Positions 1 through 47,853 of a stretch of 47,853 nucleotides of DNA are shown one piece after another. Within the stretch, counting starts at the first letter, position 1. Each line of letters starts with the position of its first letter. The DNA is from an uncultured archaeon. Its GTDB lineage: Archaea; Asgardarchaeota; Thorarchaeia; Thorarchaeales; Thorarchaeaceae. The stretch is from NCBI GenBank assembly GCA_964458565.1, contig CAYWJO010000026.1:1-47853 (forward strand). Reading direction: 5' to 3'. The notes beneath the pieces were generated by a model, which was not told the DNA's origin, made no database searches, and worked only from the letters and a program-made list of their open reading frames with translations. Both the position numbers and the translations under genes were made by a program.

Positions 1-374
1 GGGGTGTCACCCTCTTTGCCACGTCGTTCCAGACGACTTCGGCTTAGACACGTCGGTGATTGTCGCGGCCGTCACACCACATCTCCCTTAACTCTTCGCC
101 AAGGGATTCGGTTTGGCCTATTCCCCGTTCGCTCGCTGTTACTAAGGGAATCACAGTTGTTTTCTCTTCCTGCCCGTACTAAGATGCTTCAGTTCCGAGC
201 GTTCCCACTCCAGATTTGACCCTGGAGCCATGCAGGGTATTAGCCTACATGAGGAAGTCCCATTAGGGCACCCGCGGATCAAAGACTTCATGCGTCTACC
301 CGCGGCATATCGCTGCTTGTCACGCCCTTCATCGGCTAGCCAACCTAGTTATCCACCAGCTACCGTGTAGCGAA
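1..374 (-). rRNA. rrl: 23S rRNA, 5' part (runs off the window start)
   Basis: Reverse complement reads ...GCTGGTGGATAACTAGGTTGGC...GATGAAGGGCGTG...GAACTGAAGCATCTTAGTAC...AGTAACAGCGAGCGAAC, which are conserved LSU domain I motifs of archaeal type. The 5' end position is approximate. Confidence 0.95.
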
Positions 375-693
375 ACGCAGACCTACTCATATGACCGGCA
401 CAGTATTACCTGTTGCTTGCATATTGCAATAACTGACTTTAATGTCAGCCAAGGAGTATAATTTGTGTATCTTTATTCTTGTTCAAATTGTGAACGCCAA
501 TGTCTTATTGTATGTCATCATTCCTTTGCAGTCTAGCACATCACTTCTAAACGGTGCACGGCACCGAAGCATATGCATCGACGGTCCTCCATCGAGAATG
601 ACACCTTGCAACCTTTGTCTGGTCCCGATGGGCTAAATGGACCACAGCGACACCTCTGTGGGTGTGCGCTCCGCCAGCCTTTTGTGCCGACGA

Positions 694-708
694 TTTAAAC
701 CTTGCTAT
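694..708 (-). promoter_or_regulatory. Putative BRE/TATA promoter of the 23S pre-rRNA
   Basis: Minus strand reads AGCAAGG-TTTAAA, followed by a GC-rich structured leader of about 300 nt before the mature 23S. Confidence 0.5.
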
Positions 709-947
709 GCGTCGAGATTCGCTAGAACAGCCGCAGCGACCTTTCCGTAGCCGCCGATTAATGCTTTCTCTACTCAACCCATTCGCGAAAATAAGGTTCT
801 CAATATTTCTAGATAAACCTTCCGCCACAGGCACCAAGAAACAAGAAGATTTTTTTATATTTATTAGAACACGTGTTCCAAAAATTTAGACCCCTGCTCC
901 GACAGAAATGTTAAGAAACCTCGAAAATGATTACACAGTGAGAAACA

Positions 948-1250
948 ATGAGAGAGATAGTTCTAGAAATCTATGAAGGTGAAAGGTGTTCACGTCATAA
1001 GTTGGGTGAAAAGTTCAACTGGCCACAGGATTCGGGCAAGATATGTACATGGTTGCTTGCTAGTGCCAATGCAATGATTCAGGTTTTACGAAATGATGGA
1101 ATACTTGGTTGGTCTTACGATGGAACACCATATGAGAAAATCATTAACAAAAATGGGATCTGTACAGAATTCGTGAGATGTCCAGATCCAACTGATGCGG
1201 GTGTGGTCCTGAAGATAACAGCCACTACCATAAATCGGGAGAAATCGTAA
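948..1250 (+). CDS. Hypothetical protein (100 aa)
   Basis: ATG ORF filling the space between the rRNA promoter and rph; no recognisable motif. Confidence 0.6.
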   Translation: MREIVLEIYEGERCSRHKLGEKFNWPQDSGKICTWLLASANAMIQVLRNDGILGWSYDGTPYEKIINKNGICTEFVRCPDPTDAGVVLKITATTINREKS

Positions 1251-1262
1251 AACCAAGAGTTG

Positions 1263-1970
1263 CTACGGGTGTTGTAGAATCTTCCTTTGTAGGTCTATTA
1301 GCTCCGCAATACCTTTCTGAGCAAGATCGAGCATCTGATTCAGTTCATCCCGACCGAAGGATTGACCTTCAGCAGTTCCCTGAACTTCGATGAAGGATTC
1401 ATCTCTCATCACTATATTCATGTCAACATCTGCTGTTGAATCCTCTATGTAGCACAAATCCAGAATGGGAGTGGCATTTACTAATCCAATACTTACTGCT
1501 GCTACATTACCTAGGAGTGGCATTTCAGTAAGCAAATCCATATCGATCATAAATTGTAAGGCATCGACAAGTGCAACATACCCCCCTGTAATTGATGCTG
1601 TTCTTGTACCCCCATCCGCTTGAATAACATCACAGTCAAGTTTGATTGTATAGTCACCAAGGCGCGTCATGTCCACAGCCGCTCGGAGTGATCGACCTAT
1701 AAGCCGTTGTATTTCTTGAGTTCGTCCACTCTGTTTATAGCGGTTTGTGCGCTCATCTGTAGCACGAGGGAGCATGCCATATTCGGAGGTGATCCAGCCT
1801 TGGCCCTTGCCATTTAACCAACCAGGAACTCCTTCTTCAACCGTGGCAGTGCAAATTACTCGGGTTTCGCCAGTTGAGACTAGAACAGAGCCTTCAGGAT
1901 GTTTGAGAAAATTCCTGATGAATTCCACAGGTCTCAGTTCATCATTGGCTCTACCATCGGTTCTTGTCAT
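1263..1970 (-). CDS. rph: Ribonuclease PH (bacterial type)
   Basis: Motifs [64 protein letters not shown]. Confidence 0.95.
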
Positions 1971-2128
1971 ATTATCAACTCAATAAAACCCTGTTAGAAC
2001 GGGTATTAATTAGTGCCGAAAAGTGATTATTACTAGAGATATTAGAAGCTAGATAGCTTTATTGATTACCAACATGTAATTGGGGATGTCACGCTAAGTT
2101 AGGTTTATCCAATTGGAGTAGATAAAGC

Positions 2129-3151
2129 ATGGTCGATATCCGTCAACGATTCATTACCGCATTGAAAGACACTGCGGAGGAATGGAAAACTAGAGAGAAT
2201 GTAATAGGTATGTTCGTTCATGGATCTTATGTAAAAGGAACCATCACAGCCAATTCGGACCTTGACATCTGTATCATTTGGGAAGCACAGGAAGCTCCAG
2301 CCCCCCTACTAACTGAACACAAAGGGGTACGTGTTGACATGGTATTTCTCACACCTTCAGAGATTGAAGATGTGATTGAGGAAAGAACTGAGGATGATAT
2401 GAAGATAGCAAGTGTCATAGTACGATTGAGAAATGCTGAAGTTGTACACGACACTGAGGAGATTCTCAGAAAATGGCGTGAACGCGCTATGACCTATGTA
2501 TGGCCAGAACCAGTCATCGCGAATGTCAAACAGAGAGCACTGGATGCTCTTCAAACAGCTACAGAATATAACGATGGCTTCAACACAATTGCTGCAAGTC
2601 ATGAGGTTCGTCGGGCACTCTATGAAATTGGCAGGATAATTCTGATGAGACATAACCTATTCGATATCTTGCAGCCATCAGAAATCTTGACCGAGGTAAG
2701 ATTACTTGATACGATGACATATCAGTTGTTCCTTCGAACTTTCAAGCTAAAAGGTATGAATGAAGAACGTCTTTTGGAAATTCTTTCAGACGTCGACCAT
2801 TGGTTAAAGGTAGCAGAAGAACGCTTTGGAGAAGGAGTTGCTCATGACAGTGCGGTCTTTCTTCTAAATCAGGCACAGAGAGACTATCATAGTGCACTCA
2901 GTTTAACATACAATGGTGAGTTCGAACTAGCCGCTTTGGAAATGAGACGCTCTATTGATATGATTGGAGCGTCAATATTAGCGCTGAGGGGTAGTCCCAA
3001 TATAGACCCAGTTACATTCATTCCTGAACTCCGTGATGCAGAAAGCAAGTTCTTCAATGATATGTTTTTGGAGCATGGAGCGTTCGAGTTTCAACCTAAG
3101 GGAATACAGAGAAGTATTGGAGAGGCAAGATTTATAGCTGACAGACTCTGA
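2129..3151 (+). CDS. Pol-beta-superfamily minimal nucleotidyltransferase fused to two HEPN-like helical domains
   Basis: GS-x8-DLD motif (HGSYVKGTITANSDLDI) plus a third Asp (RVDMVF). The C-terminal region has two similar helical repeats (AASHEVRRALYEIGRIIL / AALEMRRSIDMIGASIL). Confidence 0.75.
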   Translation: MVDIRQRFITALKDTAEEWKTRENVIGMFVHGSYVKGTITANSDLDICIIWEAQEAPAPLLTEHKGVRVDMVFLTPSEIEDVIEERTEDDMKIASVIVRLRNAEVVHDTEEILRKWRERAMTYVWPEPVIANVKQRALDALQTATEYNDGFNTIAASHEVRRALYEIGRIILMRHNLFDILQPSEILTEVRLLDTMTYQLFLRTFKLKGMNEERLLEILSDVDHWLKVAEERFGEGVAHDSAVFLLNQAQRDYHSALSLTYNGEFELAALEMRRSIDMIGASILALRGSPNIDPVTFIPELRDAESKFFNDMFLEHGAFEFQPKGIQRSIGEARFIADRL

Positions 3152-3220
3152 AGCTCAAAGCAATAGGACCTCTTGGGACATATTGATATGTATGATTAGC
3201 CTTCATTCTTTTGTTCAACA

Positions 3221-3934
3221 ATGCCGGATGTATCAGAAATACTATCGCTTCAATCTGTGGCTCTTACTCGCGATAAGCAAATAATGGTAGAGGAAGAGGT
3301 AAACAATTATCATGATGCCACCAACTTTGTAATTAGAGAAATATTGAAGAGAAGACTATCATCGACTGCGAGAACAATAGAATCCTTACAGGATGAAATT
3401 GCGAGAAAGTATCTTCATCTCAGAGGTTCAGTAGGACCATTGAGTCAATTGAAGGATAATCAACTAAGAGCTGAATTTGCAAGGAGATTTTCAATATCAA
3501 CGATTCAGAGTAGAGTTAGAATTGATAGAGACCCTTCTGAGACCGACGAGATGTTCAATATTAGACAACGCCGAGATTTTGGGATTATTTACGAAACACA
3601 ATATATCAGGGACGTTGTTAAAACAGCTAGAGTAGAAATAGGAAAACATAGCAGATTGGCACAAACACTTAGAAGCATTCGAGAGAGAAAACCTTACTTC
3701 AAACCAGGCAGGATTATCTATTCAAAACCAATTATTCAACTCTCGGATGATGCAAAAGCAGTTCTTCTTTTAACCGGAAAAGGTGATGAAGTACCTCTAG
3801 TGTTTGACAAACGAACAAGAAATGAATCCATTGATATACTGCAGGCCTTATTGGAGAAAAAGATGAAATACGAAAGAGTAAGGATCATATCGAATAGGGA
3901 GGGCTATCTTGACATTGTCTTTCGGATTCAATAG
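3221..3934 (+). CDS. TnpB/Cas12f N-terminal (WED/REC)-like protein lacking RuvC
   Basis: Pattern LT.DKQ...EEEVNNYHDATNFVI ... QYIRDVVKTA ... RKPYFK ... VLLLTGKG.EVPLVF ... KYERVRII...GYLDIVF matches archaeal IS200/IS605 TnpB N-halves by eye. The ORF ends where the RuvC-I GxD motif would begin. Confidence 0.6.
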   Translation: MPDVSEILSLQSVALTRDKQIMVEEEVNNYHDATNFVIREILKRRLSSTARTIESLQDEIARKYLHLRGSVGPLSQLKDNQLRAEFARRFSISTIQSRVRIDRDPSETDEMFNIRQRRDFGIIYETQYIRDVVKTARVEIGKHSRLAQTLRSIRERKPYFKPGRIIYSKPIIQLSDDAKAVLLLTGKGDEVPLVFDKRTRNESIDILQALLEKKMKYERVRIISNREGYLDIVFRIQ

Positions 3935-3945
3935 ATTTCTGATGA

Positions 3946-4836
3946 TTAATCAAGAGACCATGAAAGTAAGTTTCCGGAAAAATCCGCAGTGTAAAATTGC
4001 GTCCTCTTAGGATGCCAGCAAACTGCAGAAATTCCAGTTGGAAGTTGCACCTTAAGTTCCTCATGTCCTGAATCAAGTGACCAAATTCTTACTGTTCGGT
4101 CCCAGCTGCCAGAAAGAATCCTTTTACCTGAGGGTTCAAGCATCATCGAACTAACAATATCATTATGGATTTTGAATTCTCCGAGTTTACTACCATCTTC
4201 AAGACTGATTCTCATAATTTTCCCATCATGTAAGCCCATGAGAAAAGAGTTGTCAAGCAGTGGATGGACGGATCTGACTCTTACAGGTGGTCCTTTGATG
4301 TTCTCCACCCTTTCGTAATTACTAAGGTCCCAGATATTAGTTTCACCGGCCCATGATGTAGAAATTAATCTTGAACCATCTGTGGAGAAAAATAGACCTG
4401 AAACGTCACTATCATGAGCTTGGAGATTTCGAATACAAGTCATACTCTTTAATGAAAATACCTTCACCTCTCCATCTCGAGCGCCTGATGCACCCTTAGA
4501 ATTTTGGGGGTCTATGGCGAGGCTTTTCACCTCCGTGTTATGATTCATTATCTTCGGTTCACGTTGTTCTTTTCCTAGATACCAGAGACGAGTTGTGCAG
4601 TCCCAACTGGTAGAAACGAGTCTTCGTCCCTCACCAAGTAGCCTAACATCAGATATCAATCCTGTATGGCCCTGCAGTGTTTTTTTCGATCGACTTGTTG
4701 TCCCTGAGAATACGATCACATTTCCGTCCATTGTACCACAGGCCAATCGTCCTTTTGGATGGATAGTCATGCTAGTCAGTGTGGGAGGCTGTGCACCAAT
4801 GTGGCTGTATAGAACGCTTTTCTCCAAAGATGACAC
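3946..4836 (-). CDS. WD40-repeat beta-propeller protein
   Basis: About 7 repeats with GH/AH...S.SWD.T.R.W signatures. Confidence 0.92.
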   Translation of the reverse strand: MSSLEKSVLYSHIGAQPPTLTSMTIHPKGRLACGTMDGNVIVFSGTTSRSKKTLQGHTGLISDVRLLGEGRRLVSTSWDCTTRLWYLGKEQREPKIMNHNTEVKSLAIDPQNSKGASGARDGEVKVFSLKSMTCIRNLQAHDSDVSGLFFSTDGSRLISTSWAGETNIWDLSNYERVENIKGPPVRVRSVHPLLDNSFLMGLHDGKIMRISLEDGSKLGEFKIHNDIVSSMMLEPSGKRILSGSWDRTVRIWSLDSGHEELKVQLPTGISAVCWHPKRTQFYTADFSGNLLSWSLD

Positions 4837-4893
4837 CCAGAGTCAATTCTCATCATTATAAAGACACATCAGGTAAAAAAGGTAGGTAAGACA

Positions 4894-5898
4894 TTATTTT
4901 CGTCGGATGTATACAGCAATTGTGATGATGGCTACAACACCAAAAATGCCTATCAATGTGAGTTCTATTGGAAATACAAAGTTCGGCTCGTATTCACCGG
5001 TCCATCCTGTAGTATTTGTTATGAAGTATTCTAAAACACGACCAACGGATTCAAGACTATCAGGATTACACCGATCGGGAATATCATGAATTGTATGCCA
5101 AGTAGCTGGAAATGGGTCATGATGTATTATATCAAGAGAGGGGATGCCAACATTGAGAAAAGGATGATGATCATCTATGATGTATCCACCATTTGAGTCT
5201 TGGAAAATAGCATCATATCCAAGATGCGCTGCGATAGACCAGACTTCATTTTGTAAGTCACGCGTTGAGTATAACTCTCGTTGAAGACGAAGGTTTGTAT
5301 CGCCAACCATATCAACAAGAATCATCATGGTGATGTTAGCAATTATCTCGGGACTCATTTGGTCAACGTAGTAATTGGAACCTACTATCCACTGCCATCC
5401 ATTTATCGATCCGGAATCTTCTGCATCGAAAAATACAAGCTCAATCTTATTACGTATTTGTGTCGGTAATATCCGAGCCAATTCCATCAATACTGCAGTT
5501 CCACTTGCGCCATCATTTGCACCCATTACTGATTCATCCCGATTTTCAGGATTGGGATCGTGATCTGCTAAAGGTCTCGTGTCATAATGTGCCCCAAGGA
5601 TAATGGATACATTTTGGGAAACAGAATCATGAGCGACTATATTTGCACAATCTACATCCCGGTAGGTAAAGTTCTGCAGAATTACATCCCATCCAAAGGA
5701 ACGCAGTATATCGACAATATAACCTCTACATTGTGTCAAATTCTCAGAACCCGGAGGTCTTGTTCCAAAATCACATTGTGCCTCTAGGTATGAAAAAGCG
5801 GAATCTCCATCAAATTCTAATTCGGACGCCTGAAGTGATATGTTCGGTATAGAAATTATTGAATAAAGTATTAGAAGTACTAAGAGAGTGGTCCGCAT
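4894..5898 (-). CDS. M28 family peptidase / glutaminyl cyclase-like, secreted and membrane-anchored
   Basis: GAHYDTRP, GANDGASG, FFDAED, DMVGD, DDH.PF and WHT..D motifs; N-terminal signal peptide; C-terminal TM helix followed by RRK. Confidence 0.88.
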   Translation of the reverse strand: MRTTLLVLLILYSIISIPNISLQASELEFDGDSAFSYLEAQCDFGTRPPGSENLTQCRGYIVDILRSFGWDVILQNFTYRDVDCANIVAHDSVSQNVSIILGAHYDTRPLADHDPNPENRDESVMGANDGASGTAVLMELARILPTQIRNKIELVFFDAEDSGSINGWQWIVGSNYYVDQMSPEIIANITMMILVDMVGDTNLRLQRELYSTRDLQNEVWSIAAHLGYDAIFQDSNGGYIIDDHHPFLNVGIPSLDIIHHDPFPATWHTIHDIPDRCNPDSLESVGRVLEYFITNTTGWTGEYEPNFVFPIELTLIGIFGVVAIITIAVYIRRK

Positions 5899-5935
5899 TA
5901 GGTTTCAATCCAATTCAATGAGGATAATTGTCGCC

Positions 5936-7165
5936 CTAAGAAGCTTTGGCACTTGGATATAATCGTGATATTACCGCATGACGAATGATTTCGGGTATCT
6001 TCCCAGGTAATTTCCGAACAACGAGAGACGGAATGTCTGAGTACGTGATTTCACCTCTTGCAACCATTGCCATCAAATCGGATGCAATATCGATATGAGA
6101 TGCATTCGAAAGTAAGAATTCAGCAACACCTAAACCCCTGCTTCCAGCCCATGCACCCATTCCAAAGTTCCCTGCACATTCTTTTGCACATTCATGATGA
6201 TATTCTTCTAGAGTGTGTTCGTCATATCTTTCGTGGCTTATTGCGTCTTGTGCAGTTTTAGCAGAGATAACTCCAGACATCATGGCATAAGCAATTCCTT
6301 CGCCCATCATAGGATCAACCCAGCCTGCTGCATCACCAATTAACATCACGCGATATGTCACATTCTTGTTATAGAGTCCCCATCCTCCAAGAAAGTGTGT
6401 TCTTCTAGTTTCTGGAATAAGACTGATACCAAGTCGTTTTTCCAGATTCTTTGTAAAGGAATCGAACATTGGTCTGAGAGGTGTCATGTGTAGAGACCCT
6501 CCAGCTATACCAATGGCAAGGTGTTCACGTTTTGGAAAAATCCATCCATAAGCAAGACGTCCTTTAACAGGAAGCATATGGAGAATTGATGGATCTCCGT
6601 TTGTAGCCTGCAAAACACCATCTACTCCAACATGGAAATCGGCTTCCATGCCAAGCCCCACCTTCGATAGGTCTTTTCGAGGAGGGCGAAGGCCTAGTGA
6701 CCTACCAATTGTCGTGTTGACACCATCAGCCCCTATGAGTATTTTTCCTGAGAATTCTTGGTTTTTACTCGACTTTACAATAACTTGATCAGAATTGATA
6801 AGAACCTCCTTCACACGAGTAGATTCAATCAGCTCAGCACCCATACTCATTGCACGATGAGCTAGAAACTCATCAAATAATGATCTATGAACGGTAATAC
6901 CTATCATTCTGTCAGATTTGAACTTTGCATCTTTGCCGCTGGGAAACTCAAACCGGAGCCCATATACTCTCTGTTCGATTAGGTCCTTGGGTAGTTTCCC
7001 ATTAATAATCCGAAGCCCTCGATACATTACAGCTCCACCACAGGGCTTGTCCCTGGGTAGAGAATATTTTTCAAGAAGCAATGTTTTGAGACCTGATTTT
7101 GCGCATTCATATGCGGCTATCGACCCTGCAGGCCCAGCTCCAACTACAATTACGTCATAGGTCAA
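5936..7165 (-). CDS. Geranylgeranyl reductase family FAD oxidoreductase
   Basis: GAGPAG, KPCGG, GADG, YGWIFP and IGDAAG.VDP..GEGI motifs. Confidence 0.9.
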   Translation of the reverse strand: MTYDVIVVGAGPAGSIAAYECAKSGLKTLLLEKYSLPRDKPCGGAVMYRGLRIINGKLPKDLIEQRVYGLRFEFPSGKDAKFKSDRMIGITVHRSLFDEFLAHRAMSMGAELIESTRVKEVLINSDQVIVKSSKNQEFSGKILIGADGVNTTIGRSLGLRPPRKDLSKVGLGMEADFHVGVDGVLQATNGDPSILHMLPVKGRLAYGWIFPKREHLAIGIAGGSLHMTPLRPMFDSFTKNLEKRLGISLIPETRRTHFLGGWGLYNKNVTYRVMLIGDAAGWVDPMMGEGIAYAMMSGVISAKTAQDAISHERYDEHTLEEYHHECAKECAGNFGMGAWAGSRGLGVAEFLLSNASHIDIASDLMAMVARGEITYSDIPSLVVRKLPGKIPEIIRHAVISRLYPSAKAS

Positions 7166-7261
7166 GCAGATGCTCCTCCTCCTTTGTTCAAAGGATATTA
7201 TTGAACAATGGCGCTCCGGTTGTATTTACTTAATTTGTATATAGCCTTTATCTTGGATTTG

Positions 7262-7909
7262 TCAAATGTCTCTGCAATCTTCACAGCCAGCTCTTGGTCT
7301 GAGACCTAAGCGGCGCATGATTTTTCCACCAGGCATTTCTGTACCAGATTTATCAAGTTTTGCTTTGCCAATTGTAATTTCTCGGCGTCCAACTACTTCG
7401 AATCCATACGTAAGAATTAACTTCTGAGAGGGAATATTTTCCTCATAGACCTCGCAGTAAATCTCTTCTACACCTGCATCAATGAAGTATTCTGATGCTC
7501 GTTTAATAAGAGCAGTTGCGACCCCTTTTCTTCTTCGGGATGGCAGAACTCCTATTCCAGTTATCTCGCCATAGAAGGAATCCTCACTCTTCTCCTCGAA
7601 ACATGCGATGAATCCTGCAAGTTTGTCCCACATTTCAGCGACAAAGATTCCATCTAGTTCGAGATTTTCAGCCTCCTCTATGGAGAGAGGGCAAAATGGA
7701 TCAGGAGAGGCTAGAAAACAGCGATTATAGAGTTCTACAAACTCGGGAATTTCATGCCTCTGCAAGAAACGGACCTGAATATATGAAGGGATTTCCTTGT
7801 CATCCCAAGATTCCTCCACCAACTCTAATGCTGCATCAGTATTAGCCTTCATAATAAGATAGGCTCTAATCGATTCTTGTGTTTCAGCATCATATTCCCG
7901 ACTCACCAT
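7262..7909 (-). CDS. GNAT N-acetyltransferase with C-terminal CxxC
   Basis: GV.PSRRRKGVATAL acetyl-CoA motif; N..SQKL...YGF; ends CEDCRDI. Confidence 0.85.
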   Translation of the reverse strand: MVSREYDAETQESIRAYLIMKANTDAALELVEESWDDKEIPSYIQVRFLQRHEIPEFVELYNRCFLASPDPFCPLSIEEAENLELDGIFVAEMWDKLAGFIACFEEKSEDSFYGEITGIGVLPSRRRKGVATALIKRASEYFIDAGVEEIYCEVYEENIPSQKLILTYGFEVVGRREITIGKAKLDKSGTEMPGGKIMRRLGLRPRAGCEDCRDI

Positions 7910-7944
7910 TAGGAAGACCTCACATTATACGACTCAAGCTTGTG

Positions 7945-8709
7945 TCATCCATATATTCTATCAATAGAATTGACTGTTGCTTCGATTTCCTTCTCAATCG
8001 CTTCTACCAATAGTGGGTCCTGTTCTCCACTCTCTTCTGACTCATCGGTCTGCTCAACTTTCTGAGCACCGTGGAGGTTCCCATCACATCCAAGGATTGA
8101 TGCAGCATTTAATCCTCTTGTAGCCGCGAAGATGAATAAGAGTGAGCTTTCCATCTCTACACACTTCACGTTCGCACGAGTCCATACATCAAGGACTTCT
8201 TGCATACGTTTAAGATAGTAAACATCACTTGTCCAACAGATACCCTCATGAACTCTGTCAGGAGGTAATAATTTGAGAATTTCATCATGTAGTGTTATTT
8301 GCCACTCAGGAGTTGCAACTGCGGGAAATTCTATAGGCGCATAATTCAAACTGGTTCGTTCATCTCGAACACAGCCAGTTGGTACAATGACATCTCCAGT
8401 TTTTACATCAAGACTAATACCACCACAGGACCCAATTCGGATGAAAGTTTCAGCACCAAGTTTTGCAAACTCCTCTATACAGATGTGAGTTGAGGGAGTG
8501 CCAATTCCAGTTCCGGAAATTGTTACTGGTATTCCGCCCTTTGGCGTATAGGCACGATAGGTTACAAAACCTCGATGTCTTGCTACTTCCTCACCATCCT
8601 TAAACTTGGAGGCGATTATGGGAACACGATCAGGATTTCCTGCGATGAGCGTGACCTTCTCAACATCACCCTCACCTACTCGAAGATGGGGTTGCACTCT
8701 GCGTTTCAA
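7945..8709 (-). CDS. udp: Uridine/nucleoside phosphorylase (PNP/UDP family)
   Basis: GNPDRV, GIGTPS, IRIGSCG and VEMESS motifs. The likely start is TTG at 8709 after an SD GGTGG, not 8802. Confidence 0.88.
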   Translation of the reverse strand: MKRRVQPHLRVGEGDVEKVTLIAGNPDRVPIIASKFKDGEEVARHRGFVTYRAYTPKGGIPVTISGTGIGTPSTHICIEEFAKLGAETFIRIGSCGGISLDVKTGDVIVPTGCVRDERTSLNYAPIEFPAVATPEWQITLHDEILKLLPPDRVHEGICWTSDVYYLKRMQEVLDVWTRANVKCVEMESSLLFIFAATRGLNAASILGCDGNLHGAQKVEQTDESEESGEQDPLLVEAIEKEIEATVNSIDRIYG

Positions 8710-8746
8710 TGATTGCCACCAAAAATAGGCAGGTATTACCTGCTTT

Positions 8747-8989
8747 TCACTTTTGGGTCTCTGCTCTTGATAGTGCAAGATTCCATGATGCTTGGGATTC
8801 AACTGTTCCTTCTATCCTTTTTCTAACACAATCCAAACAAACCCAAGATCCATTGATGAGAAATGATTTACCGAAAGCAGGTGTCACTGTTTTGCAGTTA
8901 TCACATGCATTTGGCCGAGTTTCATAATTCTCTGAAAGATATACCATCAAGAGTGACATTAGTCTGGATTGAGATACTACTGTCTGCAT
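8747..8989 (-). CDS. Small zinc-finger protein
   Basis: Two CxxC pairs (CDNC...W.CLDC); same strand and just upstream of udp. Start uncertain. Confidence 0.6.
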   Translation of the reverse strand: MQTVVSQSRLMSLLMVYLSENYETRPNACDNCKTVTPAFGKSFLINGSWVCLDCVRKRIEGTVESQASWNLALSRAETQK

Positions 8990-9097
8990 GTCACTACACC
9001 AAAAATTACTGTTTATGGAGCCTTATTAGCTCCTAGCCAGTTTGATTCACGATAAATTCAAAACATCTTTAGCTGGCTTTTCTTGTAGTGTTTAAGG

Positions 9098-9481
9098 TTG
9101 GAATTAATCATGACAAATGTCGATTTTACATACTATTGCTATAGGTGTGGAGCGAAAAATGATTTACAGGTACCTGCTCCAAATGCACCCGACTATCATC
9201 ACCAAGAGATAACTTGTAGCTCCTGCAGTGATGGAACACATCTGCTCATAAGTCATTGTCCGAATTGTGAACGCTATGTATACTGGATAGATGATATGAG
9301 TATACCAAGTCTTGTTCAAGGTTTCTCCAAATACATGGTTCATCACATGCAGGTTATGATTGATCAAGCTGCACATCAGGGTGCTTCTATATCTGTGGAC
9401 ACTGCCGAAAAATTCCCAATTGTTGCAGCCTGTCCATGTGGTGAGCAATTTCAAGTTGAGATAGTCATAGAAGACCTATAA
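9098..9481 (+). CDS. Zinc-ribbon protein (CYRC, CSSC, CPNC, CPC)
   Basis: Four Cys pairs in 127 aa. Confidence 0.8.
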   Translation: MELIMTNVDFTYYCYRCGAKNDLQVPAPNAPDYHHQEITCSSCSDGTHLLISHCPNCERYVYWIDDMSIPSLVQGFSKYMVHHMQVMIDQAAHQGASISVDTAEKFPIVAACPCGEQFQVEIVIEDL

Positions 9482-10162
9482 CTTCCCTTTAGACTGGTCT
9501 TTACTATAGTCACAGTCTGATAATAAGGGACAGAGTTCGCATTTTGGTCTTCTTCTCAGACATATCAATGCAACCAAATCAATGATACCCCAGTACAGAG
9601 CCTTGTCTTGATTTGGAGTCCCTAAAAGTTCCATAAACTCCCAGGCGTCCTTATCGGTAGCATTCTTGAATTCCATTGAAAATACTCTGTTTAGAAGATG
9701 CACAACATTTCCATCTACTAAAGGTCGAGGCTTGGCGAAAGCGAAATTCAGCACAGCATTAGCAACATATACTCCAATCCCCGGTAATTGAAGCAGATCC
9801 TCAAGTACGGCTGGTACAGCTCCATCATATTGCTTGACGAGAATTTTTGATGTATCGCGAATGTTTTGTGCACGTGCTCTTTGGAGACCTAACGGGTTCA
9901 AGAGTTTCGTGAGAGTTGAAAGATGGGCTTGTGAAACCATAGAGGGCGAATGATAACGTTCAATGAACATGGGATATACGTATGATACAGCTTTTGCAGT
10001 AGTTCGACGAAGAAACATCTCAGCTAGAAGGATATGGAATGAATCAATCGTAGACCTCCAAGGAAAATCTCGGCCATTTTCGTTGTACCATAAGATAATC
10101 TTAGTCTTAATATTTGAAAAATTATTCTTTTCGATTGGAGCGACGGCTTTCTCACTCATCAA
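9476..10162 (-). CDS. HhH-GPD DNA glycosylase with Fe-S cluster, Mig/TDG (T:G mismatch)-like
   Basis: R.FPWR, E..LRRT (Mig-type, versus LQQT in MutY), LPGIG.Y, VDGNV, C-x6-C-x2-C-x5-C. Confidence 0.85.
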   Translation of the reverse strand: MMSEKAVAPIEKNNFSNIKTKIILWYNENGRDFPWRSTIDSFHILLAEMFLRRTTAKAVSYVYPMFIERYHSPSMVSQAHLSTLTKLLNPLGLQRARAQNIRDTSKILVKQYDGAVPAVLEDLLQLPGIGVYVANAVLNFAFAKPRPLVDGNVVHLLNRVFSMEFKNATDKDAWEFMELLGTPNQDKALYWGIIDLVALICLRRRPKCELCPLLSDCDYSKDQSKGKL

Positions 10163-10710
10163 TTCTCACCGATAAGAGAGTTCAGATAATCATGAATTTC
10201 TGATACTGATTTGATTATAGTAATACCTTCCATCTTCCTCAAGCGGTCAACATTCTCTAAATCGATTGCACGAGTCTTTATCTTTACAACCTGACCATCT
10301 GGAGCAATTGTTTCGACTATTCCTGGAAATTGATCAACTGGGTATACAAGTACAGGTGTATCTCCTTTGAGCGTTTGTGCAACTGCATTTGTAAGGAGTG
10401 TATCTTCAATTCCATAGGCGATTTTAGCTGTAGAGTTTGCCGAAAGTGGTGCGATGATTAGAGCATCATACCGGCCAACTTGTAGAGGCCCTGCTATGAA
10501 GGGGACATTCGAATCTACTTCTACCTTGACCTTCTCAAAGCTTTCATTCAATCGCTTCCATATCTTATACCAATGCATAACCTGTTTTCCTGCCTTGGAT
10601 AGAAAGACATCGACTCGGATAGACTTCTTCTGTGTGCTCTCAATCATAATCTCTAATATTTCTTCTATCTTATCACCAGCACCAGTGATTCCCCAAGCAA
10701 TTCGCGTCAA
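10159..10710 (-). CDS. afpA: Archaeoflavoprotein AfpA-like FMN-binding flavoprotein
   Basis: RIAWGITGAG, AP.SANSTAKIAYGI.DTL.TNAVAQ, PVDQ motifs. Confidence 0.82.
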   Translation of the reverse strand: MTRIAWGITGAGDKIEEILEIMIESTQKKSIRVDVFLSKAGKQVMHWYKIWKRLNESFEKVKVEVDSNVPFIAGPLQVGRYDALIIAPLSANSTAKIAYGIEDTLLTNAVAQTLKGDTPVLVYPVDQFPGIVETIAPDGQVVKIKTRAIDLENVDRLRKMEGITIIKSVSEIHDYLNSLIGEN

Positions 10711-10789
10711 TGTATCTCAGAAATGGAATAGCAAAAGAGTAGAAAAAAGTTGACATTTTGAGTCTAAGGTAGGATTCATTACATCTGAG

Positions 10790-11800
10790 GTGGATAAAAA
10801 CAAGGACCGGGAGGTTCAGCGATTGTACAAAATTGCTATTGGAATTACAACGGGAATGGGTCTTAGTGCTACAGACTGGATAGCACAGAATGCCGACAGA
10901 TTGAAAGTGGATACTATTTGGATAGGAGAGGATATTAACGTTGGACAGGACGTCACGGTCCTTATCACTTCTACTCTTCTTCAGACAAAAAACACACACG
11001 TTGGTACAGGGATACTACCATATCCAATCTATGACATTCGTCGGCTAGCAAGAACTTGTCTGTCATTTCACCAGATAAGTGATGGACGATTTATTTTTGG
11101 AACTGGAGTAGGTGGTATACAAGACTTGAACCGACTTGGATTGAAACCAATTAAACCCGTTAGCGAGTTGAAATTAGTAGTAGAAGTACTTCGTGATCTC
11201 TGGGCAGGAAAATCAGTAACACATCACTCTCAGTTCATAGATCTTGACGATGTGAAACTCAAAATCAAAGGGGATGTCCACATTCCTGTCGTATTAGGCG
11301 TACGAGGTCCACAGATGCTGAAACTCACAGGAGAGATTGCTAATGGAGCGATTCTCTCAGGTCCATTTGATTATCTGAGGAAGGCAATAGACATGATCGA
11401 TAAGTCAGCAAGAGAGTCAGGTCGCAATCCAGAATCGATAGAAAAGACAGTCTGGCTACCCACAATTCCAACATTCAAAGGAGGAAAGGAAAAATTGGCA
11501 AAGGAAGTGGTATCCATTGTTGTTGCAGATACTCCCGATGCGGTATTAGATATGTTAGATGTGGATAGAGACAGGGTGAAGAAAATTCAGCAAGCAAATC
11601 GTACAAAGGGACCTCCAGCTGGTGCCGAATTTGTTAATAGAGAGCTCATCGATGTGTTTGCAGTAAGTGGTGATAGAAACCATATGATTGAGAGGTTTGA
11701 GGTTCTACATTCTATAGGTGCAACTGAGGTAGTTATTGGACCTCCATTCTCCGGAAAGTGGAGAGAGGCAGTAGAGGACCTCGTTGTCAATATCCAATGA
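10790..11800 (+). CDS. LLM-class (Mer-like, F420-dependent) oxidoreductase
   Basis: IWIGED, ISDGRFIFG.G.G, GVRGPQML.L.GEIA.G motifs. Confidence 0.85.
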   Translation: MDKNKDREVQRLYKIAIGITTGMGLSATDWIAQNADRLKVDTIWIGEDINVGQDVTVLITSTLLQTKNTHVGTGILPYPIYDIRRLARTCLSFHQISDGRFIFGTGVGGIQDLNRLGLKPIKPVSELKLVVEVLRDLWAGKSVTHHSQFIDLDDVKLKIKGDVHIPVVLGVRGPQMLKLTGEIANGAILSGPFDYLRKAIDMIDKSARESGRNPESIEKTVWLPTIPTFKGGKEKLAKEVVSIVVADTPDAVLDMLDVDRDRVKKIQQANRTKGPPAGAEFVNRELIDVFAVSGDRNHMIERFEVLHSIGATEVVIGPPFSGKWREAVEDLVVNIQ

Positions 11801-13214
11801 ATTGAGTCAAATCAAGTTCATCAGGACTTATTGACCAGCCTTCTGAGTTCTTATCCCATAATTTAATGAAATCAGACATCTGTCTTGAGCCTCTTCGTTG
11901 AAGCGTCATTATAGGTTGAACAGAGCTCACACCTTTTTTCGTTTCTAGAGACCTAAAAAGCTGATAGTAGTCTACTTGATGATAACTTGGAACATTAGTC
12001 CAAACGATTATACCCTTATCAGATAAAAAGGTGAGTGAAGAAGGAAGTAGTGGAGATCGTTTCATTATCAGAGTCTTCCATTTGTCGTTACATACTATTT
12101 CGAAAACGAAAGCTGTTGACAGATTAACTCCTCCTATTACTACGCAAGGATCGATAACTCTGTTGCGAAGCAAACGTCTAATGGAAGTCGAAACTTGCTT
12201 TGGTTCTATTTGCCACCCTCTTATACTTAGAATCTGACTAAGCTTCGAGGGCGGTTGTCTAAAATCAGTTGCAAGATGGGATGCTATTGCTAAATCTTCA
12301 ATAACGACGTTGTTTCTTGGACCTTGATTCTCAAGATAACGGATGGAGGTCACACTGTCTAAGGATAGGTCTGAGCCTTCAAAGAAACTCTCTATATTTT
12401 CAGGCTTGGACCAAACTGTACCATTGAATAGTGAGAGATTGATATGAGAACCAACAACCCTTCGTTCATGAAGGGTCATGTAATCAAACAAAATATTGGA
12501 AATTTCATTCACACTTCTTTGAAAAATAGATACATATTCTGGCTCATTAGGTATCATGAATGTAAAATATCCAAGATCAGTCATTGATGTCTTAAGAACA
12601 CTTTTCAAAAATTGATAGTGCGCTAGGCTATTTTCGATATCAGTCCATTCAATATCTTCTTTGGTTCTAAAGAAAAGAATATACTCACTTATATCAAATG
12701 CACTAAGATCTGTTAAACAAGTAACCCGTATTTGGCGTCGATTATGCATACGTTCAAGAGATCGTGCAACAGTTCTTGCCGCTATACCGAGATTTTTGGA
12801 GATATTGACAAACGAAGAATTGGGCTTACGTATCAACGATTTAAGAACTGCAACATCATTTTGATTCAGGGGAGCATCCTGTGCTAGAACTGCAAAACTG
12901 TAAGCAGATTTAACCGAATCAGTAGTATAAAGATTGTACTTTTTTAAGGTATTCAAATTCTCGATAATTTTAGTTTTTATGGATTCATTAAGAGGAAAGA
13001 GTGTTGGATCAATCGGAGTAATTGCATACTGAGGGTTTTTCTTTAATTGTTCTACTACCTCTAATGCAATCTCCATAGAGAGTCCGCCAGAATATAATCC
13101 CAAATAAATTCTGATGATATCAAGATAGAATCGAGTCTGTCCTTCTTCTATAACAGGAATGAGATGATCCCAAGGAGTTATTATGTTTGATAGGAGATTA
13201 TATCCGGATTCCAC
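11787..13214 (-). CDS. Lrp/AsnC-like regulator with tandem HTH-RAM units and an N-terminal extension
   Basis: HTH1 (DVAVLKSL...ISKNLGIAARTVARSLERM), HTH2 (DLAIASHL..DFRQP...VSTSIRRL), linker SHINLSLFNGTVW. Confidence 0.7.
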   Translation of the reverse strand: MESGYNLLSNIITPWDHLIPVIEEGQTRFYLDIIRIYLGLYSGGLSMEIALEVVEQLKKNPQYAITPIDPTLFPLNESIKTKIIENLNTLKKYNLYTTDSVKSAYSFAVLAQDAPLNQNDVAVLKSLIRKPNSSFVNISKNLGIAARTVARSLERMHNRRQIRVTCLTDLSAFDISEYILFFRTKEDIEWTDIENSLAHYQFLKSVLKTSMTDLGYFTFMIPNEPEYVSIFQRSVNEISNILFDYMTLHERRVVGSHINLSLFNGTVWSKPENIESFFEGSDLSLDSVTSIRYLENQGPRNNVVIEDLAIASHLATDFRQPPSKLSQILSIRGWQIEPKQVSTSIRRLLRNRVIDPCVVIGGVNLSTAFVFEIVCNDKWKTLIMKRSPLLPSSLTFLSDKGIIVWTNVPSYHQVDYYQLFRSLETKKGVSSVQPIMTLQRRGSRQMSDFIKLWDKNSEGWSISPDELDLTQFIGY

Positions 13215-13247
13215 AATTTCTTCTTCCTTTTGTGATACTCGTCTAAA

Positions 13248-14336
13248 TCAAGTATTTCTGTTTGGTACATCGTTTAAATTTAGAATAACACTCTCTAATG
13301 CTTTTCGAATAGAGTCTGAAGAAACCAGACATGTGCTCAAACGGCTTGGTGGTTGTGCTAATTGTGTAATTGAGGCGGATAGAGAAAGCCAATCGACCGT
13401 TTCAGGCAATCCAATGTCCATGACAGTAAGATGCGTTCCAGAGATTATTCGGGTTTTTGGAAATGTGATTGCTTGGGCATGAAGAAGTCGAGATATATTC
13501 CCACCCATAGGTTGTTCATTTAAACAAGCAATCACTCTTTGTTTTAATCCAATCTTATCAAGAGATAAATATGGAACTGCAACTTCTTCACGCATATAAG
13601 AGAGGCGTCTTCTTAGAGTTCTTGTTGAGATGTTTTCTATTCCCCTGGTTTTCAACCATGTGTCTAAATCTTGAGAGCTGATTAGATAGTTATTCTCCAT
13701 TGCTGCTGCAATCAATGCAGTTTCTATATCAAATTCATTGGGAGGGCTTAGATTAATTGTGCGAACTATTGGGAGAATATCTGCAAATCCCTTTACTGCG
13801 TCTATGGATGCTTCAAACTTAAATCCACCAGAAAACTCCCATGTATTTCCATCAAAGCTTCCTATATTTATGTGACTTGCCATCGTCGATGCGACATCGT
13901 GTTCTATTGAAAGGTTGTAAGGTCGTTTTGTAAACCGATCGAGTTGTGATATGAACCATTGAAAGCGTGATCCAATAGGTAGTATAGCTTCAAAACAGAC
14001 TATTGTATCTAATGAAGATGTCATAAGAGATTCTTGAATTGACGTGACAAATGGGTTAGATGATAACCATCCTATGAATTTGTAAATTGTATTCGATTTT
14101 ACTTCATCTCTTGCCCAACCAAATACTAGACACAAGCCTATTTTTCCAAGATTTATATTGCTGCAAATATTGAGGTTTCGCTCTTCTTGTAATCTGTTCC
14201 ATGTCTGGCTTATTGCCGAACGGGTGACTCCAAGGTCTCTGGCGATATCCGCAGGGCGTAAATGTGGACTTATAGCTAACCTTCTGAGAAGAGTAAGTTC
14301 ACCTGAGCCTAGCGATGTGATTTTAATAGCCTCCAA
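13248..14336 (-). CDS. Lrp/AsnC-like regulator with tandem HTH-RAM units
   Basis: HTH1 (ADIARDLGVTRSAISQTWNRL...NLGKIGL), HTH2 (ISTRTLRRRL...LDKIGL), linker SHINIGSFDGNTW. Confidence 0.72.
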   Translation of the reverse strand: MEAIKITSLGSGELTLLRRLAISPHLRPADIARDLGVTRSAISQTWNRLQEERNLNICSNINLGKIGLCLVFGWARDEVKSNTIYKFIGWLSSNPFVTSIQESLMTSSLDTIVCFEAILPIGSRFQWFISQLDRFTKRPYNLSIEHDVASTMASHINIGSFDGNTWEFSGGFKFEASIDAVKGFADILPIVRTINLSPPNEFDIETALIAAAMENNYLISSQDLDTWLKTRGIENISTRTLRRRLSYMREEVAVPYLSLDKIGLKQRVIACLNEQPMGGNISRLLHAQAITFPKTRIISGTHLTVMDIGLPETVDWLSLSASITQLAQPPSRLSTCLVSSDSIRKALESVILNLNDVPNRNT

Positions 14337-14662
14337 GTCTTGTCCAAATGTTTAGACTTTATTTCGATTTTAGTCACTTTCGAATAATTCTGTGTGTGTT
14401 ACATAGCAATATATGGAACAAACACAGTTTGGGGGCGGTTTCGGACTATTCTGTCTCATAATGACTTACTGCATCTCCTTATTATAGTCGTATACTATTC
14501 TATTATTGTAAAAACACGTTGTAGGTACTGCTTCATAGTGAAGACTGAGAGAGGTCTATCTATTAAGCATTACAGATGAGAGAATTGACTATAGGTCGAT
14601 TATCTCACATTTGTTCCTATAATGTGTTGTTTACCAGGTATCCAGCAAAGGAGGTGAAACCG

Positions 14663-14800
14663 ATAAGCGCGGACCAAATGCGACAGGTCTATGAGAGCAT
14701 GACGAGAGATCGTGCCGCCCTAGAGCTCTTGGCACTAGGATTTGTACACGGAATCTCGACAGTTGTTCAGGCTCCATGTGAAGACCCTAACCCATTCTAG
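14663..14800 (+). CDS. Small peptide (40-45 aa) ending APCEDPNPF
   Basis: Strong SD GGAGGTGA at 14650-14657; in-frame ATA at 14663 and ATG at 14678. Confidence 0.5.
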   Translation: MSADQMRQVYESMTRDRAALELLALGFVHGISTVVQAPCEDPNPF

Positions 14801-14809
14801 AAGCAGTAC

Positions 14810-14849
14810 TCAACGTGAACATCTAGTGGAAACTAGGGTTAACTGTTGA
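14810..14849 (+). other. Stem-loop capped by a GGAA tetraloop between micro-ORFs
   Basis: TCAAC..AAC..CTAGT-GGAA-ACTAG..GTT..GTTGA pairing. Confidence 0.5.
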
Positions 14850-14928
14850 ATAGGTTCGACCGTTCTGATGCTGGATAAAAGGTATGCTGAGACTAAACTC
14901 AGGACAATAAAAAGGAGAGAGAGAAAAA

Positions 14929-14967
14929 ATGAATCCAACTGAAAACCCTGAACCGTTACCTTGGTAA
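14929..14967 (+). CDS. 12-aa micro-ORF MNPTENPEPLPW
   Basis: Preceded by AAGGAGAGAGAGAAAAA; shares the PxE[DN]PxP motif with the upstream peptide. Confidence 0.35.
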   Translation: MNPTENPEPLPW

Positions 14968-14999
14968 CATAATAAGAAATAAAATCGGAGGAAAAACGA

Positions 15000-15254
15000 T
15001 TGATAAGACTAAAAGACATGGAAACAATGCTTGACGGTCTAATAATACCAGATAGTGGAAGACTTGTTGACCCGTTTGAGGATTCTGAAGAGATCCGATT
15101 GACGGCGCTTAACCTCGAACTCGCAGCTAAGAATCTGTTGAGTGCAGGAGTTTCTCCATCATGTTTGGTACTAACAGCCGAACTCTGTGCTCACAAGCTT
15201 GTTGCCACACCTGATTCGAGTAATGAAATCAGAGTGATGGTATACGAATTGTGA
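15000..15254 (+). CDS. Small hypothetical protein (84 aa)
   Basis: SD GGAGG ahead of a TTG start; globular-looking sequence. Confidence 0.65.
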   Translation: MIRLKDMETMLDGLIIPDSGRLVDPFEDSEEIRLTALNLELAAKNLLSAGVSPSCLVLTAELCAHKLVATPDSSNEIRVMVYEL

Positions 15255-15393
15255 GTGAGGAAAAAATCATGGGAATCTCTGTGAGATGGGAGGAAAGAAA
15301 CCTCCATTCATGTCCACTCAGCCTTAGTATAGGAGGCTAAATGGTGTCATCTAGACTGGAGTCTGTTTTACAGATGTCTAGGTGAATTCATAA

Positions 15394-16833
15394 GTGACCG
15401 AGCAATCACAACAACAAAAGCCGAGGAGGGATTCCGGCATCTCACATGATGGAGAAGACATAGAGAGAGATTCTCATATCGTCGATACTCGCTCACAAGA
15501 AATAGAAGAAGAAAAAAGTTTTCTGGAGTCTCTAAGACATATTTTCAAATGGCGTAACTATACAATCTATCTTTTCACTGCATGGATATTCAATGCAGGC
15601 ATAGCAATTTGGTCATACTTTAGCCTCTACCTGCGTGCATTATATTGGGATTATATTCTGATTGGTTCGGTTCTTACATTCAGCAGCATCTTAACTGCAA
15701 TCTTTCGGTTTGTTGGTGGTTATATTGGCGATACTACTGATAGAAAGGATCTAGCTGTAGTATCTATGTTCTTAGTAGGCATTTACAGTATGATCATAGG
15801 TATCTTTTCTGATGTTCTGATGATTGTGGTAGGAATAACTATCCTAGCTTCAGCGGAGCTCTCCAAGAGCGGTTCATCTGCTTATATCATGGAAAATATA
15901 CCCCGGGAGAATAGTGGACTTGCTTTGGCACTATTCACTTCAGGCAGGGCTTTTGGAATCATAACACTCGTTTCATTTGGTGTCATTATCCCTCTATTCG
16001 GGTTCAGTCAAAGTATAAGATTGGTATATCTTGTGAATGGAATCCTACTTCTGGCCTGCACAACTATCCGAGCGGTGCTATTAGACAGTAGTCAGAAAAA
16101 CGAGTATGTGAAAGAAAAACGTTTGATCAAAGATTTTTCAGTTCAGAATAAAGAAACGATTAAAATTCTCATCAAAACAATACCTGGTGTAATCGCAGTC
16201 ATGTTCATTGATGGTCTGAGTGACTCGATATTCAAATTTGGGGCCTTGATATACACGAATGAAACGGTTGGAATTGATATTGCAGGCATCAATGTCATAC
16301 TCCTAACAACCTTGATTGTAATAGTACCACTACTATTGAAAGTTGGACGAATCACTGATAGGATGGGAATACAGAAGACAGCAGTATTAGTATACTCGAT
16401 TATGCCAATTAGTGCCTATATTCTATTTATTGCGAATACATACAAGTATTGGGTACCAATGCCTTTGGTGAATTCTGCTAATCTTATCGTAGAGGGGCTC
16501 GGGGTGGTTTTCTCGCTTCCATTTCTTGGCATCGTTATGAAGTATGTCAATGATCAATTATGGTGGCTCGTTCTTATGGCAATGATTAGGAAGAAGCTGC
16601 CTGATAAGGACACATCAAAAATCTTGGCTGTATTGATGACAGTTGCTTTCCTATGTTCATCAATTGGACCTCTAATTGGAGGCGTCGTGTTTGAGCTCTT
16701 ACCTCAACAATGGCTGTTCTTCATTGTACTAGTACTGAATCTCTTGATTATTGTGACACTTGTAGGAACAAAAATAACCGAGGATGACTCAAGAATACAC
16801 CTAAATGGTAGCGACGAGAGCGTGTCCGAGTAA
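15394..16833 (+). CDS. MFS transporter
   Basis: About 12 TM helices; motif A variants GGYIGDTTDRK and GRITDRMG. Confidence 0.9.
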   Translation: MTEQSQQQKPRRDSGISHDGEDIERDSHIVDTRSQEIEEEKSFLESLRHIFKWRNYTIYLFTAWIFNAGIAIWSYFSLYLRALYWDYILIGSVLTFSSILTAIFRFVGGYIGDTTDRKDLAVVSMFLVGIYSMIIGIFSDVLMIVVGITILASAELSKSGSSAYIMENIPRENSGLALALFTSGRAFGIITLVSFGVIIPLFGFSQSIRLVYLVNGILLLACTTIRAVLLDSSQKNEYVKEKRLIKDFSVQNKETIKILIKTIPGVIAVMFIDGLSDSIFKFGALIYTNETVGIDIAGINVILLTTLIVIVPLLLKVGRITDRMGIQKTAVLVYSIMPISAYILFIANTYKYWVPMPLVNSANLIVEGLGVVFSLPFLGIVMKYVNDQLWWLVLMAMIRKKLPDKDTSKILAVLMTVAFLCSSIGPLIGGVVFELLPQQWLFFIVLVLNLLIIVTLVGTKITEDDSRIHLNGSDESVSE

Positions 16834-16862
16834 GATGAAGATTGTTTCGAGTTGTATTTGAT

Positions 16863-17498
16863 ATGAATGATAAAGAAAGGGCTAAGAAAGTACTGTCAAA
16901 ACTTGCCAAAGCATATCCAGATGCACCGGTGACCTATCTTGATTTTAAGAGCCCCTTTGAGATGTTAATTGCTACTATTCTTTCAGCACGTGCGATGGAT
17001 GTTACTGTAAACAAGGTCACATCGGTCTTGTTCAAGAAGTATCCAGATGCAAAATCCATGATGGGAGCACCGTTGGAAGATTTAGCAACAATAATACGAA
17101 CTGTAGGTGCACACAATCGAAAAGCAGAATATCTCAAGAATTCAGCTTCAATGATTGTTGAAGAGTTCAATGGAAAAATACCAAAGACAATTGATGAGCT
17201 TGCGAGATTTCCAGGGGTGAGTAGAAAAACAGCAAATGTTGTACTTCAAGTAGCCTTTGGAATAAATGAAGGTGTGATTGTTGACACACATATCGGACGT
17301 GTTTCAGAGAAATTGGGTCTCAGTGAATCTAAGACTCCAGAAAAAATTGAACGGGATTTGATGGAACTACTTCCTCAGAAAAGCTGGTCTGAGTATGCAC
17401 GCCTTATTGGGGCACATGGGAGACGTACGTGTAAGTCACGCAAACCGAATTGCCCGACTTGTGCTGTGAATGATTTATGCCCCAGTGCAGAACTTTAG
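16863..17498 (+). CDS. nth: Endonuclease III
   Basis: PFEMLIATILSA, PGVSRKTANVV (catalytic Lys), VDTH and C-x6-C-x2-C-x5-C motifs. Confidence 0.95.
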   Translation: MNDKERAKKVLSKLAKAYPDAPVTYLDFKSPFEMLIATILSARAMDVTVNKVTSVLFKKYPDAKSMMGAPLEDLATIIRTVGAHNRKAEYLKNSASMIVEEFNGKIPKTIDELARFPGVSRKTANVVLQVAFGINEGVIVDTHIGRVSEKLGLSESKTPEKIERDLMELLPQKSWSEYARLIGAHGRRTCKSRKPNCPTCAVNDLCPSAEL

Positions 17499-17576
17499 AG
17501 TTTCATCGAAAGAACCTAATACTCAAAAGATGGCGATGACCCAATCAGTTCTTGATTCACTTCAGGATGCTCTTCT

Positions 17577-18665
17577 ATGAAAGTAGGAATGGTCAGCAAA
17601 TTTGGGTCTGCAGATGGACTTTGTATTAGAGCACAGAGCGTATTAGAAGGTCTTCAGGATAGAGGCCATGAAGTACATGCCTTCACTCAAGCGAAATATA
17701 TCAAAAACCTAAGTCAAGAACGTGTTCACAATCATCGTGCCTTTGCTCTCAATCCACATTTCTATTTAGATACAGTGAGTGCATCAAAGCAGATTTCGAA
17801 GAAGGCAAATGAACACAATATTCAACTCTTGCATGTGCAAATGAATTCAAGTAGCACTGAATTCTTCCTACCAATCTTTAAGCAATCATTACCACCACTC
17901 GTTGTTACATTTCATCTCGCCTATGCTAGCGGAAACTCGCTTTCCACAATGCTCTTCGATATCGCGTGGAAAGCCTCATTATTTGTTGTGAAGAGATATG
18001 ATGAGATTGTACTTGTCGATCCTGCGCAGAAACCGTTTTTCGTTCAAAATAACATTCCTGAAGAGAAGATTACAGTTATTCGGAACGGAGTAAATACTGA
18101 CCTTTTCAAACCTAGTTCTGAAGCTAAGGACAGTGAGACTATAGATTTTGTCTATGTAGGTAGACTTAGCATCGATAAAGGAGTCAATACATTGGTTGAT
18201 GCATTCAGAGAGTACCATCACGAGAACCCAAATTCCCGGCTAACACTCATCGGAGATGGAATGATGAAATTTCAATTCAAGGACTGTATCGAAAATGGAA
18301 GTGTTTGTTGGTTTGGAGCGATTGAACACCATCAGATTCCACGAATTCTACAAAGATCCGATGTTTTTGTGATTCCTCAGAACATAGGTGGACTGGGATT
18401 GAGCGTTCTTGAAGCTATGGGTTGTGGGCTTCCTGTAATCACTACTGCCATCGGTGAAACAAAACGCTTGCTTGGAAGGGATGAGGGAATTCTGGTTGAA
18501 CCAGATAATAGTGATGCTGTACGAGATGCTATGCAGGTTCTTGCAGAGGACCGTCAACTTCGAGAGAAGATGGGATCCAACTGCAGAAAGAAGGTACTCA
18601 ATGAATATTCATGGTCTAATCAAATCTCGATGTTAGAGAATGTCTATAGACGAGTTATTGAATAA
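17577..18665 (+). CDS. Glycosyltransferase family 4 (GT-B)
   Basis: NGVNTDLF, YVGRL...KG and GLSVLEAMGCGLPVI motifs. Confidence 0.92.
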   Translation: MKVGMVSKFGSADGLCIRAQSVLEGLQDRGHEVHAFTQAKYIKNLSQERVHNHRAFALNPHFYLDTVSASKQISKKANEHNIQLLHVQMNSSSTEFFLPIFKQSLPPLVVTFHLAYASGNSLSTMLFDIAWKASLFVVKRYDEIVLVDPAQKPFFVQNNIPEEKITVIRNGVNTDLFKPSSEAKDSETIDFVYVGRLSIDKGVNTLVDAFREYHHENPNSRLTLIGDGMMKFQFKDCIENGSVCWFGAIEHHQIPRILQRSDVFVIPQNIGGLGLSVLEAMGCGLPVITTAIGETKRLLGRDEGILVEPDNSDAVRDAMQVLAEDRQLREKMGSNCRKKVLNEYSWSNQISMLENVYRRVIE

Positions 18666-18727
18666 GGGATATAAAAGAAACACATCTTCAATATCAGTGA
18701 ATTAAACCCTCAAGCGACGTGGAATTC

Positions 18728-20020
18728 ATGCTTCATATCAAATTCATTCGTGAGAACACAGAACTGATTCGAGAGAACCTAAGGAAAAGGAAAGAGGAGG
18801 AGAAATTAGTTGCCTTTGAAAAGTTACTAGAGCTTGATGAAGAACTGAGATCACTCAAGAAGAGAATTCAAGAACTCCGAACACAACGAAATCATCTCTC
18901 TCGAGAAATTGGAAATCTGAAGAAAGAGGGAAAAGAAGACCCAAGTTTGACTAAAAAAGTGAATGCGGTCAATTCGGAGATACAGAGAATAGAAGAAACT
19001 TCTGCATCTATTGAAGAGGAAGTAAGACAGATTCAGATGGGGATCCCAAACATCCTTCACGAGAGTGTTCCCTTTGGACAGGGTGAAGAAGACAATGAGG
19101 TTGTACGTGAATGGGGAGGCAAACCAGAGTTTGATTTCGAGATAAAGAGTCATGTGGATCTCTTAGATACTTTAGATGTTGGTGATATACCACGCGCTGC
19201 AAAAGTGTCTGGTGCAAGATTCTACTATCTGAAGAATGAGCTGGTGCTACTTGATATTGCGATGCAACAACTCGCTCTTGAGATGTTAGTCAAGAAAGGG
19301 TTTACTCCAATCTATCCGCCCTTTATGATGCGACGAGCACCATACGAAGGCGTAACTGATCTGGCAGACTTTGAAAATGTTATGTACAAGATTGAGGGAG
19401 AGGACCTGTATCTCATTGCTACATCAGAACATCCCATGGTTGCAATGTACATGGGCGAGGTTTTCGAGCCTACAGATTTGCCAATTAAGTTCGCAGGTGT
19501 ATCAACATGCTTCAGGAAGGAAGCTGGATCACATGGCAAGGATACCAAAGGAATATTCCGAGTGCATCAATTTAGCAAAGTCGAGCAGTTTGCATTCTGT
19601 CTTCCTGAAGATTCATGGAAGATTCATGAAGATTTCATCAAGAATGAGGAAGAATATGTTCAGGCATTAGGAATTCCATACAGAATAGTGAATGTATGTA
19701 CTGGGGATATCGGAATTGTTGCAGCAAAGAAATACGACTTGGAGTATTGGATGCCAGGACAGGGACAGTATAGAGAGGGCGGTTCCTGCAGTAATTGCAC
19801 AGATTATCAGGCTACAAGGCTTGACATAAGATACCGTTTGAAGAAAGGTGGAACTGAAAAGAGCTATCCTCACACGCTTAATAGTACAATGATAGCAAAT
19901 CCCAGAGCAATAGTAGCAGTCATGGAGAATTTCCAGAGAGAAGATGGAAGTATCAGGATACCTCAGGTACTTCACAAGTTTATTCCATCGGGTATGAAAG
20001 AGATTGCCCCCAAATCCTGA
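18728..20020 (+). CDS. serS: Serine--tRNA ligase
   Basis: N-terminal coiled coil; LIATSEHP, CFRKEAGSHGKDTKGIFRVHQF, SCSNCTDYQ and HTLNST motifs. Confidence 0.97.
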   Translation: MLHIKFIRENTELIRENLRKRKEEEKLVAFEKLLELDEELRSLKKRIQELRTQRNHLSREIGNLKKEGKEDPSLTKKVNAVNSEIQRIEETSASIEEEVRQIQMGIPNILHESVPFGQGEEDNEVVREWGGKPEFDFEIKSHVDLLDTLDVGDIPRAAKVSGARFYYLKNELVLLDIAMQQLALEMLVKKGFTPIYPPFMMRRAPYEGVTDLADFENVMYKIEGEDLYLIATSEHPMVAMYMGEVFEPTDLPIKFAGVSTCFRKEAGSHGKDTKGIFRVHQFSKVEQFAFCLPEDSWKIHEDFIKNEEEYVQALGIPYRIVNVCTGDIGIVAAKKYDLEYWMPGQGQYREGGSCSNCTDYQATRLDIRYRLKKGGTEKSYPHTLNSTMIANPRAIVAVMENFQREDGSIRIPQVLHKFIPSGMKEIAPKS

Positions 20021-20122
20021 GTAAATTGGTCTAAGATACCAAATCAAGAAAATTGAGGTTGTGCTACAAACACAACATTATGCTTAAAACCTAGATAAGT
20101 GACCTCTAAAATGGGGAACATC

Positions 20123-20590
20123 ATGTCAGTCCAGCAATCCTTTGAACAACTAATATCCCTAGCAATAGATAGAGAGCAAGAAGCGTACGACTTCTACATG
20201 AAAGCGTCTGAAAATACGGAGTTACCATCATCGAAGAAACTGTTGATGGAACTTGCTAGACAAGAACTTGGACACAAAGAGAAGCTCAAATCTGCACTCG
20301 GTGGAGGAGTTTGTGATACTTTCACCTGTACGACAATGGATGAATTCAAGAGCTTGGACTTAAGCAAGTATTTGGTAGAGATTCCTCTTGAACCATCTTC
20401 AACCTCTCAAGATATTCTCATTGTAGCCATAAAAAGAGAAGAAGGCGCTTATGATTTCTATAAGGCACTCTCTGAACTCACAACAACACCGGAACACAGA
20501 ACAGTCTTTGAAACGCTTGCCAAAGAAGAACGAGGACATAAAGAACGATTAGAGTCCATTTACGATGAGCACATCCAGCCCTGGATGTAA
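20123..20590 (+). CDS. Ferritin-like / rubrerythrin-family di-iron protein
   Basis: Two repeats of A..RE..AY.FY...E..H (EQEAYDFY...QELGHK; EEGAYDFY...EERGHK). Start ATG 20123 chosen; the ORF extends to 20099. Confidence 0.88.
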   Translation: MSVQQSFEQLISLAIDREQEAYDFYMKASENTELPSSKKLLMELARQELGHKEKLKSALGGGVCDTFTCTTMDEFKSLDLSKYLVEIPLEPSSTSQDILIVAIKREEGAYDFYKALSELTTTPEHRTVFETLAKEERGHKERLESIYDEHIQPWM

Positions 20591-20642
20591 TAACCAAAAG
20601 ATTGTACATGGCACCTCGAGTATTCGAAGGCGCCATTTACAT

Positions 20643-21923
20643 TCAGTTCCTGTGTAGATTTGGAGCGGCCAAGAAAGTAAGACCGTTCTTTGTCAGTTCT
20701 TTAGCAGTGATGTTTAGAGCCATATGTTTGTCGAGATAGTTCTGTAATAGATAATCCATATGGCCTGAGTCTATAATATCCTGTTTTGTTCTAAAGTAGT
20801 CCAAAATATCACTTGGGTGTGGGCGATCTTTATCAATCTGTGGAGGACCGCCTTCGTGTTTTGCACTTACATTCCTAACATGGTCCGCGAGTTCTACAAG
20901 TTCTGAAGTTCTGTCGTATGGTTGTCGTACAATATGCTTGTAGGTTTCAGTGATGTGATGTTCAATGCGTACAACATCCTCAAAACCGAAATCGTTACGA
21001 ACATAAGCTGCTAACTCAATGGTTTCATTATCCACACTATTGGAGAGGTTAAAGCCAATGAGTGGACTGGTCCCGTCATCTCTACTAAATAACTTGGCAG
21101 TAAGCAATGTCCATAGACAAGCAAATGGATTATCGTTACCCATATAGACGGAAATCTTGAATTCCATGTCGATACCAAGTTTGTGCATCATGTAGCCTAC
21201 TAATACACTTCCAGGATTGACATTCAACACTTGTTTCACGCCATAGGTAGTATAGTAGTGAAGATATTCATCTGCCCATTTTAATGGAAATCTGTTAGGC
21301 ATTCCTACTCCACCGAAATATCCAGTGATTGTATCTGGACCACCCAAATGCAAATTTACAGGAGCACCATCAGGTCCTGGATAGGTTCCTCTTGAATCAA
21401 GGGTTTCGACATAAGAGGCACCAAAAATCTGCATTGCTGCTGCAAAAGCGATAACATCGTTATCCTCTGACTGCTCGGCCATATTCCTAACACGGATGAA
21501 ACGTGCAGGCATTATCTCTTTGTTTTCTATGGATTGCTTTGCCTGCTCAATAATCCATGGGAAATACTGACAAGCACTGATTTCAAGAGTTACCGCGAAG
21601 CTTTCATCAAATGTCATGGAATCTGCTTTGTCACCAAGTATCTTCCGTCTATAATCAGAGATACTTATGAAAACATCATCGTCACGCTGTGTTTGAAGCC
21701 AGTTCAAATCGTCTACATAGGAGGATTTTTTCTCCTCCAGTTTAGCCATTAGATTTTCCGGTTTTCTTGCATCTCGGGCTTTCCGATTAATTTCGTCGAC
21801 TCCCCCATACTTTTCTATCACCTTCAATAAATCAGTAATGAGAGGGTTATCACCTCGAGTTATGAAGTCATTAATCGCATCCAGATTTTTCGAATCAATT
21901 CTCAGAATCTTTCTATCAACCAT
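20643..21923 (-). CDS. Conserved-looking hypothetical protein (426 aa)
   Basis: Long ORF with enzyme-like motifs (HLGGPDTITGYFGG, RIEHHITE, SAKHEGG); no function recognised. Confidence 0.8.
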   Translation of the reverse strand: MVDRKILRIDSKNLDAINDFITRGDNPLITDLLKVIEKYGGVDEINRKARDARKPENLMAKLEEKKSSYVDDLNWLQTQRDDDVFISISDYRRKILGDKADSMTFDESFAVTLEISACQYFPWIIEQAKQSIENKEIMPARFIRVRNMAEQSEDNDVIAFAAAMQIFGASYVETLDSRGTYPGPDGAPVNLHLGGPDTITGYFGGVGMPNRFPLKWADEYLHYYTTYGVKQVLNVNPGSVLVGYMMHKLGIDMEFKISVYMGNDNPFACLWTLLTAKLFSRDDGTSPLIGFNLSNSVDNETIELAAYVRNDFGFEDVVRIEHHITETYKHIVRQPYDRTSELVELADHVRNVSAKHEGGPPQIDKDRPHPSDILDYFRTKQDIIDSGHMDYLLQNYLDKHMALNITAKELTKNGLTFLAAPNLHRN

Positions 21924-22012
21924 ATCATGACCGTCCAGTCACATTCATGCGAGTTTTCTACCCACAAGGTCACTTTTAAGCTGATATCTATTCCTAAAAA
22001 GGGATTCTGCAT

Positions 22013-22585
22013 TCATAGAGTCTGTTGAAGATAAAGTCTGATTGTGGGAGCTATCAATATTGCTACAATGCTACCTACGCTAACCTGAACCAGGTTCACC
22101 CAAATCATCTCTGCTAATGCGAATTCAAAGCCATAGAAGTATGTCTCAGATATCAGATAGCCATAGAGCATGATGATTGAACCCAAAATAAGACCGACAA
22201 TGTCAGATAGATTCAATCTGGTATTTCGTTTCGCATATCGAGCAAACCACCCTACGACAAAACCTTCACACCCCTTTACTATGAGTGTGATGGGAGCATA
22301 ATGAGCCCAACCCACAACAATATCGCCCATAGCTGATCCCACACCGCCTGCAATGAAGCCTCCAATAGGACCTAGAATTATTCCACTTATCATCACAAGA
22401 GTGTCCCCTAGATTGAAGTAACCAAAGGTAGAAGGAAAAGGTACAACGAGAACAACAGTTACAACTGTCGTTAGAGCTGTAAGCATGGCTACTAGAGCTA
22501 TGTATATCGTAGGGTTGCTTTTGATGAATGTATACGACATATCATGAGTTGCTACTAAATCCGACTGAGAATCTTGAATTGCCAT
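22013..22585 (-). CDS. ECF transporter S component (PdxU/HmpT-like family)
   Basis: P.P...GYFNLGD, GG.GSA..D...G..HYAP.T.IVKG.EG, N..Q motifs; about 5-6 TM helices. Confidence 0.85.
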   Translation of the reverse strand: MAIQDSQSDLVATHDMSYTFIKSNPTIYIALVAMLTALTTVVTVVLVVPFPSTFGYFNLGDTLVMISGIILGPIGGFIAGGVGSAMGDIVVGWAHYAPITLIVKGCEGFVVGWFARYAKRNTRLNLSDIVGLILGSIIMLYGYLISETYFYGFEFALAEMIWVNLVQVSVGSIVAILIAPTIRLYLQQTL

Positions 22586-22656
22586 GAGCTACTCCTCGAA
22601 ACAATTAGACTCTGAGAGTCTGGTTGATGGAGACCCCGGAAAAAGAATATATAACC

Positions 22657-22678
22657 TTGAGCCTATATATAGGTTCGA
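22657..22678. promoter_or_regulatory. Palindromic candidate operator in the divergent promoter
   Basis: TTGAGCCTATA|TATAGGTTCGA with a perfect 12-bp core CCTATATATAGG, lying between the TATA (AATATATAA, about 22646-22654) and the ATG at 22685. Confidence 0.6.
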
Positions 22679-22684
22679 TATATA

Positions 22685-24178
22685 ATGTCGTTCCTCTCAC
22701 ACATGCGCTGCTCGGTTTGTGATCAAGTATATGATGTGAAATCTTATAGAACCAGATGTGATCAATGCGGAGGATTCGTCCAAGCAGAATATGATTTAGA
22801 AAAAGCAAAAGAAAGCATCAACAGAAGGTCGCTTCAGCATAGAAGCCCTAGCATATGGAAATACCATGAGATCATTCCGATTCACAATCTTGATAGTGCG
22901 ATATCGCTCGGAGAAGGGGGAACATATCTCCACAAATGTGATGGTCTTGCTGAGAAAGTGGGTCTGAAAGAACTCTATCTGAAAGATGAAACTACAAATC
23001 CTACAGGTTCATTCATTGATAGAGGAACAGCAGTTGAAGTCACTGTGGCAAAGAACAGAAACCTGAATTCTGTCTGTTGTGCGTCGACAGGTAATCTTGC
23101 AGTTTCATTGGTTGCATATGCAGCAAGAGCACGCTTAATGAGCCAAGTATTCATGGGTCACAAAGGACGGGTTGATTCAGGAAAGCTCTACCAAATTCTA
23201 GCATATGCGGCACAGGTAGAGATTGTAAAGGATCAAGAAGAAGCAATATCAAGAGCGTATGAAGAAGGTAATCAGAGTCACCTTGTGATGTCCAGCAACG
23301 CGCATTTTCTTGAAGGAGTCAAGACAACCAGCATCGAAACCTGTGAGCAACTTGAATGGAACCCTCCAGATTGGATTATGACACCAATGGGAAATGGAGG
23401 CCATCTTGCTATGACTTGGAAAGGTCTCAAAGAATTAGTAACATTGGGTATCATTTCTGAACTTGATACCAGACTCTGTGGAGTCCAAGCAAAAGGATGC
23501 TCACCCATTGTAAATGCGTTTGAAAGAGATAGTGAAGAAATTATAATACCAAAACGAGTTTCTACGCTTGCATATGACATAGGAGTACAGAATCCATCTT
23601 GTGGACAAATGGCTCTTAATGCAATAAAGAACTCAAACGGTTTAGCAATAGCAGTGTCAGACAGGGATATCCTTGAGGCAGTGATGGACCTTGCTAGGTT
23701 GGAGGGTGTATTTGCTGAGCCGGCTTCTGCGACGACAATAGCAGCATTGAAGATACTTGTAAAGAATAACCAGATTGATAGAAATGATAGAGTGGTTTGT
23801 GTGATTACTGGAATGGGTTTGAAATACCCCGAAATAGCACGAGATATTGTGAGGGGTAAGGGCGCATTAGAGCAATATCTGAGTGATGTTGAAGGGCGTA
23901 GATTCACAACCCAATTGGGACAGACAAAAATACGAATACTGCAGGTTCTGTCAAGAAGCGAGTCATACGGTTATGCAATATGGAAATCACTTGAAACTGA
24001 TTTTGGATTACAGATTAAGATTCCAAGCATTTACCAACATATTTCAGAGCTCACAAATAGTGGACTGATAGTAAATACGAGATTGGAGGAAACATACAGA
24101 AGGAGAATAAGAAAGTTCTATGCACTTACAGAGAGAGGGCATTTCGCTCTTGACCAAATCGAGAAACTGAGCAAATAA
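22685..24178 (+). CDS. Threonine synthase-like (fold II PLP) protein, catalytic Lys->Ile, fused to a C-terminal PadR-type wHTH
   Basis: Zn-ribbon N-terminus; SLGEGGT, NPTGSFIDRG (canonical K replaced), ASTGN, PMGNGG, EPASA and TG.GLK motifs. C-terminal IL..L....YGY.I...L....SIY..I.EL...GLI....RKFY.LTERG. Confidence 0.88.
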   Translation: MSFLSHMRCSVCDQVYDVKSYRTRCDQCGGFVQAEYDLEKAKESINRRSLQHRSPSIWKYHEIIPIHNLDSAISLGEGGTYLHKCDGLAEKVGLKELYLKDETTNPTGSFIDRGTAVEVTVAKNRNLNSVCCASTGNLAVSLVAYAARARLMSQVFMGHKGRVDSGKLYQILAYAAQVEIVKDQEEAISRAYEEGNQSHLVMSSNAHFLEGVKTTSIETCEQLEWNPPDWIMTPMGNGGHLAMTWKGLKELVTLGIISELDTRLCGVQAKGCSPIVNAFERDSEEIIIPKRVSTLAYDIGVQNPSCGQMALNAIKNSNGLAIAVSDRDILEAVMDLARLEGVFAEPASATTIAALKILVKNNQIDRNDRVVCVITGMGLKYPEIARDIVRGKGALEQYLSDVEGRRFTTQLGQTKIRILQVLSRSESYGYAIWKSLETDFGLQIKIPSIYQHISELTNSGLIVNTRLEETYRRRIRKFYALTERGHFALDQIEKLSK

Positions 24179-24276
24179 TAAGGGATTCAAAAGAGTGCAT
24201 AAGAGAAGTATTTTAACACATGTTACCATAATGAAAAGCAAGCGGTTCATTGAACCGAAGATTCAGAGATTCGAGG

Positions 24277-24657
24277 ATGACAAAAATGAGTTGGATTCAG
24301 ACAGCAGATTGGAAGAATGAGAAGCATGTACCTGCAATCAAAATAAAGAAGTTCGAAGATGGTGTTGCAAAGGTTGTTGTGAAAGTCGGTGAGGAGATAC
24401 CTCATCCCAATACAACAAATCATCATATCAAATGGATTGATTTGTTCTTCTGGCCTGAAGGGGGTAAATTCCCAGTCGAGATAGGATATTGCACCTTTGA
24501 CCATCATGGCGAAGGTGCAGAAGGACCAGATACTAGTGGGATTTACAGCGAACCCGTAGCTAAGTTCGTCTTTAAGACTGGTAAACCAGGTAAATTGATG
24601 GCTACTGCTTATTGCAATATTCATGGTCTTTGGAAAAGCGAAATTGAGATGAAATAA
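24277..24657 (+). CDS. sor: Superoxide reductase (neelaredoxin / class II SORL)
   Basis: EKHVP, HP....HHI.W and CNIHG iron ligands. The start is probably 24277 or 24286. Confidence 0.9.
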   Translation: MTKMSWIQTADWKNEKHVPAIKIKKFEDGVAKVVVKVGEEIPHPNTTNHHIKWIDLFFWPEGGKFPVEIGYCTFDHHGEGAEGPDTSGIYSEPVAKFVFKTGKPGKLMATAYCNIHGLWKSEIEMK

Positions 24658-24680
24658 TAAATATTCAATCTCAACTGGAT

Positions 24681-24705
24681 TTGGCCTGGATATGCGACAG
24701 GCCAA
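24681..24705. terminator. Hairpin between convergent genes
   Basis: TTGGCCTG-N9-CAGGCCAA. Confidence 0.5.
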
Positions 24706-24722
24706 GTCTCAATCATATAGTT

Positions 24723-25103
24723 CTAGTTTATTCTTTGTGATAGTTGGATCCAATTGCCTTCGGGGTTTCTCAATGTTGCAAACAACGATGAGCCTTCTGC
24801 TTTGATTTTCGATTCGCCATAGAATTCGATCCCTTTTTGTTCCAGTTCATCAACACAATGCCGAATGCCTTCAACACTGAAGGAAACCATAATCGATTGT
24901 TCTTCTATTTTGGATGGTGAAGTACCTGTGCCCTCAATTGCGAAACGGGTTGGCGGAGGAAACCGTGAGAACGCAAACTCCTGCCAACTATGATCTTCTG
25001 TGTGGAATCCAATATCAAGACCAAGTTTTTCCTGATACCACCTAGCCAATTCAATGTGATTCCGCGTATGTAGAAATACTATATCGATACCTATAATCAA
25101 CAA
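24723..25103 (-). CDS. VOC/glyoxalase family protein
   Basis: WYQEKLGL, F.V..I...V.EL...G and F.....PEGN.IQL motifs. Confidence 0.85.
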   Translation of the reverse strand: MLIIGIDIVFLHTRNHIELARWYQEKLGLDIGFHTEDHSWQEFAFSRFPPPTRFAIEGTGTSPSKIEEQSIMVSFSVEGIRHCVDELEQKGIEFYGESKIKAEGSSLFATLRNPEGNWIQLSQRIN

Positions 25104-25137
25104 ATCGTCCTCATTCAGAATATGAGGTTTTTGAAGA

Positions 25138-25362
25138 TTACTTTTCGGTTAGATACGCTCTCCAGATAGTACTGCCATCACAGAGACCTGAAACTTTTGC
25201 ACGTAATCCTAAATGCTCAGCAAATGAGGCGGAATTGTAATCAGGTGATACGGATTCGTAAGGCATTATCGCAGATAGTGTATATTGTGTTCCATCATCC
25301 GTAGTTACAACATATCTGTCCATTATCTTTGAAATCAAGCCTACTACAGTTATCTCTTCCAA
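25138..25362 (-). CDS. Small hypothetical protein, OB-fold-like
   Basis: SD AGGTGTGA ahead of a TTG start; beta-rich 74 aa. Confidence 0.65.
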   Translation of the reverse strand: MEEITVVGLISKIMDRYVVTTDDGTQYTLSAIMPYESVSPDYNSASFAEHLGLRAKVSGLCDGSTIWRAYLTEK

Positions 25363-25481
25363 ATCAAATCACACCTGTCATCACTGAGTAGAAATATCAA
25401 TTATCATTCTACATTCATCTATACCTAATAATCCCAGCACGATATTAATTATTATTGCATATCAACCCATTCCGAGATATA

Positions 25482-26078
25482 TTAGACACGAACAATCCAA
25501 CGTACTAACTCAGCATTCATTTCATTTTCTTCCAGAAACCTACGCCGATATTCAGAATCTTTGAATGCAATCCATATGTATTGAGCTCCATAATCGAATC
25601 CGATTATTTTCACAGCTTGTTCTAGTGGTCTGGCACGAAAAGCTACCAAGCTACTTGCGAATACTGTGCTGATGAGAAATATAGCAATGAACCCCCACAT
25701 GCCAAATCCTCTACCTAGCCACAAATCACTACCTACAGACATTAGCGAAAAAACAGCCATTGCTATAATTAAGCCATTGCATATTATGCATAGGGTTCGA
25801 TAGCGACAATCGCTTTCATCATAAATAGCATGATCTTCACACACAGGGATGAGAAAGGTAGACATTGGAGGAGAAGATATACCCATACGGCGCCTTGCAC
25901 TTGGAGTAAATGCCGGATCCCAAGAGGGGCGAAGATAGCTCTTCTTGTTTGGAATTGTTGACATCCGAGTTTTTACATTCGCGGATTCACCACATACTGG
26001 GCAGATCTTGGGAAAAATAATTCCTGATGCCTTCACACGGACGATTGGTTCCTTGAAGATTGTTTTCTGGGGATTCAA
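25482..26078 (-). CDS. Membrane protein with a Zn-binding N-terminus
   Basis: CPVC...PVCEDH followed by two TM helices. Confidence 0.75.
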   Translation of the reverse strand: MNPQKTIFKEPIVRVKASGIIFPKICPVCGESANVKTRMSTIPNKKSYLRPSWDPAFTPSARRRMGISSPPMSTFLIPVCEDHAIYDESDCRYRTLCIICNGLIIAMAVFSLMSVGSDLWLGRGFGMWGFIAIFLISTVFASSLVAFRARPLEQAVKIIGFDYGAQYIWIAFKDSEYRRRFLEENEMNAELVRWIVRV

Positions 26079-26488
26079 AGAATTATTTCTCCTTATGGTA
26101 TATACACAAAGAAGGTGAGTTCATATAATTAGTCTATCGAAGTCAGTAATTAGTGTGTGAGCGCCAAGTGACCAGAGTTCTGGTCAATAAGTCTCATAAT
26201 TAGCATTAGCTGTGACCACTCTATAGTATATCTTGAATAACAATGGCATTAGCAAGTAACAACACAATCAAACCTTCACGAAGGAACAAGAGAATTTCTA
26301 GAGGCCCTTCCACTGAGGCAATAACCTTTGCCTATACATATCAGAGATAGATCAAGTGCATTCTCTGGGGAGGTCCATTACTCTTGTTAGAATTCTGTGT
26401 AATTGCAGGTAAGAACAGCTTATCCAGACAGAGCTGTGAAAATATACTCTGTAGGCTGGAAGAATATCACATGGATATTGTGTGATGT

Positions 26489-27178
26489 TCATTCAGTTTT
26501 TTTGTACTTGTTTTCTGGATAAAGAAAATCGTCTTCGATTAAATCACATAAGATATCTCTGAAACCAGGGCATCGGCTCCATCTCATCTTATACTCACAT
26601 TTTTCACAAGTTCTACTAAGTTCAATGATGCGTTTAGTACTAAGTAGTATAACTACAAAAAGATACAAAAAAATAATGAGAATTAGCTTGTATTCAATTC
26701 CCGGTGAAAGAAGACCATTATTCAACAGAATTGACCAACAAATGAGTGCAAAAGAACTGCTCAATACAAGCTTTGAAAGAATCTTCAGCTTGCGAATCTC
26801 GGATCTGTTGATCAAAGTAACAGGAAAATAACATAGTATTCCAACTAGTCCAATTTGAAAAAGAGTTCTCGCATCCAATAGTGTTTCATCAATAATCCAG
26901 ATGAAAAAGAGAGTTAGTATGGAGAAAGAAAAGAAGAGTGTGTTAAAAAAACAACCCAAGCATAAATTCCGCCCTCTAAGGACAAATATATGATGATCAT
27001 ATTCGGAACAAAACGGATGATGTGAAAGAAGGAATGGGCTCATTATAAGTAAAAAACGGAGTGGGCGTCTAGCAATTTGACCTCTATCAAATCTCAGTTG
27101 ACCTCTTTTATCATCAAACAGGATTTCTTCACAGTCTCTATTGCTAGACGATTCAGATTGCTTATCCAATCCGTTCAA
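26489..27178 (-). CDS. Membrane protein with His/Cys metal-binding motifs (DUF2085-like)
   Basis: SHHPFC...H...CLGC, four TM helices, C-terminal CEKC...C. Confidence 0.7.
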   Translation of the reverse strand: MNGLDKQSESSSNRDCEEILFDDKRGQLRFDRGQIARRPLRFLLIMSPFLLSHHPFCSEYDHHIFVLRGRNLCLGCFFNTLFFSFSILTLFFIWIIDETLLDARTLFQIGLVGILCYFPVTLINRSEIRKLKILSKLVLSSSFALICWSILLNNGLLSPGIEYKLILIIFLYLFVVILLSTKRIIELSRTCEKCEYKMRWSRCPGFRDILCDLIEDDFLYPENKYKKTE

Positions 27179-27184
27179 AGTCCT

Positions 27185-27556
27185 TTATGGGAATGGTAGA
27201 CCACTTAAGATTGCTAACCAGATTGTGCTGAAGGCAAACATCAGTATAAGAATCACTATCACCAATGCTATGATGAAAGTCAGAATCCAAGCAATCGCTG
27301 CACCACCCCAACCTGTATTGTGGCGTGATTTGATAAAGTATAATCCAAGAATACAATTTATGCAAGGAAGCGGGCTCACAAGAGCCATAAGAATGGCTGT
27401 AAAGAATGTTGAACCCAAGTCTCTGTTCTTACCACCAATAAAGCCAAGGGCAACTCCAAGAAGAAGTCCGGCAATTACAAAGTATACAACAATCATCAAT
27501 ACTACTAATAATAAACCTGCTGTACCAATCAATGCAAATATCCAATCAAACTGCAT
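27185..27556 (-). CDS. Small integral membrane protein
   Basis: Three to four hydrophobic helices; same strand as and 6 bp from the next gene. Confidence 0.7.
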   Translation of the reverse strand: MQFDWIFALIGTAGLLLVVLMIVVYFVIAGLLLGVALGFIGGKNRDLGSTFFTAILMALVSPLPCINCILGLYFIKSRHNTGWGGAAIAWILTFIIALVIVILILMFAFSTIWLAILSGLPFP

Positions 27557-27687
27557 GACGCAAATCTCCAGATAGGATGCTGTGCTTGGTACTTGAAAAG
27601 CTAGATAAAAAGTTGCTTACTATCTGCAAAATGCTTTACAATCGAATAACAAATACTACATATGGAAGTTGTTAACTATACAGAATT

Positions 27688-28257
27688 ATGTACTACGGAG
27701 ATAAAATCTGTTTACGAGCAGTAGAGATGACTGATTTAGATGATATTCTAAAATATTGGAATACTTACGAGCTAAGAAGATTCCTAGGCTCAACAATTCC
27801 CATGTCAAGACAGGCTGAGAAGGAATGGTTGGAACGGGTTACAAAATACAGTCCATTCAAAGATGGCGAGATGGTATTGGCAATTGTGGATAAGATGTCA
27901 AATGAATTTCTAGGTACATGTGGAGTTTTTGATATTTCATCTGCTAATCGCCATGCAGAGTTTGGAATTGCAATCCACAACCCTGACAATTTAAGCAAGG
28001 GATATGGAACCGATACAACACTTGTGATGCTCTGGATTGCCTTCAATATCTTAGGGCTAAATACGGTCTATCTAAGAGCGTTTTCAAAGAATAAGAGAGC
28101 GCTCAAAGCATATGAAAAAGCTGGATTCAAAATGGTTGGTACCTTAAGAGGCCACGTTTTCTCCGAAGGAGAGTTTCAAGACCATGTCATGATGGATATC
28201 ACCGCCGGGGAGTTCTTTGAAAGATATCCAGCAGGAACTCAGATTGGTCAACCATAA
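27688..28257 (+). CDS. GNAT acetyltransferase, RimJ/RimL family
   Basis: AEFGIAI....SKGYGT and N.RA..AYEKAGF..G.LR motifs. Confidence 0.9.
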   Translation: MYYGDKICLRAVEMTDLDDILKYWNTYELRRFLGSTIPMSRQAEKEWLERVTKYSPFKDGEMVLAIVDKMSNEFLGTCGVFDISSANRHAEFGIAIHNPDNLSKGYGTDTTLVMLWIAFNILGLNTVYLRAFSKNKRALKAYEKAGFKMVGTLRGHVFSEGEFQDHVMMDITAGEFFERYPAGTQIGQP

Positions 28258-28370
28258 GCATTTCAAGTTTTTATAAACCTTAATGAGTAAAAAAGGGGTA
28301 TATGGTGCCTTTTTGCAAACAATGGAGTGCTTTTTGATTAATGTTCTATATATATACCTACTGAGCGATA

Positions 28371-29330
28371 TTGCTTGGTGATTCAGTGAAAATTAACACA
28401 CGAAGTATCTTTGCGGTCTTTGCACTCATGATGTTGGGTGTATCGATTCCGCTTGTAGCCGCACAGACCAATTCCATACAATATCAGCACGCCGCTGGCA
28501 TTGTTACCATGGAAACGGATGATATTGAAATCAAGATAACTGGTAATAATCAAGCACCCCATTTCCACTGGTGGACTCCTAACAATCCAACGGTGGATTA
28601 TCATGTTATGTTCGTCAAACTGTTCGAAGCCAATGACACCAATGTTAATGGTGCATTTGATGTTGGAACAGATTCTATTGTAGGACCCGTATTTCCACTT
28701 CCAACAAGTGATTGGGAATTCAGTGGTTTCGACGTTGATACTGATGGCGAGAACGTAACAGCGGTGCATTTCAACTTCACTACAACTGCCATGCATAATC
28801 CTAGACCGCAGGGCCAAGGTGGATTTGATGAACTTCCACCAATATCTCAGTTTGACCTCATGGTTCAGATTAGAGTTCATATGGATCTCTCTAAACCTGG
28901 TGAATTCAAATTCGACTTGATTGTAGATGGATGGGAATGGACATATGATGATTCAATCTTCGTCCTCCAGTTCACTATAACTGAGAGTAATCACGGTCAG
29001 AATCAAGGCGATAGAGACCCTGCAGGATTTCAGCAGAAGACTCAGTACAACTTTACATTTGGTGCTGCTTACATGGAGTGTGCAGATGAAGCACTTGCTG
29101 CTCAGAATACACTTGAAGTGAAAGCAAGCCATGGGGAAGGGACCGGACTTGAAGCAGGTGAGTCAGTATACCTCTCATTCGAGTACTTCGGAAATGAAAC
29201 TCTAGAATACGATCCAATCCTAGGCATTGAGTCTACAACCTCTGGCGTAGATACTACTCTACTCTTAATTGCTGGGGCTGGCGTGGTAATTGTATTGATT
29301 GCAATTGTTGCCCTCCGGGCACGGAAATAG
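28371..29330 (+). CDS. Secreted/surface protein with a C-terminal TM anchor
   Basis: Signal peptide, acidic beta-rich ectodomain with N-glycosylation sequons, YDPILG, TM helix followed by RARK. Confidence 0.8.
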   Translation: MLGDSVKINTRSIFAVFALMMLGVSIPLVAAQTNSIQYQHAAGIVTMETDDIEIKITGNNQAPHFHWWTPNNPTVDYHVMFVKLFEANDTNVNGAFDVGTDSIVGPVFPLPTSDWEFSGFDVDTDGENVTAVHFNFTTTAMHNPRPQGQGGFDELPPISQFDLMVQIRVHMDLSKPGEFKFDLIVDGWEWTYDDSIFVLQFTITESNHGQNQGDRDPAGFQQKTQYNFTFGAAYMECADEALAAQNTLEVKASHGEGTGLEAGESVYLSFEYFGNETLEYDPILGIESTTSGVDTTLLLIAGAGVVIVLIAIVALRARK

Positions 29331-29343
29331 CTCTATTCTTCCA

Positions 29344-29382
29344 GGGATGCAGAGAGGTCTCTGCATCCCACCTTCTTTTTTT
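29344..29382 (+). terminator. Hairpin plus T-tract terminator
   Basis: GGGATGCAGAGA-GG-TCTCTGCATCCC followed by CTTCTTTTTTT. Confidence 0.8.
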
Positions 29383-29499
29383 GAATAACATCGTTCTATT
29401 GTGAGGAAGCGATAGAAACAAAAGATGATTGTACTGAAACCCAAATCGAACAAGCCCAGATTTCTGATGAAGAATCTGGGTGACAGGAGCCCACTATCA

Positions 29500-31509
29500 A
29501 TGACAATCTCAGATTCGCTTCAAGAACGTGCAATAAATGCAATCCGATTTCTCTCAGCGGATGCAGTACAGAAAGCCAACTCGGGACACCCAGGAATGCC
29601 TATGGGTGCTGCTGCAATGGCATATACTCTTTGGACACGACATCTTAGATTTAATCCCGAGAATCCAGATTGGCCAAATCGAGATAGATTCATACTATCA
29701 GGGGGGCACGGTTCTATGCTACTCTATTCTTTACTCTATCTCACAGGATACAATTTGACCCTTGATGAAATTAAGAATTTCAGACAGTGGGGTAGTAAAA
29801 CACCCGGTCATCCAGAATCATTTTGCACACCTGGAGTTGAAGTGACAACTGGGCCACTTGGACAGGGTTTAGCAAATAGTGTAGGTATGGCTATTGCTGA
29901 AAAACATCTTGCCAAGGTGTTCAATCGTCCAAGATACGACGTAATAGATCACTACACTTACGCGATAGTGACTGACGGTGATTTGATGGAAGGAATCTCC
30001 TATGAGGCGTCATCAATTGCAGGACATCTTCAACTTGGAAAACTGATAATGCTCTATGATGATAATCAGATTTCAATCGATGGTTCGACAGACATAACAT
30101 TCACAGAAGATAGAGGTGCAAGATTTGAGGCTCAAGGATGGTATGTTCAGAGAGTTCAAAATGGGAATGATGTTGATGCAGTTGATGAGGCTATTAAGAG
30201 GGCGAAATCGGATTCTAGACCATCCATAATCTTGTGTCGAACACATATAGGATATGGCCTTCCAACAAAACAAGACTCTGCAGCAAGCCACGGTTCCCCA
30301 GCAGGCGAAGAAGAACTGAGAGGTGCGAAGGAAAAACTTGGATGGCCTGTTGAACCCTGGTTCTATGTTCCGGACGATGTGCTAGAATATTATAGGGAGT
30401 TGGGTAAACGAGGTACGAAATTAGAAGAAGACTGGAATGAGATAATCTCAAACTATGAGCAGGCATATCCTGAACAGGCATCCGAACTCAAACGAAGACT
30501 TGCTGGAGAACTACCTAATGGATGGGATGATGATCTCTTAGAATTCGAACCTAGTGAGAAAGGGATAGCTACTAGATCGGCATCAGGGAAAGTGATCAAT
30601 GCACTTGCAACCCTTCTACCAGAGATGATAGGAGGCTCTGCTGATTTGACTGGCTCAAACAAAACCTGGATTGATACCAGTGATAATTTCCAGGTTGATG
30701 CACCTGAAGGAAGGAACTTCTATTTTGGTATAAGAGAACACTCAATGGGAGCACTTGTGAATGGAATGGCAGCCCATGGTGGATTAATACCATACTCTGG
30801 GACGTTTCTAATGTTCTCGGATTACATGCGTCCAGCTATTAGACTCTCAGCTTTATCACAGCATCATAGTATTTGGGTTTTCACTCATGACAGTATTGGA
30901 CTCGGAGAAGATGGCCCAACACATCAACCAATTGAACATGTGACATCCTTACGAGCGATTCCGAACCTCATTGTGATTAGACCATCTGATGCGAATGAAG
31001 TAGTGGAAACATGGAAATATGCAATCAAACGAAGAGATGGTCCTACTCTCATGGCATTAACTCGTCAGAATGTACCAATAATCGATAGAAACGAATATGC
31101 TGCAGCTTCAGGTTTGGCAAAGGGAGCTTATATTCTCAGAGACTTTGGTGATGGACACCCAGAGATTATCTTGATGGCATCAGGATCAGAAGTTGATCTA
31201 ATACTGAAATCTGCAGAGAAACTAGCCAGAGATGGAATCAATGTCCGAGTAATTTCATTTCCAAGTTGGGAAATATTTACTAAACAGGATAAATCGTATC
31301 AGGAGTCGGTTCTTCTGCCAGATGTAAAGAAACGACTTGCAGTAGAAGCTGGAATATCTTTAGGGTGGGATCGATGGGTCGGTGAACAGGGAGTAGTAAT
31401 ATCTATTGATAGATTTGGTGCATCTGCTCCATCTGAAATTCTATTTGAGAAATTTGGATTTTCTGTAGAAAATGTTGTAAGGAAGGCAAGAGAGTTAATA
31501 GATAAATAG
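29500..31509 (+). CDS. tkt: Transketolase (single-chain, bacterial type)
   Basis: [36 protein letters not shown] and [16 protein letters not shown] motifs. Likely start is ATG 29500. Confidence 0.97.
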
Positions 31510-31514
31510 TGTAT

Positions 31515-32168
31515 TCAGAGGAAGTTTTCTGCAAACTCATGCATTATCCGTGTTTCAACTCTTCTAATTCGCTCTTGCATGGCTACTCTCTTAATGCCAA
31601 GCTTTTGTCCGAGTTCAGAAAGATTGCTCCTTCTAGGAATTTCATAGTATCCAGATTCATACGCGAGTTTGAAGGCAGATTGCTGTTTTTCTGTGAGGGG
31701 TATGTAATATGTCCCTGTTGGAACAGATTGAATTCTTCGGATTTCTACACTGGTGAACTTCGAACGCAATTCTTTGAGAAGCAAACTCAGTTGTTTTTGA
31801 GATGGAGCGAGCACCATATGTTTCTGAATACCGGACTCTACAACAATTGGTAAGCGAGTCATACATCCACTCTGAAGAATGGTGTTGTGAATAGAATCTT
31901 GATCAAGCTTGTGTACAAGTCGCGTCCAATATGCTTGAGGTGATTGATATGTGACTTCAATCTCCTTTGTGGTTGGTTGGGACCGGAGCTCATCAACGTA
32001 TTGTTTTATCGGACCCTCATCTTCGGTTAAGGTTTCGACTATTCCGAATCCTGCGTCACCGTTGATAGTAACTATCGAAACACGAACTGGGATTTGGCGT
32101 GTTAATTCACATGAGTAATAGTCCTTAGCGCTAACCAGAATAGTACACTGTACGACCATTATATACAC
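31515..32168 (-). CDS. Bat/HTH-10 family transcriptional regulator
   Basis: C-terminal LTEKQ..A..LAY..GYYE.PR...L.EL...LGI motif. Confidence 0.88.
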   Translation of the reverse strand: MYIMVVQCTILVSAKDYYSCELTRQIPVRVSIVTINGDAGFGIVETLTEDEGPIKQYVDELRSQPTTKEIEVTYQSPQAYWTRLVHKLDQDSIHNTILQSGCMTRLPIVVESGIQKHMVLAPSQKQLSLLLKELRSKFTSVEIRRIQSVPTGTYYIPLTEKQQSAFKLAYESGYYEIPRRSNLSELGQKLGIKRVAMQERIRRVETRIMHEFAENFL

Positions 32169-32233
32169 CCGTCATAAGACGGCATAATCCTAATTGACTT
32201 ATACTCTTCGGTTAGCATAGGTGCGTCCAACAA

Positions 32234-33199
32234 ATGAGCCGAGATTCATCAGTGACAGAAACGAGTAATGAACACGAAACCACGTTTGCTAGAACAAGGA
32301 TGGTGGCGGTAGGCCAATCTGTTTTTGTCACCATACTATGGGCTTCGTCTTGGGTCATCATTAAGTTTGGTCTAGAACAAGAGAATCTCCCACCATTGAT
32401 ATTTTCTGGAATGAGGTATACATTTGCATCAGTCATCCTAATTGTAGCCATCATTTCAAAATCTGAGTATCGTATTGCTACAAGGTCTCTAGGGAAGCGA
32501 TGGTGGAGTATTCTTTCACTATATGGAATCGTCTTTGTTGCTATAACACAGGGTTCTCAGTTTGTTGGGCTCTTCTTCCTTGATGCAATAATGGTATCCG
32601 CGTTTCTTAACCTCACACCAATCATCGTTCTACTCATGGGAGCGGTCTGGCTCAGAGAAACTCCCTCACGGGATCAAACACTGTGGATTGCCCTCGGAGT
32701 GTTTGGTGCAATGCTCTACTTCTACCCATTAGATTTACTGAGCCAGAGTCTGATAGGAATTATTGTTGTACTTGTTGGTGTGTTAGCTAATGCATTATCA
32801 TCAGTTCTTGGAAGGTACATAAACAAGGAACGTATTGCCCCGCCAGTAGTTATTACAGGAATAAGTATGGCAGTTGGTTCATCATTGTTACTCATAACAG
32901 GACTCATTATTGAGGAACTTACAACAATCACGCCTCTGGCATTCTTCTATATCTCATGGCTCGCTATTGTAAATACTGCATTTGCATTCACCTTATGGAA
33001 TAGAGCAATGCAGACACTTCGGGCAGTAGACATGACCATCATAAATAGTACAATGCTACCGCAGATTGTAGTGTTTTCTATACTATTCCTAGGCGAGAGC
33101 CCAACACCTTTGGATTGGGTCGGTCTCACATTGCTCGCATTGAGCGTTGCCTTTGTACAGATCAGTCAAGCCCGTAAGAACAATAGAAGGCGTTCTTAA
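32234..33199 (+). CDS. DMT/EamA family transporter
   Basis: Ten TM helices in two EamA repeats; LWASSW, R...A, LGE motifs. Confidence 0.9.
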   Translation: MSRDSSVTETSNEHETTFARTRMVAVGQSVFVTILWASSWVIIKFGLEQENLPPLIFSGMRYTFASVILIVAIISKSEYRIATRSLGKRWWSILSLYGIVFVAITQGSQFVGLFFLDAIMVSAFLNLTPIIVLLMGAVWLRETPSRDQTLWIALGVFGAMLYFYPLDLLSQSLIGIIVVLVGVLANALSSVLGRYINKERIAPPVVITGISMAVGSSLLLITGLIIEELTTITPLAFFYISWLAIVNTAFAFTLWNRAMQTLRAVDMTIINSTMLPQIVVFSILFLGESPTPLDWVGLTLLALSVAFVQISQARKNNRRRS

Positions 33200-33233
33200 A
33201 CCCAAGACACCTTTGGCGCAGAAAGATTTCCTT

Positions 33234-33272
33234 ATATAGTACGCATACGTATAATACGGTACCGTACTATAT
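33234..33272. promoter_or_regulatory. Inverted-repeat operator, probable MarR site
   Basis: ATATAGTACG...CGTACTATAT (10-bp arms) containing two TACG-N4-CGTA boxes; overlaps the TATA (CTTATATA) and the start codon. Confidence 0.7.
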
Positions 33273-33750
33273 GGAGTTGATGAATATGAAAGATGATTCT
33301 GATTTGAAAACTGTCTGCCTTGAGCTTATGGAAATAACACATCCCGCGTATCTTACTACCATCGACAATGAAGGATTTCCTCAGACAAGAGCAATGTTCA
33401 ACCTGAGAAATAAGGAGATGTGGCCAAGGCTAGTACCCCTATTTGAAAATTGCATGGACGATTTCATGATTCTATTCACGACTAATACATCTTCCACCAA
33501 AATTCAAGACATTTTAAAAAACCGGGCAGTATCCGTATATTACTGTCAACCAGAGAAATCACGTGGTGTTCATTTTGGAGGTTTAATCGAGGTAGTTGAT
33601 GATTTAGAAATTAAAAAAGCAATATGGCATGATGGATGGGAAAAATATTATCCACAAGGATATGATGATCCAGACCATTCTGTTCTTAGACTATATCCCA
33701 CAATAGTAAAGGGATGGAATCAAAGTCACACCTTCCATTTTGAGTTGTGA
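33271..33750 (+). CDS. Pyridoxamine 5'-phosphate oxidase-like (general stress protein 26) FMN-binding protein
   Basis: YLTTID.EGFPQTRAM, F.TNTSS.K and YYPQG.DDPD motifs. Confidence 0.85.
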   Translation: MELMNMKDDSDLKTVCLELMEITHPAYLTTIDNEGFPQTRAMFNLRNKEMWPRLVPLFENCMDDFMILFTTNTSSTKIQDILKNRAVSVYYCQPEKSRGVHFGGLIEVVDDLEIKKAIWHDGWEKYYPQGYDDPDHSVLRLYPTIVKGWNQSHTFHFEL

Positions 33751-34202
33751 TTGATATGACCAACGAAGTAAGTGAAGGTGGTTTTCTAATCACAAAGATA
33801 CACCACCTTGGACAAAGAATCTTTTCACGGATATTACAAGATTTCGGAATTGAGATAGGACCAGGTCAGGGAAGAGTGATATTCGCTCTCTGGAAACAAG
33901 ATAGGATTCCTATAAGCCAAATAGCTAAGAGAACAGACTTGGGAAAATCAACTCTAACAGAAACTCTTGATAGATTGGAAGATGCAGGTTACATTGAACG
34001 CGTCCCTTCTAGCAACGATCGCAGAGTGACATTGATTCAATTGACAACAGGAGCAAAAGAACTTCATTCAAAGTATAATCAAGTATCCAATCTAATGACT
34101 GATATCTTCTACAAGGATTTCACGAATACCGAAGTTGAACACTTTGAAAATACCTTGAAGCGTATCTTGGAGAATCTCAAGAAACATGAATCCCCCGCCT
34201 AG
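33747..34202 (+). CDS. MarR family transcriptional regulator
   Basis: KSTLT..LDRLE..GYI.R..S..DRR...I.LT motif. Confidence 0.92.
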   Translation: MIDMTNEVSEGGFLITKIHHLGQRIFSRILQDFGIEIGPGQGRVIFALWKQDRIPISQIAKRTDLGKSTLTETLDRLEDAGYIERVPSSNDRRVTLIQLTTGAKELHSKYNQVSNLMTDIFYKDFTNTEVEHFENTLKRILENLKKHESPA

Positions 34203-35137
34203 AGAGATAATGGGCGACCCCATAAATCGAGAGCTGACTCGGACTCCTTCCTGAACTTCATGAGTAATTCTCGTGTTGTTTCATCTTTCACTTCTCTAAG
34301 TTCACCATCGCACCGTTCAATCAATTCATGAAGGTGTTTTAGAGGGTGTTTTGATCTATCACCCCAGTCCCAAACACAGCACCACCTTCTACCTAAGTCT
34401 GGACCATATGAGGATCTTGCAATCTCTCGATTGGTTTCAGAAGTAATTGTACCGGGATGCAACCATGGCATATCTGTACCATTAGGTTCAACTCCAAAGA
34501 TAGCATTTGAGAAGAATGTATAGATTGGGAGATTGATTCGTTCAGATATCTGCTTCATTCTTATTGCACCCATCAATCCACCAGCAATAGAATAGATGAT
34601 GATAGCTCGTGCTTCTTCGGCTCTTGAAAGAGTTGCATCTATTATCCGTTCAATTGTTCCACCTGTTGCAATTGTATCACCTATCATTATCACAGGATTA
34701 GGTGAAAGAGCTTCGTAATTTTCATAGGACAACTCAGTTTCCCATCCAGAAGGTGTAAGATGCCGCTTAGCTCCTACAAAACAACGGTTTATCGTTTCCC
34801 CAAAAACCACTTCGAATGCTTCAGCCATACTATAGTAAAGTGAGCCTGCGAGTGGTACAACCTCAGTTATACCTCGGTAATTTGATGATGCGAGCTCAGG
34901 TACCAATCGATATGCAGCACGTAAGAATTCTACTGTACTTGCCCTAGCAGCGTTAGCCAATCTGGATCCAACAATCCATGGTTTGAGAAGAATAGTCAAT
35001 GCACTGGGAGCTTCGATAATGTACGTATGATAAAGCAGCTCTTCACTATCAACACGATAGACTGTTGAAGCATCAAAGTCATGTGGTGTGACGTCAATGA
35101 GTTTTGCGTTTTCTCTCAAACGGTTTTGATCCATCAT
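34199..35137 (-). CDS. Type I phosphoribosyltransferase-like protein
   Basis: PRPP-binding loop VIMIGDTIATGGT. Confidence 0.7.
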   Translation of the reverse strand: MMDQNRLRENAKLIDVTPHDFDASTVYRVDSEELLYHTYIIEAPSALTILLKPWIVGSRLANAARASTVEFLRAAYRLVPELASSNYRGITEVVPLAGSLYYSMAEAFEVVFGETINRCFVGAKRHLTPSGWETELSYENYEALSPNPVIMIGDTIATGGTIERIIDATLSRAEEARAIIIYSIAGGLMGAIRMKQISERINLPIYTFFSNAIFGVEPNGTDMPWLHPGTITSETNREIARSSYGPDLGRRWCCVWDWGDRSKHPLKHLHELIERCDGELREVKDETTRELLMKFRKESESALDLWGRPLSL

Positions 35138-35297
35138 TATTCACAAATTCAAAATATTACCTCGCTTTGTAAGTCCTTCGCTGACTCAGGAAGTGCAGAG
35201 AGCATTGAACGAAGGGCTTAATGCGAGGATTCATCCTTAATTCAACAAATCACTATTAGGAAAGCTGTTAGATTCGTATTATTCCGAGGATGAAGCA

Positions 35298-36221
35298 ATG
35301 GACGAGTATCTTCTGGGAGTTGTTGCTGCATTTACAGGTGCAATACTATTCGCAGTGACTAATATTATGTACAAAAAGCTGAGCGATAGAGTCAGTATCG
35401 TCGATATAATTCTGACTAGGGCTTGGATAAGCATACCATTAGCAATTCTTCTAATCCTTCCTCCATTCAATCCCGAGGGATTTGTGATAACTCAGAGTGG
35501 AGTGATTGTACTCACTTTTTCAATGTTCGTCGGTATGATTCTCGGTGATACCTTTTACTTCATGAGCCAGAATAGGATAGGCGTATCAAGAGCATATCCA
35601 ATTGCATCATCGTACCCACTGTTGGTGTATTTACTTGCAGCAATGTTTCTTGGCGAACCGGTAATCCTCTCTCGAGTTGTAGGAGTCATTTTGGTGGTCA
35701 TTGGCGTTGGACTAATTGGATTTGAACAGAAAAGAAACGATCCGAAGGGTGATATTGGAAGCAAATCTGTTCGTATGCTCGGTTTCATACTTGCCCTCTT
35801 AACTATAGTGACTTGGTCATTGAGTGATGTCACGCTTCAGGTTGGTTTGGTAGATATGGATGCCATAGATGCAAATTTCGTACGAATCTTGGTAGGTTCA
35901 TTAATGATAACCCCCGGAATCATCTATAGAAAAGAAACAAGAGAATGGACACGAAATCGACGTTTACTTACGACATTACTCATCACGGGATTCCTTGGAT
36001 ATGGATTGACAATGCTGCTCATGACCATTGCAGTGAGTTATATCGGGGCTACTGTAAACTCAGTAATATTAGCAGCCGCACCATTGATCAGCACACCAGT
36101 TTCAATATTATTCACCGATGAAACCACAAACATGCTTCTTGTTATAGGAACACTTCTCTCATTTGTGGGTGTTGTGTTGGTTGTGTTTGCACCACAATTA
36201 GATTGCACTGGATTGATTTAA
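35298..36221 (+). CDS. DMT/EamA family transporter
   Basis: Two EamA repeats; GD..YF....IGVSRA.PI...YP and LGE motifs. Confidence 0.9.
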   Translation: MDEYLLGVVAAFTGAILFAVTNIMYKKLSDRVSIVDIILTRAWISIPLAILLILPPFNPEGFVITQSGVIVLTFSMFVGMILGDTFYFMSQNRIGVSRAYPIASSYPLLVYLLAAMFLGEPVILSRVVGVILVVIGVGLIGFEQKRNDPKGDIGSKSVRMLGFILALLTIVTWSLSDVTLQVGLVDMDAIDANFVRILVGSLMITPGIIYRKETREWTRNRRLLTTLLITGFLGYGLTMLLMTIAVSYIGATVNSVILAAAPLISTPVSILFTDETTNMLLVIGTLLSFVGVVLVVFAPQLDCTGLI

Positions 36222-37030
36222 GAACGGTCCTTAATTGACCGACGGGTGATTAGGAGGAGATTGTAGATTTTCTTCATATCTTTTGTAGCATCAATACCCC
36301 AGAAGATACGAAATTTAATCCATTTTGTCTTAAGCTCTCGGTACCGGCTATGGAGACTTGTGAAACGGATCTTGAGTTGTTTTTTAGAGATCAGTGTATC
36401 GTGGACCATTTCTCGTAACTCGTGTACTCTATTTTCTAAACTCGATAGATCTTTGCTCAGCATTTCTTGTGTAGCTGCAAGTATTCGAGTTCCGTCCAGC
36501 TCACTGTGAGGTTTAAGATGTCCATATCTTGTGGTGTTAGCACCCATTTCTTCTAATACTGTGCTCAATTTCTTGGAGTCCATCAACATTTCCTTATCAC
36601 CTGAATCGAAGAACTTCCGATGGTCCTTGGCTCGAAGATGTGGGAAGAGGAGTACACCAGGCCGCAATCTGATTGAAGCTGATCGTCTTGCTAAACGCTC
36701 AATTTTCTTCTTTTGTTGATGGGTAGGATTCTTTATTCTGTATGACAGAAGTATGAAAACGCTATTGTCGTAATCATTTCGAAGTCGTGGGATTTCACGG
36801 GTCTTCACAAATAATATCTTTTCGAACTGTTCTAGTAATCCAGAATAGCTTTGGATTTTCTTCGTTAAAAGAAAGACAGATTTCGTTTTTTGGTCTATTC
36901 CGTTAATGGAAGTAATTTGATTCGTTGTTTTTCGAAGGGTACTACCAGATTCCAAGATTACAATCAATCCGGTTGATTGTGTTCTTTTTGAATCAACTAG
37001 AACATCATCTGATATGGTGATTTCGTTCAC
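36218..37030 (-). CDS. Hypothetical basic protein with a ChrB/PaaX/Cas2-like core
   Basis: FILLSYRI......KKKI.RL.RR...IRLRPGVLLFP followed by amphipathic helices. Confidence 0.6.
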   Translation of the reverse strand: MNEITISDDVLVDSKRTQSTGLIVILESGSTLRKTTNQITSINGIDQKTKSVFLLTKKIQSYSGLLEQFEKILFVKTREIPRLRNDYDNSVFILLSYRIKNPTHQQKKKIERLARRSASIRLRPGVLLFPHLRAKDHRKFFDSGDKEMLMDSKKLSTVLEEMGANTTRYGHLKPHSELDGTRILAATQEMLSKDLSSLENRVHELREMVHDTLISKKQLKIRFTSLHSRYRELKTKWIKFRIFWGIDATKDMKKIYNLLLITRRSIKDRS

Positions 37031-37302
37031 TTATACCAATAACCGCTATTTCACAATTCCCAAAAAAAGGTTGCACTGACATAATCAGATGGGACATTCA
37101 TTACGGGTATAAATATTACCAGAAACCATATTTAAAGCACAAATAGAATCAACATATAAAAAATAAGATATGATAAAATCTATTGGTTGCATTAAGATGA
37201 TATGTTGATATTTTATTTTTTTTAAGGTGTTATGAGGTGCTATTTTTAATAACAGTAATATTTAGACTTGTTTTAAGATTGTTATCTTTCGAGGTAAAAT
37301 TC

Positions 37303-37401
37303 ATGCGTTTCGACAGACACTTCGATGAAGAAGAAGATTTTGACGAAGATGACGACGACTGGGATGACGACGATATTGATGATGACGACTCGGACTGGTA
37401 A
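37303..37401 (+). CDS. Acidic micropeptide, 32 aa: MRFDRHFDEEEDFDEDDDDWDDDDIDDDDSDW
   Basis: SD GAGGT at 37291-37295. Mixed synonymous GAT/GAC/GAA codons in one frame, so not a simple microsatellite. Confidence 0.7.
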   Translation: MRFDRHFDEEEDFDEDDDDWDDDDIDDDDSDW

Positions 37402-37503
37402 AACAGCCACCATCGTTTCAGATAGATAATTCGTCACCAAACTAAGTACAACAGTCTACACGATGAATTAAACACCTTATCCTTATGGAGTGAAATAAGA
37501 AAG

Positions 37504-37578
37504 ATGTCTAAGAAGAAACCAGCTAAAGCGAAAACAGAAACAGCGCCAACAAAGAAGAAAAAGAAAACCAAGAAATAA
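37504..37578 (+). CDS. Basic micropeptide, 24 aa: MSKKKPAKAKTETAPTKKKKKTKK
   Basis: SD GGAGTGA at 37487-37493; mixed AAG/AAA codons; followed by a terminator. Confidence 0.65.
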   Translation: MSKKKPAKAKTETAPTKKKKKTKK

Positions 37579-37584
37579 CTCTAC

Positions 37585-37660
37585 TCGGACTGATCTAATC
37601 CAATAAGTTTGGATTTAGCTAGGTCCGATTCTTCTTTCTTTTTTTTTATCATTTTTTATT
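37585..37660 (+). terminator. Hairpin plus long T-tract after the micropeptide pair
   Basis: TCGGAC..CTAATCCAA-loop-TTGGATTTAG..GTCCGA, then TTCTTCTTTCTTTTTTTTT. Confidence 0.7.
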
Positions 37661-37690
37661 TCTTCATGTACAGTGTTTTACAGCCGCACA

Positions 37691-38485
37691 CTAAGAGAGA
37701 TCCTTGAGTTTGAAAAGTACCATTGTAAGAATTATTGATGCAAGAGTCACTATTGTAAGCAATTGAGTAGACATCATTACGGTCCAACCAGGTATCGCGT
37801 GAAAATAATTCAGGAATGCTGTTCCTGCATGCAGGATGTGCCCTGAGAGAGAGAGAGCAGGACCACCCACAAATACGATAAGAATGCCTAAACCTTGCTC
37901 ATAGAGAACTAGGATTGTACCCCACAATAATGCCTTCTTAAGCGCCAGACCAAGAAGTGTGAAGATGGAGCTATATACTGAGATACAGATGAACGAAACC
38001 ATCATGGACCCGAATAATAATCCTACATCCAATGAAGCAAATGTTACAAAGACCGAAAGGAAACCCCCTACCACAATAAATGCAATCATCATGCTCGTAG
38101 TCAGAGTTGCAAGATATCGCCATAGGATGATCTCCATGCGCCGTAACGGACGACTCACGAGCTGCAGAATGGTATGGGATTCCATTTCATCCGATATGGC
38201 GGCTGTTCCTAGGAGTAGACCAAACAGAGGAAGTAAGAAAGTGATATAGATTGTCTTGAATACATCCATGTAGAAAATCTGGGGTCGGTCCAAACCTGCA
38301 CCAGTCAAAATTACTATTATAGTTGGAAGAAAACCTAAAACTATCAATCCCTTACTCTTACGGCTCTGAATGAAATCAGTAACGAAAATTCTGAAGAGGT
38401 ATATTCCCCTTAGAAAGGAATTGATTAATTCATTCTTAGTATAAGAGTGTGAATCAGTACCTATGTAAGTGGATTCTGTTTCCAT
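37691..38485 (-). CDS. ABC-2 type permease
   Basis: About 6 TM helices; AISDEMES.TI..L.SRPL.R motif. Confidence 0.88.
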   Translation of the reverse strand: METESTYIGTDSHSYTKNELINSFLRGIYLFRIFVTDFIQSRKSKGLIVLGFLPTIIVILTGAGLDRPQIFYMDVFKTIYITFLLPLFGLLLGTAAISDEMESHTILQLVSRPLRRMEIILWRYLATLTTSMMIAFIVVGGFLSVFVTFASLDVGLLFGSMMVSFICISVYSSIFTLLGLALKKALLWGTILVLYEQGLGILIVFVGGPALSLSGHILHAGTAFLNYFHAIPGWTVMMSTQLLTIVTLASIILTMVLFKLKDLS

Positions 38486-38491
38486 TTTGCA

Positions 38492-39436
38492 TCACCCCAC
38501 TAAATAATCAAAGAGTTTTTCGACACTTTCGGAAATAGCATCCACATGAACAATTGACGCCTTATTCTCAACGGATATTCTGACTAACTCGTCAAAGAAT
38601 AATTCCGGTTGTAGCGTTATGACCCTGCAATCCATGAATTCTTGTTTTCCCTCACTCAACTCTAGTGATCGAATGATTCCGTCCAGCTGCATTAGACTAC
38701 TAGTTATCTTCTTCATATCATTTGGTCTACTAGTGAAAAGGATTTCATGTGGATAGCTGAACACTAACTTTCGAATACCTTCCGGACTTCCTTCAGCTAC
38801 TGTTTGCCCACGATGAATCAAAGTAATCCGATCAACTAATTGCTCAAGTTCTTCAAGGACGTGGCTAGAAATCAGAATCGTCACTTTATCGTCTTGGTTG
38901 AGCTTTAGTAACAGATTCATAATGGTTCTTCGCCCTAGAGGATCAAGGCCTTTTAGAGGCTCATCGAGGATTAGTAGTCTAGGACTGTGAACGAGAGATG
39001 CTGCGATTCTGGTTCTTTGTCGCATACCTTTGGAAAGAGCACTGACTTTTCTATCAGCATATTTCGCCATTCCTACAGCTTGGAGAGATTCGCTTATTTT
39101 TTCATCAAGATTGCTAAGACGGGGGACATTGAGTCGTGCAAGCATCTTGATACTATCGCGGACCTTCGCCCAAGGGTATAGATCATCGTGCTCTGATACA
39201 AAACCAAACCGTTCATGAACTGTTATGCTATCATACGGATTAGCATCGAAGACACGAACTTCGCCGCTATCGGGACGGGCTAAACCTGTGATCATTCTGA
39301 TTGTTGTGGATTTTCCTGCACCATTTGGACCTACGAATCCTGTGATCGCCGCCTCTCTGACATGCATATTCAATCTACTTAGTGCGACAACTTCGCCGTA
39401 TCGTTTTGACACTTCATTCAAATGGATTATCGACAT
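38492..39436 (-). CDS. ABC transporter ATP-binding protein
   Basis: GPNGAGKST, LSKGMRQR, ILDEP and SSH motifs. Confidence 0.95.
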   Translation of the reverse strand: MSIIHLNEVSKRYGEVVALSRLNMHVREAAITGFVGPNGAGKSTTIRMITGLARPDSGEVRVFDANPYDSITVHERFGFVSEHDDLYPWAKVRDSIKMLARLNVPRLSNLDEKISESLQAVGMAKYADRKVSALSKGMRQRTRIAASLVHSPRLLILDEPLKGLDPLGRRTIMNLLLKLNQDDKVTILISSHVLEELEQLVDRITLIHRGQTVAEGSPEGIRKLVFSYPHEILFTSRPNDMKKITSSLMQLDGIIRSLELSEGKQEFMDCRVITLQPELFFDELVRISVENKASIVHVDAISESVEKLFDYLVG

Positions 39437-40419
39437 CAGTTATCCCTCCTGAACAGCACATTGAATAGAATTAGAAGCGAGATTACAAAGACTAGAGCAA
39501 CAACAGCTACAATCATTCCAGCTTCGAGACCGACTCCATTATACAGACTCAGATTTTGGTAATTCAATTTGATAGTATCATATCCCAGAAGAACTGCCCC
39601 TAAAAGTGCTATAGCACCAATAAAATCAATCAACAAAAGTGGGCTATCAGGATTATAGAGAAATCCGAAAGCGCTTGGAAGAGCAGACGTTACAATTCCT
39701 ATGATTAGTAGAGACATTGTTGCTACAGTCCGTCTGGTGGTAAGAGACGAGATTGCCAGAGTGAGTGTACTCACTACCAATACTGCAATTAATGTGAATC
39801 CTATGGCCCAGAATAGAAGCCAGATGTTGGCGATGATATCTACCTCCAAGCTCCAGGCAAGCAAGATGTATTGAATTATTGCAGGTACCGTCACAACAAC
39901 AGTTGAAAAAATAATCAGACTAAGCAATTTTCCAACTAAATATTCAATTCTAGAGATGCGTGAGAAATATGCCTCAGTCGTCTTGTGAAGCCTATCGTCC
40001 GCAATAAGACCTCCACCTAAAATCGCAACTAGCAAGAGCCACATGAAGCTGGTCCCTCCGGATATTATTGATACAAAGGAAAAGAACTCAAGAAGGGGAT
40101 CACCAATACGATTCAGAAGAGAAACCATTCCAAGTACTGACTCAACATATACACCTTGGAAGTATTGGTTCAAGGTGATAGGCATAAACTCAGGAGGAAG
40201 TAAAAGAGTAATGAGTACCGTAACAGCATCTTGAATCAATAGATTGAGAAACATGAAGATTAACAAGACCTTTGTAAATCCTGAACGTCGAATCGTTTCG
40301 ATGAGATTGAACCATCCAACTGAAAATACACGATAAACCCTATTTTGTCGAATGCCACTGAATTCACGAAAACCAAATTTCCTTACATAAGCATCATCAG
40401 ATGATTGAGATTCATTCAA
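39436..40419 (-). CDS. ABC-2 type permease
   Basis: GGGLIADDR...T..YFSR.SR.EYL.GK; multiple TM helices. Confidence 0.85.
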   Translation of the reverse strand: MNESQSSDDAYVRKFGFREFSGIRQNRVYRVFSVGWFNLIETIRRSGFTKVLLIFMFLNLLIQDAVTVLITLLLPPEFMPITLNQYFQGVYVESVLGMVSLLNRIGDPLLEFFSFVSIISGGTSFMWLLLVAILGGGLIADDRLHKTTEAYFSRISRIEYLVGKLLSLIIFSTVVVTVPAIIQYILLAWSLEVDIIANIWLLFWAIGFTLIAVLVVSTLTLAISSLTTRRTVATMSLLIIGIVTSALPSAFGFLYNPDSPLLLIDFIGAIALLGAVLLGYDTIKLNYQNLSLYNGVGLEAGMIVAVVALVFVISLLILFNVLFRRDN

Positions 40420-41354
40420 AGCTCTGCACCTCCTTCAACAGTGGAAAGAAAAACATCTTCTAACGATCGTGTCTTTCGACCCATATATCGTAAGCTTACT
40501 GAGGAATTTCTATGGATTTCTTCAAGGATTATCATCTCCGCATCATCCCCATGAGGGATGTCGAGATAATCTCGATTTAAAACAGGATTTATTCCTCGTT
40601 TCTTTAGTTGATTCACAAGTGATTGAGCATCTCCCGCCACCTTGATTCTAAGTGTGTCTGACTGATCAGATAGTACCTCAGTCATAGTGCCAGTCTTTAT
40701 CACATTTCCGCGTCCAAGAACTATTACCTCATCGCACACTCTCTCGACATCAAAGAGGAGATGTGAAGACACCATCAAGCTCTTACCTTCATCTCTATAC
40801 AATCTTTCAATGAGGTCTAACATCTGTTGACGACCAATAGGGTCCAAACCATCGGTTGGCTCATCAAGAATTACCAATTCGGGATCATGAACTAATGCAG
40901 CTGCTAATTTGCACTTTTGCATCATACCGGTACTGAATTCGCTCAGAGGGCGGTATCGCTCCTCTCCAAGACCTACATAATGAAGTGTGTCGTGTGCTCT
41001 TTGAGATGATTCCACACGGTTCAATCCTGAAAGTGTGCCAAGGTATGAAACATATTTCATAGCAGTAATTTCGGGGATTATGGGGCTGAACTCGGGAGAG
41101 TAGCCCACATTATCTCTAATCTGTCGGATTTCAGTCGTGATGTCATATCCAAGCACCTTTGCGGATCCAGAAGAGTGCTTGATTAGGCCCATGAGAATCC
41201 GAATCAATGTGGTCTTCCCCGCACCATTTGGTCCAAGGAGACCAATAGCTCTTTTTGGCACTTTGAAGTTTACATCATTGAGTGCTTGAACTTTGCCATA
41301 GAATTTTGACATATTGATGATGTCGAACGCTTCAGAAATCAAACTGCTAACCAA
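40416..41354 (-). CDS. ABC transporter ATP-binding protein
   Basis: GPNGAGKTT, FSTGM.QK, ILDEPTDGLDP and SSH motifs. Confidence 0.95.
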   Translation of the reverse strand: MVSSLISEAFDIINMSKFYGKVQALNDVNFKVPKRAIGLLGPNGAGKTTLIRILMGLIKHSSGSAKVLGYDITTEIRQIRDNVGYSPEFSPIIPEITAMKYVSYLGTLSGLNRVESSQRAHDTLHYVGLGEERYRPLSEFSTGMMQKCKLAAALVHDPELVILDEPTDGLDPIGRQQMLDLIERLYRDEGKSLMVSSHLLFDVERVCDEVIVLGRGNVIKTGTMTEVLSDQSDTLRIKVAGDAQSLVNQLKKRGINPVLNRDYLDIPHGDDAEMIILEEIHRNSSVSLRYMGRKTRSLEDVFLSTVEGGAEL

Positions 41355-41821
41355 GTACGGAATAAACTATCTGCATATCAGTTTCGCGTTTGACGCTTGG
41401 AAATGTTCTATGCTATCCTAATGACACAGCGAACGGTTTTGAGGCACAATCTATACTACAATCGCTGTTGCAGGTGTAACTATAGCCATGATAGCCGTTG
41501 CTGCTAGACAACTGAGGGTGTAGAGTTCTCCATCATTTTCACTTCATTTCATTCAAACTAGTTGTACACTTCATTGAACAGTACTGTGCAGGTACTAGAA
41601 CAATCTGTTTCAAACGTAGAGTATTATCCAATTTTATCATACTATAGAATATACACCAAATCAGATGGCAGTCACGTAAAACACAACTATGCACAATCCG
41701 GCTCGGTGAAAATTGTGACCAAATTTGTACTCATGGATAATGCGTGCTGGTGTCATTCGAGTCCTTTTCTCTAACAGGTAGATGATAGTCCAAATGATAC
41801 CCGGTCGAGAAAAGAATAGGA

Positions 41822-43204
41822 GTGTGTCTAATGAAAGAAAAATCTAGTACTTGCTTCGTGTTAGCCATCGTAATCGCACTACAAATAATTCTTGTTGCCG
41901 GAGAACTTCATTCAATAGTCTTTCTTGAAGTTCCTTCAATTGAAACATTCAGAGATGGAAAGCAGTATGCATTCATGCTATCTTGGGATGATGGAAGCAA
42001 AGACTTGGAATTCTCATTTCCTGAAGATGAACTAGGACTAAGGCATACATCATTTGTCGTTACAGAAAGAATGTTCGCAAAACAACTATGGGGTCTGGAT
42101 ATGCTATTTCGAGGCCATGACATTCAGTCGCATTCCAGTAAGCATCTGCATCACAGTCAACTTAATTCGACATATAGAGAGGAATTATTGAAGCAGAGTG
42201 TAATCGATATACAGAGTGTCTTTGGTTTTACACCCATCTTGTTTGCATATCCTTACGGGTCTCAAGACTATGAACTTCAAGAGCAAGTCTTAGAATACTT
42301 TCAGATTGCACGAGGTATACGTTATGAGGAACAAGATCTGTTGGGTGAATGGCCTGTATCAAATCCAGGTCATTGTAAACACTCATTTCCAAGTATTGAT
42401 GGTGTTCGGAGCACAAACATGCATCAGCTGGCTACAAGTTTTGAGATGATGATTTCCAATTCCGAGGGAGGGTATCTTGCCTACAAATGCTATGGCCATA
42501 CACAGAGTGGATACTTCACCGAGGAAGAGAGAGAAGAATTCTTTGAATTATTAGAGGAGATTGCGAATAGGGATGACACTTGGTATACAACATGGGGCGA
42601 AGCTGTTGCGTATGAGATTTCAAAATCAAATGTGATAATCTATGATTTTGTATCTAAAACTAGAGAGGTTTCATTCTACACCTTGATACCTGAGGAAGTA
42701 AGATACGGAGTGCCCCTGACATATAGAATTGAAATTCCAGAGGAATGGAATGACATCACTGTATTTGATGGAAACCATATCACCGACCAATATTCCTTCA
42801 AAAATATTGAGAACAAAAGGTATGTATTTCTGAACTCGGCACCTAAAAATCAAAGGATTTCAATTGTTCCTGAAAAGGTCTTGGACACCAGCTCTCCTTA
42901 CATTACAAATCTTAGAGCAAAGATTAGTTCCGAAGGCATAGCCTTTTTGGCTGATATCTATGACCAAGATAGTTTAGTTTCAGATGTGAATATTTCAGTG
43001 AGTTGTGATGAAATATACAAGTTTGACAATGTACAAAACCCCACATTCTGGAGCAATAGTACATATGGAAGGGCAGTATTTACCAATAGGACTCAGTGTT
43101 ATTATGTGAAATTTGAAGCTACTGACGCGTCAGGCAATCATGCTGTTGAGTCAAAATGTTTCTACCTTTCTCCGCCCAGAATTCTAACAGACACACCTGT
43201 ATAA
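41822..43204 (+). CDS. Secreted polysaccharide deacetylase (NodB/CE4) with C-terminal Ig-like domains
   Basis: SWDDG, H.IQSHS..H and FAYPYG motifs; N-terminal hydrophobic signal. Confidence 0.85.
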   Translation: MCLMKEKSSTCFVLAIVIALQIILVAGELHSIVFLEVPSIETFRDGKQYAFMLSWDDGSKDLEFSFPEDELGLRHTSFVVTERMFAKQLWGLDMLFRGHDIQSHSSKHLHHSQLNSTYREELLKQSVIDIQSVFGFTPILFAYPYGSQDYELQEQVLEYFQIARGIRYEEQDLLGEWPVSNPGHCKHSFPSIDGVRSTNMHQLATSFEMMISNSEGGYLAYKCYGHTQSGYFTEEEREEFFELLEEIANRDDTWYTTWGEAVAYEISKSNVIIYDFVSKTREVSFYTLIPEEVRYGVPLTYRIEIPEEWNDITVFDGNHITDQYSFKNIENKRYVFLNSAPKNQRISIVPEKVLDTSSPYITNLRAKISSEGIAFLADIYDQDSLVSDVNISVSCDEIYKFDNVQNPTFWSNSTYGRAVFTNRTQCYYVKFEATDASGNHAVESKCFYLSPPRILTDTPV

Positions 43205-43334
43205 TCAGACTTCTAAGATATGATATCATACATCTTGAATATACAGAATGAACTGACGAAATGGAAACAAGGGAATGCAAGTGTTAATTAGAAACAGCGC
43301 ATAATGGATTCCTGTAGAGCTAGTTGGTGATTTA

Positions 43335-44000
43335 ATGGGGATTACAATTAGATGGCTGGGTCATGCGGGTTTTCAAATAAAAATGAACAATGAAAATATC
43401 TACATTGATCTTTATAGAACGAAGGAGTTGCAAAAGAGAGTGCCTGATGTTACAGAGAAGGGCACTATTATTTTAGCTACGCATGCACACGGAGACCATT
43501 GTCATCCGGAGTCAATTGAAAGTATAACAAGTAATGAGTCCCTGATTATTGCACCTAATAATTGTGGAGAGAAAATCAAGGGCAATTTCCAACCTATTGA
43601 TATTGGTGAAGAAGTCAAAATTAGGGGTATCACGATTAAAGCAGTTGAAGCATATAATATCTCAAAATTCAGGACACCTGGAAACCCATATCACCCTAAA
43701 GGATATGGAGTTGGTTATCTTCTCACAATAGATGGTGAGAGGATTTACCATGCAGGGGATACGGATCATATTCCGGAAATGGCAGAGCTTGGTCCAATAG
43801 ATGTCGCAATTTTACCGGTTGGAGATACTTATACAATGAGCAATACAGAGGCAGCTGAGGCGACTCTAGAAATCAAGCCAAGGATAGTAGTGCCAATGCA
43901 TACCTGGGATAAAGGTATAGAGAAGTTTGTTCAAAAAGTGAAAGAGGATCCGAACATCAAAATTATAGAAATCTCTGAAGGTGATGAGTTCACTATTTGA
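43335..44000 (+). CDS. MBL-fold metallo-hydrolase
   Basis: WLGHAGF, THAHGDH, YHAGDT and PMH motifs. Confidence 0.92.
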   Translation: MGITIRWLGHAGFQIKMNNENIYIDLYRTKELQKRVPDVTEKGTIILATHAHGDHCHPESIESITSNESLIIAPNNCGEKIKGNFQPIDIGEEVKIRGITIKAVEAYNISKFRTPGNPYHPKGYGVGYLLTIDGERIYHAGDTDHIPEMAELGPIDVAILPVGDTYTMSNTEAAEATLEIKPRIVVPMHTWDKGIEKFVQKVKEDPNIKIIEISEGDEFTI

Positions 44001-44091
44001 ACTCTGAAAAGTCGTTAGAATAAGATTCTAACTATGCTCAAAGACAAACGCTGATATCTAAAGCTGGTGAGTCAAACTTGGTGCGAAATTA

Positions 44092-44427
44092 TTGAGTGAT
44101 GATGCATATCCTGAATGTATAAAGAATCTACCAAAGGCAAAGATACCGTTTCCTGGAGTGCAAGGATGGGTTGCTCAAGGCAAAGAATCGCAAACAGTAT
44201 TCTTTGAAATAGAACCTATTGGTGCAGTTTTACCTCACAGTCATGGAGCACAATATGGTATTGTAATAGAGGGTGAGATGGTTCTGACCATTGGTGAGGA
44301 CATAAAAACATACACTAAAGGAGATTCATATTTCATTCCTGAAGGTGTAGTACACCATGCAAAATTCAACACTTTTTGCCGCGTAATGGACTATTTTGCA
44401 GAGCTACGTAGATATGAAACTGAATAG
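44092..44427 (+). CDS. Cupin domain protein
   Basis: PHSHG.Q.G.V.EG and GDSYFIP.GV.H motifs. Confidence 0.9.
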   Translation: MSDDAYPECIKNLPKAKIPFPGVQGWVAQGKESQTVFFEIEPIGAVLPHSHGAQYGIVIEGEMVLTIGEDIKTYTKGDSYFIPEGVVHHAKFNTFCRVMDYFAELRRYETE

Positions 44428-44487
44428 GTTATGCTAATACGTATTGACCTCCCTGTAGACTTAGCAGATGATTTTGGGTCACTATCA

Positions 44488-45468
44488 CTATTCTGATTCG
44501 TATGATGATAATGAGGGGTATTGAAAATCGAGCGGTTCGAATGAGTGAGGCTCGCTCTCATCTTGCACAACTATTTCTTCTCTGCATTTCATATAACTCA
44601 AAATGGGGAATGTGACAAGAGACAGCCCAATCAATAGCATAATACCAAATATCCAATCGGGATAAGCAAAAGCAATGAACAGGATTGGTAGTGGACCCAA
44701 AAAGAGAAGATAAGCAGGAGGGATAAGAAGAGGCGTACCTATTGTCATCATAATTTTATGGGTCAGTGAAACATTTGGTGAGATTGAGGGGAGTTTCTTG
44801 ACCGATCTGACCGAAACCCATTGTACAATCAAACCTAAAGCTGATAGTGGCAACCATAGGAAGCGCATGATCGACATACCTCGGACTATGGGAATCCACG
44901 TTGGATACCATGTCCCGATTGCCATCTGAATTGTTGTGTTCAATGTGACTAACCCTAATAGAAGAATATAGATTGTAAAGACATAGCCTGCTGAGAACTC
45001 TCTTTCACGAGAATTGTATACAATTTTTATCAAACCCCATCCAAAGTATGTGAAGAGCGCGTATCCAAACCCATATACAAACATGAGAATTTTTGCGAGA
45101 TTGATGACATAATCAACAATCATCATCGTGGAATCAAATGACGAGAGCGTAATAGGCATTGAGGGATAGACTAGGAATGTAACTGTTGGGCTAAATACTA
45201 TAATCAGCCACAAGAACAAAGAGAGACCCAGAGGTCTAATGCTTGTCCGCCGCCCTACCTTCTCTGCAAACTTATGGATACCCATTCCACCGAAGAAAGA
45301 GTAGGCTGATGATAACAAGACACCCATACTCTGTAGAATTATCATCACATCATCCCACCAAGCTAATGTGATCATGAAGACGAATAATATTGCCACATAT
45401 TGAAAACGCGATTCCTTTAAGCTATCAGTGTCCTGATGTGGATGCGACGTGCTTCCGTTCTCCATCAT
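44488..45468 (-). CDS. Multi-pass membrane protein of unknown function
   Basis: About 7-8 hydrophobic segments. Confidence 0.7.
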   Translation of the reverse strand: MMENGSTSHPHQDTDSLKESRFQYVAILFVFMITLAWWDDVMIILQSMGVLLSSAYSFFGGMGIHKFAEKVGRRTSIRPLGLSLFLWLIIVFSPTVTFLVYPSMPITLSSFDSTMMIVDYVINLAKILMFVYGFGYALFTYFGWGLIKIVYNSREREFSAGYVFTIYILLLGLVTLNTTIQMAIGTWYPTWIPIVRGMSIMRFLWLPLSALGLIVQWVSVRSVKKLPSISPNVSLTHKIMMTIGTPLLIPPAYLLFLGPLPILFIAFAYPDWIFGIMLLIGLSLVTFPILSYMKCREEIVVQDESEPHSFEPLDFQYPSLSSYESE

Positions 45469-45676
45469 TTTTAGATGGTCTCCATTGAAAGATCAATGTT
45501 TCATTAGGTGGTGCGCGGCAAAGATTCTATTGAAACATAGATTACATCCCTATTGTTATGATGTATGATATTATAATATTTTCTTTGACGGGTCTTGACT
45601 ACAACCTTTTGTATATTCGAATTGCATTACTCACGAAAGGAGTTAAAGTACTACAAATATTAAGTCTGAATCTTGG

Positions 45677-47635
45677 CTATTTCATTAGAACATCCATTAT
45701 TCGTTGAAAAATCTCGAGGGATTCTGGATTACGTAATGCATCACGGTTAGTAACTGGTTTATTGTTTACAATATTCGAGACCGCACTCTCAACCTTTTTC
45801 ATACTGAACGTGTAAGGAATATCCCGTACCTCGAAGATTAGTTCCGGAACATGTCGAGGACCTGCTCTCACACGAAGCTCATTTCTGATCTTACGATTCA
45901 AATCCTCTGTTAGTCTAAAACCATCTGTGAGTTTTATGAATAACAATATGCGTTGATCGCCTTGCCAATCTTGTCCCACTACTATACTATCAGCAATTTC
46001 CTCTAATTCCTCAACTACATTATAAATTTCTGATGGTCCTATGCGAACTCCTGAGGGTTTTAGTGTAAAATCGGAACGACCCAAGAATGTCAACCCCCCT
46101 GTATCACTATGCATGATAATCCAATCACCATGATGCCAAACATTTGGAAAAATGTTGAAGTATGTATCTCTGTATCTCTTGCCCTCAGAGTCATTCCAGA
46201 AATGCAATGGCATTGATGGAGCTGGCGCCTCACAAACAAGTTCGGCCTTCTGATCGAAAACACCCTTCCCGCCTTCATCATATGCATTGATTTTCATAGC
46301 TAAACATGGACCTTGGATCTCCCCTGCATAAACGGATTGAATTGGTGTACCGGCAGCAAAGCAACCATTGATATCAGTACCTCCTGATATCGAATTGAAG
46401 TGTAGATCTTCTTTGATTTCTTCGTATACGTACTGGAATCCTTCAGCTGATAATGCTGAACCAGTCTGAGATACTTCGCGCAAGGAGGTTAAATCAAACT
46501 CGCGACCAGGGTGGGCATTCATACTCTTCAGATAATTGATGTATGTTGCACTGCAGCCAAAGACTGTGACTTTTTCATCCTGAATTATCTTCCACATTGT
46601 CCTCCAATCTGGATAGTTGGGATTACCATCGTAGAGTAAAACTGCAGCACCTACAGCCAAGGAACTCAGCATCCAATTCCACATCATCCAACTTGGGCTT
46701 GTGTTGTAAAGCAGTATGTCACTACGTTTCAAATCAGTATGAAGGAGGAGCTCTGAAAGATGCTTGATGAGGACACCTCCAGCACTTTGAACCATACATT
46801 TTGGATTCCCGGTGGTCCCTGAAGAGAACATGATGTAAAGGGGATGGTCGAAAGGTAGTTGCTCAAACTGAATTTCTGACTTCTTGTCCGAGGTGATGAA
46901 TTCACCATACAAGGTTGAATTTGGAAGAGAACTTATGTCAAATTCATTTCGGATATATGGAATCACAACAGTTTCCTGTAGGGTGGGGATTCCCTTTGCA
47001 ACATCTGCGGCTTTTGCTATCACATCATGACTCTTGCCTTTGTAGGTGTAACTATCAACAGTGAATAGTATTTTTGGCTCGATTTGTTCAAAACGGTCAA
47101 GAACAGCCTTCGGTCCTAATCCAGTGCCACACGAAGACCAGACTGCACCTATACTAGTAGCTGCTAACATAGCAATTGCGGTTTCACGTATATTCGGCAT
47201 ATACGCAGCAACACGGTCTCCAGGATGAATACCCGACTCACGCAATGAATGGGATAACACTGCTACGGTCTGGTATAATTCCGTGTGAGTCAATCTTGTA
47301 ATGCTACTCGTTTCCCCTTTGAAGATCAACGCATTAGACTCGTCATTAAACCTCAAAAGGTTCTCAGCAAAATTTAGCTTGGCGTCTAGAAACCATTTTG
47401 TGCCAGGCATTTTTGTTATATCATCAACAACATCCGTATATTGTCGAGATGCCTTTATCTCCCCAAACTCCCACATTGTAGCCCAGAAGTCTTCGATATT
47501 TTCTATTGACCACCTGTATAAGGTTTCATAATTGTGAATGTCTAGGTTGTGCTTTTGATTTACCCTTTCGATGAACCGAGTGATGTTGGCATCTCGTATT
47601 GTTTTGGGTGTTGGTTTCCAGAGGGGCTTTTTCAT
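45677..47635 (-). CDS. Acetoacetate--CoA ligase (acetoacetyl-CoA synthetase)
   Basis: LNFAENLL, YIMFSSGTTG.PKC, WMMWNW, SISGGTDI.GCF, W.HGD, GRSD.TL.P.GVRIG..EIY and NPESL motifs. Confidence 0.95.
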   Translation of the reverse strand: MKKPLWKPTPKTIRDANITRFIERVNQKHNLDIHNYETLYRWSIENIEDFWATMWEFGEIKASRQYTDVVDDITKMPGTKWFLDAKLNFAENLLRFNDESNALIFKGETSSITRLTHTELYQTVAVLSHSLRESGIHPGDRVAAYMPNIRETAIAMLAATSIGAVWSSCGTGLGPKAVLDRFEQIEPKILFTVDSYTYKGKSHDVIAKAADVAKGIPTLQETVVIPYIRNEFDISSLPNSTLYGEFITSDKKSEIQFEQLPFDHPLYIMFSSGTTGNPKCMVQSAGGVLIKHLSELLLHTDLKRSDILLYNTSPSWMMWNWMLSSLAVGAAVLLYDGNPNYPDWRTMWKIIQDEKVTVFGCSATYINYLKSMNAHPGREFDLTSLREVSQTGSALSAEGFQYVYEEIKEDLHFNSISGGTDINGCFAAGTPIQSVYAGEIQGPCLAMKINAYDEGGKGVFDQKAELVCEAPAPSMPLHFWNDSEGKRYRDTYFNIFPNVWHHGDWIIMHSDTGGLTFLGRSDFTLKPSGVRIGPSEIYNVVEELEEIADSIVVGQDWQGDQRILLFIKLTDGFRLTEDLNRKIRNELRVRAGPRHVPELIFEVRDIPYTFSMKKVESAVSNIVNNKPVTNRDALRNPESLEIFQRIMDVLMK

Positions 47636-47853
47636 GGTGCGACGATTCCTTTGAATCTTAAATTACGATGGTGCTATTCGAAACTCCTTTTGCTGATTAC
47701 AACCATCTAATATAATCTTGGAAGATTTGAATATGTATCGATGAACTGCATACTCAAAACGCACTCAAATATAATCTGAAAAATATAGGGTGCTCAACAT
47801 GATGCGCAAAAGGGGCAAGTCCCTGTTACGCCATCCCGTCATCCGTCACCTTC

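Follow-up and report, generated by a model that had tools for sequence, protein, structure and literature searches.

A predicted WED and REC lobe of TnpB/Cas12f type, with no nuclease half, is encoded directly after a nucleotidyltransferase gene in one family of Asgard archaea

TnpB, the OMEGA endonuclease of the IS200/IS605/IS607 elements, and the miniature Cas12f nucleases both begin with a WED and a REC lobe, which contact the guide RNA, the TAM and the heteroduplex. In the ISDra2 TnpB structures, the omegaRNA is held by the RuvC lobe as well. TnpB homologues whose nuclease is dead, known as TldRs, serve as RNA-guided transcription factors (10.1101/2023.11.30.569447), and the 2023 census of TnpB and Cas12 proteins reports many immobilised and inactivated TnpBs (Altae-Tran et al. 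2023, PMC10691335). In the exapted TnpBs of the census that we compared, the RuvC fold persists with its catalytic residues mutated, or at most RuvC-III has been lost, as in Flagellin-TnpB, and there is space downstream for a guide RNA (PMC10691335). The same source describes in Sulfolobaceae a 'GATase-TnpB' composed of a wedge and an active RuvC with no REC (PMC10691335). More generally, some of the RuvC lobe persists in all the exapted relatives considered here, namely TldR, the sigma-factor-associated Cas12f homologues, Cas12k, Cas12m and the immobilised clades (Altae-Tran et al. 2023). Our full-text search of the literature found no natural TnpB derivative restricted to WED and REC; nor did it find a nucleotidyltransferase (NTase) paired with a TnpB-like lobe, NTase pairing not having been the aim of that search.

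Here, we describe a gene whose product is predicted to consist of precisely these two lobes. In the window, by which we mean the whole stretch of 47,853 nucleotides that was analysed, the WED/REC gene (protein P0001) occupies positions 3221 to 3934 of the forward strand, stop codon included. It is an intact ORF of 237 aa with an ATG start and zero internal stops, and the original prediction, made from the letters of the sequence, had placed it correctly. Upstream lies a co-directional gene for a 340-aa NTase resembling KNTase/ANT(4') (2129-3151, forward strand; Pfam NTP_transf_2/Polbeta), whose end is separated from the WED/REC start by a spacer of 69 bp. Downstream, a gene for a WD40 beta-propeller (3946-4836, reverse strand; Pfam WD40) converges with the WED/REC gene, and the two stop codons are 11 bp apart (3935-3945), exactly the gap that had been announced. 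An RNase PH gene (1263-1970, reverse strand; Pfam RNase_PH and RNase_PH_C) is divergent from the NTase gene, and an M28 peptidase gene (Pfam) is also found close by. These neighbours are of housekeeping type, and Pfam searches of them revealed no transposase or RuvC remnant beside the WED/REC gene, in line with the predicted lack of RuvC remnant, tnpA and IS end.

The AlphaFold2 model of the WED/REC protein, obtained from a 26-sequence alignment, has a pLDDT of 92.9 and a pTM of 0.89, and consists of one N-terminal strand, a helical lobe and six C-terminal strands. According to DSSP, the first WED beta strand covers residues 6-12 (3236-3256, forward strand) and leads into an L-T-R-E/D-K-Q turn. 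The helical REC-like lobe follows at residues 17-154 (3269-3682, forward strand), with helices 17-44, 49-66 and 109-149, and the remaining WED strands are found within residues 164-236 (3710-3928, forward strand), at 164-167, 172-174, 180-184, 190-195, 217-224 and 230-236. This last part carries an invariant F-D-K-R-S/T-R-N loop together with R219 and R221. In the model, the REC-like lobe is thus inserted into the WED barrel as in TnpB and Cas12f, and a WED barrel with a helical REC lobe set into it is the arrangement expected of a member of the TnpB/Cas12 superfamily. The protein stops right after the last WED strand, at the point where RuvC-I begins in TnpB, so that the RuvC lobe, as had been proposed, and also the zinc-finger lobe are missing. 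Indeed, the WED/REC protein has no RuvC-like nuclease domain with a D-E-D triad and no match to PF01385 or PF18516. Likewise, it has no Pfam match at E<=1 to the zinc-finger/target-nucleic-acid-binding domain PF07282, a model that does recover the resident TnpBs of this genome. It therefore differs from TnpB and Cas12f in being devoid of RuvC, zinc-finger/TNB and lid, and shares with ISDra2 TnpB (PDB 8exa, 8h1j and 8bf8) and with miniature Cas12f (PDB 9i8y, 8j12, 7wju and 8dzj) the N-terminal WED and REC lobes with the same interrupted topology.

Structural comparisons of the model are consistent with this view. When searched against the PDB with Foldseek, the top 40 matches were all Cas12f, TnpB, Cas12g/k/n or Cas-lambda, with E-values down to 1e-6, and the best target-length-normalised TM-scores were obtained for the second protomer of Cas12f, which is ordered in WED/REC only. 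Alignment of the Foldseek list with VIA-align gave Z-scores of 10-13.6 over 160-172 residues against Cas12f, TnpB and Fanzor: 13.6 for SpCas12f1 (172 residues, rmsd 3.3), 12.4 for AsCas12f, about 12 for OsCas12f, 10.7 for Fanzor2 and 10.2 for residues 2-174 of ISDra2 TnpB. These structural alignments pair residues 1-237 of the model with the N-terminal WED and REC of the targets (about 1-211 in Cas12f, 1-174 in ISDra2 TnpB). Independently of Foldseek, an exhaustive VIA-align comparison with 48,161 chains representing the PDB placed Cas12-, TnpB- or Fanzor-type chains at all ranks from 1 to 31 (Z 12.2 to 4.7), the first unrelated chain reaching a Z of 4.7 over 104 residues. A shape search of the ESM Atlas retrieved TnpBs along with short clusters named 'transposase (fragment)', that is TnpB N-half fragments, at TM-scores of 0.58-0.64, and a search on language-model features led to the same kind of cluster. 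The ESM Atlas names PF27234 (MJ0013) as an archaeal TnpB N-lobe family. Altogether, Foldseek, VIA-align and the ESM Atlas matched the AlphaFold model to the WED and REC of TnpB and Cas12f, the very comparison by which the original prediction could have failed, and we consider the assignment of the modelled fold as the WED and REC lobe of the TnpB/Cas12 superfamily to be solid.

At the sequence level, Pfam, NCBIfam, PADLOC and the PDB sequences, searched with the single WED/REC protein and with a profile, returned nothing meaningful. Alignment with hhalign against 25 Thorarchaeota TnpBs, which are relatives of the TnpB copies resident in this genome, gave a non-significant E-value of 0.46. Later runs with the whole protein or the N-half, in local or global mode, gave E-values of 0.17-0.78, no better than a reversed control. 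The sole stretch aligned by hhalign, again not significant, is the last hairpin, which corresponds to what immediately precedes GIDLG, the RuvC-I motif, in the resident TnpBs. The archaeal TnpB N-half motifs on which the original prediction was built thus fare unevenly. The quoted residues (Y30..A33.N35-F-V-I, K156-P158-F160-K161 and the terminal strands) are present and belong to the most conserved columns of the family, but their likeness to TnpB, a visible pattern in the letters, finds no statistical support with hhalign. As no homology is detectable at this level, descent from TnpB rests on the fold, the topology and the absence of other likeness in the PDB, and its direction, derived rather than ancestral, would follow from the narrow distribution of the family.

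Among 5.8 billion proteins, a word-indexed search retrieved 25 relatives of 150-250 aa with 33-65% identity. Those with names come mostly from Thorarchaeota MAGs, with single Hodarchaeota and 'bacterium' labels; by the names of these database relatives, the family is of Thorarchaeota type. Exhaustive HMMER searching of 1.84 billion cluster representatives yielded 18 matches only, and a 786-aa match from this search was dismissed as a coiled-coil chance match. The homologues all measure 150-250 aa save one of 377 aa (P0036), and this protein was discarded as a candidate RuvC-bearing relative, its roughly 190 extra residues being helical repeats with no RuvC-family Pfam match. No longer relative bearing RuvC was found in the exhaustive search of representatives, which was run with no length filter.

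Family alignments highlight several invariant or nearly invariant segments: the L-T-R-E/D-K-Q turn after the first strand, with conserved columns V13, T16, R17, K19 and Q20; Y30..A33-T-N35; D131-V-V-K-T-A-R-V-E; K156-x-P-x-F-K161; F-D-K-R-S/T-R-N (195-201); and R219-x-R221 along with G228. Among the residues conserved to this degree, R17, K19, K134, R137, R154, K156, K161, K197, R200, R219, R221 and R235 are basic, and family members have a pI of 9.4-11 and a net charge of about +10, a character that fits the nucleic-acid-binding lobe of TnpB and Cas12f. Orthologues fall into two length classes, of 180-189 aa (about 180-190) and of 226-240 aa. The insertion of about 55 aa that had been noticed in REC is real. 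It amounts to 57 aa of lineage-specific extra REC helices, at residues 64-85 and 90-124 (3410-3592, forward strand), which the alignments show to be absent from the orthologues of 180-190 aa.

Using a family profile, we found the WED/REC gene, in one copy each, in 79 of the 85 species-representative genomes of the archaeal family to which the window belongs, and in none of about 315 genomes of other Asgard families. The genome studied here likewise holds one copy. Both the WED/REC and the NTase genes are missing from G341, G367, G379, G394 and G395 (65-88% complete), and G361 (87% complete) has no WED/REC gene and only a partial NTase match; for these six genomes, an unassembled locus rather than a loss is suggested. 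The order RNase PH (-), NTase (+), WED/REC (+), WD40 (-), M28 peptidase (-) is identical in 30 or more loci, and the wider neighbourhood, with RNase PH, M28 peptidase, PNP and GNAT genes, is syntenic too. RNase PH is a conserved neighbour in most loci. WD40 is a common but not invariant one, found in the 30 or more close loci and missing in three distant ones. The dN/dS of the WED/REC gene ranges from 0.07 to 0.19, with a median of 0.13 (Nei-Gojobori, 14 ortholog pairs, dS 0.2-1.3). None of the traits of IS200/IS605 elements (multiple copies, TnpA, IS ends, variable location) was seen, the gene being single-copy and in fixed synteny. Taking as a domesticated host gene one that has same-locus orthologues throughout a clade and is under purifying selection, the WED/REC gene is such a gene: it belongs to the core of one Asgard family, is passed on vertically as a single copy, has a fixed place and evolves under purifying selection. 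The syntenic orthologues of the same length and the dN/dS below 1 that the original prediction called for are thus both at hand, and we found no relative with a full-length TnpB at this place, where the family does have the WED/REC gene. Structure, synteny and dN/dS together support its proposal of a domesticated, nuclease-free WED/REC derivative, not a fresh truncation.

In every locus examined, the WED/REC gene comes directly after a co-directional NTase gene. This is also true of its most distant homologues (E-values of 1e-8 to 1e-17), which follow a 340-aa NTase gene in four loci, WD40 being missing in three of them and RNase PH in one. Since the pair outlasts the loss of WD40 or of RNase PH, NTase and WED/REC form the invariant unit of the locus. 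The original prediction had overlooked this pairing, which is the strongest clue given by the context. The AlphaFold2 model of the NTase (pLDDT 88.9) displays a long, two-part helical tail, and its Foldseek matches are the kanamycin nucleotidyltransferase ANT(4') (E of about 1e-5), the Hailong oligonucleotide synthase HalB, LinB and MNT antitoxins. The protein carries a G-S...S-D-L-D motif, of the G-S...D-x-D type. It therefore shares with KNTase/ANT(4') and the MNT antitoxins a Pol-beta-type NTase domain and a helical tail, and differs from them by its 340 aa, by the longer two-part tail and by an Asn in place of a catalytic Asp in some orthologues (at the second catalytic Asp in 5 of 26, at the third in 2 of 26). 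The NTase is acidic, with a pI of about 5, whereas the WED/REC family is uniformly basic. The dN/dS of the NTase is 0.05.

How tightly the two proteins are linked was approached in several ways. Pairwise distances within the WED/REC family correlate with those of the NTases (r 0.81, Mantel 0 of 2000), which is weak evidence of functional linkage because adjacent genes are co-inherited anyway. Co-folding of the NTase and the WED/REC protein, with 26-row alignments for both, reached 0.01, the mark being 0.32, a score that we do not weigh either way as to binding. From the sister family, one genome (96% complete) was sampled. It has a full-length NTase orthologue (E 5e-84), after which comes a membrane ORF of 102 aa, and the WED/REC profile found no match in that genome even at an E-value of 10. 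Either the WED/REC lobe was added downstream of a pre-existing NTase gene, or it was lost in the sister lineage.

We also compared the short spacers around the gene. At 3180-3199 on the forward strand lies a degenerate version, ATATTGATATGTATGATTAG, of an element that is conserved upstream of the gene: in nearly all orthologues it reads TAGATTGATTAG(G) and ends 30-34 nt before the start codon, with a conserved GTG about 10 nt before the start. Counted over 86 family genomes, exact copies of the 12-mer number 74, compared with 5 for a reversed control, and about half of the 74 are at the WED/REC locus. Away from it, most copies fall within ORFs and stand before unrelated genes. The 9-mer shows no enrichment in this genome, and a related TTTATTGA(C) is found upstream of the NTase gene. 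This element is probably the WED/REC gene's own TATA-like promoter, with an initiator. It contains TTGAT, the TAM of ISDra2. TAGATTGATTAG was also considered as a relic TAM or as a regulon operator, and both are unlikely in view of the scattered ORF-internal copies, the lack of 9-mer enrichment and the TTTATTGA(C) at the NTase promoter. A conserved hairpin after the element was rejected, since MFE z-scores average 0.15 in the upstream spacer. No guide RNA (omegaRNA or crRNA) was detected at or adjoining the gene, and no Rfam family nearby. An adjacent guide RNA would not fit into the spacers, which measure 69 bp upstream and 11 bp downstream, and the claim that the WD40 stop codon leaves no downstream space for an omegaRNA is borne out.

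The locus can now be set against the described systems. In comparison with TnpB and Cas12f, it is devoid of adjacent omegaRNA, CRISPR array, TnpA and IS ends, and the gene is single-copy, syntenic and vertically inherited, with no detectable sequence similarity. With TldR and the exapted TnpBs compared here, it has in common that the gene is immobilised, kept by the host in a fixed neighbourhood and proposed to have a non-cleaving role; it differs in that the entire nuclease lobe and an adjacent guide locus are missing and in its Asgard host. TldRs are recognised by a full-length fold, an inactivated RuvC and an adjacent guide RNA, and here the RuvC lobe is absent rather than inactivated. GATase-TnpB, as portrayed in the census, is similar in being a small immobilised archaeal TnpB derivative with no downstream room for an RNA and with a conserved enzyme gene adjoining, but it illustrates the opposite reduction, as the WED/REC family keeps the wedge and REC and dispenses with RuvC. 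The family thus looks like an undescribed way of reusing a nuclease of TnpB/Cas12f type.

On balance, we lean towards seeing the gene as the WED and REC remnant of a TnpB-type gene, turned into a non-catalytic nucleic-acid-binding protein that probably acts in the pathway of the NTase. In the ancestor of this Asgard family, a TnpB-type gene located downstream of an NTase gene already present would have shed its nuclease half. Its product may now be a non-catalytic, strongly basic binder of nucleic acids, a property suggested by its charge and fold, and binding would make use of the groove occupied in TnpB by the guide scaffold and the TAM-proximal duplex. Since the RuvC lobe of TnpB has a share in holding the omegaRNA, a lone WED/REC lobe need not bind RNA as TnpB does. 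With moderate odds, the protein could supply the recognition of an RNA or DNA substrate in the pathway of the NTase and of the neighbouring RNase PH, a pathway that would belong to nucleic-acid 3'-end metabolism rather than to guide-RNA-programmed targeting. Two observations loosen this coupling: with a conserved promoter-like element of its own, the WED/REC gene could be transcribed separately from the NTase gene, and a strictly enzymatic coupling is weakened by the Asn found at a catalytic Asp in some NTase orthologues. The promoter-like element, at its fixed spacing, also speaks for a nucleic-acid binder or adaptor that works independently of the NTase, for instance a chromatin or RNA-chaperone protein, whose adjacency to the NTase gene would be inherited gene order. 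Gene order is indeed conserved across the region in general (RNase PH, M28 peptidase, PNP, GNAT), and the sister family has the NTase and no WED/REC gene. We nevertheless find this independence rather doubtful, as the pair persists where WD40 or RNase PH is lost and no locus has WED/REC apart from the NTase. Another reading takes the protein as a DNA-binding regulator, either RNA-guided by a guide encoded elsewhere or reading a short DNA motif of TAM type alone, which would repress or mark its target sites as TldR does but with no dead RuvC lobe. The fold matches lobes that read the TAM and hold the guide and heteroduplex in TnpB and Cas12f, the protein is basic, and the conserved TTGAT-containing element 30-34 nt upstream could be an autoregulatory site. 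We hold such a regulator to be unlikely: the flanks of 69 bp and 11 bp leave no space for an adjacent guide RNA, no Rfam RNA lies near the gene, and no sign of structure emerges in the upstream spacer (mean z 0.15). Moreover, the other copies of the 12-mer, mostly in ORFs and before unrelated genes, reveal no regulon, and the related TTTATTGA(C) at the NTase promoter makes the element look like a lineage-typical TATA-like box. In a variant that we regard as quite improbable, WED/REC would be a programmable or sequence-reading module that delivers the NTase to nucleic-acid targets, through a distant guide or TAM-like recognition. If this were true, the pair would descend from an RNA-guided system and, with two proteins and no nuclease, would write nucleotides where its ancestor cut. 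Compared with nucleic-acid binding in the NTase pathway, guide-programmed targeting is thus the less likely and the more interesting version.

A relationship with the resident TnpBs was also weighed, in which the WED/REC protein would be the dominant-negative inhibitor suggested by the original prediction, a decoy for omegaRNA or TAM, or would act like the second protomer of a Cas12f dimer. This genome does contain about six TnpB genes, some of them cut by contig ends or N-terminally truncated, and the best target-normalised TM-scores are those to the Cas12f protomer with only WED/REC ordered. Across the family, the TnpB zinc-finger domain is counted 0 to 43 times per genome while WED/REC stays single; 21 of 86 family genomes have no detectable TnpB, and seven well-assembled ones among these (G319, G322, G323, G327, G328, G355 and G357, including genomes that are 91-95% complete and a one-contig assembly) keep the single-copy WED/REC gene. 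These genomes argue against an anti-TnpB role in a suggestive rather than conclusive manner, because IS copies often remain unassembled in MAGs. As the protein has no detectable sequence similarity to the N-halves of the resident TnpBs either, we give a role as their partner very little credence. We attach a similarly slight probability to a decaying IS200/IS605 fragment left by a recent truncation, or to a TnpB-like fold reached independently. Short 'transposase (fragment)' clusters restricted to the N-half are common in databases, but 79 genomes carry an intact ORF at a single place, with a dN/dS of about 0.13 and invariant residues, and the IS-element fragment is already largely refuted. 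An independent origin would agree with the absence of sequence-level homology to TnpB; against it stand the interrupted topology (strand, helical lobe, strands), aligned end to end, and a Z of 12.2, compared with 4.7 for any other fold in 48,161 chains.

Our results indicate that a recognition lobe alone can persist for a long time as a core gene of its host. They also point to a reuse of the TnpB scaffold that searches with profiles of the nuclease half would probably miss, and the retention of RuvC in the known exapted relatives may partly reflect censuses built on such profiles. As a natural minimal WED and REC protein of 180-240 aa, the family lets one ask what this lobe binds when RuvC is gone and whether a guide is needed for it. 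It also poses the question of why such a lobe stays with a KNTase-like NTase in Asgard archaea.

The spacer between RNase PH (window 1263-1970, minus strand) and the divergently transcribed partner nucleotidyltransferase of the WED/REC gene contains a conserved TTTATTGA(C/T) box, found at window 2057-2069 and at the orthologous loci. This box lies 55-65 nt 5′ of the nucleotidyltransferase start codon and is probably a TATA-like promoter element of the lineage. Separately, one orthologous locus (L018:1220-1494) has a spacer of 272 nt, in which a stretch of about 40 nt (GCGGGAACGCCACATGCAGCACATGGTCATGCAGGGACGAC) is present as two copies, about 85 nt apart. Since one interval between these copies is similar to the nucleotidyltransferase ORF at its 3′ end, the repeat may stem from a local duplication.

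Downstream, the WED/REC gene (window 3221-3934, plus strand) and the convergent WD40 gene (window 3946-4836, minus strand) meet at their 3′ ends with an 11-bp gap and no overlap. In several orthologues, the two 3′ ends overlap by 15-26 nt (L011:5537-5553, L013:2886-2900 and L045:5560-5585). The WD40 gene is absent at L044, the locus of the distant family member P0036 (377 aa; L044:5001-6134). In this protein, the WED/REC lobe is fused to a 190-residue tail composed of about four helical repeats (R-P-W-E-V/I-L...).

Across the family, genomes carry between 0 and 43 TnpB copies. In the genome of the window, the resident TnpB loci include L002, L005, L006 and L007 (contigs C68, C79, C7 and C39). 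The genes on C68 and C79 are located at contig ends, and those on C7 and C39 are devoid of the first WED/REC part. At its own edge, the window cuts off a minus-strand archaeal large-subunit rRNA gene (Rfam RF02540, 264.7 bits), whose 5′ end occupies positions 1-380.

Finally, the catalytic residues of the nucleotidyltransferase were inspected in alignment A3. The window enzyme (2129-3151, plus strand) retains the G-S...S-D-L-D motif. Asn takes the place of the second catalytic Asp in five of the 26 orthologues, and of the third as well in two of the 26. Considering these substitutions, the nucleotidyltransferase may be catalytically impaired in some lineages.

Follow-up and report, generated by a model that had tools for sequence, protein, structure and literature searches.

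The window analysed here is a stretch of 47,853 nucleotides from a thorarchaeal genome that is 93% complete. Two of its genes diverge from a spacer of 99 bp (22586-22684). One of them encodes an ECF transporter S-component, and the other a protein of 497 amino acids in which a threonine synthase (ThrC) fold is fused to a PadR winged helix-turn-helix (wHTH). The features of the locus are collected in Table 1, where the operator entries are predictions without binding data.

Table 1. Features of the divergent regulator-ECF locus (window positions)
Feature	Position	Strand	Basis
PdxU/HmpT-type ECF S-component, probable B6 uptake subunit and regulated target	22013..22585	-	PF07155, 4HZU_S, pocket alignment
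Predicted operator dyad TATATAAC-CTTGAG-CCTATATA	22648..22669		top genome-wide site with both matrices; fixed distance in relatives
12-bp palindrome CCTATATATAGG	22662..22673		two back-to-back half-sites of 18-bp-periodic operator
ThrC-fold pseudoenzyme/PadR fusion gene, putative B6-responsive regulator	22685..24178	+	ORF, Pfam, NCBIfam, AlphaFold2, fold matches
N-terminal Zn-ribbon (C9, C12, C25, C28)	22709..22768	+	nearly invariant alignment columns
Fold-type II PLP domain, residues 73-376	22901..23812	+	PF00291, conservation table, alignment to 1UIM
Ile111 (ATT) replacing Schiff-base lysine	23015..23017	+	codon read, homologues, contigs from other runs
Phe208 replacing R160-equivalent arginine of T. 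thermophilus ThrC	23306..23308	+	alignment to 1UIM
PadR wHTH, residues 418-490	23936..24154	+	Pfam, homologue alignment

The PLP domain of the fusion protein is recognized as Pfam PALP with an E-value of 3.8e-60, and its Zn-ribbon is common to archaeal ThrC-like proteins. In the AlphaFold2 model (mean pLDDT 92.8) a low-confidence linker precedes the wHTH, and the closest fold matches of the model are threonine synthases (Foldseek E 4e-31). The identity to Zn-ribbon-type ThrC relatives is about 35-38%. The NCBIfam profile NF004170 (PRK05638) matches the full length of the protein, HTH included, with 270 bits, which is below its curated cut-off of 421 bits. At the C-terminus, PF03551 is matched with 50.6 bits (gathering score 27, E 1.9e-13) over profile positions 1-74 of 75; the PadR domain is complete, as the initial annotation had stated. 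Its YGY and YQH motifs (Y430, Y450, Q451, H452) are invariant among the best 120 homologues.

It had also been claimed that the Schiff-base lysine is replaced by isoleucine and that a read error is unlikely. Both statements hold: the ORF reads NPTGSFIDRG, and not one letter of the codon differs in contigs from runs X3 and X5. Since the best 120 homologues, among them many named Thorarchaeota and other Asgard proteins, all carry Ile (104) or Leu (16) and never Lys at this site, the substitution cannot be a matter of chance. The motifs ASTGN, PMGNGG and TGMGLK are retained, with the A of ASTGN replaced by G in 100 of the 120 homologues.

When Asgard genomes, all GTDB genomes and 1.84 billion representatives were searched, 240 fusion sequences were obtained, with members in Asgard lineages, Bathyarchaeia, Nitrososphaerota, Hadarchaeota, Methanomethylicota and Thermococci (Thermococcales). 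The lysine site is occupied by Ile, Leu, Val, Thr, Met, Asn, Ala, Phe or Ser in 159 of these, by Arg in 60 and by Lys in 20 (one unread), versus Lys in 100 of 106 unfused ThrC-like proteins. The loss of the lysine is thus conserved throughout the close homologues but not in the wider family, where 17 Lys-bearing fusions remain after redundancy removal. These belong to Promethearchaeia and some Bathyarchaeia (loci L071-L083, L099, L103, L108, L112, L116, L118). In a quick tree, built without the lysine column, the Ile/Leu subfamily that includes the window protein is separated from a sister Arg subfamily with a support of 99; the monophyly of all fusions was outside the scope of this tree. The Lys-bearing fusions are nested in two places within the Arg subfamily, which suggests reversion. 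The Thermococcales fusions correspond to PRK05638, labelled 'threonine synthase' (a Thermococcus member scores 805 bits; that of P. furiosus is AAL81530.1). As PRK05638 members read PTGSFRDR, they represent the Arg subfamily of the same fusion family, and their annotation as an enzyme looks wrong.

In several Asgard lineages, the Arg-type regulator genes adjoin GINS-MCM genes (L055, L064, L066, L069, L076-L079, L135). No operator was seen at these loci, and this neighbourhood is probably synteny only.

The divergent gene matches PF07155 (E 1.8e-34), a family that includes PdxU and PdxU2/HmpT. The sole significant match among solved structures is 4HZU chain S (E 3.3e-17), the HmpT/PdxU2 of Lactobacillus brevis, for which pyridoxamine was reported as substrate (PMC4860826). 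This bears out the proposed assignment to the PdxU/HmpT group. The HmpT pocket residues E41/H84/Q87/Y120/N140/Q143 align to D61/K104/E107/Y143/N164/Q167: the last three are identical, while the first three are substituted yet conserved in the alignment. Because three of the six positions differ, the exact vitamer could not be established. The linkage between regulator and transporter, foreseen by the initial annotation, was counted over 135 non-redundant loci. A divergent ECF S gene is present in 55 of the 74 Ile/Leu-type loci, and an adjacent downstream one in 41 of the 61 Arg/Lys-type loci. Neither an operator nor a B6 gene was found near the regulator at L127, L130, L135, L102, L112, L118 and L160.

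In the window's genome, incomplete as it is at 93%, pdxS and pdxT were not detected and no PdxK/ThiD-family kinase scored above the cut-off. A stand-alone EcfA-A'-T module is located on contig C1. Import of B6 by this organism would fit these observations. Among 57 genomes picked for the Ile/Leu regulator or its operator, pdxS occurs in only four, and it lies beside the regulator all four times; two of the four had entered the set with this adjacency already known.

Several further genes accompany the system. In many Bathyarchaeia and Nitrososphaerota loci, a ThiL/PurM-fold (AIR-synthase-like) gene adjoins the ECF S gene or an NCS1 permease gene (L183:4474-5508, C4:110598-111614 in the window's genome, and 18 other loci). 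As the window's genome encodes a 41% homologue and has no PdxK-family kinase above the cut-off, this protein is a candidate for the missing B6 kinase. No operator was found before the copy in the window's genome, and most of the genes retrieved when its relatives were sought are SelD-like. A CytX/NCS1-family permease gene lies behind the operator in a Nitrososphaeria genome (L183:3234-4487) and is a candidate second B6 importer. In genomes of Thor, Hermod and Bathyarchaeia, genes for GNAT acetyltransferases and for a radical-SAM protein are repeatedly found behind the operator or following the S gene (L206:5010-5564, L314:2090-4039, L010:2709-4280, L232, L249); the PdxR regulons of bacteria likewise contain RimI/RimL acetyltransferases. 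One Thorarchaeota genome (G134) contains two regulator-ECF modules (L313 on C14 and L289 on C68) and a third operator; a pyridoxamine-phosphate-oxidase-like gene (PF01243) is convergent to one of the two copies. In the window, the ECF S gene is followed by a gene for a conserved protein of 426 amino acids (20643-21923, - strand), also present in 18 related loci. It has no match in Pfam, NCBIfam or Atlas and seems to have its own promoter.

The spacer of the window contains a predicted operator. The conserved dyad of this operator has the core TATARG-N6-CYTATA. At ECF S or pdxST genes it either overlaps with the TATA box or comes immediately after it, and it persists there even where the regulator gene is distant. 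In the window, the left arm of the dyad is likely the TATA box of the regulator gene too, and the 12-bp palindrome likely overlaps the TATA box of the ECF gene. The upstream regions of relatives share ATATATAA-N7-CCTATATATAGG at a nearly fixed distance (22648-22673 in the window). With a subfamily matrix, the real site scores 44.1 in the whole genome and the next site 14.9; with the general matrix the values are 17.0 and 15.8, and the genome yielded no additional operator. The tandem pattern was found in 48 of the 57 genomes, mostly once, and its reversed control in six, although the pattern was derived from some of these same genomes. With one mismatch allowed, the 12-mer CCTATATATAGG by itself does not outnumber its reversed control, and only the tandem or dyad form was used for this reason. 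The initial annotation had called for a check on whether the palindrome is conserved. This holds for the dyad with its 12-bp element, but not for AGACTCT-G-AGAGTCT in the ECF leader (22607..22621), which among loci L001-L090 is present only at those of the window's own genome and was excluded from the system. A sigma-70 promoter scan is inapplicable to an archaeon.

When the DNA pattern alone was used for scanning, at least 118 stretches were retrieved. Among the matches listed, 45 of the 56 archaeal ones lie at a regulator or ECF S gene, and none of the 62 bacterial ones does. In cases where no ECF gene adjoins the regulator, the pattern precedes ECF S-A-A'-T operons or S genes that lie at a distance (L307-L309, L315, L244), as well as an NCS1 permease operon (L183). 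Arg/Lys members are accompanied by related dyads just downstream of the S-gene TATA box, for example TAGTATAG-TTAYAA-CTATACTA. A 22-bp matrix was trained only on S-gene promoters (consensus TATATAAG-TTTAAA-CTTATATA). It scores 8.8-16.8 on five distant Asgard pdxS promoters and 22.6 on an ECF-pdxS-pdxT operon; only 6 of 859 other upstream regions reach 10 or more, and two of the six belong to pdxS. The regulator's own upstream region reaches this score in 64 of 72 Ile/Leu loci versus 0 of 59 Arg/Lys loci, which limits autoregulation to the Ile/Leu subfamily.

In a 1.4-Mb draft genome (G202), the operator is present at the ECF S gene and no fusion was found. Contigs of other organisms from the same marsh samples match only the 33-bp operator segment 22642-22674 and diverge on both sides. 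In Nanoarchaeia, the pattern is found beside a PadR gene that stands alone, beside a divergent GNAT gene, or beside both (L187:6290-7133, L259:1614-1913, L273), which suggests a PadR-type operator that predates the fusion.

The Thermococcales allow the presence of the operator to be compared with that of the regulator. In 41 genomes, the regulator was found 27 times and pdxS 35 times; 30 pdxS loci were read, and the dyad was sought in the 140 bases upstream. AAG-N6-CTTGA precedes pdxS in all 18 genomes with the regulator and in none of the 12 without it (42 of 750 background windows contain it). The Fisher p of 1e-8 for this co-occurrence is an overstatement, because the PdxS tree needs only about three changes, two of them forced. 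The dyad had already been observed at one Thermococcus pdxS ahead of the comparison. The matrix alone separates genomes with and without the regulator with p 5e-4. A genome-wide pattern scan of Thermococcales gave chance-level matches only. P. furiosus possesses the regulator and two dyads directly after the BRE-TATA of pdxS, whereas T. kodakarensis has neither regulator nor operator, so that the claim is directly testable.

What the regulator might sense can be judged from its pocket. Relative to ThrC of T. thermophilus, the cofactor-contact positions N137, G236-N-G-G239, E345 and T375 are kept, the N137 column being N in 87% and D in 13%. R160, which we take to be the arginine that binds the phosphate of O-phosphohomoserine (the roles of the other residues are likewise assumed), has been replaced by Phe, and the equivalent of T88 is Leu. 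Such a pocket would fit B6 phosphate rather than O-phosphohomoserine, an inference from residues in the absence of ligand data. With the Schiff-base Lys and the substrate-phosphate Arg gone and the cofactor pocket kept, a non-covalently held B6 phosphate is the most likely ligand.

The signal might also be an external aldimine of PLP with an amino acid, or some other metabolite in the old active site, with the same B6 genes under control. Fold-II enzymes with a mutated lysine are able to retain external aldimines. In the Ile/Leu subfamily, K167 (K116 in T. thermophilus) and G136-N137 show conservation of 97-98% and 87%, and the GNAT and radical-SAM genes behind the operator could be read in the same direction. 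However, this subfamily varies in its carboxylate-binding loop (S134 50%, T135 44%), versus 97% S in unfused ThrC-like proteins, and the main targets are B6 supply genes. This possibility survives best among the alternatives, yet it remains improbable.

There is very little to recommend a sensor of threonine or O-phosphohomoserine that regulates amino-acid metabolism and is only secondarily linked to ECF genes. A phospho-amino acid had been left as a possible ligand by the initial annotation, and the ThrC ancestry is close enough for the protein to pass the TIGR00260 thrC cut-off (195.8 versus 167.1). In seven Bathyarchaeia loci, the upstream divergent neighbour of the regulator is even a Lys-bearing ThrC. 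In these loci, however, the dyad occurs only before the ECF S gene and is absent from the ThrC spacer. Furthermore, none of 205 fusions has the R160-equivalent Arg, which is present in 56 of 103 unfused ThrC-like proteins. Phospho-amino-acid sensing is unlikely because no fusion keeps this Arg and the threonine promoters lack the dyad. The operator tracks pdxS in Thermococcales, and no thrB was found above the cut-off in the window's genome (93% complete). As to the separate canonical thrC that the initial annotation had wanted checked, that genome encodes two Lys-bearing ThrC-like paralogues (C19, C4).

It is about as hard to defend the view that the conserved DNA merely consists of the overlapping TATA boxes of a divergent promoter, with another or no regulatory role for the fusion. 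The motif is indeed AT-rich, its left arm sits at the expected TATA position, and the lone 12-mer is not enriched. Against this, the motif persists where there is no divergent gene (L011, L040) and at distant ECF operons, and it vanishes upon regulator loss in Thermococcales. In addition, lineage-specific non-TATA variants, TCAAG-N6-CTTGA besides the Arg/Lys-type dyad given above, lie downstream of a separate TATA box, and stand-alone PadR genes are found at the same pattern.

A bifunctional trigger enzyme that is still catalytic, at least in its 17 Lys-bearing members, has a precedent in RbkR, an archaeal enzyme and regulator in one (PMC5397151), but it can hardly be upheld given the Ile of the window protein and the double nesting of the Lys members, without the substrate arginine, within the Arg clade. 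These Lys-bearing members are better accounted for by covalent PLP sensing, or by a reversion where the site tolerates it, than by a catalysis that was never lost. They do fulfil in part one of the conditions that the initial annotation had named as refuting, but the B6-regulator reading stands, since they nest twice, lack the substrate arginine and still lie by an ECF S gene and operator. Each of the four alternatives (aldimine or other metabolite, threonine, TATA boxes only, bifunctional enzyme) is much less likely than a B6 regulator.

The B6 regulator put forward by the initial annotation is supported by the observed loss of the lysine, the ECF linkage, the presence of Lys-bearing ThrC-like paralogues in the genome, the operator, pdxST as alternative target and the co-occurrence in Thermococcales. 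On this sequence anatomy, conservation, linkage and co-occurrence, it can be concluded with considerable confidence that the fusion protein acts as a one-component regulator that controls vitamin B6 supply at the level of transcription, with its DNA binding, ligand and repression all inferred. The following mechanism is proposed. The ThrC-derived domain would no longer be an enzyme, and a B6 phosphate, PLP or else PMP/PNP, would sit non-covalently in its pocket. An inferred dimer would use its PadR domains to bind the dyad TATARG-N6-CYTATA, often present as 18-bp repeats. Bound B6 phosphate would favour DNA binding. Provided that the protein is a regulator, such a co-repressor role of B6 is probable, though less firmly so, and it is inferred without binding or expression data. 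Given the position of the dyad, overlapping with the TATA box or coming right after it, the bound protein is proposed to block the initiation of the uptake gene and, in the window, of its own gene. Here the dyad overlaps the ECF S promoter as well as that of the regulator gene, and repression of B6 uptake and of the regulator is therefore most likely as long as B6 is abundant. Relatives able to synthesize B6 would have their pdxST controlled by this family. By inference, the regulator most likely switches off B6 uptake or synthesis genes in many archaea.

A similar design is seen in the bacterial MocR/PdxR regulators, where a wHTH is also fused to a sensor derived from a PLP enzyme and multi-box operators are used. 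In the PdxR regulon, the core is made up of pdxST together with pdxU, an ECF S gene, and RimI/RimL acetyltransferases are often included (PMC5320631); pdxST and ECF S genes are likewise the targets in the predicted regulon of the ThrC-PadR family. However, MocR proteins carry an N-terminal GntR wHTH and a fold-type I aminotransferase sensor, in contrast to the C-terminal PadR domain and the fold-type II ThrC domain, mostly without the Schiff-base lysine, of the fusions. PdxR is described as an activator of pdxST, whereas the operator position in the fusion family suggests repression. MocR regulators have been stated to be absent from Archaea, and a survey of 2023 gives only PdxR and PdxR2 as examples of known regulators.

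Archaeal vitamin regulators such as RbkR and ThiR, the latter with an enzyme-derived (ThiN) sensor and a wHTH, are similar to the fusion in architecture and predicted regulon, as they too combine a wHTH with a metabolic-enzyme domain as vitamin sensor. They differ in the vitamin, the sensor fold (riboflavin kinase or ThiN instead of PALP) and the HTH family. RbkR regulons comprise biosynthesis genes, uptake transporters and the regulator gene, with operators that vary by lineage; RbkR retains kinase activity and is released from DNA by FMN (PMC5397151). With Zn-ribbon-type ThrC (NF006050, TIGR00260; 6CGQ, 2ZSJ, 1UIM) the fusion shares the fold and the cofactor-pocket motifs. It lacks the Schiff-base Lys and the R160 equivalent, contains an additional PadR domain and has no thr-gene regulon. 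In its predicted regulation, the fusion works like PdxR and RbkR and is a member of neither.

No published description of the ThrC-PadR fusion family, and no archaeal B6 regulator, was found in the literature searched, which left out most subscription papers. On balance, the fusions may well constitute an unpublished and widespread family of archaeal B6 regulators and the first transcription factor sensor derived from a fold-type II PLP enzyme, without a Schiff base, whose regulon points to the ThiL/PurM-fold protein as candidate B6 kinase and to the NCS1 permease as candidate importer. If true, the archaeal gap left by MocR/PdxR would be filled from Asgard archaea to Thermococcales, and regulators would have been built independently from two unrelated PLP folds. 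The Lys-bearing fusions offer a natural comparison of covalent with non-covalent PLP sensing. The 'threonine synthase' label of PRK05638 would be corrected, false ThrC calls would leave archaeal metabolic reconstructions, and B6 specificity would be assigned to many orphan archaeal ECF S genes.
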